Part shown: in pieces, positions 1 to 64,000 of the stretch | How positions within the stretch are numbered: position 1 is the stretch's first letter | Layout of the letters: every line of letters starts with the position of its first letter | Source of the DNA: Escherichia phage vB_EcoM_EC001 | Reading direction: 5' to 3' (one strand) | Sequence record: MN445185.1 | Length of the DNA: 64,000 bases | Made by a program: the position numbers and the translations under genes | The notes under the pieces: generated by a model | The model's database searches: none | Told to the model about the DNA's origin: nothing | What the model saw: the letters and a program-made list of their open reading frames with translations, nothing else

Positions 1-228
1 CTTCATCCATTTTGCAGTGATGGCATTACCTTGCTTTACAGTAAGGTTGTCAGCACCACTTAAACTGTTGTGTTGCTTCTCTACAGGTGTCTCTGTTGCA
101 TCGACAGCTGTAGGATTAATAAAGTTAACTTCGATAGGGATGACTTTAACTCGAGTGGCACCACGAGGTTTATCTTCCGCGACGATACCTATCGAGAAGA
201 TGTGCAACCCTGACTTAGATTTATTCAT
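1..228 (-). CDS. hypothetical protein, 5' part only (gene continues past window start)
   Basis: Minus-strand frame open from ATG at 226-228 to the window edge (76 codons, no stop); GAGGAGG 5 nt upstream. Absent from ORF track because truncated. Overlapping plus ORF 17..370 has no RBS. Confidence 0.45.
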   Translation of the reverse strand, partial: MNKSKSGLHIFSIGIVAEDKPRGATRVKVIPIEVNFINPTAVDATETPVEKQHNSLSGADNLTVKQGNAITAKWMK

Positions 229-408
229 ACCACCCTCCTCTCATACTACACTTTTTTACGTTTCGATCTCATCGTTTGACAATCGAGGAGTGTACGGGGG
301 TAAGGGGGTTTATGTATTGGATGCGAACATAAACGGAGGTATCCGTAGGATACCGACATCCTTTTTGTAGTTGACCTTGACTTTTAACCTAACGAGGAGT
401 GCAGTACC

Positions 409-726
409 ATGTCTTTATTTCAAACCATTAAAAGTGCATTAGAGCGTAATGATGCAGACAGTGCCTTTACTGCGTTACAGAAAGCCAGTAACGGGAAGCT
501 AGATAGCGTCTTTGCTAACAATCAAAGAATGCGCTTTTACAAAGTCGGGGAAGTAGACCAGTTCTACAACGAACTGTTTACAGGGGTAGTGCAAAGCGCG
601 GTATACGCCATGCCGACTGAACAACTAAGTCAGTTTGAAAAAGGGATGCGTTACCAGCGGTTAAGTAACGACTACTCATTACTGAATCTGGCTATCGATG
701 ACTGCGTCGTACTGGTTGTATACTAA
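409..726 (+). CDS. hypothetical protein (105 aa)
   Basis: ORF with GAGGAG 9 nt upstream of ATG; first gene after a divergent intergenic region. Confidence 0.6.
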   Translation: MSLFQTIKSALERNDADSAFTALQKASNGKLDSVFANNQRMRFYKVGEVDQFYNELFTGVVQSAVYAMPTEQLSQFEKGMRYQRLSNDYSLLNLAIDDCVVLVVY

Positions 727-846
727 GTTTTTACAGATAGATGTCATCTTAGTGAGCAATGTGTATAAACCCACAGTCGCTTAAACACCAACTGTTCTTT
801 AGTAACAGTTTTTGGTCACTTTAGTGTACTTTAAAGGAAATACCAA

Positions 847-2085
847 ATGTATAACGAATACGAATTAGTTTACCAGACACCGAAAGAAGCATTCTTTAAT
901 GCAGTAATTACTAACTCAATTGTACTGTTGGGAATGCAGTTCAATATTCGGAGTATGGCTTACAGCGACGTAACGTGGCAGGATTGTGCGTGCCTGCCAC
1001 AAAAGCTCTCAACCGTTGTCGAAAAGCGGCTGCTTGACAAAGGGGAAGTAAAGTGCCGTTTAGGCCACCACGTCTCTGACTTAGCGCCGTGGGTTGAATT
1101 AACCATGACATTCGAAGGGGATTCGCGGGTAGCTTACCTATCGGGTAATCAAAACATCGGACGCGCCATTGCTGAGGGTAACACAATGTGGGTGCACTAC
1201 ATTCTTACTCTGCTGATCGATAAACCGGTGTTCGAGTTAACACCAGACATGCCTACACTAAGCGATAGCAACTGGTGGATTGGCGGAGAGCTGAATACAG
1301 GGTTTAATGAGAAATTACAAAACTTTAATTCAGAGCGACTCGATGTTGATGCGGAAGTGTTGGTGCAGCAGTTCCCCGAATTCACTGCGTACCAAATTAC
1401 TACCGTATGGAATAGAGCGGTAAGCAAGCGCAGATTCTACACGAAAAACGCACCGCGTGAAGCAGCCAAACCTGTGGAAATTGACGAAGACACCAAGGAA
1501 GCACTGCGTGATCTAGTCACCATAGCCAATGATAGCAATATGATGTTCTGGACATCTGATGAAAACGCTAACCATTATTTCGGTGAGATGTTAGACGCCG
1601 ATGTTTGGTCAGTAATGCCGATAACAGAGCCAGGAAACCTTAAAGATTACTATAAGGTCGAAAAGGATGAGGTGGTTAATGAGAAAGTCCTCACTCTTCT
1701 TGCTGTTTTCCGCGAAGTTATCCAGTCAGAAATACTGTTAAGCATCTATAAACGTAAGACCCCGGCCAGTGAAAATGACACGGCGTGGGTATTTGACTGT
1801 CGACCGACAAATACAATATCGCCTGCGTTCTGGATACAGGTGACAGGAAAGCTGCAGCGTGTGAACAGTTATGTTGTTTCTCGCCTGCCAGATTCTGAAA
1901 TGCGCTCCGTTGCCGAACCTGCTTATTTGATGTCGGCGAAGGCGGTACAGGATGCGTGGCGTACCAACGAACTGAAACAATGGCATTACGACGCTATCAT
2001 CAAATGGGGTGTTAACAATGGCTGGAAAGAAGTGACTAAGTACGGCCGTCAACTGTTGTTTGTCGCTGATTTGCGTTTACTGTAA
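847..2085 (+). CDS. hypothetical protein (412 aa)
   Basis: Long ORF, AAAGGA upstream of ATG, followed by an intrinsic terminator; no motif recognised. Confidence 0.7.
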   Translation: MYNEYELVYQTPKEAFFNAVITNSIVLLGMQFNIRSMAYSDVTWQDCACLPQKLSTVVEKRLLDKGEVKCRLGHHVSDLAPWVELTMTFEGDSRVAYLSGNQNIGRAIAEGNTMWVHYILTLLIDKPVFELTPDMPTLSDSNWWIGGELNTGFNEKLQNFNSERLDVDAEVLVQQFPEFTAYQITTVWNRAVSKRRFYTKNAPREAAKPVEIDEDTKEALRDLVTIANDSNMMFWTSDENANHYFGEMLDADVWSVMPITEPGNLKDYYKVEKDEVVNEKVLTLLAVFREVIQSEILLSIYKRKTPASENDTAWVFDCRPTNTISPAFWIQVTGKLQRVNSYVVSRLPDSEMRSVAEPAYLMSAKAVQDAWRTNELKQWHYDAIIKWGVNNGWKEVTKYGRQLLFVADLRLL

Positions 2086-2094
2086 TCTCGTCAT

Positions 2095-2124
2095 CGGGGG
2101 TCTTGTACCCCCTTCTTATTTTTT
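2095..2124 (+). terminator. intrinsic terminator
   Basis: GGGGG-tcttgta-CCCCC then TTCTTATTTTTT, 10 nt after stop of 847..2085. Confidence 0.7.
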
Positions 2125-2145
2125 AACCGTAAAGAGTATTTAACC

Positions 2146-2727
2146 ATGCCACAACCAATTATTGAACAACATGAAATGAACTACGAAGAACTGACCCGCC
2201 GCTATCGCGTGAAAGCCCCACGGGTAGTAGAAGGTTGCGAGAAATACAAAGAAGCAGACTTCGTGGTATTCCAACGCGAAGGTGTTCCGATGATGGTGTT
2301 CGTAAAACACGTCAGCAGCGATAACGACGACCGCCTAGTGATGCTGTATAACTTGATGGCTACCGTACTAGATACCGATATTGGACTGTTACGTCGTTAT
2401 AAATCATCCTACGAACAGAAAGCGAAGGTGGTTGCTTTTGACTTACCACGCACGGTACTAGTAGATGGTTCCCGTCCGGCTATTCTTCGTTTTACGAAAA
2501 GCGAAAGCGACAGTAACCCAGCGCATATCGTTCAGCCACTAACGCTGTCGCAAGATACGTTACAGCAGAACGGCGGGATGGATTGGCTAAACGTCATGTT
2601 ACCGGGCCTAGCTGAAGGTCAGGAACTGCATCTGGTTTGCTACACCCCATCCGTTGAGCACACCTATGCGCGTTACCTTACCGAAGAACACGGTTTCCGT
2701 AACCACCGTGGTATTTACATTGCGTAA
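2146..2727 (+). CDS. hypothetical protein (193 aa)
   Basis: ORF starting 20 nt after a terminator; tightly packed with next gene. Confidence 0.65.
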   Translation: MPQPIIEQHEMNYEELTRRYRVKAPRVVEGCEKYKEADFVVFQREGVPMMVFVKHVSSDNDDRLVMLYNLMATVLDTDIGLLRRYKSSYEQKAKVVAFDLPRTVLVDGSRPAILRFTKSESDSNPAHIVQPLTLSQDTLQQNGGMDWLNVMLPGLAEGQELHLVCYTPSVEHTYARYLTEEHGFRNHRGIYIA

Positions 2728-2736
2728 GGTGAGTGT

Positions 2737-3300
2737 ATGTCCCGTTTACTAGAAATTCGAAACGATATCTGGCAAGAGCAGATCCACAACGATCCAGAGT
2801 GGGAAGGAGTTGAAAGTGATTTACCGGATAACCCCGACCAGCTGTTGGTGTTCCTTTATAGCGATAAAGCCAAACAGATCAAGGGGATATTTGAACGCAA
2901 AACGACAAGCTTGTCGACCTTACTGAGCTGCATTTGCTGTGGCATCAGTGAGCTTGATCCCAATCTATTCACCAACTATCTTGCGCGTAAAGTCCGTACA
3001 CCACTACTAGAAGTTACACTCCCGCCAGATATTCGTATCAGTAAAACTGTACCGACTGTTTTGCGTTTACAGGATGTGTCTGGTAGTAGCGACGATGGGG
3101 AAACAACGATTACTCTTTCCTCGTCAGAGAGTGAACTCGCAACCAAATCGTTTCTTAGCGAAGTCGAGGCCGGATTAAAGCAGGACGTAATCGTCTATAA
3201 TCTCGGCAGTGTGCCCATTGAGCCCATTTTACACTTCTTTGAAAGCCAAACCTGCCATCTTGTAGAAAGCTTAACATACCACTTTAAAGGAGCTTTATGA
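2737..3300 (+). CDS. hypothetical protein (187 aa)
   Basis: ORF with AAGGTGAG SD; 9-nt spacer from upstream gene. Confidence 0.65.
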   Translation: MSRLLEIRNDIWQEQIHNDPEWEGVESDLPDNPDQLLVFLYSDKAKQIKGIFERKTTSLSTLLSCICCGISELDPNLFTNYLARKVRTPLLEVTLPPDIRISKTVPTVLRLQDVSGSSDDGETTITLSSSESELATKSFLSEVEAGLKQDVIVYNLGSVPIEPILHFFESQTCHLVESLTYHFKGAL

Positions 3301-3584
3301 TGAAACTCGAAGGCTACGTTGTTACTGATAAACCTTTTGCTGAAGCCAACCTGTCGCGTTCACAGGTTGTTTATAAAGACATCGATGTGCCTGCCGAAAT
3401 CGTTAAAGCGAATCCCAGCTGGCTAATCAACCACGTTTCTTTGGAAATCACCAATCCGTTTATCAACGATCCAACCGACCCATTTGTCGACATGGGTAAT
3501 TTCCGCGATATTCTTTCCCCGCATCAATACCAGACAGTGGCACAGAAGAAAGGGAAGCTGCTCATCGAAACGTTGAGTGTGTAG
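3297..3584 (+). CDS. hypothetical protein (95 aa)
   Basis: ATGA start/stop overlap with upstream gene; AAAGGAG SD; followed by a strong terminator. Confidence 0.55.
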   Translation: MMKLEGYVVTDKPFAEANLSRSQVVYKDIDVPAEIVKANPSWLINHVSLEITNPFINDPTDPFVDMGNFRDILSPHQYQTVAQKKGKLLIETLSV

Positions 3585-3589
3585 TTTAT

Positions 3590-3630
3590 CTCCAGTAACC
3601 ACGAGGGTTACTGGAGTCCTCTTATTTTTT
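3590..3630 (+). terminator. intrinsic terminator
   Basis: 11-bp stem CTCCAGTAACC/GGTTACTGGAG, loop ACGAG, then TCCTCTTATTTTTT. Confidence 0.8.
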
Positions 3631-3663
3631 ACACTTAACTCAAATTAATTTGAGGTGTGGTAT

Positions 3664-4251
3664 ATGACAGAACGTATTTTACGACTGCAAGAGAACAGGT
3701 TAGAAGACCTGCACGTAATGCGTAGTCGCGGCTTGTTCCCAGTGGGGCTTGATGTAAGTGGGTTAATAACTTCTGCGCAGCACGGGGACAGGGTCATTAC
3801 AATGCATTCGCGTGGGAACGAAGTGGTCTCTGCGATTTTCATCGATAAGGTTATTCCGGACTCGGAAAGTGGTAAGGTAGCGGGACACATCATTTACGAA
3901 TACTTTCGCAGCATTCTATACGAGGAAAAGATAAACGTCAAAACTTTTATGGAGTACGCTAAGCGAAATAACTACATCGATGCGCGACTGATGGTCACGG
4001 AAGGCACCCCAACTATAAACGGTAAAGTCCACCATCGTTTACTTGGGGCGCAGTTGCCGAGACTGGGTGAGTTACCGACGACGATAGAGCTACACCAAAA
4101 AACAGATTGGCGACACAAAATCGAAGTGCTTCACAAGCTTTACGATTTATCGATCGTTCAAATCAAACTGGTGGACTTCACGCCTGCAAATATGCAAATC
4201 GCTAAGCGCGCATTGGGTTTTCGTATTCTTAACACAACGTTCACATTGTAA
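3664..4251 (+). CDS. hypothetical protein (195 aa)
   Basis: Track ORF 3655..4251 begins at GTG; start moved to ATG 3664 with GAGGTG SD. Confidence 0.65.
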   Translation: MTERILRLQENRLEDLHVMRSRGLFPVGLDVSGLITSAQHGDRVITMHSRGNEVVSAIFIDKVIPDSESGKVAGHIIYEYFRSILYEEKINVKTFMEYAKRNNYIDARLMVTEGTPTINGKVHHRLLGAQLPRLGELPTTIELHQKTDWRHKIEVLHKLYDLSIVQIKLVDFTPANMQIAKRALGFRILNTTFTL

Positions 4252-4282
4252 AATATCTCAGATATATATTACTTAGGTGAGA
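4252..4282 (+). promoter_or_regulatory. conserved promoter-like element, TATATTAC class
   Basis: …CTCAGATATATATTACTTAGGTGAG… right after stop of 3664..4251; near-identical copy at 62806; core matches phiKZ early-promoter element as I recall it. Confidence 0.45.
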
Positions 4283-4302
4283 GTTAAGAGATTAACTCAA
4301 CT

Positions 4303-4331
4303 GGCTACCCTCGGGTAGCCTATTCTTTTTT
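4303..4331 (+). terminator. hairpin + T-run between promoter-like motif and gene 4357 (terminator or attenuator)
   Basis: GGCTACC-ctcg-GGTAGCC then TATTCTTTTTT. Confidence 0.6.
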
Positions 4332-4356
4332 AAACCAATCGACTGTAGAGCAAAAC

Positions 4357-4758
4357 ATGACTATCAAGAAGTTCTTACAAACAGTAGTAGTTCTGGCCGC
4401 ATGTGGTATCGCAGCAACTTATGCTTTCGATAAGCCAGACGTGACTGAATACGTATCAGCGGATTCCGATTACGGTATTGCACCGAATGAAAAACCGGAA
4501 CTGATGCGTGAGGTCGAACAGTTACAAATCTACAAACTGACGGATGGTAAGAACTGCACAGGGCTGGTTATCGCTGATAAGAAACTGAAAATGTATCAGC
4601 GGTTAATCGACATATCGTGCGATCAACCAAAAGTCACCTCGGTCAGTGTATCGCCGTTGGAATTGCCAGATCTGGTTGCTGTGAGTTTTTATCACAACGA
4701 TGTGCTCGTTGGTCGCATCACCCTCAATCGTGGAGATATCAAAAATGAAATGCAATAA
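4357..4758 (+). CDS. putative lipoprotein (133 aa)
   Basis: N-terminal signal peptide with lipobox-like VLAAC-G. Confidence 0.6.
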   Translation: MTIKKFLQTVVVLAACGIAATYAFDKPDVTEYVSADSDYGIAPNEKPELMREVEQLQIYKLTDGKNCTGLVIADKKLKMYQRLIDISCDQPKVTSVSVSPLELPDLVAVSFYHNDVLVGRITLNRGDIKNEMQ

Positions 4759-5236
4759 CGTTAATCGCCACTTGGCCAAAGTGGTGCTTTTTACTGTGCT
4801 GTTGATGGCACTTGTTGTTGGGCTACGGATTTCTAAGGCACACGCTGACGAATTCAGCGGGTTCCAGGGCAGTATTAACGGCAGCATTCCAGCATATACC
4901 CGCACCATCAATCTTAATGATAAGCCGTTCTGGTGCAATGCGCGTAAGCTGCTTAAGAAACAGTGTCGTGTAGTTGACATATCCTTCAACGGTCGTGTCG
5001 CTATCGTACACCGTCCGGGCGATAAAGATTGCCCAGGTGGTTGGTGGGGTGCAGTCGACCGTCACAACGGTGACGCGTTATGGCTTATCCCTAATCGTGA
5101 TGAACTATCAGTGGAGAAAATTTGCAGCAAAGATTTCAGGGCCGGTTTTGTACAGCGACCGGATACCAAAACTCTGGCCTCCATCGCTATGTACTACGGT
5201 ATGGAAACCATCAAAACAATCGACTATTCAGAATAA
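4745..5236 (+). CDS. putative secreted protein (163 aa)
   Basis: Start moved from track ORF 4700 to ATG 4745 (GGAGA SD); predicted signal peptide ending ...SKAHA; several Cys; overlaps upstream gene by 14 nt. Confidence 0.6.
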   Translation: MKCNNVNRHLAKVVLFTVLLMALVVGLRISKAHADEFSGFQGSINGSIPAYTRTINLNDKPFWCNARKLLKKQCRVVDISFNGRVAIVHRPGDKDCPGGWWGAVDRHNGDALWLIPNRDELSVEKICSKDFRAGFVQRPDTKTLASIAMYYGMETIKTIDYSE

Positions 5237-5258
5237 CTCAAAAAATTGAGGTGCTATT

Positions 5259-5669
5259 ATGAAACATTTTTTATTACCAGTTTTACTTGCTACTCTGGCC
5301 ATTAGCTTCTTCGCTCGCGCTGGAAGTATCGAGTTACCAAAAGTTGTTAACGATCACGAATACGGCGGACAGTTCTGGTGCCAGAACTCTGACGTACAAG
5401 GCGGTAGCTGCCAGATCGTTGCGATGTCCGATAACAACCGTTACCTGTTAGTGAAAACGATGGGCGGTGTCGCATGTGGCGACCCTGAATACGGGGTTAT
5501 TAACATGGCAACCGGGCAAGCCGAATCCATGAACTACAATGATAACCAAGCCTGTAGCGGTGAAGCCGTTGCTGAGTTTACACGCGACCCAGGCGACAAT
5601 GCCCTGACGGTTATCATGTACGACCCTACGATTAAGAAAAACGTAGGCATCAATAAACTCGACTTTTAA
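5259..5669 (+). CDS. putative secreted protein (136 aa)
   Basis: GAGGTG SD; N-terminal signal peptide (MKHFLLPVLLATLAISFFARA); Cys-containing mature part. Confidence 0.65.
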   Translation: MKHFLLPVLLATLAISFFARAGSIELPKVVNDHEYGGQFWCQNSDVQGGSCQIVAMSDNNRYLLVKTMGGVACGDPEYGVINMATGQAESMNYNDNQACSGEAVAEFTRDPGDNALTVIMYDPTIKKNVGINKLDF

Positions 5670-5682
5670 GTAAGGAAACAAC

Positions 5683-6066
5683 ATGCGTGGATTTATGGGT
5701 ATTATCGCGGCGGTGTTCTTGACCGCTTCCGCTTCAGCTACAACCAGCGTAGAAGATTTACTGCCAGGCACACCGTATCAGTACAACCCGCCTTCATTCG
5801 AAGTCTGTACTGGCGACGATGGCAGATGTGAAGAAGTCAGCCGTCACGACGAGTATATCCTGGTCCACGCAAAGGGCGAAGAAACTTGTCCTGCAGGTTA
5901 CTACTTTCTGTTGAACTCAAAGGCACAAGAGATTGTGCCGGTAGAGACAATAACGTGCGACCCGACGCTTCGCGCGTCGCTCGCTTACAATACGAAAACC
6001 AAACAGCGCCTCCTGGTTATTGAACAACAAGGCGAAGTGCGTGGTTCAATAGCGCTCGACCAGTAA
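5683..6066 (+). CDS. putative secreted protein (127 aa)
   Basis: AAGGA SD; signal peptide (…AAVFLTASASA); Cys-rich mature part. Confidence 0.65.
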   Translation: MRGFMGIIAAVFLTASASATTSVEDLLPGTPYQYNPPSFEVCTGDDGRCEEVSRHDEYILVHAKGEETCPAGYYFLLNSKAQEIVPVETITCDPTLRASLAYNTKTKQRLLVIEQQGEVRGSIALDQ

Positions 6067-6095
6067 CCGAAAAGTTTTCAGACAGATGTTATAAC

Positions 6096-6168
6096 GTGAG
6101 ATGACGACCCATCTCACTTTGGCCCTGCGGTGATTTCCCCAACACTTAGCCGCAGGGTCCTTTTTAAT
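6096..6168 (+). terminator. tandem hairpins, second followed by T-run
   Basis: GTGAGAT…ATCTCAC, then CCCTGCGG-(19-nt loop)-CCGCAGGG followed by TCCTTTTT, which runs into the TTAATCGAC motif. Confidence 0.55.
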
Positions 6169-6181
6169 CGACTATTACTCG
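6164..6181 (+). promoter_or_regulatory. conserved 5'-leader motif TTAATCGAC(C/T)ATTA
   Basis: TTAATCGACTATTACTCG ending ~19 nt before ATG 6196. Confidence 0.35.
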
Positions 6182-6195
6182 TAAGGATTAAGCAA

Positions 6196-6696
6196 ATGAA
6201 CATGAACATTCTCGACGATACCCGTTCTTCTTTCTTTACTCAGATGAACGTTAACCCTGAACGTACCCGTGCTATTCTTTCTACTGGTTGGAAGTTGAAG
6301 TTGTTAGGCGAGTTAACCCTCAATCGCACCGACTGGCCAGCAGAAGCAACCGTACTGATTAACAGCATCCACAGCGAATGGTTAGATGCTGCGTTGAATG
6401 CCCCACAGCTACGTCCGTACTACCGGATGCTTCACGCGGGATATGAAGTATACCGCAAAGGTTGGTACGATGCAGCCACTTATTGCAAAACCCCTGAAGG
6501 TCGTGAAGACAACACTGTCGACCACGTATTAGTGAATAACTTCTGGGGAGACCAAATTGAGGTCTTACAACTCTCTACCGGTGACCGTATTCCGGCCTGT
6601 GAGTTATTCGAAACTAACGCACAAATGTACGAACCGTATGCAATGATTCGTGGCCATAAGGTCCCAATCATTTCCCTTATGCATATGGGGCTGTAA
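6196..6696 (+). CDS. hypothetical protein (166 aa)
   Basis: Track ORF 6130..6696 starts inside a terminator hairpin; start moved to ATG 6196 (AAGGA SD), preceded by the TTAATCGACTATTA motif. Confidence 0.65.
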   Translation: MNMNILDDTRSSFFTQMNVNPERTRAILSTGWKLKLLGELTLNRTDWPAEATVLINSIHSEWLDAALNAPQLRPYYRMLHAGYEVYRKGWYDAATYCKTPEGREDNTVDHVLVNNFWGDQIEVLQLSTGDRIPACELFETNAQMYEPYAMIRGHKVPIISLMHMGL

Positions 6697-6702
6697 ATAC
6701 GA

Positions 6703-6732
6703 GAGGTAGCCTACGGGCTACCTTCTTTTTTT
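6703..6732 (+). terminator. intrinsic terminator
   Basis: AGGTAGCC-tacg-GGCTACCT then TCTTTTTTT. Confidence 0.75.
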
Positions 6733-6750
6733 GTTGAAGAAGGATTAAAC

Positions 6751-7377
6751 ATGAACGAGATTACCCTGATTCGTTTCATCGACGATATGGTGACGTGTCA
6801 GAAAGCGAATCGTCAGGATACCAAACTGCGTATCAATCTGATGGAAGAAGAGGTAGAAGGGTTTCTGGAATACCCGCGATTGGTGAAGTGGTTTAAAGAA
6901 GCACTGCCGCGTAGCTGGGAACAGCTAGAAGCGTGGTTTGCTCTACCTATTGCAGAACGTAATCCCAATAATACGATCTTCACCGGAACTACTGCATTAG
7001 ATTTGGCTGGTTCGGTGGAGCAACCTAAACGTTTAGTTTTCTTCTACGTCAATGGCGATTCAATAATGGCTGATACAGTTAACTGGATTTCTGATGAGTT
7101 AACTGTAAACACCACATTGGTCGGTAGCGCTGCTGATGCCTGGGTTGTTGGTCAGCACCAATCGCAGCCGTACGAAGAAATCAAAACCGGTTATTTAATC
7201 CCGATATATCTCGACGGCGTGGCACCGGGTCGTAGTGCCGAACTGTTCAAATTCCTGCTTACTGAAACGTTAAAGGTTGTCGATTCTGATGCTGGTCGGG
7301 CGTGGTATGAATTAACCAAAGAGCGCACCGACAGTTTCTGGGAATCACTCGGCCACCGTAAGTTTACTCCGCAATAA
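6751..7377 (+). CDS. hypothetical protein (208 aa)
   Basis: ORF between two intrinsic terminators; GAAGGA SD. Confidence 0.65.
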   Translation: MNEITLIRFIDDMVTCQKANRQDTKLRINLMEEEVEGFLEYPRLVKWFKEALPRSWEQLEAWFALPIAERNPNNTIFTGTTALDLAGSVEQPKRLVFFYVNGDSIMADTVNWISDELTVNTTLVGSAADAWVVGQHQSQPYEEIKTGYLIPIYLDGVAPGRSAELFKFLLTETLKVVDSDAGRAWYELTKERTDSFWESLGHRKFTPQ

Positions 7378-7388
7378 CTCTCCTCTCT

Positions 7389-7420
7389 GGAACCCTTCGG
7401 GGTTCCATTTCTTCTTTTTT
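7389..7420 (+). terminator. intrinsic terminator
   Basis: GGAACCC-ttcg-GGGTTCC then ATTTCTTCTTTTTT. Confidence 0.75.
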
Positions 7421-7440
7421 ACGCATGACCTTTTGGATAT

Positions 7441-7454
7441 GAACGACTAATACT
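7441..7454 (+). promoter_or_regulatory. conserved 5'-leader motif (variant GAACGACTAATACT)
   Basis: Same spacing (~19 nt) to ATG 7474 as other copies. Confidence 0.3.
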
Positions 7455-7473
7455 TTCTCATTAGAAGGCAAAC

Positions 7474-9984
7474 ATGCTCAAGGTCGAACGTATCATTTTG
7501 AAAGGATTTACCGGCATGGGGTTACATGAAATCGAAACGTTTGATTTCACCCTCAAGTCCACCGTTACCATCATCCTCGGCGGTAACGGCTGCGGTAAAA
7601 CAAGCCTCCTATCTGTTTTTCTCCCCATAGCTCCAGCAAAATCTGAATTCCGTGAAGGTGGTTCTTACACTAACTACGCGTTAGTCGGGGACGACCGTCT
7701 TAAGTTTGAAGTCCTGCGTCGTGGGTCTTCTCTGTCTTGTAGTATCTTCAACATCACTAAAGGTGTTTCCGTCGTAGACTCGGTAAACGCCAAAGTTTAC
7801 AACTCCATGGTGGAGCAATTAACCGGAATCACCAAAGAAATCAAAGAGTTAATTAATGGTGAGACCTTATTAACTGACGCCACTACCGAAGTTCGTCGTA
7901 AATGGTTTACGTTAATGTCAGAATCTGATCTGACGTACGTTGTTGGTTGTTATCGTCGTCTGCGTAAACTCGCTTCCAGTTTAAGTGGGGCCATTGAGCA
8001 CACCGGCCGTAAAATCGGTGAGGCAAAAATGCGCGTGGTGGACGATGAAGAAGATCGTGCACGTTTGGAAGTTCGTTTGAAAGAACTGGACGTTGAGCTT
8101 CAGGAACTAAACCGCACCATTGAAGCGAGACCCGGTTTAGATAACGCCGTTTCGGTTGATAGTATCCGGAAACGCATTGCTTCGTTGCAACCGGCTGTAA
8201 AACTCATTATGGAGCGTTATGGTGTTCTGCCTTCTGACGAACTGATTAACGAGTTTCAAAGTCGTGTAGTTGCCTGGCGTGAGCAAGCTGCCTCTGCTGA
8301 AACTGAATGCAACATGTACAATAAAGAGTTGTCACAGCTACTGGATGAGGAGTCGCGTCAAGCGTATCTGATGCGCAACCATACCGGTCTAAAACAAACA
8401 ATCGACAGCTTAAAACAGGAACTGGCAACGTTCCAACAGAACTGGATGTTCCCGGCTCTGTTTGAAGGTACCCGCATCGATGTGGATAGCATTCAGAACG
8501 CGTTAAACGATGCCTGTAACTGGAATTTACCGTTGTCCATGCATCTGGACCAGTTAAAGACAACAGAGCGCCTGGGAGCGTTAGAGAAGCGTTTACAGGG
8601 TATGGATTTAACCTCTGCGGGTCTATCTGAAAAGCTGCAACGTTGTGAGAATGTGCTACACGGTTTATACCACGACCGTCAACACTTCTTAGAAACTGCA
8701 GAAGTTGATTGTCCACAGTGTAACCACCGTTTCCGTCCTGGGATTCGTAAGTCGTTACCTGAAATTGAAAAGGCCATCAACGATAATGAAGGTTGGAAGA
8801 AGCAGCTGAAAGACGAAATGGATAGTCTTTTGCGTGACCGCAAAGAGATTGAAGAGGACGTCCGTAGCTTACGTACGATTCGCGAAATCGTCATGTCGTA
8901 TTCCAATCATCCCGTTGTCGGTTTGTTTTTCCGTAAACTGCAGGAGCTGGATATCTTCACCACGGCGCGGGATCGTTACGGTGCCATTGCACGTGCCTTT
9001 ACTGAAGAGTTAGATTCGGCCATGATGTATCTGCGTCAATCGGCGAAGCTTGCAACAGCGGAACGGGAATGGCAAGAGGCTGTTGCCGCAGTAGGTAACG
9101 TTGATGGTGCGCTGAGCCAGAAAATTGAACATATCCGTTCACAACTGGATGGGGCTAACCGTCGACTGATAGAATACCGCAGACAAGCCAATGAGCTGGA
9201 ACGCGAAACCACCCAACTGCAACAAACCAAAGAAGCAATCGAACGTTTCCAAAAGGGCTACGAACATCTGGTATCGGAAATGAACATCTCCGTTAACAAC
9301 GTCGTGGTTCGCGAGTTGTTAAACCGACGCGAAGCGAAGCTCGATGCGTATACTTCCGCTCGTGAACGGTTTCGTCAAATGGAAGGGGCTATTGCACGTT
9401 TAGCGGAACTGGAAAAAGAGCAAGCTGAATTGCTTAAAGAGCATCACCATGCCAGATTGATTATCAATGCCGTCTCACCCGAAAAAGGATTATTGCGTCG
9501 TTACTTTTATGCTGCGATTACCCGCATCATGGATTTAATGAATCGGTATATCGAAATGGTGTGGGCATATCCGATGCAGGTTATTCCATGCGATCTAACC
9601 GACGGGGATTTGGATTATACTTTCCCGGTACGATTAAAAGACCATGAAGAACTGGTGCCGGATGTGAAGAAAGGTTCGAAGGCACAGCGTATTATCTTTA
9701 ACATGATGTTTCGTTTAACGGCGTATAAAGCGCTTGGTTTACAAAACTATCCTTTGTTATTGGATGAACCCTCTGAAGGCATGGATGAGGAACACAAAAA
9801 TCGACTGGTCAACTTCATTAAATCGTTGGCGTTGTCGGGAGAGTTTTCTCAATTGCTGGTCGTTTCGCATGAAGCGGAAGTTCATTCTAAACTTAACGAA
9901 GCCACCTACTGTGTCGTGGAGCCAGAAGGTGTAACGCTTCCACCGGTTTATAACGAAGGGGTAATAATCAAATATGCATCATAA
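7474..9984 (+). CDS. Rad50/SbcC-like SMC-family ATPase (836 aa)
   Basis: N-terminal Walker A GGNGCGKTS; long predicted coiled-coil; central CPQC (zinc-hook-like); C-terminal Walker B/D-loop LLLDEPSEGMD and VVSHE. Assigned by motif architecture only. Confidence 0.75.
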   Translation: MLKVERIILKGFTGMGLHEIETFDFTLKSTVTIILGGNGCGKTSLLSVFLPIAPAKSEFREGGSYTNYALVGDDRLKFEVLRRGSSLSCSIFNITKGVSVVDSVNAKVYNSMVEQLTGITKEIKELINGETLLTDATTEVRRKWFTLMSESDLTYVVGCYRRLRKLASSLSGAIEHTGRKIGEAKMRVVDDEEDRARLEVRLKELDVELQELNRTIEARPGLDNAVSVDSIRKRIASLQPAVKLIMERYGVLPSDELINEFQSRVVAWREQAASAETECNMYNKELSQLLDEESRQAYLMRNHTGLKQTIDSLKQELATFQQNWMFPALFEGTRIDVDSIQNALNDACNWNLPLSMHLDQLKTTERLGALEKRLQGMDLTSAGLSEKLQRCENVLHGLYHDRQHFLETAEVDCPQCNHRFRPGIRKSLPEIEKAINDNEGWKKQLKDEMDSLLRDRKEIEEDVRSLRTIREIVMSYSNHPVVGLFFRKLQELDIFTTARDRYGAIARAFTEELDSAMMYLRQSAKLATAEREWQEAVAAVGNVDGALSQKIEHIRSQLDGANRRLIEYRRQANELERETTQLQQTKEAIERFQKGYEHLVSEMNISVNNVVVRELLNRREAKLDAYTSARERFRQMEGAIARLAELEKEQAELLKEHHHARLIINAVSPEKGLLRRYFYAAITRIMDLMNRYIEMVWAYPMQVIPCDLTDGDLDYTFPVRLKDHEELVPDVKKGSKAQRIIFNMMFRLTAYKALGLQNYPLLLDEPSEGMDEEHKNRLVNFIKSLALSGEFSQLLVVSHEAEVHSKLNEATYCVVEPEGVTLPPVYNEGVIIKYAS

Positions 9985-10165
9985 AGGTTGGCGCTTATGG
10001 GCTTGGTGGGGTTTTCAGTTCCTTCAGTTTGTTGTGATGGTACTGTACCTCTCCTTTTGTGCAACCGTAGTGGTTATCGCTGCGGTCGTTTATTTAGCTG
10101 CTGCTCTTAAAGAACGTCTGTTCGACACGCGTTGTGAGTGGCGAGATATAGGAGAACGGACATGA
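9974..10165 (+). CDS. small membrane protein (63 aa)
   Basis: Overlaps end of upstream gene; strongly hydrophobic core with charged C-terminus; weak SD. Confidence 0.4.
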   Translation: MHHKGWRLWAWWGFQFLQFVVMVLYLSFCATVVVIAAVVYLAAALKERLFDTRCEWRDIGERT

Positions 10166-10266
10166 TTGAAGGTATCGTATTAACCGGTATTGCACTGTGG
10201 TTGATTCGTGGTGCCTGGGGTTGGATTATCCGCACGAAAGGATGGGCATTCCATGGCAAGACGTAA
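10162..10266 (+). CDS. small membrane peptide (34 aa)
   Basis: ATGA overlap with upstream ORF; AGGAG 7 nt upstream; hydrophobic MIEGIVLTGIALWLIRGAWGWII…; below ORF-track size cutoff. Confidence 0.4.
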   Translation: MIEGIVLTGIALWLIRGAWGWIIRTKGWAFHGKT

Positions 10267-10444
10267 ACCTGGTCGTTTAAAGTTTTGGGCAGTTGTGGTA
10301 ATGCACACTGTGGTGCTACTCGGTATTTTCATGTCTCGCGCTACGCCTGCCTTTTGGGGCTTAGTTGTTTTGGTGTTCTTAGAAGGGGTTTACTTCGGTA
10401 ATCTGTGGAGCAAGCCCCCCGCGTTTAAGGGACCCGGCTTATGA
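10253..10444 (+). CDS. small membrane protein (63 aa)
   Basis: ATG inside track ORF 10208..10444; basic N-terminus then two hydrophobic stretches; overlaps previous peptide by 14 nt. Confidence 0.4.
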   Translation: MARRKPGRLKFWAVVVMHTVVLLGIFMSRATPAFWGLVVLVFLEGVYFGNLWSKPPAFKGPGL

Positions 10445-10572
10445 CAGTCGTGAATAGTGTCAACGCAGCCATGATTGCAACAGGTGCGTATGATGGTGCC
10501 ACCTGGACAGACCTTGGCATTACGATTATCATCTGTGCAATCGGAGCATTTCTGGCATCATGGTTATTTTAG
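10441..10572 (+). CDS. small membrane peptide (43 aa)
   Basis: ATGA overlap with upstream ORF; hydrophobic C-terminal half. Confidence 0.4.
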   Translation: MTVVNSVNAAMIATGAYDGATWTDLGITIIICAIGAFLASWLF

Positions 10573-10667
10573 TGAAGTGGGTTGGGTGTATCATCTGTAG
10601 CCTGGTACTAGGAGCAGGCGCATACGCCCTAGGCGCAATCCTTGCATTGACGCAAGGTTGGTTTTAA
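10572..10667 (+). CDS. possible small membrane peptide (31 aa, GTG start)
   Basis: GTG overlapping upstream stop (TAGTG); hydrophobic throughout; no SD, so weak. Confidence 0.25.
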   Translation: MKWVGCIICSLVLGAGAYALGAILALTQGWF

Positions 10668-11004
10668 CAGGAGGGTAATTACGAAGTGGGAGAAGTATCA
10701 TGTAACAGTGAAACAGTCTCTGATCCCGTGGTCGTGGGTTCAGGGGCGGCCGTGCCAACCCGGCGTATCGTTCTTTCGAGCGCGGGGATGGCTATAGGGT
10801 CTTCAAAGAACCTTCTAGCAGACATCGCGGAAGTCTGCGGGCCGGATGATTTTGCAGTTTCACGTACAGTCGGGGAAGACTGGCGTGGTAATCAGAAGCG
10901 CCATGAGCGAATGTGGCGACGGAAGGTTACCTCAGCATCGCAGCGTTTTCAACGACGTTGTTGATCAAAGACACGGTTCCGATAGAGAACTGGTCTTTAC
11001 CTGC

Positions 11005-11042
11005 AGCGGTATACACCGCTTAAGTTTACCGGTAAACTTAAG
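11005..11042. repeat. 16-bp inverted repeat abutting a perfect 24-bp palindrome
   Basis: AGCGGT-atac-ACCGCT (11005-11020) overlapping by 2 nt CTTAAGTTTACC|GGTAAACTTAAG (11019-11042); no T/A-run on either side; ~70 nt upstream of ATG 11111. Confidence 0.6.
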
Positions 11043-11110
11043 AAAACACAAACGCAATTCTTCGTTACTCGCTTTCATCGCAGGTGAAAGCTCACTTAGG
11101 AATTCAGCTC

Positions 11111-11599
11111 ATGGCCGAAATTGTCATTCTTTCCTCATCCTCAGATTTAACGGAAGCACAAAATAAACAGCTGTTGGGGCTGCATTATAAATTTCTGAAC
11201 CACCAACGTACCATACTCCATATCGAAAAAGGTGAGATTCCGAACCTCACTCTGGAGAAACTGTTGGCGGGGAACCGTGCTTGTGTTGCTCTGGAAGGGG
11301 GTACCCCTGTTGGTTACTGTTTGTATCGCGTAATCGCTGGGGTTCTGAAGATTCGTACGATGTTCGTGTCTGAAATGGCACGCCGTCGTAAAACGATGAC
11401 GCAGATTTTTGATGCGCTTGATGTGAATGAACGGTTCACCAGTGCGCATGGGGGAATATACGCTTGCCAGGAAGCTGGTATTGCGTTCTTTACCGCTCGC
11501 GGTTTTGACAAGACCGTCTCTACAGACGGACAATGGCTTGAATTTAAGAAGCAGGTTCCTGCGGAAGCAGATGAACCTTTAAGGACTGCGGTAGCGTAG
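11111..11599 (+). CDS. hypothetical protein, possibly GNAT-like acetyltransferase (162 aa)
   Basis: Start moved from track ORF 11084 (GTG) to ATG 11111; C-terminal ...AGIAFFTARGFDK resembles GNAT motif B; assignment weak. Confidence 0.5.
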   Translation: MAEIVILSSSSDLTEAQNKQLLGLHYKFLNHQRTILHIEKGEIPNLTLEKLLAGNRACVALEGGTPVGYCLYRVIAGVLKIRTMFVSEMARRRKTMTQIFDALDVNERFTSAHGGIYACQEAGIAFFTARGFDKTVSTDGQWLEFKKQVPAEADEPLRTAVA

Positions 11600-11627
11600 T
11601 CCTGTTTTAGCACTCCTTACGATTATG

Positions 11628-11653
11628 CCTCACTATGAGTGGGGTATTTTTTA
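11628..11653 (+). terminator. probable intrinsic terminator
   Basis: CCTCACT-atg-AGTGGGG (one G-U) then TATTTTTTA; a second weaker hairpin spans the upstream stop codon. Confidence 0.45.
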
Positions 11654-11670
11654 CGCGAGGAGTGCTATTT

Positions 11671-11880
11671 ATGTTTCACCGTCCTGGGTTTTCAGCTTTA
11701 AACACCGATGTCTGTTGGGCTGAGTACGAACGGGCGAAGGAGTTCTTACCCGTAAATCCAAAACACATCAACGTGGGTACTATCGGGCGTGTTGCGTTTG
11801 ATGATACTCCGCTGAGTACGTGTATTAAAGCAGCGCTTGGTACGCTGCCGGCGTCTATAGTTATTGAGGAATTAAAATGA
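11671..11880 (+). CDS. hypothetical protein (69 aa)
   Basis: Start moved to ATG 11671 with GAGGAG SD 10 nt upstream. Confidence 0.5.
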   Translation: MFHRPGFSALNTDVCWAEYERAKEFLPVNPKHINVGTIGRVAFDDTPLSTCIKAALGTLPASIVIEELK

Positions 11881-12395
11881 CGGACATTCGTGTTGACATA
11901 TATGGGGAAATTCATACCACGGCCGATCGTAATCGTGTTGAATGGGCGATCATCGATAACCATCGGAAAAAACCATACGATTTTTTACTGTGTGAAGAAC
12001 TGGGGCCGTATGAATATCACACTGCAAAAGCGCAAGATAAGGCATTAAAGGAGAAGATGTACTCTATTGGGCCCATGGGGCTGGAGTTGGCTAAGAAACT
12101 CGGCATCCCTGCTATTGGGATCGATGACTGGAGCGATGCAACCTACGCTAAAGATATCAAGGATAAAAAGGGAAGGGCTGTAAACTTTAGCCGTTCTTTT
12201 TATATTCGTGAAGCTAAAATGGTTGAAAAAATTAAAAAGTATATGGCAAAAGGACGTTGTGCTGTTATGCTCGGCGACTCACACTTGCGCACCACGAAAA
12301 CCAAAGAGCTTGGTGGTGCGTCCCTTATCTGGGAAACATTTAAGGATAATCCTGAAGTGAAGTTTCACAGGAGCCCTAAACGCGAGATTGATTAA
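11877..12395 (+). CDS. hypothetical protein (172 aa)
   Basis: ATGA overlap with upstream gene; GAGGA SD. Confidence 0.6.
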   Translation: MTDIRVDIYGEIHTTADRNRVEWAIIDNHRKKPYDFLLCEELGPYEYHTAKAQDKALKEKMYSIGPMGLELAKKLGIPAIGIDDWSDATYAKDIKDKKGRAVNFSRSFYIREAKMVEKIKKYMAKGRCAVMLGDSHLRTTKTKELGGASLIWETFKDNPEVKFHRSPKREID

Positions 12396-12413
12396 ATCTA
12401 AAGGAGCATTAAA

Positions 12414-12836
12414 ATGGTTACCGCTATTCGCGAAACAAAATCACTATACGATCATTTATCAGAAGAAGAAACAGCCTTATTCTACGACCTGTTACCTGAA
12501 ACCAAAGCAAACGTTCAGTGGTGGTTACGTTTAGCGTTACGTGATAAAGTTGGGGAAACGCCGGTTAGTATTCTCGCGCACACGTTGGACATGACGCCCA
12601 TGATTGAAATCGCGATTACCCGCCCTAAATTCTGGCGGCCTGGTATGGTGCGTGAGGCGTATCTACTCCAACGCTTAGGTGTTGACCCGGAGAAGTGTTG
12701 GCGTAAGATGGACGACCATCGCTACCGTGAAGAAATTACGAATAGCCTCAACACTATGTTGGCAATGAAACGACTCGGTATCGAACACGAAGGTTTCGAG
12801 TCAGCGGTACAAACCTGGGTGAAAAGGAATAGCTAA
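12414..12836 (+). CDS. hypothetical protein (140 aa)
   Basis: AAAGGAG SD 8 nt upstream. Confidence 0.6.
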   Translation: MVTAIRETKSLYDHLSEEETALFYDLLPETKANVQWWLRLALRDKVGETPVSILAHTLDMTPMIEIAITRPKFWRPGMVREAYLLQRLGVDPEKCWRKMDDHRYREEITNSLNTMLAMKRLGIEHEGFESAVQTWVKRNS

Positions 12837-13085
12837 ATGCAAAAAACAATCATCGGAATAACAGTTAGTTCTTTCTGTGGCTTCCCTACCCCACAAACAG
12901 AACCCCAATATTTAGGCGCAGGTAAACCCGATCCGGAAGTCCGTAAGTTGCGCGAAGAAGCAAAAGCCAGAGTTCTTACTGAGCTGGAATCGTTGCTTCA
13001 GTCTCCGGTTATTTCACAATGGGGTATGGCAATAGATGTCACTAGAACTGATCGACGAGGCCGTTATCTCCCACGACCTGTTTAA
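12837..13085 (+). CDS. hypothetical protein (82 aa)
   Basis: ATG immediately after upstream stop; AAAGGA SD; 3' end overlaps the macro-domain gene by 50 nt in another frame. Confidence 0.45.
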   Translation: MQKTIIGITVSSFCGFPTPQTEPQYLGAGKPDPEVRKLREEAKARVLTELESLLQSPVISQWGMAIDVTRTDRRGRYLPRPV

Positions 13086-13536
13086 CGCGCCTGAGCGCTT
13101 CAAGGTCGTTACAGTTAACTGTGTTGGTGCAATGGGAAGGGGCATTGCTTTGGCGTGCCGAGAACGCTTCCCATCGCTTTATAATGACTATCGCCAGAAA
13201 TGTCGTAAAGAGCAAATCGTTATCGGTGAGGTCTATTGTTATCCTGAGGAAGGGGTAATACTCCTTCCTACTAAAACCCATTTTCGCTATAAATCGCAGA
13301 TTTACTATGTCACGTCCGGCATTGATGCGCTGGCGCGACTAGGGGAAGACTTAGAAGGAGGGATTGCGATACCGCCCCTAGGGATGGCTAACGGTTGGTT
13401 ACGTTACCATGAGCGATTGGAAATCTTTATACACTTACAGAAACGACTACAGCACACGGAGCAGACTTATCGATTCTATTTACCGGACACATTGCTAAGG
13501 GAAGCAGAGAAAATCATCCCAAAAAGTTTCAAATAG
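13036..13536 (+). CDS. macro-domain protein, TARG1/DarG-like (166 aa)
   Basis: Motifs in order: HDLF…VNCVGAMGRGIALACRERFP, QIYYVTSG, GIAIPPLGMANGW, resembling the TARG1/OARD1/DarG macro subfamily as I recall it. Confidence 0.6.
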   Translation: MSLELIDEAVISHDLFNAPERFKVVTVNCVGAMGRGIALACRERFPSLYNDYRQKCRKEQIVIGEVYCYPEEGVILLPTKTHFRYKSQIYYVTSGIDALARLGEDLEGGIAIPPLGMANGWLRYHERLEIFIHLQKRLQHTEQTYRFYLPDTLLREAEKIIPKSFK

Positions 13537-13551
13537 ATATTATCATCAGGG
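13520..13551 (+). promoter_or_regulatory. conserved promoter-like element (ATATTATC variant)
   Basis: CAAAAAGTTTCAAATAGATATTATCATCAGGG; shares A-tract + AGATAgATATTAyC pattern. Confidence 0.4.
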
Positions 13552-13635
13552 CACATTACAAAGGAGCACAATGCCGTCCGCGCCGTCTTCCCGGATTGGG
13601 AACGGAAAAGTATAAATCCGTTTGGAGATACATCC

Positions 13636-14358
13636 ATGTTTCGCACCATTTTATTTCTTCTGGTAGCAGTGACCACATTCAACAGCAACGCTTCTTACCA
13701 GTCCACCAGTAACAAACATCAAAAAGAATTTGTCCTTATCCAGGACCAGTTCAATGAGATTAAACCTCTCATCGTCTCTGCATCTCGAAAACAAGGCGTA
13801 CATGCCGGGATGCTTGCGACCACCATTTACCGCGAATCCCGTTTTAATAAAAACGTGGGTAAGAATAAATCGAGCAGTGCTAGTAGTGTTGTCCAAATGA
13901 CGACAGGTACTAAACGCTCCATGATACGTCTGTATGGGAAACAACTTAACATCCCAAAGAACGCAGACCTTAATAAACCGAAATATGCTGTACAGCTTGC
14001 TGCTGTTTACATGAAACACATCGAGGATCATCTGACAAAACAACTCAAACGCAAGCCGAGCACAGCCGAAATTGCATTAGGCTACCGCTTCGGTGAGAGC
14101 GCTGCTGTTGCGATGATTAAAAAGAAATCATCGGTCGGGAAACGCTGGATGGACAGCTACCGAAAAGACGCAGCATTCTACGGTGCGAAAATGACGCCAC
14201 CGAAAGCTGAAACACGTCAGCTTGCTTTTGCGAAGGAAGACCGCGACCAACGCGTCGCTGAGCTTCAGAAAATCTGGGATACGCTGTACACCAAAATATC
14301 ACCTGCGGCCGGTACACTACTGGCAAATAACACTATCATGAAAGGAGCATTGCTTTGA
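13636..14358 (+). CDS. secreted protein, possible lysozyme-like/lytic transglycosylase (240 aa)
   Basis: Signal peptide; loose SLT-like segment YRESRFNKNVG…SVVQMTTGT; preceded by a 14-codon upstream ORF. Confidence 0.55.
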   Translation: MFRTILFLLVAVTTFNSNASYQSTSNKHQKEFVLIQDQFNEIKPLIVSASRKQGVHAGMLATTIYRESRFNKNVGKNKSSSASSVVQMTTGTKRSMIRLYGKQLNIPKNADLNKPKYAVQLAAVYMKHIEDHLTKQLKRKPSTAEIALGYRFGESAAVAMIKKKSSVGKRWMDSYRKDAAFYGAKMTPPKAETRQLAFAKEDRDQRVAELQKIWDTLYTKISPAAGTLLANNTIMKGALL

Positions 14359-14948
14359 CACTCGTAACACGCCCCTGGTATCCAGGTCTTAAAACAGCCG
14401 CACAAATCACCGCCAAAGATGTCTACGAATTAATTCGCGCGGGTGCGGAACACGTTCAAACCAACCCGAACTATGTAGAGCGTCCTATCGGTGAAGTCGA
14501 TGGGGAAGCTGTCGAAGCACCGGTCTACGTTGAGTACGGCGAATGGTTCGCAGAGAACCACGGTTTCTACGACGCGTTAAACGCGGCGTTTGGTGATGAC
14601 GAAGACGAAGGTATCGAATTCGACTGGAACGTTAATCTGGCGCTGATGTGGATTTGTGGTTTACGTCCAGCAATTAACGAAACCGAAGCAGGTTTCGTGC
14701 TGACCTGGCGACAGTCGGCAGGTTACGATAAAGGTCTCGACTTCAAACAGGCGTATATGGATGTGTCGATTGCACTGCAGAAACTGTTCTTCGGCGACCG
14801 TGCTTTCTGCCAGCTCAGCTGGTTGACCATCCTGGAAAAACTGGCAACGTGTCACAAACTGTGGCGAGCAGAAGATGCCCCAGAACATCTGTTCGTGCTC
14901 GAATACGCAGTGGTACCAAACCAGCCGTTCTTTGAGGCCGAAGCGTAA
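14355..14948 (+). CDS. hypothetical protein (197 aa, TTG start)
   Basis: TTG start overlapping upstream stop (TTGA) with AAGGAG 7 nt upstream; no in-frame ATG for ~97 codons; terminator follows. Confidence 0.6.
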   Translation: MTLVTRPWYPGLKTAAQITAKDVYELIRAGAEHVQTNPNYVERPIGEVDGEAVEAPVYVEYGEWFAENHGFYDALNAAFGDDEDEGIEFDWNVNLALMWICGLRPAINETEAGFVLTWRQSAGYDKGLDFKQAYMDVSIALQKLFFGDRAFCQLSWLTILEKLATCHKLWRAEDAPEHLFVLEYAVVPNQPFFEAEA

Positions 14949-14953
14949 TTAAC

Positions 14954-14986
14954 GGTCAGACCTTCGGGTCTGACCACCTTTTATTT
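14954..14986 (+). terminator. intrinsic terminator
   Basis: GGTCAGACC-ttcg-GGTCTGACC then ACCTTTTATTT. Confidence 0.8.
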
Positions 14987-14999
14987 AATTCTTGGATGT

Positions 15000-15266
15000 G
15001 TGTTCGTGAAACGTTTAATAAATTTTCTCTACTGGATGGAGAAACGCTATAGCCACAACATTCCGATGATGTATAGTTTGTTATTCTCCACGGTAATGTT
15101 GGTAATCGGTGCGATAGTCGCGCATTTGATGGAACTCACCACTCCATGGGCGCAGCTTTTTCTCACCATCTGGATGTTGTTCTCAGGCTACCACATACGT
15201 GGTTTCATAACCCGATTCTTTCGCTGGCGTAGTACCTGGCATGTCTTTAATTCCGACCGTAACTAG
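15000..15266 (+). CDS. small membrane protein (88 aa; start uncertain)
   Basis: Hydrophobic ORF with two predicted TM segments; GTG 15000 or ATG 15036. Confidence 0.45.
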   Translation: MFVKRLINFLYWMEKRYSHNIPMMYSLLFSTVMLVIGAIVAHLMELTTPWAQLFLTIWMLFSGYHIRGFITRFFRWRSTWHVFNSDRN

Positions 15267-15326
15267 TTTTTTACAGCAGTAACTAATCATCTGAAAATAC
15301 CATTGACTTTTATAAGGACTATTAAC

Positions 15327-16460
15327 ATGAAATTTCCAATTTCCGTAATCGAAGATATGGCTCGTGTAGTACGTGACCGTGCGTATGTGCTTAGCTACGA
15401 AGGTATTCGTGCATATTCAGAAGCTCTGATTGCACAACACGTCACTGGCACCGGTGTTATCAACCCGGATCTTTACAATGCGCTGGTCGATAACAATGTG
15501 GAGGCTTATCTGCCGCTGCCGCACCTGCGTAATAAGTTGTGCCTTTCTTCTCAAACTCTTCAGTTTGATAACCTGCCACCACTGAAATATTCGCCAGATG
15601 ACCGTTGGGGAAGTATGCTGGGCATGGCTTTCCAAAATTGCCACGCGCCTTATAACTGGTCTATTCTCGTTGAAGGTGTTGATGGTGTCTGGTATGCCAT
15701 TGCACATTCTGACGAATTCTTCTTCGAGCCAGGTGAACTGATTAAACCCGTAAGTGCTCCACATGGTCGTGTTAAGGTTGGGCATTGTTACATTGAATTG
15801 ACTCATGTCCAGTGGACTATCGAAGACTGGCGTGCTGCCTCCGTTATCTTCGGTGACGGTAAACCACACTCAGTTACTTTCGAGCGTTGCGAAGCAGTGC
15901 ATGTTGAAGAGCCTGACAATGACGAAGTGGGAGATCGTTACGCGCCGCTGGAAGAGTGTCGTAACATCGCGAACATCGACTGGGTGAAAGTCTTTACGGC
16001 CAACCCCGGTTTCCGTGGTCAGACTATCAACCCCGGCGAAGTAACCTGGGAAGGTTTCGTACAACTCGCAGATAAACTCGGTTATGACGTGTGGGATTAC
16101 ACCTACAAACGTCCATACCCGAATGCGTCAGAAGATGAAGACCACGATGAAATCATTCTGGAAAACTTGGCTGATATCGAAAATGTGTTTATTGACGACG
16201 AAATCTTTGTTACCCTCGGTATCGAACGTCCAAAATCAACAGCTTATCCGGTATCGGTTGCCAGTGTGATTCAGGAACTGGGCAAAATGCAGGAGCAGAC
16301 TGTCGAAGTGAAAATCGACGAAGAGCAAATGCAGATTGTTGCGCAGGTACAGAAAACTCTGAACCTGGATAAACTGTACGCTGAAATCCGCAAGCTGCCG
16401 AAAAAGAAACGTACTGCTGCCACAATCAAAGCAATGGTCCGCGACATCATCGGCAAATAA
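15327..16460 (+). CDS. hypothetical protein (377 aa)
   Basis: Start moved from track ORF 15303 (TTG) to ATG 15327 (AAGGA SD); acidic C-terminal region; ends at a bidirectional terminator. Confidence 0.7.
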   Translation: MKFPISVIEDMARVVRDRAYVLSYEGIRAYSEALIAQHVTGTGVINPDLYNALVDNNVEAYLPLPHLRNKLCLSSQTLQFDNLPPLKYSPDDRWGSMLGMAFQNCHAPYNWSILVEGVDGVWYAIAHSDEFFFEPGELIKPVSAPHGRVKVGHCYIELTHVQWTIEDWRAASVIFGDGKPHSVTFERCEAVHVEEPDNDEVGDRYAPLEECRNIANIDWVKVFTANPGFRGQTINPGEVTWEGFVQLADKLGYDVWDYTYKRPYPNASEDEDHDEIILENLADIENVFIDDEIFVTLGIERPKSTAYPVSVASVIQELGKMQEQTVEVKIDEEQMQIVAQVQKTLNLDKLYAEIRKLPKKKRTAATIKAMVRDIIGK

Positions 16461-16479
16461 TGCGATAAAAAATAAAAGC

Positions 16480-16516
16480 CTACCTACTCCCTTGGGAGTA
16501 GGTAGTTCTTTTTTTC
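16480..16516. terminator. bidirectional intrinsic terminator between convergent genes
   Basis: 11-bp stem CTACCTACTCC/GGAGTAGGTAG, loop CTTG; T-run downstream and A-run (AAAAAATAAAAG) upstream. Confidence 0.8.
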
Positions 16517-16517
16517 T

Positions 16518-17141
16518 TTAATTTGTTAACCCGTTATCTTTCAGGATTTTCAACATCGCATCATTCAACGCCTGCAGTTCTTGATTCTGCTTAGTGAGTG
16601 TTGCAACTTGTTCTGTCAGAGGAACCTGCTCACGGATTTTGGCTTTACGCACCGCTTCCATTTGCAAGTGTTCTTCTTCCGTCACCGTCCCTTCGTAATC
16701 CATCGATGTGATGTCCACACGTGCATCGATTCCTAAACCGCGTTCTAAGATGCTTTTCAGGTCGTTCGTTAGCAGTGTGACATCGACGTATTCGGGTATT
16801 AATGCCAGGTCAATAACCACCACATTGCGTCTATAATTTAACCCGTTCAGTCCAGGATACGTCTCAATGTACGTATCAGGCAACTCGTAGACTTGACCGT
16901 CCCTCGACTTTAATGTTACAATCGAGGCTTCGACATTAGCGTCGCTGATATAGTCGTCACGAGTTAGGCCGACAGGTTTATAATACTTGTTATAAACGTC
17001 AATATTATTACGTTGGAGTTTCGGAAAGTTCTGTACCGCGTCAACACGGTAAATCACTTTATCTGGCAACGTATAAGGTGCCTTAACCTTGAACAACCCC
17101 TCAAGGTTAACCTGAGGCGTGTTAGGCAACAGTTGTGCCAT
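16518..17141 (-). CDS. hypothetical protein (207 aa)
   Basis: Minus-strand ORF with AAGGAGGG SD directly after the upstream gene's stop; ends at the bidirectional terminator. Confidence 0.65.
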   Translation of the reverse strand: MAQLLPNTPQVNLEGLFKVKAPYTLPDKVIYRVDAVQNFPKLQRNNIDVYNKYYKPVGLTRDDYISDANVEASIVTLKSRDGQVYELPDTYIETYPGLNGLNYRRNVVVIDLALIPEYVDVTLLTNDLKSILERGLGIDARVDITSMDYEGTVTEEEHLQMEAVRKAKIREQVPLTEQVATLTKQNQELQALNDAMLKILKDNGLTN

Positions 17142-17151
17142 TTAACCCTCC

Positions 17152-18531
17152 TTAGGCTTTTGGCTCTGCCGCAGGAACATCCCAAATGGCCTTACGGGCC
17201 AAGACACGATATTCCACGTTATCGAATTCGAAGACGTAGAAGTAAACGTTAGGATCAACGTCGTCTACGAGCTTCACGATATCCAACGGGGTGGAGTGCG
17301 GATGGTACTCTTCGGCTGCAATTAACGCCTGGAAGAACAGATCCAACCACTCGGTGGTTTTCTTCGACATTCTCGCAATATCCGCATTATTAGTGCCGAT
17401 TAATGCGTAGTCAGGAATTGTGTCATGCAGGGTCGTTTTGCGTGAATCGTTTTCAGGGCCAGCGATAACCACGGCGTTCAACGATTTATAGATGGACGGT
17501 AAATCCGTTACATCGGTAGTTGGAATCGAGATCGCTCCACTATTTTTTTCCGTAATGGTTTGAACAGTCCACTCCCCAAATCGGGAGATTGCTTTGACCC
17601 AGAAATCATATGGGAGAATCGGCGAGTATAATGCCGCAACATCTTCCTCATTTGGAATCCCACGAATTGACCAACCGGGAACAATTGTGAACTTGGTGGT
17701 CGTAAAGATTTCTGGGAACACTTTGACACCCAACGCCACAGTAAAACTGGAGTTTGCCAAAATGTAATCACGTAACGCTTGTTTAATCCTGCTCGGGTTA
17801 CGACCCGCGCGTCCGTAGATGATAGCCGACATCGGTATCGGTAAGGTGGAGTCAAAGTCTTCCTGGTCGTGCCAAGTATAGATGTTAGTAATCAGGCTAG
17901 TGTACGGATAACCGTCAGCTAATTCGTTAATCTTATTATGGTGATCCGGAAGGTTGAACCCTTCCATTGCCTTTTCGACTACAGATTTCACAGCCAAGAA
18001 AGTATCAACCGGTAATATCGGCATTTGGACTTCAATTTCAAATCCAGTATAGTCCTGATTGAAATCTTCATCAGCAAACCAGAGAATAATCTGGTTATTT
18101 ACATCAGACGGGTCTTCGACTTTATCTGCTGTGGTTTCAAGTTTCCAACTGACCCAACGTGGGAACCAGTTACTGTTAGTCTGAATCATCGCGCCAGACT
18201 GAACACCGCTGATGACACTATTAAATTGCCCCAACAGCAAACGCTGGAATTCAACTTCGTCGTTTCTTAAGTTGCCCAGGATAGACTGTTGGTAGATCCA
18301 TTGGGAAACAGTAAGAACGTGGTCGCTAAAGACGGCCGGGGTCTTAATAGGCAACTCGTCACGTTTAGAAGTAAAAGCAACCAGTTCCACCTGCAGATTT
18401 TCTTTAGTAAAATACTGCTTGCTTTTAGCGAACGAATATGACAGCTCAGACAACTCACCTACCGGAGCGGTGTTGCCAGGGCCATTATCAATCAGAGCCG
18501 CTATTTGAATAAAGCCTTGTAAATCATACAT
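17152..18531 (-). CDS. hypothetical protein (459 aa)
   Basis: Long minus-strand ORF; GGAGAG SD 9 nt upstream; first gene of a two-gene minus operon. Confidence 0.7.
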   Translation of the reverse strand: MYDLQGFIQIAALIDNGPGNTAPVGELSELSYSFAKSKQYFTKENLQVELVAFTSKRDELPIKTPAVFSDHVLTVSQWIYQQSILGNLRNDEVEFQRLLLGQFNSVISGVQSGAMIQTNSNWFPRWVSWKLETTADKVEDPSDVNNQIILWFADEDFNQDYTGFEIEVQMPILPVDTFLAVKSVVEKAMEGFNLPDHHNKINELADGYPYTSLITNIYTWHDQEDFDSTLPIPMSAIIYGRAGRNPSRIKQALRDYILANSSFTVALGVKVFPEIFTTTKFTIVPGWSIRGIPNEEDVAALYSPILPYDFWVKAISRFGEWTVQTITEKNSGAISIPTTDVTDLPSIYKSLNAVVIAGPENDSRKTTLHDTIPDYALIGTNNADIARMSKKTTEWLDLFFQALIAAEEYHPHSTPLDIVKLVDDVDPNVYFYVFEFDNVEYRVLARKAIWDVPAAEPKA

Positions 18532-18555
18532 AATTAAAAACTCTCCGAGGTGAGC

Positions 18556-19065
18556 ATGATAGCATCAGTTTTCAAACTGCTTCCATTCTTACAGATGCTG
18601 TGGGAAGCATTTAAACCGGGCGAGGGGGAGAAAGTAACACGAGCCGGGAAGATAGTGACACTAGTGATAGTGGCACTGGTCGCGTTCTCTGCATTTGTCT
18701 CATATGCCTATATTGTTCAATACCACACACTGGTTAGCGTCCAATCGCGTACTCAGTATCTGGAGATATCCTATAAGGAGCTAAAAGAGAAGTCCGATCA
18801 TGGCGAAGTGGAGAACAATAAGCTGTACGATCGTCTCTTCACATGCCTGGGTTCTCGATCGCCATATGATGGTACCAAATCTCCAACAGGGACAGGCACT
18901 GGGGCCGCGGTTCCGCCTGAAGAACTCAAGCCGGTAACACCACAGGCACCGTTAAATCCGTCTAGCCCGCCTGCCAAGAAACACCAGGCGGCTTCTCGCC
19001 CAGTGGGGTCGCAGGCGGCAAACGATTTCCGACAGGAGATTATCAAGACGCTTAATAATCCATGA
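18556..19065 (+). CDS. membrane-anchored protein, possible i-spanin-like (170 aa)
   Basis: Start moved to ATG 18556 (GAGGTG SD); one N-proximal TM helix, then charged/coiled segment and Pro-rich C-terminus. Confidence 0.55.
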   Translation: MIASVFKLLPFLQMLWEAFKPGEGEKVTRAGKIVTLVIVALVAFSAFVSYAYIVQYHTLVSVQSRTQYLEISYKELKEKSDHGEVENNKLYDRLFTCLGSRSPYDGTKSPTGTGTGAAVPPEELKPVTPQAPLNPSSPPAKKHQAASRPVGSQAANDFRQEIIKTLNNP

Positions 19066-19074
19066 GGAGCATAC

Positions 19075-19554
19075 ATGAAGTTATTTTTGGTGGCGATACT
19101 GGTGCTATTGTTGACAGGATGCCCTGGGGTCATCCGTCACGTAGACCCAGATTACTCCTCAACCGGAGATTGGCCTTTTCGTCCTTTAGAACACCCACCA
19201 GTATATAACGGTGGGAACAGTCCTGAGGCGAAAAAGCTGGCAGGGAAAATGTTTGTTGCGGATGTGAACGCTTATGCTTATTACGTTTATCTGTACGCTA
19301 AGTCAGTAAACAACTATGCAGAAGCTAAAGGGTGGCACACCCCGATGACCGCACCGCTTTGTGAAGAGTTTATTCGCCCCACTCTTCATGGTATACCCTC
19401 CGGGATATATCTCGACCCTGGTTCTCGTAGCCCTCAAGACATTAGTCGTGATTTGTCACGACAGATTAAGTCTCTCATTCGCAGCTATCGCGAAGACAGA
19501 GAGTCTTTTAATCGTGCCTACGAACGGCACAAAAGTAGTTGCCTTGTGCAATGA
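19075..19554 (+). CDS. putative lipoprotein, possible o-spanin-like (159 aa)
   Basis: Signal peptide with lipobox LLTGC; GAGGAG SD; terminator follows. Confidence 0.6.
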   Translation: MKLFLVAILVLLLTGCPGVIRHVDPDYSSTGDWPFRPLEHPPVYNGGNSPEAKKLAGKMFVADVNAYAYYVYLYAKSVNNYAEAKGWHTPMTAPLCEEFIRPTLHGIPSGIYLDPGSRSPQDISRDLSRQIKSLIRSYREDRESFNRAYERHKSSCLVQ

Positions 19555-19559
19555 AAACT

Positions 19560-19597
19560 CCCTCTTACCTTCGGGTAAGAGGGGATTTCCTTTTTTA
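19560..19597 (+). terminator. intrinsic terminator
   Basis: CCCTCTTACC-ttcg-GGTAAGAGGG then GATTTCCTTTTTTAC. Confidence 0.8.
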
Positions 19598-19642
19598 CGT
19601 TAATAGTCAATAGTGTGATATATAATCTCGTGGAGAGTTGAA

Positions 19643-20362
19643 ATGACCTATCCTAAAATTCTGCCTGTTTTAACGCCCACCGTTGTTGTTGGGACGGACT
19701 TAGAGACCCTGGCTTTACGTCCAGATGCCTACATCTTAACGTTGGCAAACGTGGCATTCGATGTTCCGACAATGAAAATGATCGGTTCATGTTACCACAA
19801 AATCGACCCCAATGATGCAAAAGCAAAAGAAATCTTCTACATCGATCCACAAACGGTCGGTTATTGGGAAGGTAAAGGCGACCCCGAATACGCACCGAGC
19901 GAGAAAGCACGTATTGAAGCGTTTTCTGGGACCACACCACTGCCAGAAGCACTGTGGGCGGCCAAAAAATGGTTGGATGATCTGGGCAACGTGAAAATGG
20001 TTATCACCATGCGCGGTCCCGATTTCGATGCTCCAATTCTGATGAACGCATTTGCACAGTGCGATATCCCGCCGGGCAAGTACCGCAAGTTTTCTATTTT
20101 GGACTCTGACCGGACTGCAGAACGTATTGCATATGCGTTTGGCTTGGAACCTAACTGGCACGCAGAAGCCCACCACTGGACCCGTGGCAAAGAAGCGTAC
20201 GAGCATAACGCTAACTTTGATGCTGCGAAGGAAGCGTATTCTACGGCACGCATCTATCATTTGGCCCTGGTCGCGCGTACGTACGGCTTCGAACGCATGT
20301 TAGAAGCCCACCGCGAAATGTGCACAGGTGAATACATTCCACCGCAGTTGCGAGGAGAATAA
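19643..20362 (+). CDS. DEDDh-family 3'-5' exonuclease (239 aa)
   Basis: Exo I-like VVGTDLET (D-x-E), Exo II-like GPDFDAPILMNAF, Exo III-like HNANFDAAKEAY (H-x4-D). Confidence 0.65.
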   Translation: MTYPKILPVLTPTVVVGTDLETLALRPDAYILTLANVAFDVPTMKMIGSCYHKIDPNDAKAKEIFYIDPQTVGYWEGKGDPEYAPSEKARIEAFSGTTPLPEALWAAKKWLDDLGNVKMVITMRGPDFDAPILMNAFAQCDIPPGKYRKFSILDSDRTAERIAYAFGLEPNWHAEAHHWTRGKEAYEHNANFDAAKEAYSTARIYHLALVARTYGFERMLEAHREMCTGEYIPPQLRGE

Positions 20363-21876
20363 TGAAAGACGTCGACGTAGCGGTTATTTATACCGATGGT
20401 AGTCATACTGAGTCCCCGAAAGGTTCGGGGGCTGGTATTCATGGTTATTTATTCAACAACGGAGATTTGGAAGACAGTCAGGCTTATAGCCATCCGGGTG
20501 TTTCAGAACGGATTACCACTGTTGGATACAAAAAAGTGCCGCAGGATGTGAAGTGTCCGGAGTTGCCGGACACCGTTCAATTTGTCGACGCCGTTATTCC
20601 CGTTCCGAAAGAGTTCTACTCAGATGTGGGCGAGTTAATCGCCTTCATCACGTTGTTTGAGAACGCACCCTTCCGCGCGAAGAACTATATTATCTACGTG
20701 GATGCCAGTTATGTTGTAAACACTTTTAACGAGTGGATAGACGGCTGGCATAAACGTGGTTGGGTTCGTGCTGACGGTACTCCGCTGGCGAACAAAGAAC
20801 TTATTGTTCGTATCTGGGAAATCAAACAGCAGATGAAAAAAGAAGGACGGGGTGTTAAGGTTATCAAAATCAAAGGACACTCCGGCCACTACGGTAACGA
20901 CCGGGCGGACGAATTGGCTAGAAAAGGTTCAGCTATCACAGCGACCAACGACGGCGTTCCATATCAGCCGTACTGGTCGAAGGATGAGTTGCCTGCATCC
21001 GCGGAACCCGAGCCCATCGCCGCTGGGATGAACCTTGCGGCATATCCGCCGATTTGTACGGTTAAATATTGCTATCCGTTGGTGAACGAGGACCATCCTA
21101 CTGTAAAAGTGAAAGATGAAACTTTCTATTACATGTTTGGTGGCAACCATGCAAAGAACAAGGACGACTTGGTGTTTATTGGGAAAATGATTCCTGATGC
21201 ACACTTTTCCGTAATGTTCACTAAACAACCGTGGGATAACATCTACACGATTGTAAACAACCACGCCGCCCTGGCATGGAAAGATACACCGAAGATGCGG
21301 CAGTATGATCCAATCGGCGTTGTTAACAATGAGTTCGTTAAACGTAAGAAGTTCGTTGACGTGGCAGGTGATGGATTACCAGCAGACAAGATGCATTTCA
21401 GTGGAGAAGATTCCAACGTCTGGTTCTTTGAAGACCTGGCCATCTCCAGAATGCTTCGCCCACCCTTATTGTCGTACCGTGCGCTGGATATTCGTGACGA
21501 ACTCGCTACAACGTTGCGTGATGTTCTGCATCAGGAAAAGGGTTATGTCTTAAACGATATTACCGACTTGCTATTCGACGACAAAGGTAAACCTGTCAAG
21601 GAATACTACCGCAGCGTCGATAAGTCAATAACGTTAAAGATTGACTTTCCGATGGGTAAACGACCTGTCTCGGTTATTTTGACGCGTGGTATCGATATTC
21701 CATCGCGTACGGAAATCAACCGTATTAAAGAACCGGAAGGCCGTTATTACATCGCGGTGTGTCGTCCTGAAAAATACTACATCCGTTACTTCTTAATCTA
21801 TATCGGTAAAGAGTATCATGGGTTGTGGTGTGCGTATTACGCAAACCGTCGCATACTGCGAGAAGAAGAGGTGTAA
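20362..21876 (+). CDS. RNase H (type 1) domain fused to ~310-aa C-terminal domain of unknown function (504 aa)
   Basis: N-terminal ~190 aa align by eye to E. coli RNase HI catalytic motifs: VIYTDGS, ELIAF (Glu), IIYVDASYV (Asp), WHKRGW, KIKGHSGHYGNDRADELARKG. Confidence 0.85.
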   Translation: MKDVDVAVIYTDGSHTESPKGSGAGIHGYLFNNGDLEDSQAYSHPGVSERITTVGYKKVPQDVKCPELPDTVQFVDAVIPVPKEFYSDVGELIAFITLFENAPFRAKNYIIYVDASYVVNTFNEWIDGWHKRGWVRADGTPLANKELIVRIWEIKQQMKKEGRGVKVIKIKGHSGHYGNDRADELARKGSAITATNDGVPYQPYWSKDELPASAEPEPIAAGMNLAAYPPICTVKYCYPLVNEDHPTVKVKDETFYYMFGGNHAKNKDDLVFIGKMIPDAHFSVMFTKQPWDNIYTIVNNHAALAWKDTPKMRQYDPIGVVNNEFVKRKKFVDVAGDGLPADKMHFSGEDSNVWFFEDLAISRMLRPPLLSYRALDIRDELATTLRDVLHQEKGYVLNDITDLLFDDKGKPVKEYYRSVDKSITLKIDFPMGKRPVSVILTRGIDIPSRTEINRIKEPEGRYYIAVCRPEKYYIRYFLIYIGKEYHGLWCAYYANRRILREEEV

Positions 21877-21877
21877 C

Positions 21878-22618
21878 ATGTTGCGAGTCGTGAGTGAATC
21901 GCTCACGCTCCACACACAAAGTCTGATTAACTGTGTGGAGCAATACGGATGGATGTCATGGATGGCAACGAACCGTGAGTTCGGTGCTGCGCCCATGGAA
22001 GATTACGACGTGTTGTACAAGTGGGGATTTGAAGCGGCTTGTGATGTTGTGGCAGAGCTGGTTACTGAAACAATTGCGCGTTACAATGCAAGATGTGATG
22101 AACCGATGCCTAAACAAGTCCCGCCGCAAATACCTCCGCTACCGACAATCGATCGTGAGCAGTGTCGAATCTGGACAATGGAAGAGTTGTACGACGAACA
22201 CGTTAGAATGCTGAAACCGAACGAGCTAATAACCGGTGCGTTGAACTGGTTCTTACATCGTTTCTGGACAGAGTTGGTCGATGTGGCGGGTGACGAAGAT
22301 AATTGTTCTCAGGTTATTTGGTACGATCGAGCGATGTTTCATCGCAGTCTTAAAGATCGCAGTCTCTGCAACCTGTATATTGTTGACCCGTGTGAAGACA
22401 TTGTAAGGGTGGCAGAAGGTAACTCTTATTCGGACTTGGTGATGCCTGTGGTAGAAAAACCGATGGGTATTTTCCTGCAGGGAGACGCTTGGGTTTTAAC
22501 GGATGATATCTCGGGCTACCTGCTGGACCCGGATGACATTCACTCGGACGAACCTGACACCATCGAGTATTTTCACTTTACAGAACAGGCAGCACGCTTC
22601 TTGCATCTCTTAAAGTAA
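21878..22618 (+). CDS. hypothetical protein (246 aa)
   Basis: Start moved to ATG 21878 (GAGGTG SD, 1 nt after upstream stop). Confidence 0.6.
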   Translation: MLRVVSESLTLHTQSLINCVEQYGWMSWMATNREFGAAPMEDYDVLYKWGFEAACDVVAELVTETIARYNARCDEPMPKQVPPQIPPLPTIDREQCRIWTMEELYDEHVRMLKPNELITGALNWFLHRFWTELVDVAGDEDNCSQVIWYDRAMFHRSLKDRSLCNLYIVDPCEDIVRVAEGNSYSDLVMPVVEKPMGIFLQGDAWVLTDDISGYLLDPDDIHSDEPDTIEYFHFTEQAARFLHLLK

Positions 22619-22643
22619 TCTGAGATAGATATTATCTACAGGG
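22616..22643 (+). promoter_or_regulatory. conserved promoter-like element (ATATTATC variant)
   Basis: TAATCTGAGATAGATATTATCTACAGGG, ~30 nt upstream of SD of gene 22672. Confidence 0.4.
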
Positions 22644-22671
22644 ACGTAACCTTAAGGAGAATTTATTCACG

Positions 22672-23406
22672 ATGCTTAAAGTCGAAGTGCCAGTGCTTTT
22701 AAACCTCACGCCCCAGTTCTTTGAAGCGTTGTTCGAAAAGCATTGGCCCGCGTTCGCGAAGAACGAACTAAAGGATAACCCACAGTGGTATCCTCTGCGC
22801 GATGAATTCAAGTATACAGCCATCAACGTCTGTATAGAAGTCTTCACTGCGTGGTTACAAGAGATGTACGACTGCATCAACACCGAACGGCTGTTCACGC
22901 TAGAACATGTAGAGATTAATGTTGTTGACGTCTACGAAGGTTACTCCTACGAAGAAGGCATTACTGCCACGGGGTTAAGCCAGCAAGACGTTGAAGAACA
23001 AATCTTTGCGTGGATCGAGTGGTTCACGGAAAAGTTGATGCTGGCTGATTTTGTCACGCAGGTGGAAGATGTATTCATCCCAATGTACGAGCGGTTAGCT
23101 GAGATACGTCGTAACCATCGACTGCTCGGTTACTGGTATGACACTTATACCACCTCCTCAACACTGTGGTCTTCCGCTACTGCCGCTTTTGGCATAACTG
23201 AAGGCGATTACGATGTCGTTCATTCTGGCCCTTGGCAGTACGGTTTCGGCACACTGTGGCACGAACTGACCGATGTCATGTGTCTGGACTTTTATCTCTG
23301 TGAAGGTAAGTTTTACACGGATAACTGCGTGAGCCAAATTCCGAATGGTGCGACGGTGGTGATGTGTCGCATCCGTAAAGAAGTCTCTAAGAAACTAAAC
23401 TACTGA
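22672..23406 (+). CDS. hypothetical protein (244 aa)
   Basis: TTAAGGAGA SD; preceded by an ATATTATC promoter-like motif. Confidence 0.65.
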   Translation: MLKVEVPVLLNLTPQFFEALFEKHWPAFAKNELKDNPQWYPLRDEFKYTAINVCIEVFTAWLQEMYDCINTERLFTLEHVEINVVDVYEGYSYEEGITATGLSQQDVEEQIFAWIEWFTEKLMLADFVTQVEDVFIPMYERLAEIRRNHRLLGYWYDTYTTSSTLWSSATAAFGITEGDYDVVHSGPWQYGFGTLWHELTDVMCLDFYLCEGKFYTDNCVSQIPNGATVVMCRIRKEVSKKLNY

Positions 23407-23419
23407 AGGAGTATTTAAC

Positions 23420-23791
23420 ATGACGCAAGACGAATTTGAAACACTGGTTAAACAATACTTTAAAGAAGGGACTATTCTGTACATAGTCGCACCCGAGAGC
23501 GAAAACTGGTTGACGTTATCGTCGCGGGTAACCACCCTACGCGGCCCAGTTTCTCAAGAAATAAGACAGATGGCTCGTATAGTTCGAGATACCGCCATCC
23601 AGGGCGGTAAAGTCGTCAGCTTCTCCCACCTCTCTCCGATCGGCCACTCTAACTTAGAAACCGAAGTTGATGTGGTTGCAACCGTCGGTTTCGATTTAGA
23701 CGGCTCCCCAGGCACTAGCCTTGTTGCCATTAAGAAATGGCGTGGATACGATGCGATTCCATCGCCGGGGGTTTGGCCAGCTACCAGCTAA
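23420..23791 (+). CDS. hypothetical protein (123 aa)
   Basis: GAAGGAG SD. Confidence 0.55.
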   Translation: MTQDEFETLVKQYFKEGTILYIVAPESENWLTLSSRVTTLRGPVSQEIRQMARIVRDTAIQGGKVVSFSHLSPIGHSNLETEVDVVATVGFDLDGSPGTSLVAIKKWRGYDAIPSPGVWPATS

Positions 23792-23801
23792 TGGGGGCGG
23801 T

Positions 23802-24209
23802 ATGTTAAAGGTGTATAGCGAGTCATTGATGGACTTGCAAGAGTATCTAAAGCATGTGGAAATTAACGGCAACCGAGGAATGATATACTCCATGGTTGTC
23901 GAGATTTTAATTAAAATCGTGCTTGTTTCATTCCACGTGGCAGAAAATGGCACTGCTGTACCAGGCGATGTTTATAAAGGTGTTATTAAACATCTTAGCG
24001 ACCGCTACAGTTGTTTACGTGAACCGGATATCTTTAATGAGGTGCAACGTGTTGTGTTGCTTATCCTCGACAACCGTGGAGACTTGGCGTTCAAGCTTGC
24101 GCGTGAATTGGCAGACACGTCACAGCACGGTGGACAACTGAAATATAACGTTGTGGATCTCGTAGCGTGCAGATACTGGTATACGCAGCCCGAGTTAAGT
24201 AACTTTTAA
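23802..24209 (+). CDS. hypothetical protein (135 aa)
   Basis: Start moved from track ORF 23721 to ATG 23802, just after upstream stop, G-rich SD. Confidence 0.55.
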   Translation: MLKVYSESLMDLQEYLKHVEINGNRGMIYSMVVEILIKIVLVSFHVAENGTAVPGDVYKGVIKHLSDRYSCLREPDIFNEVQRVVLLILDNRGDLAFKLARELADTSQHGGQLKYNVVDLVACRYWYTQPELSNF

Positions 24210-24219
24210 GGAGCATTAG

Positions 24220-24759
24220 ATGCAAATCGTAATTGACTTCGCTCTGTCGGAGTCGAGACGTCAGCTAGATGAAATTCTGTTAGGATTAAAACGTGACGTG
24301 GAATTTGAACTTCACGATGCGTTGGCCGTCCACGAAAATCGTTTGTCTGACGAAATAGGTTCGGGTGTAGATGTGACTATCTGTGACACTGGGGATATGG
24401 TAAATCAGCTTATTGAACGTATGTTCACGCGGCTGCGTAACATTCTGAACTATCCCCATCGTTTTGAACTGGTAGAAGGGACGGACCAAATCACCGACTT
24501 ATTGAGTGAAGCCTTTGATAAGGTCGGTGAGTCTCTGGCGGGGTTACATCAAGAGAACCTGGGCGAGACATACGTTGCTGTGGTCATTAACGGGCAATCA
24601 TCGAACGTCACGGACACGGTAACATGGTCTGATATCGTTGACCAGCCAATCATTGACAAAATCACCAAGTTGTATCGTGATGCGGAAATGAAGGTGCTGG
24701 CTATCTGTCGTCGTGAACTACTGTATCTCGGCGAGAAATATGGGAAACCTGCTGAATGA
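24220..24759 (+). CDS. hypothetical protein (179 aa)
   Basis: TTAAGGAGCA SD. Confidence 0.6.
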   Translation: MQIVIDFALSESRRQLDEILLGLKRDVEFELHDALAVHENRLSDEIGSGVDVTICDTGDMVNQLIERMFTRLRNILNYPHRFELVEGTDQITDLLSEAFDKVGESLAGLHQENLGETYVAVVINGQSSNVTDTVTWSDIVDQPIIDKITKLYRDAEMKVLAICRRELLYLGEKYGKPAE

Positions 24760-25298
24760 AAATATTCATTGATTTACTCGATGACGAATTTCGCGAAATA
24801 TTTCCAGCGGCGTTGTTCGAGTTTAAACGCAAGTGTGAAGACTATCTAATACCGAAGAATATCGATCGTCAGCACCTCGCCGGGCTTATCTCTGCGGCGT
24901 ACGTCAACATCGCGGTAAATGAAGTTCATCAACTCGCCCAGCGTATTGCGTGTTTCGAATACAACGACGAAGACATTGAAGACGGCTTCCTGCAGTCTAA
25001 GATGGGTCGCTTCTCACTCGAACTCAAGACCGATGAAGTTATTGATAAGGTCGGTAAAGCGTTTGATGAAATGAAAGACATCGAAATGATGATTAAAATG
25101 TCTGGACCGGAAGCTGGGCCGTTGAAAGAAGCGTGGGAAAATCTCAACCGCGAAGGGTATAAAAAGATGTATATGGAGGAGTTCACCACTATGCTACGTC
25201 ATCTCGAAGCGCAGATCTGGGAGCATATCGTTTCACGTCTGAAAGAAATACTGATTGTGGTCGAACCAATGCAGCCCATCACTATTGGCAATTTCTAG
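24756..25298 (+). CDS. hypothetical protein (180 aa)
   Basis: ATGA overlap with upstream gene; terminator follows. Confidence 0.6.
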   Translation: MKIFIDLLDDEFREIFPAALFEFKRKCEDYLIPKNIDRQHLAGLISAAYVNIAVNEVHQLAQRIACFEYNDEDIEDGFLQSKMGRFSLELKTDEVIDKVGKAFDEMKDIEMMIKMSGPEAGPLKEAWENLNREGYKKMYMEEFTTMLRHLEAQIWEHIVSRLKEILIVVEPMQPITIGNF

Positions 25299-25302
25299 TT
25301 AA

Positions 25303-25337
25303 ACGGACACTCTTCGGGGTGTCCGTAGTTTTATTTT
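25303..25337 (+). terminator. intrinsic terminator
   Basis: ACGGACAC-(tcttcggg)-GTGTCCGT then AGTTTTATTTT, running into the TTAATCGACCATTA motif. Confidence 0.7.
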
Positions 25338-25349
25338 AATCGACCATTA
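25336..25349 (+). promoter_or_regulatory. conserved 5'-leader motif TTAATCGACCATTA
   Basis: Directly after terminator T-run; ends 18 nt before ATG 25367. Confidence 0.35.
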
Positions 25350-25366
25350 ATCTAAAGGAGTATTAA

Positions 25367-26290
25367 ATGGACAGCTTTCTTTTTGATTTGGCAGAATCGG
25401 TAAATGTAGATGTAATCGGTATGCGCGAATCCCCGAGTAATTTCTTAAACGGTCTTACTAAAATCGACGAACGTGTGAAATCCAGAAGTGGAGATCCCGC
25501 CATCATCGAGCAATACGCAATAGCCCATTGTGGCGAGATAGGCCAGCACTTTATACCGATTGAGGCGTTCCTAAAGAACTGCTTCGCCGAAGAATGCACC
25601 GCAGACTTCCTGTCTCTTGCCTACGGCTGGCGATACGGGGGTATCCAAATGGAATTTGATCTTAATATTTTTGAACAAGTTCTACTTGGCGACGTTCTCA
25701 CTGAGATACCACGCAGCTGGATAGACAAGATTCCCGGTTGGGCCGTCTCCTTTTCAGTGTGCTATCGCGCTAAAGATATCGGTATCCAAGAAAAGACTTA
25801 CGTTTTCGGTCGGCGAATGTTTAAAGGGAAAGATTGTTTAACAATGATGATTTTTGGAAAACGTATCGAGGGGGAAACCTTTGAAATCGTGGACGTGGGT
25901 GACGGCTTTGTATCCTTGCGTGTGGCGGAAACTGGTACGCCGGCCAATGAGAAAACGTTACGCATTGTCGGCGCTACCATGTTTACATTCTCACTGATCC
26001 CGCACAACCCTACACCCGTCAAACTGAGACAATTAACTGGAAAGAAACGTATCGCCAATTACCACATTGAACCAAAATCTAAACCGACTGTCCTCTCCAC
26101 CGTAAAAGCACAAAGCGAGTATCTTGAAGAATTTGATACTGATACGGAGAAAAGAACACAAGGTAGCAGATGTGCGCATATGCGTCGTGCACACTGGTGT
26201 ACTTACTGGCTCGGTCCACGTGACGGGAATCGGACAAAGATTTTGAAATGGATACCGCCGACATTTGTCAACGGTTCTAAATGCAAATAA
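25367..26290 (+). CDS. hypothetical protein (307 aa), Cys/His-rich C-terminus
   Basis: AAAGGAG SD preceded by TTAATCGACCATTA motif; C-terminal RCAHMRRAHWC…SKCK could bind metal (speculative). Confidence 0.65.
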   Translation: MDSFLFDLAESVNVDVIGMRESPSNFLNGLTKIDERVKSRSGDPAIIEQYAIAHCGEIGQHFIPIEAFLKNCFAEECTADFLSLAYGWRYGGIQMEFDLNIFEQVLLGDVLTEIPRSWIDKIPGWAVSFSVCYRAKDIGIQEKTYVFGRRMFKGKDCLTMMIFGKRIEGETFEIVDVGDGFVSLRVAETGTPANEKTLRIVGATMFTFSLIPHNPTPVKLRQLTGKKRIANYHIEPKSKPTVLSTVKAQSEYLEEFDTDTEKRTQGSRCAHMRRAHWCTYWLGPRDGNRTKILKWIPPTFVNGSKCK

Positions 26291-26301
26291 AATAAAGCCT
26301 A

Positions 26302-26345
26302 CCCACTCCCCTTATGGGAGTGGGTAATGCTTATTTTTTTTTTAT
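26302..26345. terminator. bidirectional intrinsic terminator between convergent genes
   Basis: CCCACTCCC-cttat-GGGAGTGGG; long T-run downstream, A-run upstream; flanks nearly identical to the terminator at 16480. Confidence 0.8.
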
Positions 26346-27097
26346 TTTTTGTTTGCTTTCAGGGTCTTGAGGCGATCACCGGTTACGTTCAGGCATTCTG
26401 TCAGTTCATTAATCTGTTTCATAAACAGTCCGAACAGCTCAACCCAGTCAGCACCCATGTCAGCCATTTTCACTAACTCTGCCGCCACATTAGGATGGAC
26501 TTGTGAATTAGAGATAATGTCTACAGAGACGTTGATGCTTTCAACTGTACGGTCAATACTTTTCTGAAGTTTCTTAGTCACTTCCAGGTTCAGCGCTTTG
26601 GCACGATTAAATGCAACATCGATCTCGCCCGCGCTGTGGTAGGTCTTTTCAATCGGACGCTGGTCAATGACGTTGTTGGTATACGACTTCGCCAGTTTCT
26701 CAACCAGATCTTTTGGATTGATATTTTTCAGCGGGTAGTTCAGGTCTTTGAACTTAAACCCAATCGGCAGAGTTAACATGCCCAGGTCATGGGTCATCGC
26801 ACCGAAACGTTTATCGATGGGTGTTAAAACCCCTTCCTGAATCTTCTGGAGCACAGCCCATACAGATTCCAACCGTTCTATGTGGTCCATCACATACGTG
26901 TTGAAGCCCGGAGGTACGGGTACAAGCATTCCGGTAAAGTTTAAAAACTTCTCTTGCTGCATCCACTTGGACACATCAGACATGTCGTCATAGGTGGTCA
27001 GCGCGAGTTCCTGTTGAGAGCCGCTAAAGGCTTTAGGCAGAATCGTGGATGCTTTGGCAACAAAGCCCGACAACGCTGCAAGTGGATTAACATTCAT
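26342..27097 (-). CDS. hypothetical protein (251 aa)
   Basis: Minus-strand ORF with GAGGT SD; ends at a bidirectional terminator shared with the upstream plus gene. Confidence 0.65.
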   Translation of the reverse strand: MNVNPLAALSGFVAKASTILPKAFSGSQQELALTTYDDMSDVSKWMQQEKFLNFTGMLVPVPPGFNTYVMDHIERLESVWAVLQKIQEGVLTPIDKRFGAMTHDLGMLTLPIGFKFKDLNYPLKNINPKDLVEKLAKSYTNNVIDQRPIEKTYHSAGEIDVAFNRAKALNLEVTKKLQKSIDRTVESINVSVDIISNSQVHPNVAAELVKMADMGADWVELFGLFMKQINELTECLNVTGDRLKTLKANKK

Positions 27098-27195
27098 TCT
27101 ATCAACCTCGAATATATAAGGGATTGGGCTACATAGTAAGTCTTTTACGTATCACCCAAACCTTATGTACGAGAACTGCATAAAGGTAACATCTG

Positions 27196-27495
27196 ATGAG
27201 AATCAAATTACTGACTCGCGCTTTAACCTCTCGTATCGAACCTGAGATTTACACCACCCCGACGAAGAAGAATACCGATGGTAGTCCGATCGTGGTTGGT
27301 AAAATCCTGAACGTGACCACTCGTGCTGATGGTCAGCGCGTTCTTGAAATCGAAATCGACGAACGTAACCGTAACCGCTTCAAAAGCATTTCTAACATCA
27401 ATCCTAAGGATGACAACCAAGTCACCGAGTGGGCAGAAGTGCATTTCGAAGTTTGGCATAAACGTCGTCTGTTACTCCCACTGAAAAAACGCTAA
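27196..27495 (+). CDS. hypothetical protein (99 aa)
   Basis: ORF directly upstream of the recombinase-like gene; weak SD. Confidence 0.5.
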   Translation: MRIKLLTRALTSRIEPEIYTTPTKKNTDGSPIVVGKILNVTTRADGQRVLEIEIDERNRNRFKSISNINPKDDNQVTEWAEVHFEVWHKRRLLLPLKKR

Positions 27496-27510
27496 TTGAC
27501 GGAGCGCTAA

Positions 27511-29004
27511 ATGGCAGGTCCAGCTAAACAAGTCATGGGTGAAGTGATTCGCCCTCGTTTTAACGTATATACCATCATGGACCACGCTCTCGGTAACTAC
27601 GAGCGCGGGGAAGATGGTTTGTACTACCTCAACGGTGGTTTTGCCCACATCATGGGCTTCGCAGGTCGTGGGAACACCTTTAAGTCTACCTTATTAGACT
27701 TCTGCATTTTCATGATTCTGCAACGTTATAATGCGGCCTGGGGATCGAAATACGATACCGAAGTTACGGCAGCATTAAGTCGTCTGGAAACGGGGTATAT
27801 CTCCGCTGCGAAAGCAAACGGATTAGAAGTATCACCAACAGGCGGCGTGCTGGACCTGATCCACGAAGGTCGTTACAACATGGTTGGCTCGGATATCATG
27901 GCGGGTGAGGAGTATTACTCTGCTTATATCCGTGACGAAGTCGAAAAACGTTTCAAAGAGTACATGGCTGGTAAGGCACGCGAAACACCGTTCCCGGACC
28001 CAATCCGTCGCTCTGCGAAAAAGATTCTCGACCCGTGGTTGTACTCGATTGACTCCCTGTCCGAATGGCACACCTCTTCTCTGGAAGAGAAACATGCCAA
28101 ATCAGAAGTCGGTGATTCTGAACAGAACATCCTGAACGCCCACGATGCGTTGCAGAAATCGAACATGATGAGCCGTTGGCCGTCTGCGTTTGCGCGTGGT
28201 GGTTTCTATATGGGCTTCGTTGCTCAGTTGGCCGACGATGCGGGTAAAGCAATGGCGGCAGGTGGCCGTGGTGGACCGAAGGCGAACGGTAAACTGTTGG
28301 ACGATGCAGGCGATGATCTGAAGTTTGCGGGTATCCCGCGCCGTCAGTTGTCGTTCTTAACTAACTCCCTGCTGGTTGCAACCAAGTCTGGTGAGTTGAA
28401 GCAGGATCAGACTTACAACGCGAAGACCGGTGTAAACGAAGAGAAATACCCGACTGCGCGTTCGAAAGCAATGAATGCTTCGGTGAACGACCTGAAAGAA
28501 ATTGTTTTCACGCAGTACCGTGCGAAGGGTGGTCACACAGGCGTTAAGTTCAAAATGGTCTTCTCGCAGGAGATGGGTCTGCTTTATCACCTCTCTCTGT
28601 GGCATTACCTGAGCGACACACTGAAAGATGAATGGGGCTACAAACGTAGTGGTGCTAACTATACCCTCGATTTGCTACCTGGTACATCTTTCATGCGTAC
28701 CACGATTCGCGACATGTGTGACAGCAACCCGCGTTTGCGCCGTGCGTTGGAAATCACCGCCGCATTAGCGTACATGCAGAATAACTACCACCGACTGGAA
28801 ATGAAATACCATCTCTCACCGGCGGAGCTTTATAAAGTTATCGACGAAAAGTGGGACTGGAATGAAATTCTGGACAATACAGTGGAATACTGGATGTTCA
28901 AGGATCAGGAAGTCAAAGGTGGTAAGCGTTGCTTAACAGCAATGTCATTACTGGCGATGGCCGTGGATGGTCTGGAACCTAAGTTCTTGACTAAGAAGAA
29001 ATAA
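27511..29004 (+). CDS. UvsX/RecA-like recombinase (497 aa)
   Basis: …AHIMGFAGRGNTFKSTLLDF… parallels T4 UvsX degenerate P-loop (…ILAGPSKSFKSNFGL…) and downstream KYDTEV ~ UvsX FYDSEF; from memory of the UvsX sequence. Confidence 0.65.
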   Translation: MAGPAKQVMGEVIRPRFNVYTIMDHALGNYERGEDGLYYLNGGFAHIMGFAGRGNTFKSTLLDFCIFMILQRYNAAWGSKYDTEVTAALSRLETGYISAAKANGLEVSPTGGVLDLIHEGRYNMVGSDIMAGEEYYSAYIRDEVEKRFKEYMAGKARETPFPDPIRRSAKKILDPWLYSIDSLSEWHTSSLEEKHAKSEVGDSEQNILNAHDALQKSNMMSRWPSAFARGGFYMGFVAQLADDAGKAMAAGGRGGPKANGKLLDDAGDDLKFAGIPRRQLSFLTNSLLVATKSGELKQDQTYNAKTGVNEEKYPTARSKAMNASVNDLKEIVFTQYRAKGGHTGVKFKMVFSQEMGLLYHLSLWHYLSDTLKDEWGYKRSGANYTLDLLPGTSFMRTTIRDMCDSNPRLRRALEITAALAYMQNNYHRLEMKYHLSPAELYKVIDEKWDWNEILDNTVEYWMFKDQEVKGGKRCLTAMSLLAMAVDGLEPKFLTKKK

Positions 29005-29008
29005 GCAT

Positions 29009-29034
29009 GGGCGGGGCAACCCGCCTGTTTTTTC
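29009..29034 (+). terminator. intrinsic terminator
   Basis: GGGCGGG-gcaa-CCCGCCT then GTTTTTTCC. Confidence 0.7.
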
Positions 29035-29049
29035 CCCTGAGGATTAGCG

Positions 29050-29325
29050 ATGCGTTATCAGAAAGATATTGTAGAGCGTCTGTGTCTGGGTCTCGCTGGT
29101 ATTAGCCAGGAACTTAGCACCGCGTTCCATAACGAGTTCTCAGCACCGCGACATGCACTGTCTGAATTTAGTCATCAGGTAAATGCCCATTACGGCAACC
29201 TGATTAATGATAAACCGAAGGTTGATGCGGTCGGTGTGCCTGAACACAATGAAGATATCCCGTACTGGATTGAAGACCTGGAACGTGTGGTTCTTCCAGT
29301 GCTCCGTGAGAGGATGAAAAAATGA
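29050..29325 (+). CDS. hypothetical protein (91 aa)
   Basis: GAGGA SD; follows a terminator. Confidence 0.5.
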   Translation: MRYQKDIVERLCLGLAGISQELSTAFHNEFSAPRHALSEFSHQVNAHYGNLINDKPKVDAVGVPEHNEDIPYWIEDLERVVLPVLRERMKK

Positions 29326-29990
29326 GATTAGACCCGGCACGGCGAAAAAAAGCAGAAGCTTATGCTTTACAGTTACTGAACTTAGTTGACCCGACCGGGA
29401 TTAACGCGGAAGCTGCCAAGCGCGCTTTCTCACGAATGTCTGACGAAGAGTTCAATCGTCTGCGCGAAGGGTTGCCTGTTTACAACCCAACTGGCGGCAA
29501 GGTCAAAATTGACCATATGCGCAATATTAAAATTTGCGAAGCGATGGGACTGAGCTTGTGTCAGCGCCTGTGGCTCACGGAACCGAAAACCGGTATCCTA
29601 CAACGTACCCGTTACCCCCATTTAGTCTTCCGCCTGCCTGCACGTCGCCAGACGCAGATGCAAGAGAAGAAAATGGCGGTGGCGAAGAACGATAAAGTCC
29701 GCGATAAACTCTCAGGTCAGGTAGTAGGTCCTTCCAAAGCTTCGGGTGTTTCGTTTCCAGAAGCCTACATCATGTACTCGGATGGACACGACTCAACGCT
29801 CCAGGAGTTCCTGTGGGCGCGTGGTGGTAACGATACGTTACAACGTGCGTTCTATCAATCGCTACGGCAAACCGGTAAAGGTCGCATCAACCTGGAAGGG
29901 GCTGAGCGTACCAGTTCAAAAGCGCCGCGTACATGGTCTTCGTACTTTAAAGCAATGCACATCGGTAACAACTTAGGACGCCCGGAATGA
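29322..29990 (+). CDS. hypothetical protein (222 aa)
   Basis: ATGA overlap with upstream gene. Confidence 0.6.
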   Translation: MRLDPARRKKAEAYALQLLNLVDPTGINAEAAKRAFSRMSDEEFNRLREGLPVYNPTGGKVKIDHMRNIKICEAMGLSLCQRLWLTEPKTGILQRTRYPHLVFRLPARRQTQMQEKKMAVAKNDKVRDKLSGQVVGPSKASGVSFPEAYIMYSDGHDSTLQEFLWARGGNDTLQRAFYQSLRQTGKGRINLEGAERTSSKAPRTWSSYFKAMHIGNNLGRPE

Positions 29991-30715
29991 GATTAGGACG
30001 CCGTTTCTTAGTCGATATCGACACAATCTTCGATACACGAATTGGTTGGGCGAAAGTGTTGCAGCCTGATGTATTAGAGAAGCTTGATTTAGAAGTGTAT
30101 CGGATGCGGTTCACAGATGCGTGGGCCGAAGTGGTAGGAATTCAGGACTGGAATAAAAAGTTCGCGGAGCGTGATAAACGCGCGTTGCAGAACGCGCAGC
30201 CAACAGAAATGTTGCTTACGCTAAAGAACGAAGTACAGGCAATGTTAATGACGATACAGATGCACGCTCCTATCGAGCGACCTGTCTTAACGTTTAACCT
30301 GTGGCCATACGCTGATCTCGATGATGAAGAACGTCATGCGTTTTTGGAAGAACTGCGTTACTACTATAACGAAGTGCAAGTAGACGTCGTTGTTATTCCT
30401 CACAGCGATCTTACACCAGGGCGACTTGCTTCGGCGTGGGACGGTTGGATAATGTACGATTGGTATCCGTGGATAGAACAACACGCGAACCATTTCCAGA
30501 AACCGATTCCGGATTTTACGATTACCCGACCGAGTATGCTGACCAGCGAATTAACGGAAGAAGCAATCGCGCAAATAAAAAGAGATAAGGTGAACCCCTT
30601 TAAGGAGTCCACCCGTTTTCTTGCTCAATACGTCGGTACTGACGTAAAGGACACTGCGCTGTTTAGTCTTCGTCGTCATCAGCAGGACGACGACTCGCAA
30701 ACGCAGACGCCATGA
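29987..30715 (+). CDS. hypothetical protein (242 aa)
   Basis: ATGA overlap with upstream gene; 3' end overlaps a convergent minus ORF. Confidence 0.6.
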   Translation: MRLGRRFLVDIDTIFDTRIGWAKVLQPDVLEKLDLEVYRMRFTDAWAEVVGIQDWNKKFAERDKRALQNAQPTEMLLTLKNEVQAMLMTIQMHAPIERPVLTFNLWPYADLDDEERHAFLEELRYYYNEVQVDVVVIPHSDLTPGRLASAWDGWIMYDWYPWIEQHANHFQKPIPDFTITRPSMLTSELTEEAIAQIKRDKVNPFKESTRFLAQYVGTDVKDTALFSLRRHQQDDDSQTQTP

Positions 30716-31133
30716 TCTGGTCAACGTCAATCTTTTCGCCTACTGGTGCCAACTCACCTTCTTTCGGAGGCCGTACTGCGGCAATCTGTGGGACGGTGGG
30801 TTGGTATCCGTTATTTAAATCTTCTTCATCGTCGTGACGTTTGATACCAACGCCTGCACGAGTCATTAAGAAGCCGTTTAAACTGTTGGCCAAATCTTGA
30901 GTCGCCTCAGCGCCTTTCTCAGCAGCTTTAATTTTCCGCTTCGTCATGACCTGTTTGTCGATGCCGTTGATTAGGCGTTCGATTCGGTCGACGGCTTTTA
31001 AGTCTTTGTGTACTTCACCGTCGTTCACCATATCTGTGACGAGCTTAACGCGTAGCTGTTGTGTTTGGCGGAGAAGCGAATCTTCGTTGTCCACATCTCC
31101 GTCGAACGCTTGGTATTTCACTTCTTCGCTCAT
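30663..31133 (-). CDS. hypothetical acidic protein (156 aa)
   Basis: Minus-strand ORF with GAGGT SD; 53-nt convergent overlap with the plus gene, so one of the two 3' ends may be wrong. Confidence 0.45.
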   Translation of the reverse strand: MSEEVKYQAFDGDVDNEDSLLRQTQQLRVKLVTDMVNDGEVHKDLKAVDRIERLINGIDKQVMTKRKIKAAEKGAEATQDLANSLNGFLMTRAGVGIKRHDDEEDLNNGYQPTVPQIAAVRPPKEGELAPVGEKIDVDQIMASAFASRRPADDDED

Positions 31134-31147
31134 GGGATAACCTCATC

Positions 31148-31183
31148 TCAAAAAGAACTCAGACAGATATTATCTATCCGAGA
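31148..31183 (+). promoter_or_regulatory. conserved promoter-like element (ATATTATC variant)
   Basis: TCAAAAAGAACTCAGACAGATATTATCTATCCGAG in a divergent intergenic region; shares AAAAAGAACT with 62806 copy. Confidence 0.4.
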
Positions 31184-31209
31184 CAACATCTCATAATAGG
31201 ATAACACCT

Positions 31210-31740
31210 ATGCTTTTTAAATGGCTTTCAACACTCCTGCGTCGTAAGGCTGTAGAAGCTCGCAGACGCTCTTTGGAGGCTGAGTTTCATAAGAATACCC
31301 ATAACACCCTGCACAGAGTGATGGTGGGCTTAGAACTCATTACAGAGCCTCTGGAATATAATGGGAAAGAATACCTTCCTTTTTCATTACGTGGACAACT
31401 CGAATTACGTATTCGAGATTTTGACACGTTGGTGGAGCGATTGGAATTCTTCATTTCTGAGTATAACCGTGTATCCAGTAGCAACATTCCCAATCAACGT
31501 TGGTTAGAGTTGCCTGAGGCAATCGATAGAAAAGGAGAGAGTTCAGAACCACGATGGCTTGATCATTATTTCGGTGCATCCGATCCTGAAGTCGCGCGCG
31601 ATAAACTGCGCACAGTCTTCGCTATGTTAGAACTGTATCAGCGTGCATTTGATAAACAAACACCCGAACAGGATACGCTGTTTAATCAAACCGCACATAT
31701 CTTCCGCGAGTTAGAAGTGATAGTGGAACACTATCTCTAA
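31210..31740 (+). CDS. hypothetical protein (176 aa)
   Basis: AGGA SD; preceded by promoter-like motif AAAAAGAACTCAGACAGATATTATC. Confidence 0.6.
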   Translation: MLFKWLSTLLRRKAVEARRRSLEAEFHKNTHNTLHRVMVGLELITEPLEYNGKEYLPFSLRGQLELRIRDFDTLVERLEFFISEYNRVSSSNIPNQRWLELPEAIDRKGESSEPRWLDHYFGASDPEVARDKLRTVFAMLELYQRAFDKQTPEQDTLFNQTAHIFRELEVIVEHYL

Positions 31741-31773
31741 CTTTTAATCTATTCCCTTGTAACAAGGTGATGT

Positions 31774-32652
31774 ATGGATGATGAGAAAAAGCCGCCGCTG
31801 AATAGCACACGCGAGCAAATTTGGCACGGTACGCCACCGGCGTCAGATTCCAGCTACCCGTTAAGGAAAGCTTATTGGAATCTGGTTAAGTTGATGGGTA
31901 TTAGCGACGGGATATGGAAAGACCTTATCCGTCAACATGTCAACGACCCGGAGTATCTGAAACAGTTTCGTGACAGCAAACTGACCACGATGACCGACCG
32001 CGTTAACCGGCTGAACACCTCACTTACGGGTGGTTCGGTACGTAACCTGACAGTCGATTTTACGTGGAAACGTTTCATCGAGGGATTAGTTATCCTGGAG
32101 ATGCAAACGCTAACAGTCACCCTGCTGACTAAGCGGGGAAGCTTTGACACGAAGTGTTTTGTATTCGACAGTACGTTTGTGCGTGAGGACTTCATTAAGA
32201 ACTTACGTAATGAGAACAGGAAGAAGCGTAAAGAGCGTTTCGAGCATCCCGCATCTTACGACGTTAACGAGTATGTCGCGAACATCGACCACACTATCGA
32301 ACATGTGATGAAGCACATTCTCCTGCGTTTAATCTACAAAGTTATTCGTGGGTATAAAATCGATGGTGATAAACTGGAACGGTGGACGACGAACTACGTC
32401 AACAACCCTAAGTTGTGCCCAGGCACATCATCCAAACGTGGGGACAGACGAAACAACATGAAACAGGCGATGCGTCACACCGAGGCAATCACCTGGCGTT
32501 GGTTTCTAATAATCTTACAAGCGCTGGACGTACGTGAGTTCGAAATCACTTTCAAAGTTCGCCATCGTAGTGGTAGAGAATATGAGGTCAGCGACAACGT
32601 TCCGTTAGCGACGTATAGATTCTGGAGTTCCAATGAAACTGAACAACCTTGA
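31774..32652 (+). CDS. hypothetical protein (292 aa)
   Basis: AAGGTG SD partly inside a small hairpin (CCTTGT-AA-CAAGG). Confidence 0.6.
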   Translation: MDDEKKPPLNSTREQIWHGTPPASDSSYPLRKAYWNLVKLMGISDGIWKDLIRQHVNDPEYLKQFRDSKLTTMTDRVNRLNTSLTGGSVRNLTVDFTWKRFIEGLVILEMQTLTVTLLTKRGSFDTKCFVFDSTFVREDFIKNLRNENRKKRKERFEHPASYDVNEYVANIDHTIEHVMKHILLRLIYKVIRGYKIDGDKLERWTTNYVNNPKLCPGTSSKRGDRRNNMKQAMRHTEAITWRWFLIILQALDVREFEITFKVRHRSGREYEVSDNVPLATYRFWSSNETEQP

Positions 32653-33907
32653 TGGGATTACCAACCAGATAAGCAACACAACGGGCGCAATAGAGAACAA
32701 AGTTAACGATGTTCAAAACCGTGTCCAGTCAACGATTGGTAATGCCGAGCGCGGTATTGAAAGTGCTCAAAATTTGTACAATAACGTAACCGCCAAAGCA
32801 GGGGAAACTTTCGACAAGATCTCCAACATTGGCAACACGATAAGTGAGAAATTTGGTAACGTGTTCGGGGGTGGCGACCAAGTCACGGTAGGTGGTAAAA
32901 AGGCAGCAGGTTCAGCGGCTTCCGGAGTATCGCCGCCACAACGTGTGCCTACTTTTGCTTCCAACACGAAAGAAGCGCTGCCAGTTATCGATCCACAGAA
33001 GCGCGATGTGTCCGAACCCTTTCAGAAGGTAAACCAGGAAGGGAAAACTGCACTGAGCTATCTCTCACCGGGCGGCGCAGGTAGTCTGTTAAGTAAGGGA
33101 TGGGATACACTGACTGATCTTCGCGATAGCGCTTTAAGCGCGGTCGGGACAGATTATGCGTCAGTGAAAGCTCGCCTGGAGTCCACGATGAACATCGCGG
33201 GACAGCTTGCCAAACTGCCGGGTGAGGTACAGCGTGAAATCGGTAACTACGTCGATATGGCCAATAGCGCCAAGTGGCAAGTCACCGCACTGATTGACGA
33301 TGTTACGCACACGTTTGATAGCTTTAAGGACCTGGACGACTTCTTGTCTATCGACGGGATCATTGATAGCTTTACGGGCGGGAGTGGGAATTTCTCCTCG
33401 CTGGATATCAACACCTCGTCTGCATTGATATACGGTATGTCCACAAAGCTCAATCAATACGGTCTGCCGAATCGCATCGATCCGATGATTCAGGCTATCA
33501 CCGATCCTATTGCACAACAAGCGTTGTACGGCGAACTGATGATACAGGCTGCGGCGTCGGGTAATCTCAATTCTGTTGAGTATTACTTGCCTAAACTACA
33601 GCCAGGCCAAGGTGCTGAGATTGCAGATACTGTTATTCAGAATCTTCTGATGAACCTTAACGTTGAGCCGGGGGTGGGTTACAGCACCTACGGTCAGCGA
33701 CTGCTGACGTTGTTTAAAGCGCTTAATCCAAACTGGGATATCTCTAAAACGAATCCTGGAATGGTTGAGCTTAAGCTTTACACATACGCCAACAGTAATG
33801 CGATTCAAGCACTCCTGACCACCGAGAAACGTCCGTACGTTATCGCCGGTGGTAGTGTCCAATATCAGTCTGCCAGTACGCTGGTGCAGAGCTATTTCGC
33901 CTTGTAA
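32633..33907 (+). CDS. hypothetical protein (424 aa), Ser/Thr/Gly/Asn-rich (virion-protein-like composition)
   Basis: 20-nt overlap with upstream gene; GGAG SD; composition only, no motif. Confidence 0.65.
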   Translation: MKLNNLDGITNQISNTTGAIENKVNDVQNRVQSTIGNAERGIESAQNLYNNVTAKAGETFDKISNIGNTISEKFGNVFGGGDQVTVGGKKAAGSAASGVSPPQRVPTFASNTKEALPVIDPQKRDVSEPFQKVNQEGKTALSYLSPGGAGSLLSKGWDTLTDLRDSALSAVGTDYASVKARLESTMNIAGQLAKLPGEVQREIGNYVDMANSAKWQVTALIDDVTHTFDSFKDLDDFLSIDGIIDSFTGGSGNFSSLDINTSSALIYGMSTKLNQYGLPNRIDPMIQAITDPIAQQALYGELMIQAAASGNLNSVEYYLPKLQPGQGAEIADTVIQNLLMNLNVEPGVGYSTYGQRLLTLFKALNPNWDISKTNPGMVELKLYTYANSNAIQALLTTEKRPYVIAGGSVQYQSASTLVQSYFAL

Positions 33908-33916
33908 GGTACCTCT

Positions 33917-34768
33917 ATGTCGAAAGATGAAGGTAAGTTTTTGCGTAGTGCGTTGGAACGTCTACGTGTCGATGGTGCATCGGTGGATGCTTTGGCGGCT
34001 GCTTTTGGGTTTACGTTGCCCGCCTCGGTAGAAGCCACATATCCTGTTTTACGTCCCATCCTACCACCAGAAGAAAAGGAAGCCTTTGTACGCTATTTAC
34101 TGCGTATGGGTTACCAGAGTACCTTGGTGGATATCACGCCGTCTACAGACGGTCTGAATCACTTCAACATCTATTCGCAGGGGCGAACTGAGATAGGTCG
34201 GATGGCGAGTAACTTCTATGCTCGCCCTGGTGAGTATTTTGTTACCCCCCACGGACCTTTCCGGACGCTCGAAGGTTATTATCATTACCTGCGTATTCTG
34301 GATTACTTAATGCGTGAAATTGATAACCGCACTTTGGTGATGGAATTTGATATCATGCGACAGGCAGTGAACACCTGGCCTGATATTGAGAAGTTGCGTG
34401 CACTAGATGGCACCGACTGTATCCGGCTAGGTCGTAATCTGAAAGCGGAAATCTACGGAGGAACCAGTTATAAGCCCGGTTCATTTACCCCGGTTACAGA
34501 AAGCCGTTTTATCCATGCGCTGGTAAATAAACTCTTTATACTGTCGGTCGACGGGACATCGTTAGGTAATGTATTTGCAGAGATTCTGCGAGCACGTATC
34601 CCGCTTAAGCATTATTACATGATGCAAGGGCGTAAGATATTCCCAGCACACTGGGACTGGCTACCAAATCTGATTGAGATGATAGCTGAACATATCGATC
34701 CTGAGGACAGTACGTTTGATCGAACCGAACTTTTGAAGAAACTAGGAATCGATGATGGGACTATTTGA
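33917..34768 (+). CDS. hypothetical protein (283 aa)
   Basis: AAGG SD. Confidence 0.65.
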   Translation: MSKDEGKFLRSALERLRVDGASVDALAAAFGFTLPASVEATYPVLRPILPPEEKEAFVRYLLRMGYQSTLVDITPSTDGLNHFNIYSQGRTEIGRMASNFYARPGEYFVTPHGPFRTLEGYYHYLRILDYLMREIDNRTLVMEFDIMRQAVNTWPDIEKLRALDGTDCIRLGRNLKAEIYGGTSYKPGSFTPVTESRFIHALVNKLFILSVDGTSLGNVFAEILRARIPLKHYYMMQGRKIFPAHWDWLPNLIEMIAEHIDPEDSTFDRTELLKKLGIDDGTI

Positions 34769-35414
34769 TATTCTCAAAAACTTAGACGAGCAGCAGGAAA
34801 AAGAAGTCATTACTGTTGCGCGTGAGTCCATCTCTACGGAGAAGGAACGTGAGTATTGCATGTGGGTTAAGCCCACTGAAGAAGGTTGGCAATGGCTGTT
34901 TGGTCAGACAGGCGAAACCTTCCTGGATGTCATTATGCCGGTCCTTAACGGCAAACGTCGTGTGCGGTTGTCCACCGATAAAACTGCGGTCTTAACGTTA
35001 AAACGACAAGCATCTGATGGTCGTATCGAAGAGAACTCGGATATCGGGTTTGCCTCGGGTCTGACCTTCTACGAAGATGGCAATCTTGCACATCTCGTGC
35101 GTCGTATCAAACTCGAACCAGGTGAACTGGCAGAGCAAGGTGCGAAGCATTGGGATATCGACTTGTTCTTTAAACTGGCAGGTCACCCAGTTATCGAATC
35201 GCAGGCAGGTTTCGAAGACCTTGTCAACGAACTGCGCGACTCCACGACATTCGGCGAGTGGGTAAAAGTCGAACTGGAAGTTGAGCGATTTGAGCTGACG
35301 TCTATCAAGGACGTATTGCCGTTTGCAGTAGAAGACGCTATTCCAGGCAACCCGTCGGATGCGGAGTCCCAGTTAGTTATTTCGAACTACTGGGATAATG
35401 AAACCCGCATCTAA
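34752..35414 (+). CDS. hypothetical protein (220 aa)
   Basis: 17-nt overlap with upstream gene; terminator follows. Confidence 0.6.
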   Translation: MMGLFDILKNLDEQQEKEVITVARESISTEKEREYCMWVKPTEEGWQWLFGQTGETFLDVIMPVLNGKRRVRLSTDKTAVLTLKRQASDGRIEENSDIGFASGLTFYEDGNLAHLVRRIKLEPGELAEQGAKHWDIDLFFKLAGHPVIESQAGFEDLVNELRDSTTFGEWVKVELEVERFELTSIKDVLPFAVEDAIPGNPSDAESQLVISNYWDNETRI

Positions 35415-35420
35415 GTCGTG

Positions 35421-35455
35421 CCCTCTCCTTCGGGAGAGGGTATCTTTATTTTTTA
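35421..35455 (+). terminator. intrinsic terminator
   Basis: CCCTCTCC-ttcg-GGAGAGGG then TATCTTTATTTTTT. Confidence 0.8.
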
Positions 35456-35472
35456 TCTTAAGGAGTATGTAA

Positions 35473-35835
35473 ATGCAAATCGGCTTCTTCTTTAATCGTC
35501 ACGGAATCGTGTTTGTTTGTGGTGTTCCGGATAGTGACGGGAGACGTGTACGCACGTTAGAACTCGACGAAACATCTATGGTCGAGTGGAAAGAGAAACT
35601 TGCTCCCTTCGCAGAAGGTAAGTTTCAACTGCTGCAGCTCTACACGCAAGCTGCATCACCACGCGTTGCTTTCTCCCGACTTGGAGACGGCGAAGACACC
35701 ACACATCTGGTTATCTTCAGTGGGCAGCCTGGTCGTGTATTGAGCGAATTATTGATGGGATTCAATCCGCCTAGCAAGCCCAGGATGAATACGTACAATG
35801 TGCACGACAGTAGCCAAATTCTTATTCTTCGATAA
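35473..35835 (+). CDS. hypothetical protein (120 aa)
   Basis: TTAAGGAG SD. Confidence 0.55.
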   Translation: MQIGFFFNRHGIVFVCGVPDSDGRRVRTLELDETSMVEWKEKLAPFAEGKFQLLQLYTQAASPRVAFSRLGDGEDTTHLVIFSGQPGRVLSELLMGFNPPSKPRMNTYNVHDSSQILILR

Positions 35836-35883
35836 TTTACGGCCACGGCTGTACGTATGTAAAAGACCTCAAGGAGAACTATA

Positions 35884-36303
35884 ATGAACAATATCGCGTT
35901 TGAAAAAGGCGTTGGGTTACTTCTGAACAACACCATCGTCGCTGGCACTAATAACGCTAACTGGGAAGCGTTAGCGCAACGTCTCAAAGACAAGCCTGTG
36001 AAGATTGTGGTAACGAGCGAGCTGCCGTTAAACGGCACGATGGCGGACTGTGGTCCAATGTTTGCGGCGTTTAACATCGACTATGATTGCGGTTCCGCTT
36101 TCTTACAAAACGCCGCGTTACGTAGCCGTCTGTACAGCTGGCGTTTGCTGGGTCCGGTAAGTAAAGCCGCAGGTCAAATGGTTAACCAGGGCACACCGAT
36201 GTCGGGTGTAGAAGACCAGACTATCGCCGTTGTCGTTTCTCGCGCAACCGGCCAGCTTAACTTTGCAATCTGCTACGCGTATCAGGAGGAAGAGTATGCT
36301 TAG
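35884..36303 (+). CDS. hypothetical protein (139 aa)
   Basis: CAAGGAGA SD. Confidence 0.55.
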   Translation: MNNIAFEKGVGLLLNNTIVAGTNNANWEALAQRLKDKPVKIVVTSELPLNGTMADCGPMFAAFNIDYDCGSAFLQNAALRSRLYSWRLLGPVSKAAGQMVNQGTPMSGVEDQTIAVVVSRATGQLNFAICYAYQEEEYA

Positions 36304-37156
36304 TATTATTCAGCAGACTCAGGCGGTTGATGATTGGTACCGGCAAGCGAAGATTTACCAATACGGGACACGCGAGCAGCAGCTAGCCAAGTTCTATCGC
36401 ACATTAGGCGACGTCGCTGAAGGTGTGCAGAAGATGGACAACTTGAAAGTGGCGGCGGCCATGGGTCGCTCTCTTTGGGCGTTCGTTGGTCTGTTGCACT
36501 TCGGCAAGCACACGAACGTGGGAGATTTCGTTATTCCACTGGATGCAGCTATAAAAGACCGCACCACGGGAAACACCAAAGAGTTCCGTCTTCATAACCT
36601 TTTTGTTGTTGCCACCGAAGTGGTTGGACTCATATTGCAAGATGAGCACGAGCCCCACAGCTACGTTACCGAGCTGCATAGTTTGGCGCGACAATACCGA
36701 ATGTTGGCGCGTATCTGCGGCCTGGAATTCGGCCGTGTAATATACAACGGACATCGTGTGCTAATCAACACGAAAGGTGAAATGAACGGCATCGGGTTGT
36801 TTGTTCCCGCGTCTGATGATTTTACTGGCGATAAATTGCCTGGTTCTAGACAGATGTCTGGGCCAGCCATCTGTCTGATGTTCCAGACTGTCCTGGACAG
36901 TTGTGTCGCTACGCACCTTGCGCCCTATTGCCACCGGCCGTTTAAACGCGACGAGTTGCCGACAATCAATGCTGCACTCGCAACTACGTTAAACGAACTG
37001 CTGGACAAATATGTTCGTGACTCAGTGCGCTGGAATCGTATCCTGTTCGAACGTGTACCTGAAATAACCGCAGCCTACACAGATGGCGGTGTGAATGTGG
37101 TGATGAATGATGATCTACTTTACTTATTTGAAAGCTTAAAGAGGGATAGTATCTAA
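36296..37156 (+). CDS. hypothetical protein (286 aa)
   Basis: Start moved from track ORF 36230 to ATG 36296 (CAGGAGGA SD); stop overlaps thyA start. Confidence 0.6.
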
Positions 37157-38187
37157 TGAAGCAATACCTTGAAACGATGCAGAATATTCTGGATGAAGGG
37201 CATGTTAAAGGCGACCGTACTGGAACAGGGACGCTCTCCGTCTTTGGTCGCCAAATGCGTTTTGATTTGCGCAAAGGTTTCCCGCTAGTCACGACTAAAA
37301 AACTCCACCTGCGTTCTATTATTCACGAACTGCTGTGGTTCCTTAGTGGCGATACCAACACCAAATATCTGGAAGATAACGGCGTTACCATTTGGCGGGA
37401 GTGGCAAGATGAAAATGGGAACCTTGGCCCCCTGTATGGGGAACAGTGGAGACGTTGGAAAGATGTGAAACTGGTGCCTAAGAAAAATGCAGCTTTACTC
37501 GAGAAACTGCAAGATGCAGGATACGTGGATTATGGCGACGCGGACGACGGTTCACAAATGTTCGATGCGCGTGTACTTCTGAAAGAGCACGACCAAATCT
37601 CTAAGGTGATTGACCAACTGCGTAACGATCCTGACAGTCGCCGTATTATTGTCAGCGCATGGAATGTGGGTGAGTTGGATCAAATGGCGTTAGCTCCGTG
37701 TCATGCGTTCTTTCAGTTCTACACTCGTGAGCTGTCTATCGACGAGCGGGTGAATTGGGCAGAAGATAACGATAACGAACTCTGGTCTGATTATGTCCAC
37801 AGCACGTACGTACCCGCACCTAAGCGATTAGAGTGGTTGGATAAAGCCAACGTGCCAACCCGTATGTTGTCTTGTCAGCTGTATGCACGTTCCCAAGACT
37901 TCTTCCTGGGAACACCGTTCAACATCGCGTCTTACGCATTACTCGTGCACATGGTAGCTCAACAAGTTAACATGGTGCCAGGCGATTTCGTTTGGAGCGG
38001 CGGTGACGTGCATCTGTACTCCAACCATCTGGAGCAGGCCAAGCTGCAGCTGACGCGTGAACCTTTACCTTTGCCGAAACTGGTCATCAAACGTAAACCG
38101 GAATCTATCTTCGGTTATAAGTTCGATGATTTTGAGATCCAGGATTACGTATCACACGACCCAATTAAAGCGCCTGTCGCTATCTAA
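37156..38187 (+). CDS. thyA: thymidylate synthase (343 aa) with two insertions relative to E. coli ThyA
   Basis: Near-identical to E. coli ThyA in conserved blocks ([39 protein letters not shown] with catalytic Cys, [19 protein letters not shown]-terminal …IKAPVAI); two ~35-40 aa insertions. Confidence 0.95.
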
Positions 38188-38199
38188 ATAGGAGCGTTT

Positions 38200-38736
38200 A
38201 TGGTTGACAACGTCGTTCCATTCAAACCTAAAGTGGTGGTTGCTACGGACGAACCGCCGTTTATTCCTGTCAATGGACAGAAGATCATCGAGTTTCCAGA
38301 CGAGCATCGTGGGCAATTGCACGTTCCACAACCGGACGGGACGATGAAAGCTATCGGTTTCCCGATAGCTGAACAAGAATGGTGGACGCTTCTGGCCATC
38401 CAGATGATGTCGCGTGGTCTGGGTGTGTCTACGGAACCTGTCGTTCGCATTAATACCGACCCGTATATCCACGAACAAGGCAGTTGGATGGAACGACGTC
38501 GGACAATGGAGATGCAGATTAGCAAAGAAACGCTTTTGCAAATCGCCGAGTCCACGCCCTTTATCCTGACCTCATCTTTTAACGGGGATATGGATGAAGA
38601 CCTCTACATGCACCTTTCAGGCTTAGCAGCTGAACACCGCATTGCAGAAGAAGAGCCTATCTATACCGAAGCGATGATTATCCATCCGACTGGCTTAGAA
38701 GGTGATACCTTTAAACTGATTTGGGTGGAGCTATGA
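38200..38736 (+). CDS. hypothetical protein (178 aa)
   Basis: AGGAG SD. Confidence 0.6.
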   Translation: MVDNVVPFKPKVVVATDEPPFIPVNGQKIIEFPDEHRGQLHVPQPDGTMKAIGFPIAEQEWWTLLAIQMMSRGLGVSTEPVVRINTDPYIHEQGSWMERRRTMEMQISKETLLQIAESTPFILTSSFNGDMDEDLYMHLSGLAAEHRIAEEEPIYTEAMIIHPTGLEGDTFKLIWVEL

Positions 38737-38984
38737 CTGACCGACTCAGTAAAACAATTCGACTACCACAACAGCGTAATGTTCGCAAAGGCGATGTTTT
38801 CACGGCGGAAGAATGGGTTGCATTAAAGGCCCTGTTCCCGGACGAAACCGATTCACATGTCGTCCAAATGGCATTGAAAGAGTTTGCAAAGAACGCTCCT
38901 GAAATGCTGCTGCGTAAGAAAGAAGAAGAACTGAATATGCTCCGTAACAGCGTAGACGTTCTCTTTAAAACAATGGAGAAATAA
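38733..38984 (+). CDS. hypothetical protein (83 aa)
   Basis: Start moved from track ORF 38721 (TTG) to ATG 38733 overlapping upstream stop; GGTGGAG SD. Confidence 0.5.
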   Translation: MTDRLSKTIRLPQQRNVRKGDVFTAEEWVALKALFPDETDSHVVQMALKEFAKNAPEMLLRKKEEELNMLRNSVDVLFKTMEK

Positions 38985-38985
38985 G

Positions 38986-39753
38986 ATGATGAAACTCTTT
39001 GCGTTCTCCGATGAATTCTACACAGTGGAATTCGACGACTACGAATACGGGTTATTAGGGGCCGTCGACATGGAGGACGCTAAACGGCAGCTTCCTACTA
39101 GCGAAATAGAAATCATTGAGATTGGGGAAACTAATCTTAGTGAGATTTTGATGCTGGGGCGGCGACCACGACCTGCGGAACCTGAGCAGGAAAGAGAGCA
39201 AGCGCAAGCGATTTGTCTGGTTTATGAGCCGATAGACCCTGCAGCGATAGCGAAGGTAGTCGATACGTTACGGCCACAGATTGGCGTCGCGATTGAAAAT
39301 TATCGCTGGGCTCGTTTCTCGGGCGACACGCCGATATTTTCGAATAAGCACTGGTTGTTATGTATCAACGACGACACGATAATGGTACCGTTAACAGGGG
39401 AGAAGAATTTTGAAGATAACTTCGTCCCTGGCGAAGAGTCTGTTATCTTCGAGTATAGCCATGTCATCGGAAAGCCGAGCTTCTACCAAGTTCTGATTGA
39501 TGTCTTGACTCACGTCGGTCGAACCATCGAATACCACTACTGGGCACGCCAGGCGCGTTCTAAATGGTTCTCGTTGACGTACGTCGAAGGTTGGGAACGT
39601 GTTGTTGAAAAGATTGACGGGCGCTATGAGCAGATATGGTTCCTGAACCCGGCATTCCGTGAAGAATTACCCGCATGGGTAAAAGAAGAGGCGAGCAAGC
39701 TGACGGTTGGCTTTACTAAGCAGGGCGCGCCGTATATGGTTAACTACAAATAA
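38986..39753 (+). CDS. hypothetical protein (255 aa)
   Basis: ATG 1 nt after upstream stop; GGAG SD. Confidence 0.6.
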   Translation: MMKLFAFSDEFYTVEFDDYEYGLLGAVDMEDAKRQLPTSEIEIIEIGETNLSEILMLGRRPRPAEPEQEREQAQAICLVYEPIDPAAIAKVVDTLRPQIGVAIENYRWARFSGDTPIFSNKHWLLCINDDTIMVPLTGEKNFEDNFVPGEESVIFEYSHVIGKPSFYQVLIDVLTHVGRTIEYHYWARQARSKWFSLTYVEGWERVVEKIDGRYEQIWFLNPAFREELPAWVKEEASKLTVGFTKQGAPYMVNYK

Positions 39754-39764
39754 GGTGAAAACAG

Positions 39765-40244
39765 ATGTCTATAACTCGGATCGATTATCGTGCCGTGGTA
39801 AAAGAACTGTCCAAAGGTCTTATCGAACTGGACTCCGATGAAGCCCGTAGCTGTGGCTTTTTACCGCATATTGCACTGAGTGAGTTCCGCACTATCCGCT
39901 ATGGAGCTGGTCGTCAGAAAGGCGTTACAACACACGCTGTTGATATGTCAGCAAAGTTCCACGGCAGCGTTCTGTATCTGGTTCACAACGAAGCATTACG
40001 GAGCGAAGTGGTGGAGAAATTCCATGAAAAAGCCGCTGGGAACGGTTGGTTGACCGTACACTGTAACTACTTGCCCGAGGGTTGGAAACGCGCGACGGGT
40101 GCTGGTATATCCGGCTACGAGAAATTCGGCTTGGTTATTGTCGACGAAGCGGGTTTCTTCTTCAACAAGTTCAGTTACGATAAAATCTATCGCAGTCTGG
40201 TCGACGTAGTAACGCCAGACGTTGTGATACACCTGATTAATTAA
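39765..40244 (+). CDS. hypothetical protein, possible P-loop NTPase/nucleotide kinase (159 aa)
   Basis: AAGGTG SD; Walker-B-like LVIVDEAGFFF (resembles thymidine-kinase [VI]DE[AG]QFF) and a loose P-loop GAGRQKGVTT; tentative. Confidence 0.55.
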   Translation: MSITRIDYRAVVKELSKGLIELDSDEARSCGFLPHIALSEFRTIRYGAGRQKGVTTHAVDMSAKFHGSVLYLVHNEALRSEVVEKFHEKAAGNGWLTVHCNYLPEGWKRATGAGISGYEKFGLVIVDEAGFFFNKFSYDKIYRSLVDVVTPDVVIHLIN

Positions 40245-40256
40245 GTAGAGGAAAAT

Positions 40257-40445
40257 ATGGCTGGAGAACTCGGTCGTGGGCAAGCCACAACGTTCATGTA
40301 TCGTGATGGGTTAGGTGCGGATGTAAACATGTCTCCGGATGACGAGATGGTTATCCCTGGACTTGACCCGGACGCAGGTGTGGAAGGTGGCGTCGACCCG
40401 TCGAAAGACGACGACAACTGCACCGGTGGTGCGTGCAAGATTTAA
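40257..40445 (+). CDS. small acidic protein (62 aa)
   Basis: GAGGAAAA SD; strong terminator follows. Confidence 0.5.
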   Translation: MAGELGRGQATTFMYRDGLGADVNMSPDDEMVIPGLDPDAGVEGGVDPSKDDDNCTGGACKI

Positions 40446-40455
40446 AATACGTATT

Positions 40456-40489
40456 AGGGTGTCCATATGGACACCCTACTTATTTTTTT
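40456..40489 (+). terminator. intrinsic terminator
   Basis: AGGGTGTCC-atat-GGACACCCT then ACTTATTTTTTT. Confidence 0.8.
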
Positions 40490-40507
40490 GTTTAAGGAGC
40501 TATCAAA

Positions 40508-41449
40508 ATGGGCGAACGTTTCATTATCCAGATTCCGTATAACGTTATTGTTGAACCTAACCAGTACCTGGCACAGATTAATGAGCTTCTGGCTGGATTC
40601 TGCCAACGTCAGTTTGTTAAACCGTGGTCCTTTGAGAAACTGTACACCCTGTGCGTGAACAGTGAAACCGGTCACACTTACGTCGAAGGTAAAGTCTTCA
40701 CAGGCGACCAGCGTTTGGAAATAAATGATTTCGAAATGCCGTGGACGTTGGAAGGTGTCGAGTATCGTGGTACGGTTGATCGTCCGCGTTACGTACCTTT
40801 GTACACCATCCCACAATGTATTACTAACGTTATGGGTTGGTCTAAAGCGCGTGGTATTCTGGATAACGGCGTCTGGTATAGCCAAGCCACCAAACTCTAC
40901 GAAGAAGACGGTGAAGCGGCAACCGGTATCAGTAAAAACAAACGCCGTTACATCATGGACGGTATCGGTGATGCTCTGGTCGTGCTGGTTAACTTGATGG
41001 AACTCATTAAGTTTGACTCAACCGATATCACCACATACGTCAACGACGCACGTTCAAAGAAACCACACGCCGGGAACAGTCATTACCTGTTCCACAAAAT
41101 GCGTTTCCATCTTACTTGTGCAGTTGATTATATCTGGGATCAGGCAGGCATCGACTCAGCTAAGCAACTCGAATATAAACACTTCGAGAACAGCGACGCG
41201 GTAATGATCGAATGTCACTTCGCGCAGATGGTCGAATACGCCAATGCGCTGGCTAATGCGTACGATATGACTCTGGAACAGTGCTTCTCCTTGGCGTGGG
41301 ATGAAATCAAAGACCGTAAGGGTTTCCTGAATGCGGACGGTATCTTCGTTAAAGAAGCAGACATGACTGCTGCTGAAATCGAAGTAAACGGTTCCCTTAC
41401 TGTAAAAGATGAGGCGTTTACCGATGGCGAAGAAACTGTTCACGGTTGA
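40508..41449 (+). CDS. hypothetical protein, possible MazG-like NTP pyrophosphohydrolase domain (313 aa)
   Basis: TTAAGGAG SD; segment MDGIGDALVVLVNLMELIKFD resembles the all-alpha MazG helix pattern; tentative. Confidence 0.6.
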   Translation: MGERFIIQIPYNVIVEPNQYLAQINELLAGFCQRQFVKPWSFEKLYTLCVNSETGHTYVEGKVFTGDQRLEINDFEMPWTLEGVEYRGTVDRPRYVPLYTIPQCITNVMGWSKARGILDNGVWYSQATKLYEEDGEAATGISKNKRRYIMDGIGDALVVLVNLMELIKFDSTDITTYVNDARSKKPHAGNSHYLFHKMRFHLTCAVDYIWDQAGIDSAKQLEYKHFENSDAVMIECHFAQMVEYANALANAYDMTLEQCFSLAWDEIKDRKGFLNADGIFVKEADMTAAEIEVNGSLTVKDEAFTDGEETVHG

Positions 41450-41846
41450 TTACGATGAATACGCTGATCGTTTACTGGTCAACAATATCGTCTGGGAAGA
41501 CCACGGTCTAATGCCATGGCATCTGAAATTCCTAGCGGAGCGTTCAGAACAATGCGGTGGTTTGGAGTTCGTACTTACCGACACACCAATTCCGGTACCT
41601 CACATTGCGCCGGTAGAAAATTTGTACTTCTTCGATGCTAATGTGAAGTTATTACAGCAGGTACTCTATACGCATGATTGGCGTGGCGGTTGTCAGTTCC
41701 CAGAGAACGTTTTAAAGCTCTCTGAACGCTTCGGCACCGACATTGCGTACTGTCAAACGTTCCCAAAAGACTTGGGACGAAACAGCGTGGTGCTGTGGTA
41801 TTACCCTCCGGTAGAAGATATCGTAAAAGTGATTATCGAACGCTAA
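41424..41846 (+). CDS. hypothetical protein (140 aa)
   Basis: Start moved from track ORF 41409 to ATG 41424 (GAGGCG SD); ends at a bidirectional terminator. Confidence 0.55.
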   Translation: MAKKLFTVDYDEYADRLLVNNIVWEDHGLMPWHLKFLAERSEQCGGLEFVLTDTPIPVPHIAPVENLYFFDANVKLLQQVLYTHDWRGGCQFPENVLKLSERFGTDIAYCQTFPKDLGRNSVVLWYYPPVEDIVKVIIER

Positions 41847-41860
41847 AAAATAAAAGCAAA

Positions 41861-41900
41861 CGAGTACCCCGTTAGGGGTACTCGCATTACTTATTTTTTT
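41861..41900. terminator. bidirectional intrinsic terminator between convergent genes
   Basis: CGAGTACCCC-gtta-GGGGTACTCG; T-run downstream, AAAAAATAAAAGC upstream. Confidence 0.8.
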
Positions 41901-41902
41901 TG

Positions 41903-42454
41903 TTACGCTTGAGCCATGTCGGAAATGTCATAAACCAGACCATTCAACTCAGTAACGGTAATCAGTTTACTGATATCGACACCATCGCTCGGAACTTCGG
42001 TCAAATAAACCTCAACCGTACCTGTCCACGCCAGCGACTTTCCATTGAAACGCAGATTGTGTTTCGTGGAGGAAGTCATTGATTCTGTCGCGTAAATCTC
42101 GGTTGCGTCGATTAACCAATTGTATTTGGTTCGCAGCAAGGGAACAAGATCGGCAGCAGTCGACACGCCGGTGCCATCGACAGACAACACGACGTTCTCA
42201 AACAAATGAGCTACGTCCAATCGACGATAAGTAAGACCCATCTTACCGAACGTACCCTTCTCAATGATACCAGAAACATCAAGGTTGGTGTTCAGTCTGG
42301 TGTATTGCTCTGGGTCAGGATCGGCTGCGGTGATGTGTGCCGGGTTACCGAACGACAATTTATCGATGGTCACGCCCTTACCAGTCAGTCCAGGATTCTG
42401 AGACATGATGAGATCGTAAACCAACTCTTTTGCGGTTTTTCCAAATAAACTCAT
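41903..42454 (-). CDS. hypothetical protein (183 aa), possibly virion-associated
   Basis: Last gene of a minus-strand three-gene block; GAGGTAG SD; ends at the bidirectional terminator. Confidence 0.6.
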   Translation of the reverse strand: MSLFGKTAKELVYDLIMSQNPGLTGKGVTIDKLSFGNPAHITAADPDPEQYTRLNTNLDVSGIIEKGTFGKMGLTYRRLDVAHLFENVVLSVDGTGVSTAADLVPLLRTKYNWLIDATEIYATESMTSSTKHNLRFNGKSLAWTGTVEVYLTEVPSDGVDISKLITVTELNGLVYDISDMAQA

Positions 42455-42476
42455 AATGCGCTACCTCTGTGGTGTA

Positions 42477-44738
42477 CTATCGCGCTTGTGGTAGGAAAAT
42501 GTTCGCGATTTGTCGTGCTGGTATGATATCTAACGCGGCGTTGACGATGCTGCCCTGTGACCAGGCACTTGCCCAGTTCTGCGCCCAGATAGACGCGTTG
42601 ATTTTAGCCTGCGCGATGCCGTTGGTACGCTCGTAAAGCGTGGCAGCGCCCAACACAGACATAAATTCACTGAACTTGTTATCATCATCAAACACACCAA
42701 TATCAGTTACAATCGGCATGTACATAACACGCGACAGGTCACGAATAGTTACCTGTATATCACACGACAACGGCAGACCGTCAGCACGCCAACCTAAACC
42801 ACCTGTACCGAACTGGAGACTCAGGTTAGTTACCATGGCGTTACGCATGGAATAACGACCGCGAGAATAGCACTCCAGATAGAACGGGTGTGTAAACGAT
42901 TGTTTACCGGTTGCTAACGGACAAACTGCCGCTAACCAGAACGACAACGGGACAATCAGATCCTGGAACACATCTAAGTCGTTACCCGACCAACAGCGAA
43001 GGGGAATGCTTAGCGAGATATCGTCACCTGAGGTGTCTGAGGAGTCCCACACTTCCGGGAAGTCAATCACTGACGAGTTGTACAGCGACATAATCCCTGA
43101 TAAATGCAAGAAATCGAGTGCGCCTGTAAAGGCGGACTTCAACCCAGTAATGAGACCATCGACTGCGTCGAAACCAGTCTTACCACCAGAGAGGTTTACT
43201 TCCAAAGAACGTGCTTTCTGTGTGGCGGAGTTAACCGTGCCAGAGATTTCAGGTTCTTTGGTGGTGTTGGAGAACGAACGCCCTACGGTATCACGTCCAT
43301 CAACACGCCAAGTAATCCACTGCGAACCATTGCGTATCTCCGAAGCGATGTTCGAAGTTAACCCATCCATAGCGCCTTCTAAAATATCGATATAGTCTTT
43401 GAAGACGCTACCGACAGATTCTTTCTGGCCTTGGTCCATCCAGTTTTCAATCTTCCCAATGTCGAGATTATTCTCATCCATTGAGTTTGCTTCGGTCTGA
43501 CTTTTAGCAACCTGAGCCTGGTTCTTTTCAACCTGTGCCATACGCTCGGCAAGCTTTTTACGTTGCGCATCACCTTCGTTTTCGAAGTTTTCAGCCTTAC
43601 CCCCTTGTGACTGAGCATCCTGAATGCTGCCGTTCATCCCTGCTACCAGTTCGTCTTCTTTGTTGTCGACGTTTTCAAAACCAGCATCGTACCCTTTACC
43701 GGCTTTGGCTACGTATTCAAGGTTACGTAAAGAAACCTCGTACTGCGCAGCTTTCTCCAAATGGGTTGTTGAGTACGTCGCTTCCAGATAGAAGTTTCGC
43801 AAACGACGAGCCATGTCCTCTTCGTTACTCGACTCTTTACGAATTTTATCGATGGTTTTCGCCTGGTAGTTGGCTAATGTTTGGTAGCGGTTAATCATTC
43901 GATAGATATCGAACTCACCATCAGCTGTCCAGATTTCTGGCAGCATGGAGTACCACTCTTTGCGGTCGCCGTTGTACTTATTAGCAGTACCGCCTTTCTC
44001 AGACCCATCTACAGCATTAGCAAGCTGGAAAGTCCCTAACACACCCGTTGGCACCAATCGGCGATAAACTAACTGGGTGTTGACCATATTCTGCACAGCG
44101 CGCAGATACAAGTGCATTGTCGGTTTCACGTAGTAGTAGCGAGAAGTCTGCTTGTTCAGCACCATCTTCAACATACGTGGTGTAATTAGAATAACCGCAA
44201 AGGCAACCGTACCTACTGCGGCCCATATTGCTGCGGCGGCAACATACGTCCCCATCGCACGTAACATACCTGGGTAGTCACCTGTGCGTGCCAGATACGC
44301 TAGGTTGGAATCGTACATATTCGCGAAGAATGCAGCTACCCCGATATATCGAGGTTTACCGAAACGACAATGAAGATAAAAACTGTTTTGGTTAATAGCT
44401 TCGTAATAGAAAGTCCCTAGACGATAGGAACCACGTTGGTCTTGACCTTTAACGTACTTTGAGTACGAGCCACGACCTGCATCGGGTTGTGCAAAAGCAC
44501 CTGTTGAACTCGGATCAGCAAACATCGTAAACTGCGGCGGCGCATTTAACGCTTGCGAACCACCCATCGTGGTATCTTCAAACGAGAGCATCGCGTTAGA
44601 GTAACGACGCAAACCCAGGAAGCGCTCATCGCGCTGTGCGGTTGTACCGCCAAACAGGCCGGTTACCCATCCTGAATCTTTTAGTTGTCTTGCTTCCACG
44701 TAAAACCTCTCTGTAAGATGATTAGGGGGTGTTGCCAC
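42477..44738 (-). CDS. hypothetical protein (753 aa; GTG start, uncertain), possibly virion-associated
   Basis: Long minus ORF directly downstream of the giant gene; alternative GTG at 44699 with better-spaced GAGAGG SD; hydrophobic stretch near aa 150-185. Confidence 0.75.
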   Translation of the reverse strand: MATPPNHLTERFYVEARQLKDSGWVTGLFGGTTAQRDERFLGLRRYSNAMLSFEDTTMGGSQALNAPPQFTMFADPSSTGAFAQPDAGRGSYSKYVKGQDQRGSYRLGTFYYEAINQNSFYLHCRFGKPRYIGVAAFFANMYDSNLAYLARTGDYPGMLRAMGTYVAAAAIWAAVGTVAFAVILITPRMLKMVLNKQTSRYYYVKPTMHLYLRAVQNMVNTQLVYRRLVPTGVLGTFQLANAVDGSEKGGTANKYNGDRKEWYSMLPEIWTADGEFDIYRMINRYQTLANYQAKTIDKIRKESSNEEDMARRLRNFYLEATYSTTHLEKAAQYEVSLRNLEYVAKAGKGYDAGFENVDNKEDELVAGMNGSIQDAQSQGGKAENFENEGDAQRKKLAERMAQVEKNQAQVAKSQTEANSMDENNLDIGKIENWMDQGQKESVGSVFKDYIDILEGAMDGLTSNIASEIRNGSQWITWRVDGRDTVGRSFSNTTKEPEISGTVNSATQKARSLEVNLSGGKTGFDAVDGLITGLKSAFTGALDFLHLSGIMSLYNSSVIDFPEVWDSSDTSGDDISLSIPLRCWSGNDLDVFQDLIVPLSFWLAAVCPLATGKQSFTHPFYLECYSRGRYSMRNAMVTNLSLQFGTGGLGWRADGLPLSCDIQVTIRDLSRVMYMPIVTDIGVFDDDNKFSEFMSVLGAATLYERTNGIAQAKINASIWAQNWASAWSQGSIVNAALDIIPARQIANIFLPQAR

Positions 44739-44747
44739 CCCCTACGA

Positions 44748-47700
44748 TTAGCTTGCTTTCCGACTTACGTTTAACGACGGTGTCGGTTGGGTTATTTCCT
44801 GCCTGCGTGCAGCTGAGCCCGGAGGAGCCACATTTGCCGCTTGCTGGATACTACCACCCCGTGTGTCGTTTGCCGCTCTCGGATTTGATTTCAAAATATC
44901 ACGAATCTCTTTCAAGTAATCGCGAGACTGAATCAGTACCTTGAGCTGCTGAACATCTATCGGGTCACCATTCAGCGTTGGCGTCGATGCTGTAGCATCA
45001 GAAGTTGGGGCGGCAACTGGACGAGCTGCTGCGTTAACCTGCGCTTCCGCGCCTGCTTTCACTTTAGCAACATCCGTTGCAGACAATCCTTCTGCTGCAG
45101 CTTGCGACGCTACGGTTTCGGCTGTTGTTGAGGCATCGGATGTTCCGGAACCACCTGTAGTTGGTGTAGGTGCTGCTGGTCCTACATTACCTGCGGCGGT
45201 AGCCATTGCATCTTGTGCCGCCATGGCCCCTTTCTGCGTCAATGCGTCATCACGACGATTAGCATTATCTGCCGGCAGGTTATCTGCTGGCGACAGACTC
45301 GGATCATTAGCGGCCGGTGCACCCATTGCTGCTGCCGGGTTGGTTGGTGAATTAGGCGACAAGCCTGCAACCATATCCTTCGTCTTACTCGGATCGGCAG
45401 CGACTTCGTTGGCAGAAATTGCGCCCATACGGCGGTTCAGTTCCTGAATAACCCCATCCACGCTACGTATACGACCGTTGCTGTAGAAGACGTTGGCATT
45501 CCCTCTCAATATTGCGGATGTAATCCCAGGAGCACTCGATGCCGCCATATTCGGATTACGCTTCCATGCTTCCAGGAATTTCTTACCGCCGCCCGCACCC
45601 AGGAAGTGATACAGATAAGCCACGGCTGGAGGTGGTGCTTTACCACCCAGGTCACGCTGTGCTTGTTGGATGTTGTCACGAATGAACTGTACACCCAATA
45701 TAGCATTCGCCCACGGGTCCATCTGGTTAACACGCGGAATACCGAACTTCCGCGAATACCCCTTCATCATCCCGTCCCACGTACCGTCAATAAACTGGAA
45801 CAACCCAGACGCCGAAGCATACGGGTTTTTAGCGGTGTAGTTAAATCCGGACTCCGCCTTAGCCATTGCTAACGCCACTGCAGGTGGCACGCCCATCATG
45901 TTCGCCGCATCGGTAATCAATGCTTTGATATTCGGAACGTTCAACGCACCCTTTCTACCCAACATTTCTATCGGGTATTTTTCAGCCAGTGACTTATAAT
46001 CACCGTCTTTCACATCACTCAGGTTAATCGAAGACGAACCAGTGGTCATTGCAGCGTAGTTCCGCACACCACCAACCGCATCGACGACTTGACCCAAGTT
46101 ACCCGGCACACCACCACTCGTACCCGATGGAATGTAGCCTGAGGCGCGAGCACCGTCAGATGACAAAGAATCTCCCGAACTGATGTTCGAGTCTTCTTCA
46201 TCTTCATCGGTGACTTCCAGAGAACTGCGGTTCTTGTTACGATCCTTCCAGCGCGCACGCTTGCCATTATTTCTAATGGCTTTAATCATGTTACGCACGG
46301 CAAGGTCAGCTTCTTTTGACAACAGCTTCAGCGTTTCCAGCTCGGCTTTAATAGACGATGGGTTCGTGTTAGCCTCACCCCCTAATGGGTTGATATTCAC
46401 TTCCCACACCGACTGTCTTATACCACCTTTCAAGCTGTAGGCTGTTGACATCATCAAGCTGATTTCGTACAGGTAACCACCAGTCAGCTTCAAGTTCAGC
46501 GGATCGGCTGTTGGCAGGTAACGCTTCACCCCAACCAAATACGTCATGAATACCGGTAAGAAACGGTCAAAGAACCACCGCTTCAAACGATCTTCTTTCG
46601 GTGTACCGATAGCGTCTGGAACCATCGAGGCGATTGCTTTCTTCCAATCTCCTTTGTAGCTTGCGGTTTTCACGTCAATGTCTTTGATGACGTTCTTCTC
46701 GAATACCGTGATCAACGTGCGGGTGGCGTTATCGATGGTGGTAAAGCCGTAAGTCTTCCAACGCACCGATTCCATCGCATTCATGTCTTTCTGGTCGAGC
46801 ACCGCATTCCAGTCTACCTGAATCTGAACCTGCTCTGTTCCGTCTTCCCAACCCTCTACCTTCGCCAGATTTTTATTACGTTCGTTATCCAACTGTCCAA
46901 GTTTGTTGATAGCTTCATCAACGCCCGCGGACTTAATCCCCTCCACGGCCGGTGCCATTCCGTACTTACGTGCTTTCTTATCGTCCATTCTGGACTTGAT
47001 TGCACGCTCGACTTCATTCTGCACTTCCATAACCTCTTCACCGCTCAAGAACTCCTTCGGTGTAAAGGTTACAACGTCCCAAGCTTTCGAGAAGAAACCT
47101 TGGTTGACTTTGCGTGGGTCTGTTAACGAAGAGAACGCTTTTGCATCCTTAGTCATCTTCATTTTGTTGAAGAGAGTCAGCATGTCCTCTTTCGATACTT
47201 TCTTCGCATCGCCGACGTCAGCCAACTGGATACTGTTCGGCATTGACTTCAGTGCCGTAATCCAGCGGAGATAAATCGGAATAAAGCGCTGAAGCATAAA
47301 CGCTTGGAAGGCCAACATCTCGCCTTTTTCCTCAACGTTAATACCGAACCCTTCAGCTAGCTTCTGAACGTCTTTTCCACTTAGCCCGCGGAGACTGGCT
47401 TGGCCATCTTCCGCGTAAGACACATACTCACGCAATGCGTCTTCTAAGTAACGCGCTTTCGCCCCGTCGTCCGACGACCACTTATCGTAATCACGGAAAC
47501 CGTACTGAGCTAAACGCATCTTATCCAGGTACTGGGTATAGGTAGTCGTTGCAATCCTGTACGCGGCGTAACCAGCCGCAGCGATCGCACCACCGATAAG
47601 AATTGCCGGCCAACCCACCGCAGTCACGACGGCAGATGCCGCAGTTGCCACAGCGGACACCGCGGGTGCCGCCAAACGGGTTACTGCGAACTTACCGACA

Positions 47701-50700
47701 TTCCACGCAGCCTTACCTAAAAGACCTACTGGTTTTAACACGCCCCATTTCGTGATAGAACCGAGTATATTACCCACAGTTCCCAAGATACTGACGATGG
47801 GACCGATGATAGGTAAGCTTTTCACCATATCCCACAGACCGCCAGATTTCCCTTTGGAGCCCTGCGCTTTCTCTTTCTTCTCCTTACGTTTCTCACGCCA
47901 ACGTTTGAAGAAGTTAAGGTAATCGCGTTTTTCATCACCTTCAGGCGGCTTGTTACGTTTACCGAACTTCGCAAACATGGTGCGAATAATGCCATCGTCA
48001 CCACCTGCACGGGATACTGATTCGCGCATGGTGTTAAACCATGACATCTCTTGCAAGCCAATCATTCGGTCCAAGCGTTCGAATAACCTTGCGCCTGCAG
48101 ACTTGGCGGCATTCTTCCCTTTGTTAATAACCCTCCCTGCTGCATCACGGGCGGTCTCAAGGTCTTCCTTCGCATCGCCGTAGACTTTACGGCCAGAAAG
48201 GCCACCTTTCGCGTTCAAATGGCTGCGATAAAACTCAGCAACATCATCGTCGCGTCCAGCCAACCGACGTTCAACTTCGTAACGTGTAGCAATGTCGTGT
48301 CGTGCTCCACGATATCCATCGAGCATATCCCCAGCCCGGCCTCGGAAACCACTGAACCAACCACGCAGGCGGTCACGTCCACGACCAAAGAACGCTTTTG
48401 TTCTTGACCAACGTCCACCAAAACGTTCAGACAGTGACGCTTTCGCGCGATCATACGCCCCGCGTACTGCACGACCGATCGTACTACCGCCACCCCCGAC
48501 GCCCTTCTCCATTTCCTCTGTCCAACTTTCGTCTTCCGGATCTCCCGGTAAACGTTGGTTCAACAGTTTATAGATACGGATAAGGATGTGGTTGGTTTTC
48601 TTGCCGGTTGATGAGAAGAGACTGAAACCACCGCCCCCACCATCTTTACGGCCTTTCCACCAACGCGTCAGTGGGTTGTCGGTAATCATGTCTTTCAGAC
48701 GATCGACACCACGTTTCGCAAAACCGAGCACTTTACCCGGTAAGCTCGTTACACGGTTGAACGCTTTCTGGAGACGTGTCTTTTCTTCGCCTTCCGGAAT
48801 CTCGTTCAGCCAGTCCTTAATCTTACCAACGATGCTGCCCGCTTTCGGTGACAGGAAATCCAGGAACCTTTTCGGTAGCTTAGCCACCTTATTAAAGCCT
48901 AAGCCAATCTTACTGGCCAGACCTTGGGTCAGTGCTTGGATTTTCCCGCCTTTATAGTAGCGGAGTTTACCCGCAGCGGCTAAGTCAGCGGCTGCTAATA
49001 TCAGATTACCTGCGGAGTCAACAATATCACTCCCCAGCTTGATGTCGTCCAGCGTTTTCAGCTGAACCATTTTACCATCAATGACCTGATAGTATTCTCC
49101 AGCTTCCAGACGTGCACCTTGCAGAACAACATTACCGTGGTCATCGTAAACGTCACGGATACCCAGTAGTCCTTTACCGAAAGAGCTTACCGCTTCAAAG
49201 CCACCACGGACACTACCGCTGATAAGGCCACGCATCCGGGTTAAGAAACCAGGACCTTCTCCGCCACCCATTCCTGCGACTTTACCGCGTGCCCAGCCAC
49301 CGAACTGGTTCAGTTTATTCCAGGCACCCTTAACACCACGTTTCGCAAAGCCACCGATTCCTGCTGCGGTGTCGAACAACACACCACCCCAACGACGAAT
49401 AAGCCCATCTTCACCGATGATAATACGACGGCGTTTACCGCCACCGCTACCACCACCAGGACGAGGTGGTCCCATCTCTTCGTCACCAGAACCAGCACCC
49501 CCTGCTAACGAAGCCAGGAGAACCCCTTCTTCGTCCATACTTCTGACGTGTTCCAGAATTTTCTGGAGGGTGTCACTGTTGTTATTACCCCGAATCGCTT
49601 CGATGATGCCGTCAAAGTTATTCCGTGGCGCTTCTTCGCCGCGGTTACGTTGACTCAACAATTCAACAAAGTTAGTCGAGGTTTCACCGTAGAGAACTGC
49701 GGCTAACTGCCGAGGCGACATTCCGCGGCCTTTACCACCGCCACGTAAAGCCGGCGGCAACGACGTGTCATCGGCACCACCATTTACCCCTTGGTTCATT
49801 CGGCGCAGATAGTCGCCTAACGCCGAACCGTTTTGCAGCTTACGTTGAATCTCCTGCTCACGAGTCAACGCACGACCGCTGCGTGTCTTACCCATTGCCA
49901 AGTCATTAAACAAGGTATAGGGATCGGACAGGTCTTTATCCACGCCGAAAGTGTCACTCTTCGCGTCGTAGTTAAAGATACCCGCATCGCGCAATGCTCG
50001 CTCACCGTAAATATTCACCGCCTCGTCGATAATTGCCTGACGTTGGGTGATAGATGACTGCACTGTGGAGATTTTGCGGGCCAGCTCGTTACTTAATTCG
50101 TTGCTACCGCCGACCAAGCTATCAGAATGCCCCTGTAACGCTTCCTTAATGCGTTCTGCGGCGTTTCCTGGCATATACCGATGAAGATGCATCGGGTCTT
50201 TCAGAATCGCTTCTACGTCGAATGCGCGGCCCTGCGAGGCTCGCGACTCGATATAGTCGGCGAGATGCTGTCGATCCTTCTGCGAGAGCGTTTTGCCGCG
50301 GTCAACAAAATCCACAGTGCTGTTAATGGAATTTTGGAGACGCAGGCGTTGTTCATCGTTTGCAACCGCCTTGCGTACGCGGTTACCGACCACTTTGCGG
50401 TCTACGAAACCACGGCTGGTGATGTCATATTCCAGGTCGGCATGTTCGCCATAGCCACGACGGACAGATTTGTTAATCTCTGCCAGCCAGGCAGGAATAA
50501 CTTCAACCAGGCTAAGATATGCTTTACGGTCAAACTTCGCCGAACGGCTTAACGTTTCGCCATTACGCTCGTCAAGGAAGGCTTTCTCGCGGTTTAGCGG
50601 TTGGACAATACCGAGTTCATTCAATACCCGGAACAAATCCGCCAACGGCCCTTGCGTTTCGCCTGCGATAGCTGAGTTCGAGATAGAGGAAAGATTACCA

Positions 50701-51869
50701 AAGGTGAACGCGCCTTTCTGCAGGCGTTTCATGACCTCTGGATTTTTCTCCATCTCCTCACGAGTCCATTTCTGGAGTTTCTCGATTTGTGGGCCGAGTA
50801 GTTTCTTCGCAAGGAATCCGCTACCCCACGCAGTTGCTTTATCACGAGCATTTGTTTTGCGACGTTCAGCAGTCAACGAAGAGCTGTCGCTCATGCCGAA
50901 ATCGTCTTCAACACCCATGCCGAGAACAGACTCTAACAAACCACGACCTTCGCCAAATATACCAGAAATCTTCTTCTTGGTATTTTCGCGAATCATGTCC
51001 ATAAACCCGTCAGCATAACGCAACGGGTTCATCCATTCCGCAGCCTGGCGTTTAACGTTCGCCCAACGGACTTCTGAGAAATCTTCCTTCGCGTAATCCG
51101 GCAATGCCGTGTTCTTCACGATGGCTTCTAAAGCAGGCGTATTACGATCGAACTCCGACTGCTTCATCTTCACGATGTCTTGGATGGCAAACAGGGTACG
51201 GTATTGCAGTTCGAGTTTCTTACGCTCGATGTTTAAGAATACCCCACGGCTTAACCCGGTTAGCAGGTTAATGTCTTTCGCCATCCCAATCATGGTTTGG
51301 TGCATTGCATCCGCACGCATCTCTTTGATGCTGTCGCGGAGCTTATCCTCTACCATGCGGTCCTGCAGCTGACGTTGTTCATCGGCATCCTTTGGCACAC
51401 CTGAGAATACGTCGCCCAGTTCACGATCCATCAATGCCTGATTCGGATCGTAGTTCTGGTAATCTAACTGGTCAGATTTTGACCACTTGTCGATGCGCTT
51501 AGTAACTGCATCCGGCAAGTATTTCTTCATCGTCGGACCGAGTTGGCGCGCTTGCATCTTCAGCGTGCGCTCGGTCTTCACAAGCTCCCCTTTCGTATGG
51601 GCGTAAATGTCCTTTGCTGCAGCTGCCGCTGACTGATAGCCCTCGTATGCATCAGCTGCCGGCTTAGGCATCCCCTTGAGGATAACTTGGTCGCGTTTCC
51701 CTTCTGGCCAGATAGTTGACAACGCCGACTTCCTGGCAACATTCAGGGTACTGAGTATCGGGCTTCGTTTTTTCTCGTCTTTGGGACGGGGTGGTTCACC
51801 GAAATCATCCCAGTCGTCGAGTCTATCTAAATCGATATCATCGAAACCGTCTTTGCCTCTTTTTGCCAT
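44748..51869 (-). CDS. giant protein (2373 aa) with lytic-transglycosylase (SLT) domain; candidate virion/ejection protein
   Basis: 7.1-kb ORF; SLT active-site motif …AMAKAESGFNYTAKNPYASASGLFQF… ~375 aa from C-terminus (nt ~45500-45960); Gly/Arg-rich segments; long hydrophobic segment (…AVATAASAVVTAVGWPAILIGGAIAAAGYAAY…); Ala/Pro/Thr-rich C-terminus. Confidence 0.9.
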   Translation of the reverse strand: MAKRGKDGFDDIDLDRLDDWDDFGEPPRPKDEKKRSPILSTLNVARKSALSTIWPEGKRDQVILKGMPKPAADAYEGYQSAAAAAKDIYAHTKGELVKTERTLKMQARQLGPTMKKYLPDAVTKRIDKWSKSDQLDYQNYDPNQALMDRELGDVFSGVPKDADEQRQLQDRMVEDKLRDSIKEMRADAMHQTMIGMAKDINLLTGLSRGVFLNIERKKLELQYRTLFAIQDIVKMKQSEFDRNTPALEAIVKNTALPDYAKEDFSEVRWANVKRQAAEWMNPLRYADGFMDMIRENTKKKISGIFGEGRGLLESVLGMGVEDDFGMSDSSSLTAERRKTNARDKATAWGSGFLAKKLLGPQIEKLQKWTREEMEKNPEVMKRLQKGAFTFGNLSSISNSAIAGETQGPLADLFRVLNELGIVQPLNREKAFLDERNGETLSRSAKFDRKAYLSLVEVIPAWLAEINKSVRRGYGEHADLEYDITSRGFVDRKVVGNRVRKAVANDEQRLRLQNSINSTVDFVDRGKTLSQKDRQHLADYIESRASQGRAFDVEAILKDPMHLHRYMPGNAAERIKEALQGHSDSLVGGSNELSNELARKISTVQSSITQRQAIIDEAVNIYGERALRDAGIFNYDAKSDTFGVDKDLSDPYTLFNDLAMGKTRSGRALTREQEIQRKLQNGSALGDYLRRMNQGVNGGADDTSLPPALRGGGKGRGMSPRQLAAVLYGETSTNFVELLSQRNRGEEAPRNNFDGIIEAIRGNNNSDTLQKILEHVRSMDEEGVLLASLAGGAGSGDEEMGPPRPGGGSGGGKRRRIIIGEDGLIRRWGGVLFDTAAGIGGFAKRGVKGAWNKLNQFGGWARGKVAGMGGGEGPGFLTRMRGLISGSVRGGFEAVSSFGKGLLGIRDVYDDHGNVVLQGARLEAGEYYQVIDGKMVQLKTLDDIKLGSDIVDSAGNLILAAADLAAAGKLRYYKGGKIQALTQGLASKIGLGFNKVAKLPKRFLDFLSPKAGSIVGKIKDWLNEIPEGEEKTRLQKAFNRVTSLPGKVLGFAKRGVDRLKDMITDNPLTRWWKGRKDGGGGGFSLFSSTGKKTNHILIRIYKLLNQRLPGDPEDESWTEEMEKGVGGGGSTIGRAVRGAYDRAKASLSERFGGRWSRTKAFFGRGRDRLRGWFSGFRGRAGDMLDGYRGARHDIATRYEVERRLAGRDDDVAEFYRSHLNAKGGLSGRKVYGDAKEDLETARDAAGRVINKGKNAAKSAGARLFERLDRMIGLQEMSWFNTMRESVSRAGGDDGIIRTMFAKFGKRNKPPEGDEKRDYLNFFKRWREKRKEKKEKAQGSKGKSGGLWDMVKSLPIIGPIVSILGTVGNILGSITKWGVLKPVGLLGKAAWNVGKFAVTRLAAPAVSAVATAASAVVTAVGWPAILIGGAIAAAGYAAYRIATTTYTQYLDKMRLAQYGFRDYDKWSSDDGAKARYLEDALREYVSYAEDGQASLRGLSGKDVQKLAEGFGINVEEKGEMLAFQAFMLQRFIPIYLRWITALKSMPNSIQLADVGDAKKVSKEDMLTLFNKMKMTKDAKAFSSLTDPRKVNQGFFSKAWDVVTFTPKEFLSGEEVMEVQNEVERAIKSRMDDKKARKYGMAPAVEGIKSAGVDEAINKLGQLDNERNKNLAKVEGWEDGTEQVQIQVDWNAVLDQKDMNAMESVRWKTYGFTTIDNATRTLITVFEKNVIKDIDVKTASYKGDWKKAIASMVPDAIGTPKEDRLKRWFFDRFLPVFMTYLVGVKRYLPTADPLNLKLTGGYLYEISLMMSTAYSLKGGIRQSVWEVNINPLGGEANTNPSSIKAELETLKLLSKEADLAVRNMIKAIRNNGKRARWKDRNKNRSSLEVTDEDEEDSNISSGDSLSSDGARASGYIPSGTSGGVPGNLGQVVDAVGGVRNYAAMTTGSSSINLSDVKDGDYKSLAEKYPIEMLGRKGALNVPNIKALITDAANMMGVPPAVALAMAKAESGFNYTAKNPYASASGLFQFIDGTWDGMMKGYSRKFGIPRVNQMDPWANAILGVQFIRDNIQQAQRDLGGKAPPPAVAYLYHFLGAGGGKKFLEAWKRNPNMAASSAPGITSAILRGNANVFYSNGRIRSVDGVIQELNRRMGAISANEVAADPSKTKDMVAGLSPNSPTNPAAAMGAPAANDPSLSPADNLPADNANRRDDALTQKGAMAAQDAMATAAGNVGPAAPTPTTGGSGTSDASTTAETVASQAAAEGLSATDVAKVKAGAEAQVNAAARPVAAPTSDATASTPTLNGDPIDVQQLKVLIQSRDYLKEIRDILKSNPRAANDTRGGSIQQAANVAPPGSAARRQEITQPTPSLNVSRKAS

Positions 51870-51898
51870 AATGTTTCTTCCAATTCAGGAGCTTAAAA

Positions 51899-53512
51899 GT
51901 GAGAAAGCTAAACTGGGTTGACTTTTACTTGTTAAACGTCAACAAGTCCCTGGTGTCGCATTTAAAACCAGTTACAACAACAGACACCTTTCAGGGACTG
52001 ACGAAAAACTTTCACCCTGAAGGACTGTATTCAACCGAAATTTTTGGCCTCACAGGGAGCGAAGCACGAGACTCAACGTTCTCGTACATTGATATCAAAC
52101 TGGATATCATTTCGCCGACCGTTTGTTTGGCATTGTTCCAGCTGAAACAGCTGTACGAAGAAATCTGTTCCGGGAAGCGATTCGCTATCTGGAATGAGAA
52201 AGAAAAAGATTTCGAGCCGGCTCTGCCCAGTGATAAAGGTGCAGACACCGGCTTCAACTTCTTCCTACGCTACTACGAACAACTGACGCCAGGACGCAAC
52301 GAATCAATGCGTCGCGACGAGACAGTCGATTTCTTCAATAAGTTCCGTCCGGTCAGTCTCAGCCGCTATGTGCTGGTTCTACCTGCGGGATTACGTGATT
52401 TGGTCATTCGTCAGGATGGCCGCGACCAAGAAGAAGAGATTGGCGGACTCTACCGCCGTCTGATTTCTCTGGCACGTGCAGTCCCCGACCGCAGTACGCG
52501 AACGGAACTGACTGACCCGGTTCGCTGGAAGCTCCAACAAACCTTTAATGACATCTGGATGTACTTCTTCAACATCCAAGACGGTAAAGGTGGTTTTGCG
52601 CGTCGTAAAGTGACGTCACGTAAGTTAATGAACGGTACGCGTAACGTACTGTCTTCATTCTCAACCGGTTCCAAGGTCATGGGTCGCGAAGATGCGATTC
52701 GTCCAACGGATACCCGTATCGGTTTGTACCAAACCCTGAAGGCGTTACTGCCTGTGGCTCAATACCACATCCGTGAACGTTACCTCAGTAACATCCGGGC
52801 AGGGGATGGCAACTTATACGGCGTTAACACCAAAACACTCAAGCGTGAGTTCCTGGAAGTCTCCGGGCGGGTGTATGACCTTTTCACTACCGACGATGGC
52901 ATCGAAACACTCATCAACAGAATGGAAGCGCGCGAGCTTCGACATAAACCGCTGATGATTGATCCGGACCATTACGTGGCATTAATCTACCAAGACAAAC
53001 GCAGCTTCAAAATCTTTTACGATATTGAAGACCTGCCGGAAGGACGTGACCGTAAGCTTGTCCGCGGACTGAGCTTAGCGGAACTCCTCTATTTGTCAGG
53101 TTACGATATTTGGAATGACTACTTCTCGTTCATCACGCGTTATCCGGTTACGGGACGCGGTTCGACTTACTCCTCGACCATAAGATTGGAGACCACCACT
53201 TCTTCCCTCTATTTGCATGAACTGGAAGACGATTGGGTCACGTTAAAAGAGAAGGGTGCAATTAGCTTCCCTGATCGTACCGTGAAAACCTTTGTGGAAT
53301 CCATGGCACCACATCCATCCCGATTAGGTGGATTGGGTGGTGACTACGATGGTGACACCGGCTCAGCAAACTGCCCGATGTCAACCGAAGCGCTCGAGGA
53401 AAATCGGAAGTGGGTCAGTTCGAAAAACTACTGGTTTGCAACAGACGGCAGTTTCAAAATCAATCCGGTTAACAACGTGATTAAAAGAACGACTGCTGCG
53501 CTGTTGAAATGA
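51899..53512 (+). CDS. RNA polymerase beta-prime-like subunit, N-terminal-half type (537 aa, GTG start)
   Basis: AGGAG SD 7-8 nt before GTG. In canonical order: SYIDIKLDIISP (~GHIELAAPVAH), RRKVTSRKLMNGTRNVL (~LLGKRVDYSGRSVI), TRYPVTGRGS (~NRAPTLHRLG), GDYDGDTGSANCPMSTEAL (~NADFDGDQMAVHVPLSLEA) ~50 aa before the stop. Confidence 0.65.
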   Translation: MRKLNWVDFYLLNVNKSLVSHLKPVTTTDTFQGLTKNFHPEGLYSTEIFGLTGSEARDSTFSYIDIKLDIISPTVCLALFQLKQLYEEICSGKRFAIWNEKEKDFEPALPSDKGADTGFNFFLRYYEQLTPGRNESMRRDETVDFFNKFRPVSLSRYVLVLPAGLRDLVIRQDGRDQEEEIGGLYRRLISLARAVPDRSTRTELTDPVRWKLQQTFNDIWMYFFNIQDGKGGFARRKVTSRKLMNGTRNVLSSFSTGSKVMGREDAIRPTDTRIGLYQTLKALLPVAQYHIRERYLSNIRAGDGNLYGVNTKTLKREFLEVSGRVYDLFTTDDGIETLINRMEARELRHKPLMIDPDHYVALIYQDKRSFKIFYDIEDLPEGRDRKLVRGLSLAELLYLSGYDIWNDYFSFITRYPVTGRGSTYSSTIRLETTTSSLYLHELEDDWVTLKEKGAISFPDRTVKTFVESMAPHPSRLGGLGGDYDGDTGSANCPMSTEALEENRKWVSSKNYWFATDGSFKINPVNNVIKRTTAALLK

Positions 53513-53530
53513 TACCCATAAGGCACATGT

Positions 53531-56500
53531 ATGATTTTTCTGAAACAGTTTAACCAGCGCTTTACCGTGCGCAAGACCGATGAGTTCGGTCGTCCGCGTA
53601 TTATCCCGCTGGAGAAGCTCCAGCTCCCACGTGGTTCTATCTACCACACCATCGATTTAGACCAGGTGGTTTTAGCGCCGCCGTTAACCACACCGTGTTT
53701 TGGCCAGCTGGAAAAACCGGCGATGATTCGCCACCACTTCCAGCTGCCTGAAGACGGCATTATTGGCCACCCGCGTAAGAAACCGGTTGTTGGCCAAGAA
53801 CGTCAAATCTTCCAGTACCATCGTAACAACCGTCGTATTCGTCGCATGATTGAAGACGGCGTGGTACGTTCAGATCCGAAAGTGCTGCTCATCGAAAACT
53901 ACACCCCGATGCTGCCGCATTATTTCTACCCTGATACTCTGATGTCCTGGTACGAACGTCTGCACAACATTCAGCTGCTGATAACTAACCAGATGAAAAC
54001 TGACTCACGTGAGTACATGCGTCAGAACTACTACATCATCGAACTGGGTAACGTACTGCCTTCTTTCGATCGTTTTAAAATGACGTATAACGATCGTGTT
54101 AAAACCAAACTGGAGCGCTTTAAGGACTTTAATCTCCTGTGGTTACTGGAACTGTTCGGTTGGGCTTACGGCGATCAGCAAGCAACACTGTTTGACGGCA
54201 TGGACATGAACCAGCTGTCACGTGTGAACTTTATCTTCACGCACAACGGTGGTTTTACATCCATGAACATGGGTGTAATTGAAAGAATGCGTAAGTCTGC
54301 CGGCGGTCGTTTGACTGACGTGCAGATGGGCAGAATGTTCTACCGTACACTGACTACGGTGATGACCACACCGCCGTCTACCGACTACGAAGATGACGAG
54401 TTCGTTACACCGGAAGGGGACGAACGCGTACATCTGGGAGAGGACGACGATGTTGTTGAAGCCGTTGCCAGTAAACCGGAAGAAACCCTCGATATCGTCG
54501 ACGATGAAGCAACACAAAGCGACAACGTTGACGATATATTGAACGATCATGAGTTCGATGAGAAAGAAGATCTGGTCATCGAAGCGCCGAAAGAAGATGT
54601 CAAACCAACCACCATCGTCGTAGAACGCACCATCCCACACGATGCTGTGATTAAACAGGAAGTTGAGCGCCTGGCAGAAGCGGGCCGCGTCACCGCCAAA
54701 GCGTATCAGTTCCTGAACGAATCTTCTAAACGTTTCGTAAACTTACCCAACCCGTACAATCCTAAAGAGACGTACGGCGAAGGTCTGACCATCGATCCGA
54801 AGAAACTCGAAGTTAAAGCCGAGCCTAAGAAGATTGAACGCTTAGTTACGGATGAAGCCTGGGCGGAAAATACCACCGACCAAATCATTCGTCAGTACAA
54901 CCAGGAAATCTTCCCGAAAGATATTCTGGGGGCAGTAGCGTCATCTCAGCGTCTCGGTTTGGCGATTCACAATCACACTGTTGAGAAAGAGATTTCCGTT
55001 ACCGGGAATATCGAACACCACACGTTGCGTATTCAGCCGATTGGCGGAGAACCAACCACGGTACGTTTCTCAATTCCTGCATTAACCGAAGACGGTACTT
55101 GGGTTGCAAATGGTGTGGAATATACAATGCGTCGTCAGCGTGTTGATCTTCCTATCCGTAAAGTGTCCCACGATACTGTAGCGTTAACCACTGCCTACGG
55201 GAAGAACTTTGTCCGTCGCAGTGATAAAGTCGTCAATGATTACGGACGTTGGCTCACTAACGCGATTATTACTCGCGCGGTCGATCCAAAGAACACCGAA
55301 ATCACTGATGCAAAACTGGCGAATGTGTTCGATCCGCTGTCTAAACTGCCGCGTCAATATACCGAAGTGGCGCGTCGTGTAGCAGCGTTCAACGCAATTG
55401 GGTACCAATGGAGCTTTGACATTAAACAGAAAGCGGCATTCTTTAACGAAGGGCAACTGGCAGACGCGGACCGTGTCGAGCTGGTACCTGTGGCGAAGAA
55501 ACCGCGGAGTCATGTCATCGTCGGTATGGATAAAAACTCCCAGCTTTATCGAGTGGATAAGGATAAGACCGAACCACTGGGTACACTCGCCGAGGTCTTT
55601 GGCGTGGACACCTCTAAGGCTCCACGAGAAATGACCGAACTGTCACTGATGGGCAAATCAATCTCGCTGGGCTTTGTGTTTTCGTACTATCTCGGGTTAA
55701 CCGGGATGTTGAAACACTTTGGTATCAGTTACGAGGTTCTCTCTGTCGGACAACGTATCGATAAAGGTCAGTTCGACTCCATCATTCGTCTCCAGGATGC
55801 GAAAATTGCAATTGTCTGCGAGAACGATCAACAGAGGATGATTGTCAACGGCTTAGACCGTTACATCAAACACTTTACCACGTATACCGAGTCGGAAGTT
55901 GACCGGGAAGACATTTATCTGAACCTGTTACGCGATGCAGATGGGCTAACACCACGCTACATCAAAGAGCTGAAACTGATGCGAACCGCATTTGTTGATG
56001 ACATGCACGCGCGTATCCTCAGGAAAATGGGCGAGCCGGAAACCTTTATCGGCTTACTGGAGCGTTCTAACGAACTGCTGCAGACGGACCACACGTTACC
56101 GGAAATTAACGGTGACGAAATGATGTTCATCGGGAACCAACGTATTTCGTATCACATCTACACCGCGATGGTGCGGGCGATGCGTAACTACAACAACGCG
56201 CCTAACTCGAATCGTAAGTTTGAGTTGACGCAGGACATGGTGTGGGGTGCGATTAACTCCGACCCGTCTGTTCTGCTGGCTCCTGGCGCAAACCCGGTAC
56301 AGAACATCAAAGAAAAAGATGTTGTTACCATGGGCGGTACAGGCGGTCGTAACCGCAAAACCATGGTATACAGTACCCGTGAATTCCAACCGAGCGACCT
56401 GGGGATTATCTCCGGTAACACGGTCGATAACGGCGACGTAGGTATCACCGCCTTTGCAACAAACAATCCGCGTTACGACACCGTGGACGGCACGACCTTT

Positions 56501-57736
56501 AAAAAGGACCTCGATAAACTGAAGCCAGGTGAGGCACTGTCATTTATTGATGGCTTGGTGCCGGATACCCTGATGGACGATGCTAAGCGTCAGAACTTCG
56601 TTGGGATTCAATTCGGTTCTGCGACCAGTTGTGTTGGCGCAACCACCACACCGTATCGTACCGAGCAAGAAAAGTTCGTGGCACACCGTACTTCTGTGAA
56701 GCACGCACGCGTAATCGATAAACCAGGCAAGATTGTGGAGGTTCTTAACGACCACGTTAAAATCAAATACGACGACGGAGAGGAAGAAGCTTTCCCACTG
56801 GGCCGTTGGTTCGGTCCACACGAAGGGACTTACTACCCACACACCCTGGTAACGAAATGGAAGCGCGGAGATAAACTCCCTGCCGGTGCCGTTATCACGT
56901 ACAACGAACAACACTTTGAACCAGACATCTACGATCCAACGCAGGTCAGCTTTAAAAACGGGATACTGGCAACTGTCGCTTTGATTGAAGGGGAAGAAGT
57001 AATTGAGGACTCCAACGCCATTAGTGAGCGGTTCGCTGCTAAGGCTGAAGCCGATGTTACCAAACTCAAAGAAGTCACAATGACGTTTACCCAGAACCTG
57101 TTGGAGATGGTAAAAGAAGGGGACCACGTAGACGTGGATTCAATTCTATGCACCTTCACCGACAACCTGACCGGCGATATGAGCGGGTTCAGTAAAGAAG
57201 CAGCGGAAACGCTGCGTGAGTTAAGCTCCTTTGCACCACGCTCTGGTGTTCGTGGGTTTATCGACAAAATCGAAGTGGTTTACCACGGCGAGGTGGAAGA
57301 TATGACCCCGTCTTTGGCGGAGATGGTTCGTAAATACGACCGTATACGTCGGAAGACTGCGCTGGCTCTCAAACGTGACGAGCCGAAGGACGGTCGAGTC
57401 AACGGTGATTTTCGTGTTGAGGGGGTGCCGTTAGCGTACAATAGCCTGTGTGTCCGATTCTACATCACACACCGGGTAGAGATGGCAGCAGCGGATAAGA
57501 TGGTTATTGCTAACCAGCTGAAAACGACGGTTCAGGAAGTGATGTATGGAACCAACAAAACGGAAGACGGGCAGGAACTCGACATTATCTTTGGTCGTGA
57601 TTCCGTCGACGCACGTATCGTGGGTTCTATCATGCGCATCGGAACCACCAACGCTGTCGGGTATCGTGGTGGGGAGAATATCGGACGCATCTTAGATGGT
57701 GAAGACGTCCCAGCCTTGCCGGCTAAAATCAACTAA
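53531..57736 (+). CDS. large protein (1401 aa), possible RNA polymerase subunit partner; function unverified
   Basis: 4.2-kb ORF immediately downstream of the beta-prime-like gene; only weak resemblances (…PSDLGIISGNTVDNGDVGI…); acidic insert region. Confidence 0.8.
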   Translation: MIFLKQFNQRFTVRKTDEFGRPRIIPLEKLQLPRGSIYHTIDLDQVVLAPPLTTPCFGQLEKPAMIRHHFQLPEDGIIGHPRKKPVVGQERQIFQYHRNNRRIRRMIEDGVVRSDPKVLLIENYTPMLPHYFYPDTLMSWYERLHNIQLLITNQMKTDSREYMRQNYYIIELGNVLPSFDRFKMTYNDRVKTKLERFKDFNLLWLLELFGWAYGDQQATLFDGMDMNQLSRVNFIFTHNGGFTSMNMGVIERMRKSAGGRLTDVQMGRMFYRTLTTVMTTPPSTDYEDDEFVTPEGDERVHLGEDDDVVEAVASKPEETLDIVDDEATQSDNVDDILNDHEFDEKEDLVIEAPKEDVKPTTIVVERTIPHDAVIKQEVERLAEAGRVTAKAYQFLNESSKRFVNLPNPYNPKETYGEGLTIDPKKLEVKAEPKKIERLVTDEAWAENTTDQIIRQYNQEIFPKDILGAVASSQRLGLAIHNHTVEKEISVTGNIEHHTLRIQPIGGEPTTVRFSIPALTEDGTWVANGVEYTMRRQRVDLPIRKVSHDTVALTTAYGKNFVRRSDKVVNDYGRWLTNAIITRAVDPKNTEITDAKLANVFDPLSKLPRQYTEVARRVAAFNAIGYQWSFDIKQKAAFFNEGQLADADRVELVPVAKKPRSHVIVGMDKNSQLYRVDKDKTEPLGTLAEVFGVDTSKAPREMTELSLMGKSISLGFVFSYYLGLTGMLKHFGISYEVLSVGQRIDKGQFDSIIRLQDAKIAIVCENDQQRMIVNGLDRYIKHFTTYTESEVDREDIYLNLLRDADGLTPRYIKELKLMRTAFVDDMHARILRKMGEPETFIGLLERSNELLQTDHTLPEINGDEMMFIGNQRISYHIYTAMVRAMRNYNNAPNSNRKFELTQDMVWGAINSDPSVLLAPGANPVQNIKEKDVVTMGGTGGRNRKTMVYSTREFQPSDLGIISGNTVDNGDVGITAFATNNPRYDTVDGTTFKKDLDKLKPGEALSFIDGLVPDTLMDDAKRQNFVGIQFGSATSCVGATTTPYRTEQEKFVAHRTSVKHARVIDKPGKIVEVLNDHVKIKYDDGEEEAFPLGRWFGPHEGTYYPHTLVTKWKRGDKLPAGAVITYNEQHFEPDIYDPTQVSFKNGILATVALIEGEEVIEDSNAISERFAAKAEADVTKLKEVTMTFTQNLLEMVKEGDHVDVDSILCTFTDNLTGDMSGFSKEAAETLRELSSFAPRSGVRGFIDKIEVVYHGEVEDMTPSLAEMVRKYDRIRRKTALALKRDEPKDGRVNGDFRVEGVPLAYNSLCVRFYITHRVEMAAADKMVIANQLKTTVQEVMYGTNKTEDGQELDIIFGRDSVDARIVGSIMRIGTTNAVGYRGGENIGRILDGEDVPALPAKIN

Positions 57737-57783
57737 TGTAGGGCGGGTCGCTCCCGCCCGGTAAATAAACTCCGGAGTTAATA

Positions 57784-58077
57784 ATGGGAATTTTAGATAC
57801 GCTCAAGCAGCAGCATGGGATTCCGGTGGGCCGTAATAGCACGAATCCGGAAACGGAAGGTTATTCCCCACAGCAACGCATGAACTTTGTTGTTCTGGGC
57901 AATGCGGTTGAATTGGCCACCGAAATTATTCACGGACTGCTGAAGGGCAGCAATGGCCTGTCTGACCGCATGGGCGATCAGCGTTTGCTGAAACGAGACA
58001 TCGCTGATATGGTGGGTGCGCGCATTACTGGTCGCATCCAGGATTCCATCAGCACCAAAAACGGGGGTCAGGCATGA
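57784..58077 (+). CDS. hypothetical protein (97 aa)
   Basis: GGAG SD; preceded by a GC hairpin without T-run. Confidence 0.5.
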   Translation: MGILDTLKQQHGIPVGRNSTNPETEGYSPQQRMNFVVLGNAVELATEIIHGLLKGSNGLSDRMGDQRLLKRDIADMVGARITGRIQDSISTKNGGQA

Positions 58078-59549
58078 TCAACTTATATTCACTTAATGCT
58101 GTCACCAACGCAATGAAACTGGCGAAACAACACCAGATTCGTTTGGATGCTGACGTTGACAGTCCTGTTGGTCTACTGACAAAAGCGACTACGCAGCAGA
58201 GCGTTTTCGATACACAGATAACTGACGAAGAGTTCTTCCAGTCTCTGCCGGATATCACTGCACTGAAAACGCCGCAGTCCGGAACAGGCGAAGCGTCTGT
58301 AATCGCAGACACCGCAGCGGGTCCAGAAACGCTGAACGTCGAAGACCACGAACCAACGCTGTTTGAACTGAAGCGTATGGCTATCCAGCGTTGTCAGGGT
58401 ATGCTTGACTTTGCCCGTAACGTTATTCAGCCGTTTGTTCAACTGGTTATCCAAAACAACCAGGGTATTGAAAACCAGGCAGTTAGCGAAGAGTGGGCAC
58501 TCGTACCTGCAGGTATGGACCCGGCGCTGAACTCCCCGGTGGTACAGGCGTTAATTGATTCGGTAGAAAACCCGCTGGGTAATGGTACTACGCATCCCGC
58601 AGTTAAAGCCAACGTCCCTGCCGATATCGAACTGCCAGAAACTGGCAGCAAAGCATACGACGATCTGGTTAAAGAACTGTTGAATGCGCTGGGTTGGAAT
58701 ATCAACGAAGCCGTTCGCAACATGCTCGAAGGGAACATGCTCTCTCCGGTAAGCGACCAGGCACCACACAACCTGAAACGCAACATTCTGTTTATGCTGC
58801 TTTCTGGCTACTACCTGGAAATGCCGTGGAAAGACTCTGGTCTGAATAGCGGGCAGTGGAAAGCACAGATGCTGCCATTGCATTACAGCTATATCGGGTG
58901 GGTTTACGCCTACACCCAGAACATCGTTACCCGCATCAAGACCGGTAACATTGTCTTCGGATACGACAACGTTGAGAAGAAAGTGTATATCTGCCAGGAA
59001 GTTATGGATGACTATCTGGAAAAAGGCGGTAGCGTTGAAGCGTTACTGGGCGCTATTTACCAACTGGACGAAGGTGACACCAATGTCTCCACGCGTGTAG
59101 CTTCACTGTTGGAAAAACAGAAAGACTACATCGCTGCCTGGAGCCACCGTTCCGCGATTCAGCGTGCTAAGCTCGATAGCAATTGGGTAACACGCAATCG
59201 CCAGTCACTGAAACAAGCGTTTAACGTGGCTATCGATGCGACCGATCCTGAACTGTTCTGGCGTGGACAGGACGGTCAGGTAGCAACGCCGGAGTTCGTT
59301 AAGAAATCAACGGCAAGCTTCATCGATTCGTTCTTCACAACCGACACCACAGACATCACTGAGTTCGTTATCAAGGTCTCCGCGACTGAGGTCTTCGGTG
59401 AATACGAACTGTCCAAGCTGATGCTGGATATTCATCGTGGTATGATTGCTAACCGTCAGCCTGACGAGGTGGCGACCGACTGGATGATTAACTACGTCCT
59501 GGATTGGATTTGTGGCGGTGTGGTTATTTCTGTACCGAGCAAAGTTTAA
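58074..59549 (+). CDS. hypothetical protein (491 aa)
   Basis: ATGA overlap with upstream gene; GGGGG SD. Confidence 0.7.
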   Translation: MINLYSLNAVTNAMKLAKQHQIRLDADVDSPVGLLTKATTQQSVFDTQITDEEFFQSLPDITALKTPQSGTGEASVIADTAAGPETLNVEDHEPTLFELKRMAIQRCQGMLDFARNVIQPFVQLVIQNNQGIENQAVSEEWALVPAGMDPALNSPVVQALIDSVENPLGNGTTHPAVKANVPADIELPETGSKAYDDLVKELLNALGWNINEAVRNMLEGNMLSPVSDQAPHNLKRNILFMLLSGYYLEMPWKDSGLNSGQWKAQMLPLHYSYIGWVYAYTQNIVTRIKTGNIVFGYDNVEKKVYICQEVMDDYLEKGGSVEALLGAIYQLDEGDTNVSTRVASLLEKQKDYIAAWSHRSAIQRAKLDSNWVTRNRQSLKQAFNVAIDATDPELFWRGQDGQVATPEFVKKSTASFIDSFFTTDTTDITEFVIKVSATEVFGEYELSKLMLDIHRGMIANRQPDEVATDWMINYVLDWICGGVVISVPSKV

Positions 59550-59564
59550 TAAAGAGAGGTGGTC

Positions 59565-60287
59565 GTGAGCGCCATTGAAACAGCACGTCGTGACGCGACG
59601 AAAATTCATGCAGATTTAGTGGACCAAGGCACGGCCACCATCACCAAAGGGGGATGTTACATTTACATCCCTGTTGGCTTCGTGGCTAAAGAGCTGGCGG
59701 TAATTTCTTCGCAAGTCGAAATCGTCGGCATTTTCGCTATCTCCACTGACCGCAAAACCTACGGGGTATCGAACGTCACGACGTTCATTGAAATTACCCC
59801 GTCGGCGTTTGAGGAAATTGATGTTCAGGGTGTGCCGTATTACGAGTTCCGTTTTGACCCCGGCACGGTGGTGTTCCCCAACCGAATGCTGCAAGTGCTC
59901 TCCTCGCCAGTCTACAACATCGCTTCGTACATCTACGACTTCGGAAACCGGCCTTTCTGGTACACCGCAGTAGATGACGCTGAGCTATTGTCTGACACTA
60001 AGACGTGGAACGGCTTTACGGTCTTTAACGACCAGATCACCGCTGACTGTTATGCTGCCCACACACAGCGTAAGGTTGGCGACCCGCGGACGTATTTCCG
60101 CTACACCCTGAAAAAAGACAGCGATTTGATGAATCGGGTGCAGTTTATTCCGCTGCGTTCAGGTTCATTGAACAAAACTTCCCGGTTGGCCAAGATTGCA
60201 GATGTGGAACTGAAACAGGGTATCCGTTCTGCACTCCAGGTCGATCCGGTACGTGCAGAGCCACTCGAGGATTTGTATATGAGGTAA
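59565..60287 (+). CDS. hypothetical protein (240 aa, GTG start; alt GTG 59559)
   Basis: No in-frame ATG near 5' end; GTG 59565 has better-spaced GAGAGG SD. Confidence 0.6.
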   Translation: MSAIETARRDATKIHADLVDQGTATITKGGCYIYIPVGFVAKELAVISSQVEIVGIFAISTDRKTYGVSNVTTFIEITPSAFEEIDVQGVPYYEFRFDPGTVVFPNRMLQVLSSPVYNIASYIYDFGNRPFWYTAVDDAELLSDTKTWNGFTVFNDQITADCYAAHTQRKVGDPRTYFRYTLKKDSDLMNRVQFIPLRSGSLNKTSRLAKIADVELKQGIRSALQVDPVRAEPLEDLYMR

Positions 60288-60349
60288 CTGAGGTAGGGTT
60301 ATTGTACGTCCCCAATAACCCGCTTCGGTAATAACAACTGGGGAAACCA

Positions 60350-61153
60350 ATGGAAAACTTGTCACTACGTTATAACTGCGTGGCACTCGCTGGGGTCAAT
60401 AAAGGGGCAACGCTAAAGAAAGATGCGGACGGATATTACTACGTCCTGTTAGGTGCATTGAATATTTTCAACTCTGAGAATATTTACTACGCCTATAACG
60501 AGTCAAAACATGTCTTCGAGCGCTCTAACGTTTTCATGCGTAAAGTTTTAGCGGGGAATCTCTTCGGTGAAGAAGACCATCCGCAATACGAACAAGGCAT
60601 GAGCGAAGCCCAGTGGATCGAACGTAACGAATGGATCGAAACGCGTAACGTGTGTATGCACATTCGCGAAGTAGAAGTGAAGCCGACTGACCAGATGTGT
60701 AACGGTCTGCCGGTGATGGAAATCTGGGGTTGGATTAAACCTAACCGTGAACGTGGTCCGCTTCTGGCGGAAGCACTAGAGAACCCACATCAGAACGTGT
60801 GTTTCTCACTGCGTGCTATCGTTCGTGAAGGTCGTCTGGGTACGACAATCGTACGCCGCATCGATAAACTGGTCACCTTTGACTGGGTTATTGAAGATGG
60901 CCTGCAAATCTGTAACAAATACTCTGCGATTCAACGCGGTAGTAAAGTGGCACAGGAATCTACTCGCACTTACGTCGACCGCCCTATCAGTCGTCAAGTG
61001 TTGGAAGACATCCTGTACAATCCGACAACGACCAGCGCTGTTGCCACTGAGTCCCGTCGTGGCGCTCTCCAGCAACTCGCGCAGGAATACCTGCAGCTGG
61101 CTCCGAAAGTGTCCAATCTGCGGGTAATGGGCATGGGTGTAAGGAGCTGGTAA
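60350..61153 (+). CDS. hypothetical protein (267 aa)
   Basis: GGGGA SD. Confidence 0.65.
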   Translation: MENLSLRYNCVALAGVNKGATLKKDADGYYYVLLGALNIFNSENIYYAYNESKHVFERSNVFMRKVLAGNLFGEEDHPQYEQGMSEAQWIERNEWIETRNVCMHIREVEVKPTDQMCNGLPVMEIWGWIKPNRERGPLLAEALENPHQNVCFSLRAIVREGRLGTTIVRRIDKLVTFDWVIEDGLQICNKYSAIQRGSKVAQESTRTYVDRPISRQVLEDILYNPTTTSAVATESRRGALQQLAQEYLQLAPKVSNLRVMGMGVRSW

Positions 61154-61156
61154 AAA

Positions 61157-61786
61157 ATGGCAGAACATATCGACCCGTCATTAGAGCGGTGGTGTGAACG
61201 CCAGATGCCGCACGTCGCCAAAAAGTTGACGTTACGTAAACTGACTGAACAGCCGCTGCATTTAAGCAAGTGTAAGATACCGACGTTTTCGCCGCGTATC
61301 CCACTTTCGTGCGCGCCAGATGAAGACAAGACCGTGCCCAGAATTTGCTGCTCGGTAGATTTAGAGCGAGCGATTAAGGGTGCACGTCACAACTTCTCTG
61401 CAATCGAAATACCCACACGATTGTATCTTTACGGTTTTGATGAGCGTGATGTAGCGCAGCCTTCGGTCAACCTGACGCAGGAACCGAATCGGGCGGGTGA
61501 AGTATGGATTGTACCACACCGCATGTCGAACTGGGATATCAAACCGACTTACCTGGGCGAGATGCGGTTGTCAGAACTTCGCAACGGCGGCCATGTTTTT
61601 GTCTATCACTTAAGTTTCGGACAAGATGTGCGCCTGTCTACCAGTCAACTGCTGAAAGCCGGCGAATTTTATCGACTGATTATCAGCGTCAACTGGGAGC
61701 GCGGTGAAGTTAAGGTCTCGGAGGCGGTCGCCACTGCGCGTACTGCTTTTGATAACGCACTGAACGAATACGTCGTTTCACCGTAG
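61157..61786 (+). CDS. hypothetical protein (209 aa)
   Basis: AAGGAG upstream; 3-nt spacer from previous gene. Confidence 0.6.
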   Translation: MAEHIDPSLERWCERQMPHVAKKLTLRKLTEQPLHLSKCKIPTFSPRIPLSCAPDEDKTVPRICCSVDLERAIKGARHNFSAIEIPTRLYLYGFDERDVAQPSVNLTQEPNRAGEVWIVPHRMSNWDIKPTYLGEMRLSELRNGGHVFVYHLSFGQDVRLSTSQLLKAGEFYRLIISVNWERGEVKVSEAVATARTAFDNALNEYVVSP

Positions 61787-61841
61787 TGCTTAGTTCGTGG
61801 TCTGCAAATCACAACTAAAAACCACTACAGTAGGGGGACGC

Positions 61842-62141
61842 ATGAAGGTCGTTAACATCGCAATACCTCCGACCCTTCGTTGTTTGACGCCGGAAGAACT
61901 GAAAGCGTTAGCGATCTACGCTATCCAAGGAAAGGCTGGTAAAGAAGTGCTTGCCGAAATCTTATCGGAACGTTTTGATACAAAACGCAAGATTAATAAC
62001 ATCATCTCCGGAATCGCGTCGCTAGATATCATGGCACTCTATTGCGACATTAAAGAGGCTGGAGTGACAATCGACTATCGCCGTACTTACTTTCTACTCA
62101 CTGAGCCGTATCGTTCGAATATGGCAATAAAGCAGATGTAA
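61842..62141 (+). CDS. hypothetical protein (99 aa)
   Basis: Start moved from track ORF 61797 (GTG) to ATG 61842 with GGGGGA SD. Confidence 0.55.
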   Translation: MKVVNIAIPPTLRCLTPEELKALAIYAIQGKAGKEVLAEILSERFDTKRKINNIISGIASLDIMALYCDIKEAGVTIDYRRTYFLLTEPYRSNMAIKQM

Positions 62142-62194
62142 TTTTTTACATGACGTTGGTTTCATGTGTTGGGGAACAAAATAAGGACAAGAAG

Positions 62195-62743
62195 ATGTTT
62201 TATCTGGATAGCGATGGCGTTTTTGCACGCTGGCGTAAATACGTTTTATCCACACATTTTCCCGGAATGACGATTAAAGAGTTTAACGCACTACCTGAAC
62301 TCCGTCGCCGTAGTTTGGTTCGTTCGATGTATCAGAACGATCCTGACTTGTTTTACAAACTCGAACCAATTGAGGGTGTAGAGCGAATCCTGGAAACGGT
62401 AGATAGACTTTGCGACAGTTGGGCAATACTCACCTCTGGGTCAGAAGATCACTACGACCACCAATTGGTCGTGGATTCAAAACAACGGTGGTTCATGAAG
62501 CACTTTGGGGTACCAGCTGACAAAGTCATCGTCACCGAAAGTTCAGGGCAGAAGAAAGCTTACGCCTCGCGAGGTAATTTGCTTGTCGACGATTATGGTC
62601 GTAACTGTCGAGAATGGATTTTGCAAGGTGGCGCGGCGATATGGTCGCGAACTGAAGAACCGAACATTGATGGCATTTGCCTCCAGTGTGAAGCGTTCTA
62701 CAATGACCCGATTAGTCACTCGGGGACACTACTGCAAGTCTAA
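62195..62743 (+). CDS. HAD-superfamily phosphatase, possible 5'(3')-nucleotidase (182 aa)
   Basis: Start moved from track ORF 62150 to ATG 62195 (AAGGA SD); HAD motif I YLDSDGVF (DxDG) at N-terminus and C-terminal GNLLVDDYG. Confidence 0.6.
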   Translation: MFYLDSDGVFARWRKYVLSTHFPGMTIKEFNALPELRRRSLVRSMYQNDPDLFYKLEPIEGVERILETVDRLCDSWAILTSGSEDHYDHQLVVDSKQRWFMKHFGVPADKVIVTESSGQKKAYASRGNLLVDDYGRNCREWILQGGAAIWSRTEEPNIDGICLQCEAFYNDPISHSGTLLQV

Positions 62744-62754
62744 GCTCCACTAGG

Positions 62755-62796
62755 CTCATCCTATCTTCGGATACGGGTGAGTCTTTTTATTTTATT
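62755..62796 (+). terminator. probable intrinsic terminator
   Basis: Imperfect hairpin CTCATCCTATC-ttcg-GATACGGGTGAG then TCTTTTTATTTTATT. Confidence 0.55.
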
Positions 62797-62805
62797 AATT
62801 GCATT

Positions 62806-62839
62806 CAAAAAGAACTGAGATATATATTACTTAGGTGAG
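62806..62839 (+). promoter_or_regulatory. conserved promoter-like element, TATATTAC class
   Basis: CAAAAAGAACTGAGATATATATTACTTAGGTGAG, downstream of a terminator and ~50 nt upstream of gene 62890. Confidence 0.45.
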
Positions 62840-62856
62840 CGTTACACGTTAACGCT

Positions 62857-62870
62857 TTAATCGACCATTA
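62857..62870 (+). promoter_or_regulatory. conserved 5'-leader motif TTAATCGACCATTA
   Basis: Ends 19-20 nt before ATG 62890; ~18 nt downstream of TATATTAC element. Confidence 0.35.
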
Positions 62871-62889
62871 CCCAGAAGGAGTATTTACA

Positions 62890-63288
62890 ATGACTAACCA
62901 ACTACGCCAAGACCCGTTTGTTGCCATGATGCTTTGTGCTAAAGCCGAGAGCAACGAAGCCGATTTAATTCGTCTGTTGACTGATGACGAATACCTTATC
63001 GCTGAGCGCGATAAACGTTTAAAAGAACTCTACAAGCCAGAAACCGGTGAATCGCTCGACAATCAAGACGCCTGGAAGTTTCTTATTCTCATTGCTGATG
63101 AAAAGTGGCGAGCAGAAAATCCCATCGTCTGTGATATTACAGACCTACCGTACAAATACGGCGGACTCATCACCAGCGACCTGCATCTTAAAGCGTACTT
63201 TGATGGCGAAGCAATACAAGAGCTGCAAGATGTTCTTATTACAGCAACGAACACTTTGAGACGTTTGCGCGCTGAGCAGCTGATCTGA
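62890..63288 (+). CDS. hypothetical protein (132 aa)
   Basis: Preceded by terminator, TATATTAC motif, TTAATCGACCATTA motif and AAGGAG SD. Confidence 0.55.
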   Translation: MTNQLRQDPFVAMMLCAKAESNEADLIRLLTDDEYLIAERDKRLKELYKPETGESLDNQDAWKFLILIADEKWRAENPIVCDITDLPYKYGGLITSDLHLKAYFDGEAIQELQDVLITATNTLRRLRAEQLI

Positions 63289-63342
63289 TCTCTCAAAAAT
63301 AACGAATCGTACAAATCCTTTGACTGTGTAGGAAGGAATAAA

Positions 63343-63732
63343 ATGAAAATCGCAGAGGGGTTAGTAGATGCGTGCAGAGATCCATTTACGCTATGGGTTC
63401 TTTGTGGCTTGCGCCGAGACGATCGTTTCGGTGAGTTTGTTCGAAATCCAGATGCTTTACTAAGCTTCGTAGAAAGCGAGGAGAAGCGTTTAGAGGAGAT
63501 TAAGGAGGAAAGTAGTACCCTTACACCAGATATGGTGGTTTATAGCCGTATGACGTCACACAGGTGGCGTACGACCCATCGGCTGAAGGGAACCTCAATG
63601 AAGGAATTGATTGAAGGGTTATCAAAGGCGCTTTCGTCTGATAACATTATCTGGCCGGTGATGTATACCAACGAAGACCACTCTGATAACGTGAAGGTTA
63701 CACTGACACGTTGTTATCACACATTCTCGTAG
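63343..63732 (+). CDS. hypothetical protein (129 aa)
   Basis: AGGAAGGA SD. Confidence 0.55.
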   Translation: MKIAEGLVDACRDPFTLWVLCGLRRDDRFGEFVRNPDALLSFVESEEKRLEEIKEESSTLTPDMVVYSRMTSHRWRTTHRLKGTSMKELIEGLSKALSSDNIIWPVMYTNEDHSDNVKVTLTRCYHTFS

Positions 63733-63735
63733 TAG

Positions 63736-63749
63736 TTAATCGACCATTA
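63736..63749 (+). promoter_or_regulatory. conserved 5'-leader motif TTAATCGACCATTA
   Basis: Starts 4 nt after upstream stop; ends 18 nt before ATG 63767. Confidence 0.35.
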
Positions 63750-63766
63750 TCGTAAGGAATATTTAC

Positions 63767-64000
63767 ATGCAGGGCACTGAACTCAACAAACTTTGGGAAA
63801 AACTGGTTCGTCAATTCCGCGACTTCTATCGTTATACCGATAGTGCGCATCGCATGGATCACATCAACTCAGTTAAATCAAATGCAATTCGTATCGCGTA
63901 TATGCTTGGGCAAACCGAACACCTGAAGCTGATACTGATTGCGGTGGCAGCTCATGATATCTTCTCTACCAAAGAAGACCGTGCGTCTCACCACATCAAA
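63767..64000 (+). CDS. HD-domain phosphohydrolase, N-terminal part (gene runs past window end)
   Basis: TTAATCGACCATTA motif + AAGGA SD upstream; HD signature His (…SAHRMDH…) and …AVAAHDIFS…; truncated by window end. Confidence 0.6.
   Translation, partial: MQGTELNKLWEKLVRQFRDFYRYTDSAHRMDHINSVKSNAIRIAYMLGQTEHLKLILIAVAAHDIFSTKEDRASHHIK

Follow-up and report, generated by a model that had tools for sequence, protein, structure and literature searches.

Thymidylate synthase is among the most conserved and best-studied enzymes. How, then, does a phage gene for this enzyme come to carry two additional in-frame segments, and what might these segments do? The gene lies in a 64,000-nucleotide stretch of DNA from Escherichia phage vB_EcoM_EC001 (MN445185.1), which is called the window below. 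The account that we consider reasonably probable as a whole is that the gene encodes an intact Seoulvirus thymidylate synthase whose loop modules, which typify a clade of jumbo-phage enzymes, exist as old classes that are held under purifying selection and swapped by recombination, and that these modules may serve in protein recognition.

Lh1B and the window are collinear at approximately 97% nucleotide identity, and the window derives from a Seoulvirus, an SPN3US-like nucleus-forming jumbo phage. SPN3US is reported to form a phage nucleus (PMC13282480), and nucleus formation by SPN3US, phiKZ, 201phi2-1 and Goslar is taken here from the literature. Among the large open reading frames (ORFs) of the window, Pfam searches gave no match to chimallin. 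The features of the locus are collected in Table 1.

Table 1. Features of the thyA locus, given in window coordinates.
Feature	Coordinates	Strand	Basis
thyA coding region, 343 aa and stop codon, ThyA-type thymidylate synthase	37156..38187	+	ORF list, PF00303, E. coli thymidylate synthase match, AF2
Core block 1, aa 1-102: phosphate-binding loop DRTGTG (R21), E58, W80, W83, Y94	37156..37461	+	75% identity to E. coli 1-102
ins1, aa 103-144, beta-alpha-beta-beta module	37462..37587	+	HMMER alignment gap, AF2
Core block 2, aa 145-191: R162/R163 (E. coli R126/R127), catalytic Cys182-His183	37588..37728	+	81% identity to E. coli 109-155
ins2, aa 192-236, three-helix module, class A, anchors E197 R198 ... 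P234 x R236	37729..37863	+	HMMER gap, AF2
Core block 3, aa 237-343: R245, S246, D248, N256, H286, Y288, C-terminal KAPVAI	37864..38184	+	73% identity to E. coli 158-264
Recombination tract with ins2 class A, gene nt 589-729	37744..37884	+	Near-identity to Erwinia phage Caitlin
Diverged MazG-like protein, upstream, overlaps thyA	36296..37156	+	phrog_10269 at 1.4e-77, weak MazG match

The gene is predicted to encode a functional ThyA

The coding sequence is a single continuous ORF whose ATG shares one base with the TAA stop codon of the ORF upstream. PF00303 covers residues 2-343 of the product (E = 1.3e-111; 372.5 bits versus a curated cut-off of 24.3; profile positions 1-266 of 266), and phrog_160 matches at 1.5e-116. 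A phmmer search of PDB sequences recovered E. coli ThyA (3.7e-122) as three separate segments, which pair residues 1-102, 145-191 and 237-343 of the phage protein with E. coli residues 1-102, 109-155 and 158-264, respectively. The AF2 monomer model (mean pLDDT 88.7) matches E. coli thymidylate synthase structures with a Foldseek E-value of 3e-39 and target-normalised TM values of 0.93-0.94.

The catalytic nucleophile of the PCH motif and its neighbouring histidine (E. coli C146 and H147) are present as C182 and H183, both of which occupy invariant alignment columns, and Cys182 is encoded by a TGT codon at positions 37699-37701. The four phosphate-binding arginines (E. coli R21, R126', R127' and R166) are likewise kept as the invariant residues R21, R162, R163 and R245. 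In the E. coli enzyme, Asn177 determines specificity for dUMP and is replaced by Asp in dCMP hydroxymethylases, while E58, W80, W83, Y94, D169, H207 and Y209 function in folate binding and hydride transfer. The equivalent of Asn177, N256, is invariant in both of our alignments, as are E58, W80, Y94, D248, H286 and Y288 (E. coli E58, W80, Y94, D169, H207 and Y209). W83 is invariant among phage ThyAs and E. coli ThyA, and becomes variable once T4-like and human enzymes are added. Judged from these residues and the model, the product is predicted to be a catalytically intact ThyA-type thymidylate synthase (EC 2.1.1.45) that converts dUMP to dTMP. An earlier note on this DNA, made from the letters alone, had called the gene a thymidylate synthase of host ThyA type with two in-frame insertions, and the profile match, the E. 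coli match and the conserved catalytic residues bear out the enzyme assignment.

Two in-frame insertions are predicted to form folded modules

Relative to E. coli ThyA, the phage protein gains a net 79 aa (343 versus 264), close to the approximately 80 aa given in the earlier note and at the same two sites. The first insertion, ins1, places approximately 42 aa where E. coli ThyA has 6, after ...GEQWRRW, and spans D103...KE144, with H145-D146 as the next residues. The second, ins2, places approximately 45 aa where E. coli ThyA has 2, after ...FQFYTR(E), and runs ELS...PTR before M. Both gaps recur in MAFFT alignments with 18-53 homologues, among them E. coli ThyA, whose sequence was verified against search results, and T4-like Td. 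Because the gaps are reproduced in this manner and AF2 folds both segments, they are not alignment artefacts.

Artefacts of other kinds were also considered, namely unspliced introns and sequencing frameshifts. Group I introns occur in T4-type td genes, and BLAST splits thyA of some SPFM assemblies into 10-12 pieces, a hint that these records contain indel errors. However, the window frame is continuous, the same architecture recurs in more than 100 independent sequences, the inserts exhibit codon-level selection, no Rfam family is found in positions 36000-39000 at E<=1, and folded structure is predicted. An artefactual origin is refuted by these data, and we assign it a negligible probability.

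According to the AF2 monomer model, ins1 consists of strands at residues 101-108, 124-130 and 137-145 and a helix at 112-120 (pLDDT 77-94), and ins2 consists of helices at 195-205, 207-215 and 221-230, predicted with moderate confidence (pLDDT 67-80). ins2 is located in the beta-hairpin that joins FQFYTR to LSCQLY, just before an interface strand. This hairpin leads into the LSCQLYxR strand, and ins2 would be clamped by an invariant Glu-Arg pair and a Pro-x-Arg motif. No insert in the interface beta-hairpin was present in the solved structures returned by the structure search. Thymidylate synthase is an obligate homodimer whose active sites are shared between the subunits. A tethered homodimer (two copies, a 30-aa GS linker and a 10-row alignment) gave an AF2 model with a mean pLDDT of 50 and a pTM of 0.41, values too low for placing ins2 against the second subunit. 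Octapeptides including LSCQLYQR have been designed against the human enzyme's monomer-monomer interface, and LSCQLYQR bound there in crystals (PMC8041318).

Searches with the isolated window inserts gave no Pfam match at E<=10. A profile of ins2 alone returned nothing at E<=1 from 5.8 billion proteins, being too short for a database of that size. Within the window, ins2 is the sole match to the module HMM (55.5 bits, with the next best at 8.2). For the ins2 of phiKZ, a single sub-threshold match to DUF1869 was observed (Pfam, E<=10).

The insert-bearing gene is old within jumbo phages

A clade of jumbo-phage ThyAs was defined by a helical insert of at least 35 aa in the hairpin bounded by F(Q)FY and LSCQ; the insert should have E-R close to where it starts and finish with P-x-R/K. 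The window protein belongs to this clade, given that residues 192-236 carry E197 R198 near the start and end in P234 T R236. Every clade member examined has ins2, including phiKZ, Goslar and FBKp24. The same insert sites are used in phiKZ gp235, Goslar, FBKp24, SA002 and Stratton, and the thymidylate synthase of 201phi2-1 matches the whole window model structurally (TMq 0.90). The best 150 clusters (50% identity) all match a complete core2+ins2+core3 profile, and an insert of 35-78 aa is present at site 2 in every parsable cluster among them (87/87); those contigs that were inspected are phage-like in appearance. By comparison, ins1 and an insert at a further loop, site 0, are variably present among relatives. 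Some carry ins2 only (P0121, P0124 and P0125), and one carries an insert of approximately 270 aa at site 1 (P0207). The score of the ins1 HMM is reached by 31 of 1000 shuffles for site 1 of Asteriusvirus EJP2 and by 4 of 1000 for phiKZ, where the match is marginal. ins2 is a hallmark of a large jumbo-phage ThyA clade, and ins1 is optional.

FBKp24, SA002 and P0078 carry the ins2 module again in another loop, and perhaps in a third one as well. With the ins2-only HMM these extra copies score 33.1, 23.5 and 20.5 bits, respectively, values that none of 1000 shuffles reach, and their homology to ins2 follows from these controlled scores. Lower scores are obtained for P0056 (10.5 bits) and P0059 (5.3 bits), and hhalign finds a partial match between ins2 and site-0 inserts (probability 66%, 22 columns).

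The earlier note had described the conserved blocks as nearly identical to E. coli ThyA, and had offered either recent acquisition from an enterobacterial host or strong constraint as the reason. The first part is overstated: protein identity over the core is 75% (192/256), and core DNA identity to thyA is 70.7%, in three pieces, for every one of 5,426 E. coli genomes. When the insert-less core is compared with cellular ThyAs, the best identities are 72-76% and come from several gammaproteobacterial orders with no outstanding donor, including Enterobacterales (Mangrovibacter, Cronobacter, Escherichia and Hafnia) and marine Corallincola, Aliagarivorans and Thalassolituus. This plateau leaves recent host capture unsupported, and strong constraint fits.

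A recent capture from an enterobacterial host followed by gain of both insertions would account for E. coli ThyA being the best match among solved structures (411 bits versus at most 334 for other bacteria) and for phage cores being about equally similar to E. coli ThyA (68-82%) and to each other (69-83%). We nevertheless regard it as very improbable, since neither the DNA identity nor the cellular plateau points to a donor, synonymous sites are saturated even between phage genes, and phiKZ shares both the insert sites and the anchors. The shared sites in phiKZ gp235 and Goslar, together with the structural match of 201phi2-1, indicate that the insert-bearing gene is old within jumbo phages, with no sign of recent host gene capture.

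Insert classes are conserved and exchanged by recombination

Both ins1 and ins2 occur as many deeply diverged classes, also among near relatives. Identity between classes is approximately 22-38% outside the four anchor residues, and the ER...PxR anchors (E197, R198, P234 and R236) are invariant in 21 ins2 classes. Site 1 exhibits 18 insert classes at 50% identity, with a common GY motif, and one host-like state that lacks an insert. Within a class, the divergence has a different character: ins2 compared with CR5 gives pN 0.199 and pS 0.70, ins1 compared with the same class in P0032 gives pN 0.159 and pS 0.68, and the core gives pN 0.12-0.17. The values for inserts and core are similarly low, and synonymous sites are saturated. 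Judged from these codon comparisons, each class is under purifying selection about as strong as that on the enzyme core.

The window carries ins2 class A, whereas the near-isogenic JN03, as well as SPN3US, carries class B. The exchange can be seen in two comparisons. Across a 141-nt tract, the window differs from Erwinia phage Caitlin (Machinavirus) at 2 of 141 nt versus 302 of 890 (34%) outside (Fisher 2e-20). Conversely, the window and JN03 differ at 69 of 124 nt in the tract versus 56 of 908 outside (Fisher 8e-39). The pattern indicates that this tract has moved between phages of Erwinia and phages of E. coli or Salmonella hosts. Homologous recombination, acting through the strongly conserved core codons on either side, carries the classes from one phage genome to another. 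The inserts are thus family-wide, allelic and exchanged between phages, and the locus offers an unusually clean natural case in which domain-sized cassettes are exchanged within the gene of an essential enzyme. Calls of 'positive selection' have been published for this gene (PMC6614189), and these may partly stem from recombination patches.

The upstream MazG-like gene is a separate allelic replacement. Its product is 100% identical to that of JN03 and 38% identical to SPN3US_0228, and blastn over 36361-37157 gave no alignment with SPN3US. Linkage between this allele and the ins2 class was considered and rejected, given that in JN03 an upstream gene of the window type occurs together with class B. 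This was the sole neighbouring polymorphism tested, and no partner gene that co-varies with insert class was found.

Evidence on a mobile-element origin

In this clade, thyA is a target of selfish elements. Complete inteins that include LAGLIDADG domains sit at the catalytic Cys in P0215 and P0277, an HNH endonuclease gene adjoins thyA in SPLA3, and P0207 has its large site-1 insert. These observations, together with the recurrence of the ins2 module at other loops, make it conceivable that the modules began as selfish insertions in the reading frame, for example as degenerate inteins, as remnants of homing endonucleases or as a peptide-coding element resembling the Rickettsia palindromic elements (RPEs), that were later domesticated, and that their spread over several loops reflects a mobile past.

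In the window, Pfam detects nothing similar to Hint, intein or endonuclease domains in either insert, and neither has C/S/T...HN|C/S/T junction residues, which agrees with the view in the earlier note that they are not inteins. There are no terminal inverted repeats or target duplications; the DNA repeats around the inserts are short and at chance level, and base composition matches that of the genome. The Rfam search described above and the continuous ORF also argue against a group I intron. The module is present in no other ORF of the window, and a tblastn search of 50,697 phage records with ins2 (E<=10) matched essentially thymidylate synthase genes only, apart from one match at E=4 in an unannotated record; confinement to these genes and the lack of a DNA repeat signature speak against an RPE-like element. 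At thyA, the analysis revealed neither an intein nor an intron nor a multi-gene mobile element, and we consider descent from a selfish element to be quite unlikely.

Candidate functions of the modules

The surface loops of the jumbo-phage ThyA clade have been expanded into small folded modules. Our best guess is that these modules lie outside catalysis and act as protein-recognition surfaces. One candidate role is to dock a phage partner in cytoplasmic dNTP synthesis, comparable to that proposed for the T4 Td inserts. Another is to control which subunits pair, a possibility raised because ins2 emerges from the dimer-interface sheet. Nucleus-forming jumbo phages must organise their nucleotide supply outside the phage nucleus, and in PhiPA3 a TMS-GFP fusion of thymidylate synthase was shown to be excluded from that compartment (PMC9067925).

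A simpler possibility is that the inserts are functionally neutral loop expansions that persist because they are harmless, with class diversity produced by drift and ordinary phage mosaicism. The low identity between classes, their free interchange between otherwise near-identical genes, and the presence or absence of ins1 and the site-0 insert among relatives are all compatible with this, and two of these loops are known to accommodate inserts in the thymidylate synthases of eukaryotes and L. casei (PMC5929524). Given how far the classes diverge and how freely they are exchanged, constraint might also be limited to the anchors and to general foldability. However, within classes nonsynonymous change is as low as in the catalytic core at saturated synonymous sites (pN and pS of 0.20 and 0.70 for ins2 and of 0.16 and 0.68 for ins1), ins2 is never lost in the clade members seen, its anchors are invariant, and both inserts are predicted to fold. 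Neutrality therefore seems to us unlikely, albeit less so than a selfish origin.

A more specific proposal is that ins1 and ins2 form a recognition surface that is kept polymorphic by conflict or partner specificity. The occurrence of many ancient, conserved classes that are shuffled across genera and sometimes multiplied is the pattern expected if ThyA is bound by something variable. The binder may be a host immune sensor or inhibitor, a factor from a competing phage, or a cognate phage partner that organises cytoplasmic dTMP synthesis around the phage nucleus. In a related reading, ins2 sets subunit pairing and may prevent mixed dimers between the phage enzyme and the 75%-identical host ThyA. 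The literature searched contained neither a phage thymidylate synthase acting as a defence trigger nor a description of these inserts. We view this proposal as having some chance of being correct, though a rather small one.

If the modules are indeed recognition surfaces, they would mark an interaction of a core metabolic enzyme that has so far gone unnoticed in nucleus-forming jumbo phages. As the backgrounds of the window and JN03 are nearly identical, their classes A and B provide a ready-made swap series.

Comparison with known systems

E. coli ThyA (264 aa; PDB 2TSC and 1TYS) shares the fold, the catalytic and ligand-binding residues and the C-terminus with the window enzyme, and is 75% identical over 256 core positions (approximately 71% at the DNA level). 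Unlike the phage protein it has neither insert: its site 1 consists of PTPDGR (6 aa), and its site 2 is a tight ADGK turn. The closest parallels come from other jumbo phages. phiKZ gp235 (488 aa) and the Goslar enzyme (339 aa) belong to the same clade: in both, this hairpin bears an ins2 with ELTxDER...VP(T/K)R anchors, and site 1 holds an insert of the ins1 type; gp235 differs in having a core that is approximately 57% identical, a third insert of approximately 125 aa at the site-0 loop and a longer ins2. The enzyme of 201phi2-1, which matches the whole window model, has 457 aa. No descriptions of the inserts in the phiKZ, 201phi2-1 or Goslar enzymes were found in the literature searched.

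T4-like Td (286 aa; approximately 37% identity) resembles the window protein in being a phage ThyA with lineage-specific surface insertions, but it has no insert at site 1 or 2 and its extra residues lie elsewhere. The T4 td gene carries a group I intron, whereas the window thyA does not. The insertions of T4 Td were reportedly proposed by Finer-Moore et al. in 1994 to mediate contacts in a dNTP-synthesising complex.

RPEs offer an analogy only. Like the modules described here, they are short in-frame surface modules that leave the enzyme functional, and the same type can occupy several sites. However, RPEs are DNA-level repeats in many unrelated genes, whereas the ins2 module is found in thyA alone.

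An insert at the site-2 hairpin is absent from all known thymidylate synthases examined, whereas the other loops have been used before. The human enzyme has inserts of 12 aa at 117 and 8 aa at 146, and the L. casei enzyme has a 50-aa insert in its small domain (PMC5929524). Site 1 coincides with the human 8-aa insert, and the site-0 loop with the human 12-aa and L. casei 50-aa inserts, which indicates that those loops tolerate insertions. No sequence kinship links human site 1 to ins1 (the ins1 HMM score is reached by 215 of 1000 shuffles). The human and L. casei inserts are fixed traits of their lineages, whereas those of the window clade are exchangeable allelic cassettes.

An intact thymidylate synthase with two folded insertions

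The ATG of the window thyA shares one base with the TAA stop of the upstream ORF. PF00303, the Pfam thymidylate synthase (TS) family, covers the whole protein (E=1.3e-111), and E. coli ThyA is its top match among all PDB sequences (E about 1e-122). HMMER aligns the two proteins in three stretches, in which residues 1-102, 145-191 and 237-343 match residues 1-102, 109-155 and 158-264 of E. coli ThyA (Ec). The intervening segments, ins1 and ins2, give a net gain of 79 aa. The two in-frame insertions described in the earlier note, which together add about 80 aa, are therefore real, as judged by this three-stretch match and by an AlphaFold2 model in which both are folded. However, the description of the conserved blocks as 'almost identical' to E. 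coli ThyA was too strong, because 192 of 256 aligned core residues (75%) are identical.

Coordinates of thyA, its inserts and the neighbouring MazG genes
Feature	Window position	Strand	Extent in protein	Description
thyA	37156-38187	+	343 codons	Single uninterrupted ORF
ins1	37462-37587	+	aa 103-144	~42 residues in place of the 6-residue loop after GEQWRRW
ins2	37729-37863	+	aa 192-236	~45 residues in place of the 2-residue turn after FQFYTR
Diverged MazG-like gene	36296-37156	+		phrog_10269; directly upstream, stop overlaps thyA start
Second, clearer MazG-type nucleotide pyrophosphohydrolase	40508-41449	+		phrog_7855, 8e-146; 2.3 kb downstream of thyA

Residue conservation was assessed by aligning the protein with its E. 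coli, human, L. casei, T4-like and jumbo-phage counterparts. R21, E58, W80, Y94, R162/R163 (Ec R126/R127), C182-H183 (Ec C146-H147; Cys codon TGT at window 37699-37701), R245, D248, N256, H286, Y288 and the C-terminal KAPVAI are all present and invariant, and W83 is invariant among phage ThyAs and E. coli. N256 corresponds to Ec N177, the residue that discriminates dUMP from dCMP. The AlphaFold2 model (54-sequence alignment) has a mean pLDDT of 88.7 and matches E. coli TS crystal structures with target-normalised TM scores of 0.93-0.94. The query-normalised score is only 0.72, and thus the inserts are uncovered by any solved TS structure returned in the structure search. We conclude from the conserved residues and the model that the gene encodes a working TS, whose activity is predicted. 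The enzyme itself is already known, since every related GenBank record annotates the gene as thymidylate synthase.

In the model, ins1 is predicted to form a strand (101-108), a helix (112-120) and two further strands (124-130 and 137-145) with pLDDT 77-94, whereas ins2 is predicted to form three helices (195-205, 207-215 and 221-230) with pLDDT 67-80. Structure prediction, a check suggested in the earlier note, thus places ins1 as a folded segment in a loop and ins2 as one in the hairpin that joins strand LSCQLYxR to the strand starting with the catalytic Cys. This hairpin carries no insert in the non-jumbo-phage TS aligned (E. coli and T4-like Td, the comparison suggested earlier, plus human and L. 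casei) or in Asteriusvirus EJP2.

Neither insert yields a Pfam match, even at E<=10. Inteins, already dismissed in the earlier note, were rejected because ins1 and ins2 lack junction residues and Hint domains. By contrast, two related ins2-bearing ThyAs, P0215 (796 aa) and P0277 (821 aa), do contain complete inteins, with Intein_splicing and LAGLIDADG_3 domains, and in both the intein interrupts the PCH motif precisely at the catalytic Cys. Introns were rejected because the reading frame is uninterrupted and Rfam gave no match.

Distribution among jumbo-phage ThyAs

Out of 5.8 billion proteins, the 120 best homologues span 336-406 aa, except for one 274-aa fragment. The long contigs that bear these homologues are 220-245 kb, which is jumbo-phage size, and many of the proteins are wrongly labelled as Salmonella, Shigella or E. 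coli. The same hairpin carries ins2 in phiKZ gp235 (488 aa), Goslar (339 aa), Klebsiella phage FBKp24 (463 aa), Salmonella phage SA002 (383 aa) and Erwinia and Cronobacter jumbo phages, and the BFVD model of the 201phi2-1 TS aligns over the full extent of the query structure (TMq 0.90). Site 1 is E. coli-like in three ThyAs that carry ins2 only, namely P0121 (300 aa), P0124 of Erwinia phage Stratton (305 aa) and P0125 (318 aa). Thus, ins1 is an optional addition to a constant ins2.

A profile spanning ins2 and the core blocks on either side of it (core2+ins2+core3) was searched against 1.84 billion cluster representatives, and 714 proteins were recovered at E<=1e-10. The best 150 all match along the entire profile, and each of the 87 parsable proteins among them has 35-78 residues at the hairpin. 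Four contigs were looked up, and the three with enough flank are phage-like, with runs of small ORFs lacking Pfam matches and a primase. On these sequence comparisons, the insertions are a family trait rather than a quirk of the window gene.

Other variations were also encountered. The ThyA of Escherichia phage EJP2, an Asteriusvirus and 350-kb jumbo phage of another genus (locus L012:301-1233), lacks ins2 and has an ins1-like site-1 insert, EDVVILPG...GYNLV..., a doubtful homologue of ins1 whose score is reached by 31 of 1000 shuffles. At the ins1 site, the related protein P0207 (579 aa) carries ~270 additional in-frame residues that have no Pfam match and include a Cys- and aromatic-rich stretch. 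In P0259 (485 aa), the C-terminus is extended by a segment with a weak helix-turn-helix match.

Selection on the inserts and their diversity

Between the window and Cronobacter phage CR5, pN and pS are 0.199 and 0.70 for the class A ins2, compared with 0.171 and 0.77 for the core. Between the window and the related gene P0032, the values are 0.159 and 0.68 for ins1 and 0.121 and 0.80 for the core. Although synonymous sites are saturated, these same-class comparisons show ins1 and ins2 evolving much as the catalytic core does, and thus the inserts are maintained as protein.

Identity between insert classes is only about 22-38%. At a 50% identity threshold, the 120 closest homologues fall into 20 classes for ins2 and 18 for ins1, and a host-like state with no insert also occurs at site 1. 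Genes with cores 87-100% identical to that of the window carry at least four ins2 and at least three ins1 classes. Only four positions are invariant across 21 ins2 classes, two near the beginning of the module (E197, R198) and two at its end (P234, R236). The possibility that the inserts are neutral loop junk is contradicted by purifying selection within classes, by universal retention of ins2 and by these anchors.

Genome setting and cassette exchange

The thyA gene and its surroundings are about 97% DNA-identical to Seoulvirus genomes, including JN03, Escherichia phage vB_EcoM_Lh1B and SPN3US. A published list of Chimalliviridae for which nucleus formation has been demonstrated experimentally includes SPN3US (PMC13282480). 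Across the 13 kb compared (window 31156-44187), the window and Lh1B are collinear without any indel, their coordinates differing by exactly 160,000 nt, and identity per 300-nt bin ranges from 84% to 100% in a patchwork of conserved and diverged blocks. Third codon positions account for 37 of the 50 thyA differences from Lh1B, as expected from natural divergence.

The upstream MazG-like protein is 100% identical to that of JN03 and 98% to that of Lh1B, but only 38% to SPN3US_0228, and blastn gave no alignment of window 36361-37157 to SPN3US. By its sequence pattern, this is a whole-gene allelic replacement among otherwise closely matching genomes. The allele is not linked to ins2 class, because JN03 combines the same allele with a class B ins2. 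The downstream MazG is distantly related to the upstream gene (match to phrog_10269 at 9e-8), and thus thyA sits between two MazG paralogues.

Outside ins2, the thyA genes of the window and Erwinia phage Caitlin (Machinavirus) differ at 302 of 890 aligned nucleotides, but in gene nt 589-729 (window 37744-37884) they differ at only 2 of 141 (Fisher p = 2e-20). The pattern is reversed with Salmonella phage JN03, where the tract differs at 69 of 124 nucleotides and the rest of the gene at 56 of 908 (p = 8e-39). Class A is carried by the window, Lh1B and Caitlin, and more distantly by CR5 and the related proteins P0048, P0056 and P0078, whereas class B is carried by SPN3US, JN03, phage 1252, SPLA3 and SPLA5c. 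Both tract breakpoints lie in conserved codons, at one end those for a 13-residue stretch and at the other those for (V/I)PxRxLSCQLY. Such positions fit homologous recombination between co-infecting jumbo phages, which could have proceeded in either direction, followed by selection for in-frame products.

Two smaller mosaic patches also occur within thyA. At window 37413-37446 (codons 86-97), the window differs from JN03 as a block (GNLGPLYGE versus GDLGEIYGA), and window 38128-38187 (codons 325-343) has 61-75% DNA identity to Lh1B/SPN3US and about 90% (89-94%) to phage 1252. Codons 89 and 92 of thyA were listed as 'under positive selection' in one study (PMC6614189). Both fall in the block (gene nt 258-291) that distinguishes the window from JN03, and recombination may explain the published signal.

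In Salmonella phage SPLA3 (locus L004), most of the MazG-like gene is replaced by an HNH endonuclease gene (737-1504; phrog_8790, phrog_374) that abuts the start of thyA (1501-2538), and nucleotide identity to the window falls to 64-86% across thyA codons 37-96. This arrangement looks like homing-endonuclease-associated co-conversion, which may help to explain the strong mosaicism of the thyA locus.

Duplication of the ins2 module

Some relatives carry an extra insert at site 0, the loop that holds the L. casei insert and the 12-aa insert of human TS. These inserts were scored with an HMM built from ins2 sequences alone, with 1000 shuffles of each as the control. The site-0 inserts of FBKp24, SA002 and P0078 score 33.1, 23.5 and 20.5 bits (0/1000 shuffles reach each score), and a candidate third copy directly before the catalytic Cys of FBKp24 scores 10.0 bits (2/1000). 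The noise ceiling from a six-frame translation of the window is 8.2 bits, and ins1, the negative control, scores -0.6 bits (667/1000). Recognition of the site-0 inserts by this HMM indicates that, in some lineages, copies of the helical module have come to occupy more than one ThyA loop. The window ThyA has one copy. FBKp24 ThyA (L014:337-1728) and SA002 ThyA (L015:511-1662) have an ins2-type module at two loops, as well as an additional SPQEN...G(K/R)P segment directly before the catalytic Cys.

Searching 50,697 phage records with ins2 by tblastn (E<=10) returned essentially only TS genes, plus one E=4 match in an unannotated record, and the ins2 HMM has no other match in the window. No terminal repeats or composition shifts were found at the inserts. 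A multi-gene in-frame mobile element was rejected because module matches are essentially confined to TS genes and these repeats and shifts are absent.

Origin of the enzyme core

The window thyA is about 70.7% DNA-identical, in three pieces, to thyA of all 5,426 complete E. coli genomes. The best cellular matches of the insert-deleted core are 72-76% identical and are scattered among Corallincola, Mangrovibacter, Cronobacter, Escherichia, Hafnia, Gilliamella, Aliagarivorans and Thalassolituus. Cores of enterobacterial jumbo-phage ThyAs are 69-83% identical to each other and 68-82% to E. coli ThyA, and the phiKZ core is about 55% identical to all of these. The comparisons indicate a gammaproteobacterial-type enzyme that appears to be under very strong constraint rather than recently captured from the present host. 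Of the two explanations offered in the earlier note, strong constraint fits these data, whereas recent host acquisition is disfavoured by the low DNA identity and the scatter of cellular matches. Host genes may occasionally have converted parts of the core.

Proposed role of the modules

The window gene encodes an intact ThyA that carries two folded, conserved and exchangeable surface modules. In searchable literature we found no description of the ER...PxR hairpin module as a clade-wide trait, of its duplication into other ThyA loops, of many conserved insert classes, or of a near-identical 141-nt tract shared across phage genera.

In PhiPA3, TS-GFP has been shown to stay outside the phage nucleus (PMC9067925), and therefore the enzyme works in the cytoplasm in nucleus-forming phages. 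Plaquing is weakly affected when phiKZ gp235 is knocked down (PMC12571901). Both inserts are far in sequence from the conserved catalytic residues, and we hypothesize that they most plausibly provide protein-protein recognition. For ins2 only, the module could extend the dimer interface or make it specific. Octapeptides including LSCQLYQR have been designed against the monomer-monomer interface of human TS, and LSCQLYQR was bound there in crystal structures (PMC8041318).

Alternatively, the modules might dock a phage partner in dNTP synthesis, by analogy with the inserts of T4 Td. Such docking was reportedly proposed for the T4 Td inserts by Finer-Moore et al. in 1994. In human TS, the 8-residue 'eukaryotic insert' occupies the same loop as ins1 in our alignment (PMC5929524).

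Follow-up and report, generated by a model that had tools for sequence, protein, structure and literature searches.

The closest described systems for the two genes studied here are, on one side, the MazG-like pyrophosphohydrolases and the dimeric dUTPases, and, on the other, the TK1-type thymidine kinases and the ATPase domains of terminases and SF2 helicases. Canonical members of the MazG superfamily (E. coli and M. tuberculosis MazG, S. solfataricus SSO3215 1VMG, and HisE) present an E-x-x-E motif and a second motif of the form E-x-x-D; the metal-ligand positions of MazG and of dUTPases (PMC10014863) were used as reference. In the dimeric dUTPases and d(C/U)TPases (C. jejuni 1W2Y, S. aureus phage Dut 5MYD, L. 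major 2YAY), a His-Phe couple located after ExxD (Ala-Phe in phage Duts) sandwiches the deoxyribose, and motif V is composed of Lys...Asn...Arg (PMC5608427). TK1-type thymidine kinases (E. coli Tdk, T4-like Tk; PF00265) combine a canonical GxxxxGK[ST] P-loop and a ‘VDEAQF’ Walker B with a C-terminal lasso holding a structural zinc site (Cys/His pairs) and the thymidine site, and terminase large subunits have a Walker A of the form RQxGK[ST] in the ATPase domain and a nuclease domain at the C-terminus.

The window, a stretch of 64,000 nucleotides from Escherichia phage vB_EcoM_EC001 (MN445185.1), presents 96-98% nucleotide identity to the Seoulvirus phages JN03, Lh1B, and SPN3US, and thus belongs to an SPN3US-like, nucleus-forming jumbo phage. 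A preliminary description of this DNA proposed two additional nucleotide-metabolism enzymes near thyA. Both open reading frames, ORF A (39765..40244) and ORF B (40508..41449), are real genes, the motifs on which the proposal was based are conserved, and full-length homologues of both, with 25-77% identity, are found in many jumbo phages. On balance, we consider it probable that these are two unrelated genes, ORF B encoding a MazG-like pyrophosphohydrolase and ORF A a stand-alone ASCE P-loop domain that is not a kinase.

ORF B (313 aa, + strand) is the orthologue of SPN3US_0235, an annotated CDS, and is matched by phrog_7855 with an E-value of 8e-146, the PHROG MazG families as a whole matching it at 8e-146, 1e-38, and 3e-24. 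The SPN3US protein (YP_009153529.1) is 98% identical to ORF B and is already named mazG in RefSeq, and the homologue in Cronobacter phage CR5 (CR5_116) is annotated as ‘mazG nucleotide pyrophosphohydrolase’. The MazG-like assignment is, hence, already present in public records. ORF B belongs to a family of MazG-like all-alpha NTP pyrophosphohydrolases (PHROG 7855/1992/715) that is very large among phages, being present in 921 phage records. To our knowledge, there is neither a biochemical characterisation nor a solved structure for any member of this family, and our searches brought none to light.

According to the secondary structure of its model, ORF B begins with an alpha/beta domain (aa 1-97; 40508..40798, + strand). 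The jumbo-phage versions of the family add such an N-terminal domain of about 100 aa, and some also a C-terminal domain of about 170 aa: all three jumbo-phage homologues in the alignment have the N-terminal domain, whereas the four from small phages lack it and begin at about aa 100. It has no Pfam match, and its structural matches are weak and cystatin-like only. The all-alpha NTP-pyrophosphohydrolase domain follows (aa 101-267; 40808..41308, + strand) and, compared with the canonical MazG superfamily, adds a helical insertion of 75 aa (at about aa 170-245) and a C-terminal beta-hairpin.

The first acidic motif, K129-L-Y-E132-E133-D-G-E136 (EExxE; 40892..40915, + strand), contains the predicted metal ligands, is canonical with respect to the E-x-x-E of the superfamily (E132-E133-x-x-E136), and does not vary among 20 jumbo-phage homologues or among 7 homologues from very diverse phages. 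The second, D151-G-I-G-D155-A-L-V158-V159 (DxxxD; 40958..40993, + strand), is formed by invariant columns of the homologue alignments and opens the helix DGIGDALVVLVNLMELIKFD (aa 151-170), from which the MazG-like character of the protein had first been proposed; the strong PHROG matches and the invariant acidic and basic residues support that proposal. Here ORF B departs from canonical MazG, which has E-x-x-D: its third acid is displaced by one position (i-4, not i-3). The C-terminal signature, S261-LAWDEIKDRKGFLNADGIFVKEAD-285 (41288..41362, + strand), likewise consists of invariant columns and comprises K268, R270, and K282 along with the beta-hairpin, modelled as strands 272-274 and 280-282. 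Its basic residues are putative phosphate ligands, by analogy with the Lys/Arg residues of C. jejuni dUTPase (PMC10014863). The complete signature, W...Q..K..EE..E...DGIGD..VV...EIKDRKG...G.F.KE.D, is shared with T7-like, siphovirus, PB1-like, and Twort-like homologues, across which the putative catalytic columns are invariant.

The Pfam MazG profile (PF03819) matches ORF B with 19.2 bits, below the gathering score of 22 (E-value 0.0015), aligning aa 129-175 to profile positions 9-59, and it matches 13 of 20 homologues weakly and below threshold, at about 1e-3. Among PDB sequences, phmmer with ORF B revealed no meaningful relative, and a search with the ORF B profile returned zero matches. In the AF2 model (pLDDT 87.2), the helical-bundle core of the MazG superfamily is recognisable by fold comparison, and the best structural matches are dimeric dUTPases, the Foldseek comparison with the PDB being not significant (best E-value 0.11). 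The model also shares with the dimeric dUTPases an extended helical architecture, of rigid and mobile parts, beyond the four-helix MazG core. In sequence, however, ORF B differs from these enzymes: it has Val158-Val159 at the His-Phe site, its EIKDRKG lacks the Asn of the motif V pattern K..N..R, and Pfam dUTPase_2 (PF08761) gave no match with E < 0.1 in any of 20 ORF B homologues.

From these features, residues E132, E133, E136, D151, and D155 of ORF B, together with K129, K268, R270, and K282, would bind both Mg2+ and the triphosphate. The predicted reaction is cleavage of a (d)NTP between the alpha and beta phosphates, yielding (d)NMP and PPi. Less firmly, the likeliest physiological job of the enzyme may be the hydrolysis of pyrimidine dNTPs, namely dUTP and possibly dCTP, in view of the lack of a trimeric dUTPase in the phage and of a predicted fold that comes nearest to the dimeric dUTPases. 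The SPN3US annotation includes no dUTPase, and a tblastn search of the phage for an unannotated trimeric dUTPase (Dut) produced chance matches only. ORF B would then feed dUMP to the adjacent ThyA, acting with DHFR and Tmk, and would keep uracil out of phage DNA. Since the His-Phe couple, the K..N..R pattern, and a dUTPase_2 match are all absent, it is solely fold rank and context that point to dUTP.

The same observations bear on another possibility, that ORF B, instead of being directed at dUTP and dCTP, acts on NTPs in general as a house-cleaning pyrophosphatase, or breaks down a nucleotide that serves the host as a signal or alarmone. Its sequence falls in the broad phage MazG-like family and not in the dimeric dUTPase family, and the couple that selects uracil and deoxyribose is missing. 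Moreover, a comparative genomics study of jumbo phages suggested that their MazG-like triphosphatases may degrade NTPs carrying unmodified bases (PMC7824862). Nonetheless, its closest structures are dimeric dUTPases, its gene stays near thyA in SPN3US-like phages and CR5, and no other dUTPase was found in the phage; although none of these points is decisive, we regard either role as rather unlikely, if still a serious alternative. What the analysis adds to the existing annotation of ORF B is this proximity to the dimeric dUTPase fold, together with the lack of any other dUTPase in the phage, which yields a testable idea on where the thymidylate synthase of SPN3US-type phages obtains its dUMP.

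The genes cited in support of the proposal are real. The thyA gene (37156..38187, + strand) encodes a thymidylate synthase ThyA of 343 aa, matched by Pfam Thymidylat_synt with an E-value of 1.3e-111 and so annotated in related phages. The HAD gene (62150..62743) encodes an NT5C-type nucleotidase, with a Pfam score of 33.9 bits, above the gathering score of 24.8, and an HD-domain gene starts at 63767, only its start being included as it is cut by the window end. SPN3US carries ThyA, DHFR, Tmk, and the HD protein, and the gene set of the studied phage comprises ThyA, DHFR, Tmk, the MazG-like protein, the NT5C-type nucleotidase, and HD. For such a gene set, the suggestion that the phage remodels the dNTP pool is reasonable, and a role of the MazG-like ORF B in dTTP supply is plausible; nothing, however, ties ORF A to this remodelling, and a role for it in dTTP supply is unsupported. 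NCBIfam gave zero matches for six proteins of the region. The literature on SPN3US gp233 and gp235 returned only papers on the gp numbers of other phages, and that on MazG and jumbo phages nothing specific to these genes.

Immediately upstream of thyA lies a remote paralogue of ORF B (286 aa; 36296..37156, + strand), which matches ORF B with a BLASTP E-value of 5e-5, phrog_10269 at 1e-77, and phrog_7855 at 8e-6. In this paralogue the residues of the acidic motifs are replaced (E132R, E133T, D151A, and D155R, in ORF B numbering).

ORF A (159 aa, + strand) is the orthologue of SPN3US_0233, an annotated CDS, and is matched by phrog_2586, a family with no annotated function, with an E-value of 5e-45. 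ORF A itself matches 81 phage records, and the family spans jumbo and T4-like phages, all of its members being stand-alone proteins of about 150-190 aa. In the AF2 model (pLDDT 87.8), ORF A shows the beta-loop-helix geometry of a P-loop, which is placed between strand 43-46 and helix 54-64. As modelled, this is the arrangement of the ASCE type, to which helicase, terminase, and RecA-like domains belong, the P-loop lying between strand 1 and helix 1 and the acidic Walker B at a strand end.

The atypical P-loop mentioned in the preliminary description is a degenerate Walker A, G47-A-G-R-Q-K-G-V-T55 (GAGRQKGVT; 39903..39929, + strand), in which Val takes the place of the canonical Lys at position 54. 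The alignments show R50 and G53 to be invariant in the whole family, and position 54 is K in 22 of 46 members and V, A, L, I, S, H, or M in the other 24. The canonical RQxGK[ST] motif is present in 22 of the 46 relatives, while the Val is invariant in the SPN3US/Erwinia clade, as are R50, Q51, and T55. According to the motif listing, K or R at position 52 is commoner where K54 is lost (10/24 versus 1/22), so catalysis may have been retained in an unusual way. The Walker B strand and the residues that follow it, L123-VIVDEAGFFF-133 (VIVDEAGFFF being aa 124-133; 40131..40163, + strand), include D127 and E128, both invariant in the close clade; across the family, 40 of 46 members have D as the first acid, and the second acid is either E (22 members) or D (18). 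The protein has two Cys only (C30 and C100) and ends at aa 159, directly after the last core strand, so there is, as had been noticed, no C-terminal zinc ribbon.

These motifs had led to the reading of ORF A as a divergent thymidine or nucleotide kinase which, with ORF B, ThyA, the HAD nucleotidase, and the HD protein, remodels the dNTP pool. As a description of the domain, the likeness to thymidine kinase holds: in hhalign, the profile of the family and the TK1-type alpha/beta domain align with a probability of 90% (E-value 1.5e-6, 78 columns; 54% for the subset without the Walker lysine; reversed controls below 1%, TK 0.5%). The alignment runs from the P-loop to the Walker B, with similar spacing between the two, and VDEAGFF aligns with the VDEAQF of the kinases. 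In genomic terms, ORF A follows thyA in the window at a distance of 1.6 kb, and in CR5, as in one metagenomic jumbo-phage contig, thyA lies within about 5 kb of the ORF A homologue. As a statement of function, the likeness is unsupported: ORF A has no lasso, zinc, or thymidine site, Pfam TK (PF00265) gives no match, Val replaces Lys in a P-loop that is GxxxxGK[ST] in the kinases, the T4-like phages with this family also carry a genuine tk, and the domains that best match the predicted fold are those of helicase RecA1 and terminase ATPases. Because the lasso/zinc domain is missing and the Walker A lysine is lost in the clade, ORF A is probably not a nucleoside or nucleotide kinase. We consider the kinase-based reading quite unlikely, and the name thymidine kinase should stay out of annotations of this gene.

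Regarding the missing part, we rejected a lasso/zinc domain supplied in trans by a neighbouring small ORF, as hhalign of the TK profile against all neighbours remained below 1%. No lasso-like partner was found in ORF A, in the neighbouring ORFs, or elsewhere in the SPN3US genome, and a tblastn search for a genuine TK elsewhere in the phage returned chance matches only.

What ORF A does resemble is the nucleotide-binding half of a TK1-type thymidine kinase, of a terminase ATPase, or of a helicase RecA1 domain. The RQxGK[ST] of terminases corresponds to R50-Q51-x-G53-x-T55 in ORF A and to the family consensus RQtGKT, and Pfam assigned AAA_14 to 10 of 46 relatives and AAA_24, GpA_ATPase, ResIII, or DEAD to others. 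ORF A could be a fragment-like paralogue of a terminase or helicase ATPase domain, acting on DNA as a partner or regulator of a motor or of the replisome, or as a decoy for host terminase sensors. The phage has its own TerL, of 703 aa, and hhalign of the ORF A family against the TerL profile reached 72%, but over 40 columns only, and the close clade alone reached 1.3%. Furthermore, when compared with terminase and SF2 helicase RecA1 domains (T4 gp17 2O0H, UvsW, DEAD-box), ORF A is about 150 aa long, has no second RecA-like or nuclease domain, and belongs to a family in which half of the members have lost the Walker lysine. No partner gene was identified, a replication-module context occurs in one lineage only, and the decoy idea has no direct evidence; for these reasons the paralogue explanation appears unlikely, though less so than that of a kinase. 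Kinship of ORF A with the phage's own Tmk, DnaB, helicase, SMC, clamp loader, and Rad50-like proteins was also considered and rejected (hhalign below 1% for all), and neither phmmer nor profile searches revealed a meaningful relative among PDB sequences, the best matches being ribonuclease A and UvrB at E > 0.01.

With a stand-alone ASCE P-loop domain as the preferred reading, ORF A would bind a nucleotide with poor or altered hydrolysis, and may have an accessory or regulatory part in the DNA metabolism of the phage. A more speculative form of this idea, to which we give little credence, is that phrog_2586 constitutes an unrecognised class of stand-alone ‘half-enzyme’ P-loop proteins of large myoviruses, between TK1 and terminase ATPases, acting as nucleotide-sensing switches or pseudo-ATPases: about half of the members would have lost the Walker A lysine while keeping the invariant Thr...Arg-Gln-x-Gly core. 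If true, such proteins would have a role other than that of a nucleotide-metabolism enzyme, regulating replication or packaging or mimicking the terminase ATPase to blunt host sensors. ORF A is the only part of the locus not yet annotated, and the result is a first fold assignment for a family of jumbo and T4-like phages that carries no annotated function. The practical value of the ORF A and ORF B results is small, and they leave the understanding of phage nucleotide metabolism unchanged.

The loss of the Walker A lysine in ORF A and in 24 of its 46 relatives, the shifted third acidic ligand of ORF B, and the clearly decayed ORF B paralogue adjoining thyA could also mean that the two proteins have decayed into non-catalytic pseudo-enzymes, maintained because they have a structural or regulatory role. 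Yet even extremely divergent phages keep the putative catalytic residues of ORF B unchanged, an argument that catalysis has been retained, and D127-E128, R50, Q51, and T55 of ORF A are invariant in its clade. This makes decay of both genes very doubtful.

ORF A and ORF B remain neighbours in SPN3US-like phages and as far away as Cronobacter phage CR5, a possible hint of a shared pathway. A functional link between the two genes was nevertheless rejected, given that the adjacency is lost in more distant phages and that a terminator-like hairpin lies between the genes; the annotated contexts of ORF A relatives in Klebsiella, Pseudomonas, and Aeromonas phages gave no functional clue, and neither did the short metagenome contigs of three distant members. 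The hairpin, with a 10 bp stem of 6 GC pairs, and its T-run are followed by the AAGGAG ribosome-binding site of ORF B (40455..40490, + strand); they are pattern matches, located by a consensus scan and by reading the sequence. Given this candidate terminator, transcription of ORF B may be independent of that of ORF A. Between the two genes there is also a small acidic ORF of 62 aa (40257..40445, + strand), which matches phrog_38753 with an E-value of 3.8e-46, has its C-terminal 30 aa in common with phrog_14561 and phrog_24014, and is an annotated CDS in SPN3US.

The region at 36000-42000 of the window shares 96-98% identity with Salmonella phage JN03, Escherichia phage Lh1B, SPN3US and related Seoulvirus jumbo phages. 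Its co-directional block comprises, in order, a 286-aa gene, thyA, three small genes, ORF A (39765-40244, plus strand, 159 aa), a 62-aa gene, ORF B (40508-41449, plus strand, 313 aa) and a 145-aa gene, and ends at a bidirectional terminator-like hairpin (41860-41885) between convergent gene blocks, with the structural genes on the opposite strand. The orthologues in SPN3US are SPN3US_0233 (RefSeq ACQ60_gp033) for ORF A and SPN3US_0235 (RefSeq ACQ60_gp031) for ORF B. Both ORFs, with the motifs quoted for them in the preliminary description, are present exactly as described. Neither is a chance ORF: they match PHROG profiles at 5e-45 and 8e-146, respectively, and full-length homologues are present in dozens of phage genomes as well as in many metagenomic contigs.

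The ORF A protein itself has no match in Pfam, NCBIfam or PDB sequences, and its family, phrog_2586, has no annotated function. An exhaustive profile search returned 54 relatives, nearly all of them stand-alone proteins of about 150-190 aa, hence ORF A is not a truncated gene. Only T43, R50 and G53 are fully conserved across an alignment of 46 family sequences. Between strand 1 and helix 1, 22 members have the loop G-x-G-R-Q-x-G-K-T; in the other 24 the Walker A lysine (K54) is substituted, with valine throughout the SPN3US/Erwinia clade. The Walker B aspartate is present in 40 of the 46, followed by Glu in 22 members and Asp in 18. According to the motif listing, K/R52 is commoner where K54 is absent (10/24 versus 1/22) and could be a displaced lysine that compensates for the loss; this is a weak suggestion, since eight of these ten members come from one clade. 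Single relatives match Pfam AAA_14 (10/46, best 1.3e-5) as well as AAA_24, GpA_ATPase, ResIII and DEAD, while thymidine kinase (TK) gives one match, with an E-value of 0.052.

The thymidine kinase proposal was checked directly with hhalign, using a family alignment against profiles and sequences. The family reached a probability of 90% against a six-sequence TK1 profile (E = 1.5e-6; 78 columns, from P-loop to Walker B), 52-60% against two single phage TK sequences (E about 1e-4; 76 columns), and 72% against a six-sequence profile of jumbo-phage terminase large subunits (TerL; E = 3.3e-5; 40 columns). Reversed TK and TerL profiles, used as controls, gave under 1%, as did helicase, DnaB, Tmk, clamp loader, gp46 and SMC, and the TK and TerL profiles scored 0.1% against each other. 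Given these values, and given that the lysine-less subset still reaches 54% against TK, the similarity of the family to the half of TK1 that binds the nucleotide appears to be real. The invariant R-Q-x-G of the family, by contrast, is the terminase signature (LRQHGKT in SPN3US TerL). The alpha/beta domain of TK1 itself resembles RecA and helicases, so the two lines of evidence are compatible rather than contradictory. ORF A is assigned to the ASCE P-loop proteins, with affinities to TK1, terminase and helicase, which is a new fold-level assignment for an unannotated PHROG and no new kind of system.

The earlier label "kinase-like" holds as a description, but its functional meaning is unsupported. 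The TK lasso/zinc domain, which forms the thymidine site, is found neither in ORF A nor in any neighbouring ORF nor elsewhere in the phage; the Walker A lysine is replaced by valine; and the window protein alone matches the TK profile at Walker B only (17 columns, 9%). Moreover, the family extends to T4-like phages, two of which hold a complete tk about 3.5 kb downstream of their family member: Aeromonas phage 65 (L004, 4887-5441; hhalign 98%) and Enterobacter phage Q7622 (L018, 4372-4938). Hence, ORF A is unlikely to be a kinase. Its best reading would be a nucleotide-binding accessory or regulatory module whose hydrolysis may be impaired or unusual. One isolated hint of a link to DNA replication comes from the T4-like Stenotrophomonas phage Marzo, where the family member (L015, 5022-5486; hhalign 98.5%) lies between the gp45 sliding clamp and the gp44 clamp loader.

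In Cronobacter phage CR5, the ORF A and ORF B genes are adjacent, 13 bp apart, with thyA 3 kb upstream; this adjacency was not found in the more distant jumbo phages examined. In the window the two are parted by a strong terminator-like hairpin with a T-run (40455-40490), located between the 62-aa ORF and ORF B and followed by an AAGGAG ribosome-binding site. The 62-aa ORF (40257-40445, plus strand) is very acidic, with the C-terminus ...DDDNCTGGACKI; its last 30 aa are common to three PHROGs, none with an assigned function, and it presents no similarity to the TK lasso domain.

ORF B belongs to a MazG-like family that is already known and very common in phages, as the preliminary description had proposed, and was annotated before: the RefSeq name of its SPN3US orthologue is already "mazG nucleotide pyrophosphohydrolase". 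Pfam MazG is matched only weakly (19.2 bits, below the cut-off of 22; E = 0.0015), comparably weak matches occur in 13 of 20 homologues, and NCBIfam and PDB-sequence searches returned none, so the assignment rests on PHROG profiles (phrog_7855, 1992 and 715), conservation and structure. Across 20 aligned jumbo-phage homologues, K129, E132, E133, E136, D151, D155, W264, E266, K268, D269, R270 and K282 are invariant. Most of them (K129, E132, E133, E136, D151, D155, K268, R270 and K282) also show no variation in a set extended by homologues from four other phages: a T7-like Vibrio phage, a Streptococcus siphovirus, a PB1-like Pseudomonas phage and a Twort-like Staphylococcus phage. A tblastn search with the all-alpha domain alone retrieved 921 phage records. 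Homologues P0044 and P0047-P0053, from jumbo phages, have lengths of 420-467 aa and an additional C-terminal domain of about 170 aa.

The acidic motif of ORF B consists of EExxE followed by D-G-I-G-D. In comparison with the acids of M. tuberculosis MazG (E119, E122, E138 and D141; PMC10014863), the third acid is one position earlier, which is a family-wide variant and not local decay. The AF2 model (pLDDT 87.2) presents four parts: aa 1-97 form an N-terminal alpha/beta domain, aa 101-267 an all-helical domain and aa 272-282 a beta-hairpin, and a disordered tail follows. What is added to the existing annotation is a dimeric-dUTPase-like architecture, a shifted third ligand, and a phage with no other dUTPase found.

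SPN3US encodes ThyA, DHFR and thymidylate kinase. The window holds an NT5C-type (HAD) 5'-deoxynucleotidase (62150-62743, plus strand; Pfam score 33.9 bits, exceeding the gathering threshold) and part of an HD-domain gene (63767-64000, plus strand), whose first 78 codons, 100% identical to SPN3US, are present before the window end cuts it. The annotations examined list no dUTPase, dCMP deaminase or ribonucleotide reductase for the phage, and E. coli Dut and a phage trimeric Dut, used as tblastn queries against SPN3US and the window, gave chance matches only. Given ThyA, DHFR, Tmk and the nucleotidase, and no other dUTPase, the simplest reading is that ORF B would supply dUMP and remove dUTP, perhaps also dCTP; a general house-cleaning enzyme is an almost equally good explanation. 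Remodelling of the dNTP pool by this gene set, as suggested earlier, is plausible.

ThyA (37156-38187, plus strand) has 343 aa against 266 Pfam model positions, and as the match covers the whole protein, it carries insertions of about 75 aa. On visual inspection, the sequence appears to contain the catalytic Cys and the dUMP-specifying Asn.

The gene directly upstream of thyA (36296-37156, plus strand; phrog_10269) is distantly paralogous to ORF B (BLASTP E = 5e-5). Given that its acidic motif residues are substituted (E132R, E133T, D151A and D155R in ORF B numbering), its product is probably a pseudo-enzyme. Identity to the SPN3US counterpart is only 37%, against 94-100% for flanking genes and 85% for thyA, a pattern suggestive of local mosaicism or a hypervariable spot. 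In the SPFM phage records LR535901, LR535903-04, LR535906, LR535908 and LR535911-12, ORF A matches are broken by frameshifts into 5-7 pieces and the proteins annotated there are aberrant, which probably reflects sequencing or assembly error rather than biology.

Follow-up and report, generated by a model that had tools for sequence, protein, structure and literature searches.

What role does a single phage protein of 2373 residues play when it joins a peptidoglycan-cutting domain to glycine-rich stretches and a long hydrophobic segment? This question is raised by a giant gene in the window, which here means the whole 64,000-nucleotide stretch of the Escherichia phage vB_EcoM_EC001 record (MN445185.1) that was analysed. 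A sequence-only reading had described a 2373-aa open reading frame, divergent from an RNAP-like gene and at the head of a three-gene minus-strand block, and had interpreted its product as an injected cell-wall-degrading or tape-measure-like protein. The open reading frame, the divergent arrangement and the three-gene block are all present as described, and the local features are the following.

44748..51869, minus strand: giant open reading frame of 2373 aa with an ATG start; ortholog of SPN3US gp239 and phiKZ gp181 (PHROG 3201)
51870..51898: divergent intergenic spacer of 29 bp, with the RBSs of the giant gene and of the virion RNAP beta gene
42477..44738, minus strand: second gene of the block; homolog of phiKZ gp182 and of Goslar gp203
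41903..42454, minus strand: third gene of the block; DUF7941 virion protein, equivalent to SPN3US gp237
41860..41885: strong bidirectional hairpin of terminator type (stem of 11 bp with 7 GC pairs) at the end of the three-gene block

The start codon of the giant gene is backed by the family alignment, in which nearly all members have Met1 and the consensus opens with MAKK, and the RNAP beta-like neighbour starts with GTG at 51899, directly beyond the spacer. Since DNA comparison shows the gene conserved over its full length in 24 phage records, and protein comparison in 60, the observation is far beyond chance. The giant gene is the first of its minus-strand block, and therefore no chaperone gene or programmed-frameshift pair lies upstream of it. 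A scan for sigma-70 promoters returned fewer sites than shuffled sequences did; transcription in these phages is carried out by RNA polymerases of their own.

The window is an SPN3US-like Salmonella jumbo phage of the genus Seoulvirus. Over its full length the giant gene has 97.8% nucleotide identity to its counterpart in JN03 and 96.8% to that in SPN3US, and its product is 99% identical to the JN03 (99.3%) and SPFM homologs. It is the same gene as SPN3US gp239 (YP_009153533) with the same neighbours (gp238, gp237, gp240, and gp241), from which it differs by a few percent of nucleotide substitutions, being nearest to JN03 and not to SPN3US. The protein also matches PHROG 3201 with E=0, covering the profile to its end. 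At greater distances, tblastn of the giant protein against phiKZ-type genomes matched the SLT domain alone. BLASTP against the 2237-aa giant protein of a Phikzvirus (phiKZ-type gp181) returned two collinear blocks, with aa 12-603 aligned to 26-631 (E 1e-14) and aa 1383-2148 aligned to 1297-2047 (E 6e-29), the second of which spans the hydrophobic region.

The gene order around the giant gene is likewise shared. In this Phikzvirus and in Noxifer alike, the giant gene is divergent from a pair of vRNAP beta genes and precedes a gp182-like gene, and the gene numbers given in the Goslar paper place the giant gene in the same order (gp203/gp205). The gene that follows the giant gene encodes ~660-750 aa in the compared phages. 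The likeness to phiKZ gp181 that had been suspected from the sequence is thus borne out by two collinear blocks together with a common gene order. phiKZ gp181, a structural peptidoglycan hydrolase of 2237 aa, is collinear with our protein in the N-terminus and through the hydrophobic block, duplicated domains and SLT domain; it has identical synteny, falls in the same length class of 2200-2400 aa and has the hydrophobic block before the SLT domain in the same order. Outside the SLT domain the two proteins are ~20-25% identical, and the Gly-rich middle and C-terminal tail are not alignable. The giant protein is the SPN3US gp239/phiKZ gp181-type giant tail protein of chimallivirus-like jumbo phages, and the gene is one already known, being a re-identification of this published protein. 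Its parts, as we delimited them, are listed here from the N-terminus.

49920..51869, minus strand: conserved N-terminal region, aa 1-650; long alpha-helices for the most part, collinear with phiKZ gp181 aa 26-631
51087..51116, minus strand: near-invariant motif KNTALPDYAK, aa 252-261, from the family alignment
47835..49802, minus strand: Gly/Arg-rich helix-plus-linker middle, aa ~690-1345; poorly conserved
47550..47828, minus strand: hydrophobic block, aa 1348-1440; two to three predicted membrane helices
47109..47543, minus strand: repeat domain A, aa 1443-1587; signature R-x3-YG...E...RFxP
46380..46790, minus strand: repeat domain B, aa 1694-1830; homologous to domain A
45426..45938, minus strand: SLT/lytic transglycosylase domain, aa 1978-2148, from Pfam, phmmer and the AF2 model
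44748..45422, minus strand: Ala/Pro/Thr-rich C-terminal tail, aa 2150-2373; poorly conserved

The internal lytic transglycosylase that gave the gene its first interpretation is present. Pfam SLT (PF01464) matches aa 1984-2072 with E=1.3e-9 and 38.1 bits against a cutoff of 21.3, and matches from NCBIfam were SLT-like only and all sub-threshold. The motif AKAESGF...SASGLFQF occupies aa 2002-2026 and contains the catalytic Glu2006 (codon 45852-45854), which lies 367 aa from the C-terminus, close to the ~375 aa that had been estimated. A phmmer search of the PDB retrieved phiKZ gp144 (3bkh, 9xps_S) at E ~2e-15, with E2006-S2007 aligned to the catalytic motif of gp144. In the AF2 model of aa 1441-2373, the mean pLDDT is 78.6 and exceeds 90 over most of aa ~1925-2180. 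The absence of a lysozyme-like fold at aa 1975-2110 had been named as what would count against the domain; the fold is there, as judged from Pfam, the gp144 match, the AF2 model and structural comparison, and it is the sole structural similarity to T7 gp16. The domain is 26% identical to the stand-alone SLT protein of the window. In contrast to this pair, the SLT domain of phiKZ gp181 is very near to that phage's own endolysin gp144 (E 3.5e-57).

Variation among homologs is informative as to the use of this domain. Among the 90 homologs examined, Glu2006 is kept in 83 of the 85 that bear an SLT domain. A GH19 domain replaces SLT in three of the 90, a variant that is present in the cultured Ralstonia phage RSL2, and M23 or VanY domains have been added in others. 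Judged from these sequence comparisons, the conservation of the catalytic residue, the exchange for GH19 and the additions of M23 and VanY point to selection for cell-wall hydrolysis as such.

A family alignment (MAFFT FFT-NS-2, 87 full-length sequences) and a conservation profile of 60 distant homologs give the geometry of the remainder of the protein. Conservation is concentrated in the N-terminal ~650 aa and from the hydrophobic region to the SLT domain, and the Gly-rich middle and the tail are poorly conserved. Within the N-terminal motif, N253, L256, P257, and K261 do not vary among 46 sequences. The AF2 model of aa 1-1200 is of low confidence (pLDDT 61) and is 66% helix, with many helices of 40-55 residues, which is consistent with a long, mostly alpha-helical region spanning the tail; a better-defined folded part (pLDDT >80) was modelled at aa ~360-690. 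A Foldseek search with the N-terminal model against the PDB gave chance-level helical matches only, all with E of at least 0.8.

The low-complexity regions on either side of the SLT domain are of the kinds that had been reported from the sequence. Ahead of the domain, aa 801-900 contain 30% Gly with a net charge of +12, Gly runs occur at aa 710, 805, 809, 868, 1077, and 1125, and a small beta unit was modelled by AF2 within the middle region at aa ~905-965. After it, aa 2201-2300 of the tail contain 29% Ala and 21% Ser+Thr; in this tail, a helix at aa ~2304-2328 (nt 44886-44960) and the residue Arg2370 are conserved. The hydrophobic segment of Ala, Val and Gly is present as well, but its extent had been underestimated at ~50 aa, as it consists of two parts (aa 1348-1373 and 1399-1440) within a longer block. 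The predicted membrane helices of this block are rich in Gly, Ala and Ser and are preceded by a strongly basic stretch. In nearly all homologs the block keeps its position at ~55-62% of the protein length.

Between the hydrophobic block and the SLT domain we identified a duplication. Domains A and B are each ~140 aa, are confidently folded in the model and carry the signature R-x3-YG...E...RFxP, and hhalign matched one to the other with a probability of 98.9% (E 1e-17; controls, E of at least 0.13). Self-BLAST of the giant protein, whole and in 150-aa chunks, gave no significant internal repeats; the A/B duplication is visible with family profiles only. The profile of the duplicated domain matched 1,330 clusters among 1.84 billion representatives, and the best 150 of these clusters consist almost entirely of proteins 2000-3650 aa long, in which the domain occurs two or three times at a constant relative position. 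On this sample of the best 150 matches, the domain looks specific to the giant-protein family.

Total length in the family ranges from 2197 to 2799 aa with a coefficient of variation of 4.4%, at identities down to ~20%. Most of this variation arises in a single low-complexity segment immediately ahead of the hydrophobic block (the equivalent of aa 1103-1437), which measures 199-447 aa. Cysteine is absent from the giant protein, whereas the composition of the window's other ORFs would predict ~23 residues (Poisson P ~1e-10), and homologs have 0-6 Cys each. We found no earlier report in the literature of the duplication, the conserved membrane block, the cysteine depletion or the swapping of muralytic modules, and these observations refine a known family.

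With respect to function, SPN3US gp239 is reportedly the 'tail tape measure protein' of Thomas et al. It is named as a 259-kDa tail tape measure protein, was detected in purified SPN3US virions and was either lacking from tailless particles or reduced there by more than 10-fold (PMC5105663, PMC10052503, PMC5694885). Virion association, which had been set beside the lysozyme-like fold as decisive, is thereby documented by mass spectrometry for an essentially identical ortholog of the SPN3US group. A Tn-seq study found phiKZ orf181 to be essential and called it a 'likely' tape measure (PMC12676376). Two near-complete virion structures, the 2026 phiKZ atlas (40 proteins) and the Goslar model, do not place the protein and mention neither gp181 or its homolog nor any tube-lumen density, and among PDB chains none match phiKZ gp181 besides the paralog gp144.

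The downstream gene places the locus at the tail hub. Its product (42477..44738) matches phiKZ gp182 with E 1e-40 and PDB 9xqs_K with E 2e-62. In the 2026 phiKZ atlas, gp182 forms a hexameric ring, termed the 'spacer', that separates tube initiator and hub (PMC13250141), and Goslar gp203 belongs to the 'tail tube initiator complex' of the Goslar model. The counterpart in SPN3US, gp238, is an essential tail protein. The giant gene is thus directly followed by a gp182/gp203-type hub spacer gene.

Considerations of length agree with a ruler only in part. As a helix rising 1.5 Å per residue, the N-terminal 1345 aa would reach ~200 nm, as compared to a phiKZ tube of 43 rings at 37.7 Å, or 162 nm (range ~162-170 nm), with a 68 Å lumen (PMC13250141). 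In Goslar the tube has 46 rings. The whole protein, if fully helical, would measure ~356 nm, about twice the tail length, so that only part of it can be a ruler. Curated tape-measure families in Pfam, NCBIfam and PHROG gave no match to the giant protein.

Tape-measure proteins of T5 (Pb2), mycobacteriophage TM4 and staphylococcal phages combine a helical ruler with hydrophobic or fusogenic segments and a C-proximal hydrolase, reside in the tube lumen and are expelled at infection (see also the references in PMC8570332 and PMC5380687). The logic that we propose for the giant protein is the same as that of Pb2-like muralytic tape measures, although no sequence relationship to them was detected. 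It differs from Pb2 in belonging to a contractile tail and in carrying SLT instead of a metallopeptidase, and from Pb2-like proteins in being twice the size and in having a family-specific duplicated domain. The likeness to T7 gp16 that had been suggested extends to the SLT fold and the general idea of an ejected lysin; beyond these it fails, as gp16 carries SLT at its N-terminus and resides in the head core, whereas here the SLT domain lies towards the C-terminus and the ortholog is associated with the tail (PMC10052503), and no wider similarity was found.

We favour a multifunctional tape-measure-like protein that would serve as a ruler, as an ejected membrane-inserting segment and as a peptidoglycan cutter, with a probability of about three in four, and the original interpretation as an injected cell-wall-degrading or tape-measure-like protein is supported overall. 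An ejected pilot or envelope-penetration protein only, like T7 gp16 or phiKMV gp36, would travel in the tail or the head and be released to open the peptidoglycan and span the envelope, with tail length set otherwise; we consider this reading unlikely. The depletion of the SPN3US ortholog from tailless particles ties it to the tail and not to the head core (PMC5105663, PMC10052503), the gene adjoins that of the hub spacer, the strict conservation of length throughout the family is hard to explain without a length-dependent role, and reports on these phages name no other candidate for a tape measure. It is also conceivable that the SLT domain is mainly structural and is no working enzyme during entry, as the paralogous phiKZ gp144 forms a wedge at the neck with a structural role between whisker, terminator and sheath in the phiKZ atlas. 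We hold this to be very improbable given the retention of the catalytic Glu-Ser in the 83 of 85 homologs and the exchanges and additions of muralytic domains; moreover, the lytic domain of phiKZ gp181 is reported to be highly active in vitro (PMC5380687, PMC8700119).

Two further readings come from the literature and the databases. Reviews citing Briers 2008 and Fokine list phiKZ gp181 as a needle-like cell-puncturing device under the baseplate (PMC5380687). This older view is largely refuted and retains hardly any probability: in the 2026 atlas gp164 is the spike and gp163.1 its tip, with gp101 as the hub and gp174 as the pin, so that the needle or spike is gp164/gp163.1 and not gp181, and the models of the giant protein contain helices and a lysozyme fold but no beta-helical spike. 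The label 'putative tail fiber protein' in many GenBank records and in PHROG 3201 would make the protein a fibre, the least credible of these roles, and we reject it. We identified neither a fibre-like fold nor a receptor-binding domain in a protein made up of alpha-helices, some of them of membrane type, together with an SLT enzyme, and the fibres of phiKZ and Goslar are assigned to other proteins. The label 'tail fiber protein' therefore has no support for the giant gene and appears to be an inherited annotation; the SPN3US GenBank entry YP_009153533 carries it for gp239 as well.

For the giant protein as a tape-measure-like protein, we infer a location in the tube lumen, a ruler function, ejection and membrane insertion, and we hypothesize the following course of events. 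A few copies would lie inside the ~68 Å lumen of the tail tube, where the largely alpha-helical N-terminal ~1340 aa might act as a ruler or scaffold during tube polymerisation, with the C-terminal end near the hub and adjoining the gp238/gp182 spacer ring. Once the sheath has contracted and the spike is gone, the tail would expel the protein into the periplasm, where the SLT domain could cut peptidoglycan locally. The Gly/Ala-rich hydrophobic helices may then enter the inner membrane and help to form a conduit for DNA and co-ejected proteins. Depletion of cysteine and long flexible linkers would be suited to a protein that has to traverse a narrow channel and enter an oxidising periplasm. Of the phage components, the giant protein is probably the earliest to act on cell wall and inner membrane.

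A more speculative role, to which we assign a low likelihood, is that after ejection the membrane block and the duplicated R-x3-YG...RFxP domains, beyond making a channel for DNA, anchor or nucleate the early phage infection (EPI) vesicle, a membrane-bound compartment around the injected chimallivirus genome and vRNAP. If so, the giant protein would be the physical link between the tail and the EPI vesicle. The origin of the vesicle membrane has been described as unclear (bioRxiv 10.1101/2024.03.24.586471), and we found no protein in the literature with an assigned role in anchoring or nucleating the vesicle.

More generally, in a widely studied group of jumbo phages no protein is larger than the giant protein, and its phiKZ ortholog is essential. 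The domain map covers the invariant motif near the N-terminus, the segment of variable length, the conserved membrane block, the A/B duplication, the exchangeable muralytic module and the depletion of cysteine, and provides targets for mutagenesis, focused cryo-EM and cryo-ET on the setting of tail length and the opening of the envelope.

Minor observations concern the two smaller genes of the block. The DUF7941 family, to which the third gene belongs, has been proposed to form baseplate-anchored filaments (Goslar preprint), and the SPN3US annotation begins the second gene at the position equivalent to 44699.

The lytic module of the giant protein (44748-51869, minus strand) varies across its family. 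In the variant set (homologs P0041/P0043/P0044, P0082, P0083 and P0084), three members carry GH19 in place of the SLT module, and an extra M23 domain was identified in one member, a 2799-aa protein, an extra DUF5675 in one member and an extra VanY in one member. In P0076, a Val occupies the position of the catalytic Glu.

We also identified a second protein with an SLT domain in the window, which stands alone:

13636-14358, plus strand, 240 aa, matching Pfam SLT at E 3e-6

This protein retains the catalytic E-S and shares only 26% identity with the SLT domain of the giant protein. This pair is unlike that of phiKZ, where the domain in gp181 is closely paralogous to the endolysin gp144 (E 3.5e-57); phiKZ gp144 is also present at the virion neck. 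The SPN3US counterpart of the 240-aa protein is named as a 'transglycosylase' (YP_009153492).

The giant protein contains no Cys among its 2373 residues, where the window's other ORFs (15,251 residues) would predict approximately 23 (P ~1e-10), and its homologs contain between 0 and 6. In the middle region, the family consensus includes two copies of the motif D(I/V)Y..G..V..G..L..G.Y......I....DI.G.I.D..GN, one clear copy of which is found in the window's giant protein at aa 905-965 (window ~48975-49157), where structure modelling predicts a small beta unit (pLDDT ~80). The giant gene is fragmented in several SPFM-series records (among them SPFM5, SPFM8 and SPFM20), lying in 40 pieces at 35% coverage in SPFM5, while the alignment of the SPFM20 protein covers only 3% of the giant query. 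This fragmentation, together with the 3% alignment, suggests that these assemblies are rich in frameshifts, and not that the gene truly varies.

The giant gene heads a minus-strand block of three genes, for which we identified the following boundaries and downstream members:

51870-51898, spacer between the virion RNAP beta gene and the divergent giant gene, their start codons only 29 bp apart
42477-44738, minus strand, gp182-like gene (homolog of the phiKZ hub spacer ring protein), with a GTG start at 44738 in the ORF list
41903-42454, minus strand, third gene of the block, encoding a DUF7941 protein of 183 aa
41860-41885, strong bidirectional terminator-like hairpin, with an 11-bp stem including 7 GC pairs

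Since the ribosome-binding sites of both divergent genes occupy the 29-bp spacer, each promoter must lie within the coding sequence of the opposite gene or further away. At the other end of the block, the hairpin, which has a T-rich run on the minus strand, separates the convergent ends of the block and of a plus-strand gene ending at 41846.

The GTG start of the gp182-like gene lies 9 nt past the stop codon of the giant gene and would yield a product of 753 aa, compared to 740 aa from the equivalent of the start annotated in SPN3US (44699). A further match of the gp182-like domain (aa ~465-680) is PDB 36za_rp (E 5e-56). The name of this chain, 'Capsid decorator gp77', is odd given its homology to a baseplate hub spacer or tube-initiator protein, and may reflect misnaming or reuse of the fold. 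DUF7941 proteins have been proposed to form long, flexible filaments anchored to the baseplate for host recognition (2026 Goslar preprint); the window's copy aligns to only the first ~176 of 276 profile positions.

Scans of the whole 64-kb window identified no tRNA genes (ARAGORN) and no tandem repeats (Tandem Repeats Finder). Relative to SPN3US, whose annotation has no counterpart of the following ORF at the same position, the window contains an insertion of ~1 kb:

25367-26290, plus strand, ORF of 307 aa

No Pfam domain was found in this ORF, which is shared with Escherichia phage Lh1B (100% identity) and JN03 (99.7%) and has homologs at 32-44% identity in Erwinia jumbo phages. The gene is apparently accessory and variable.
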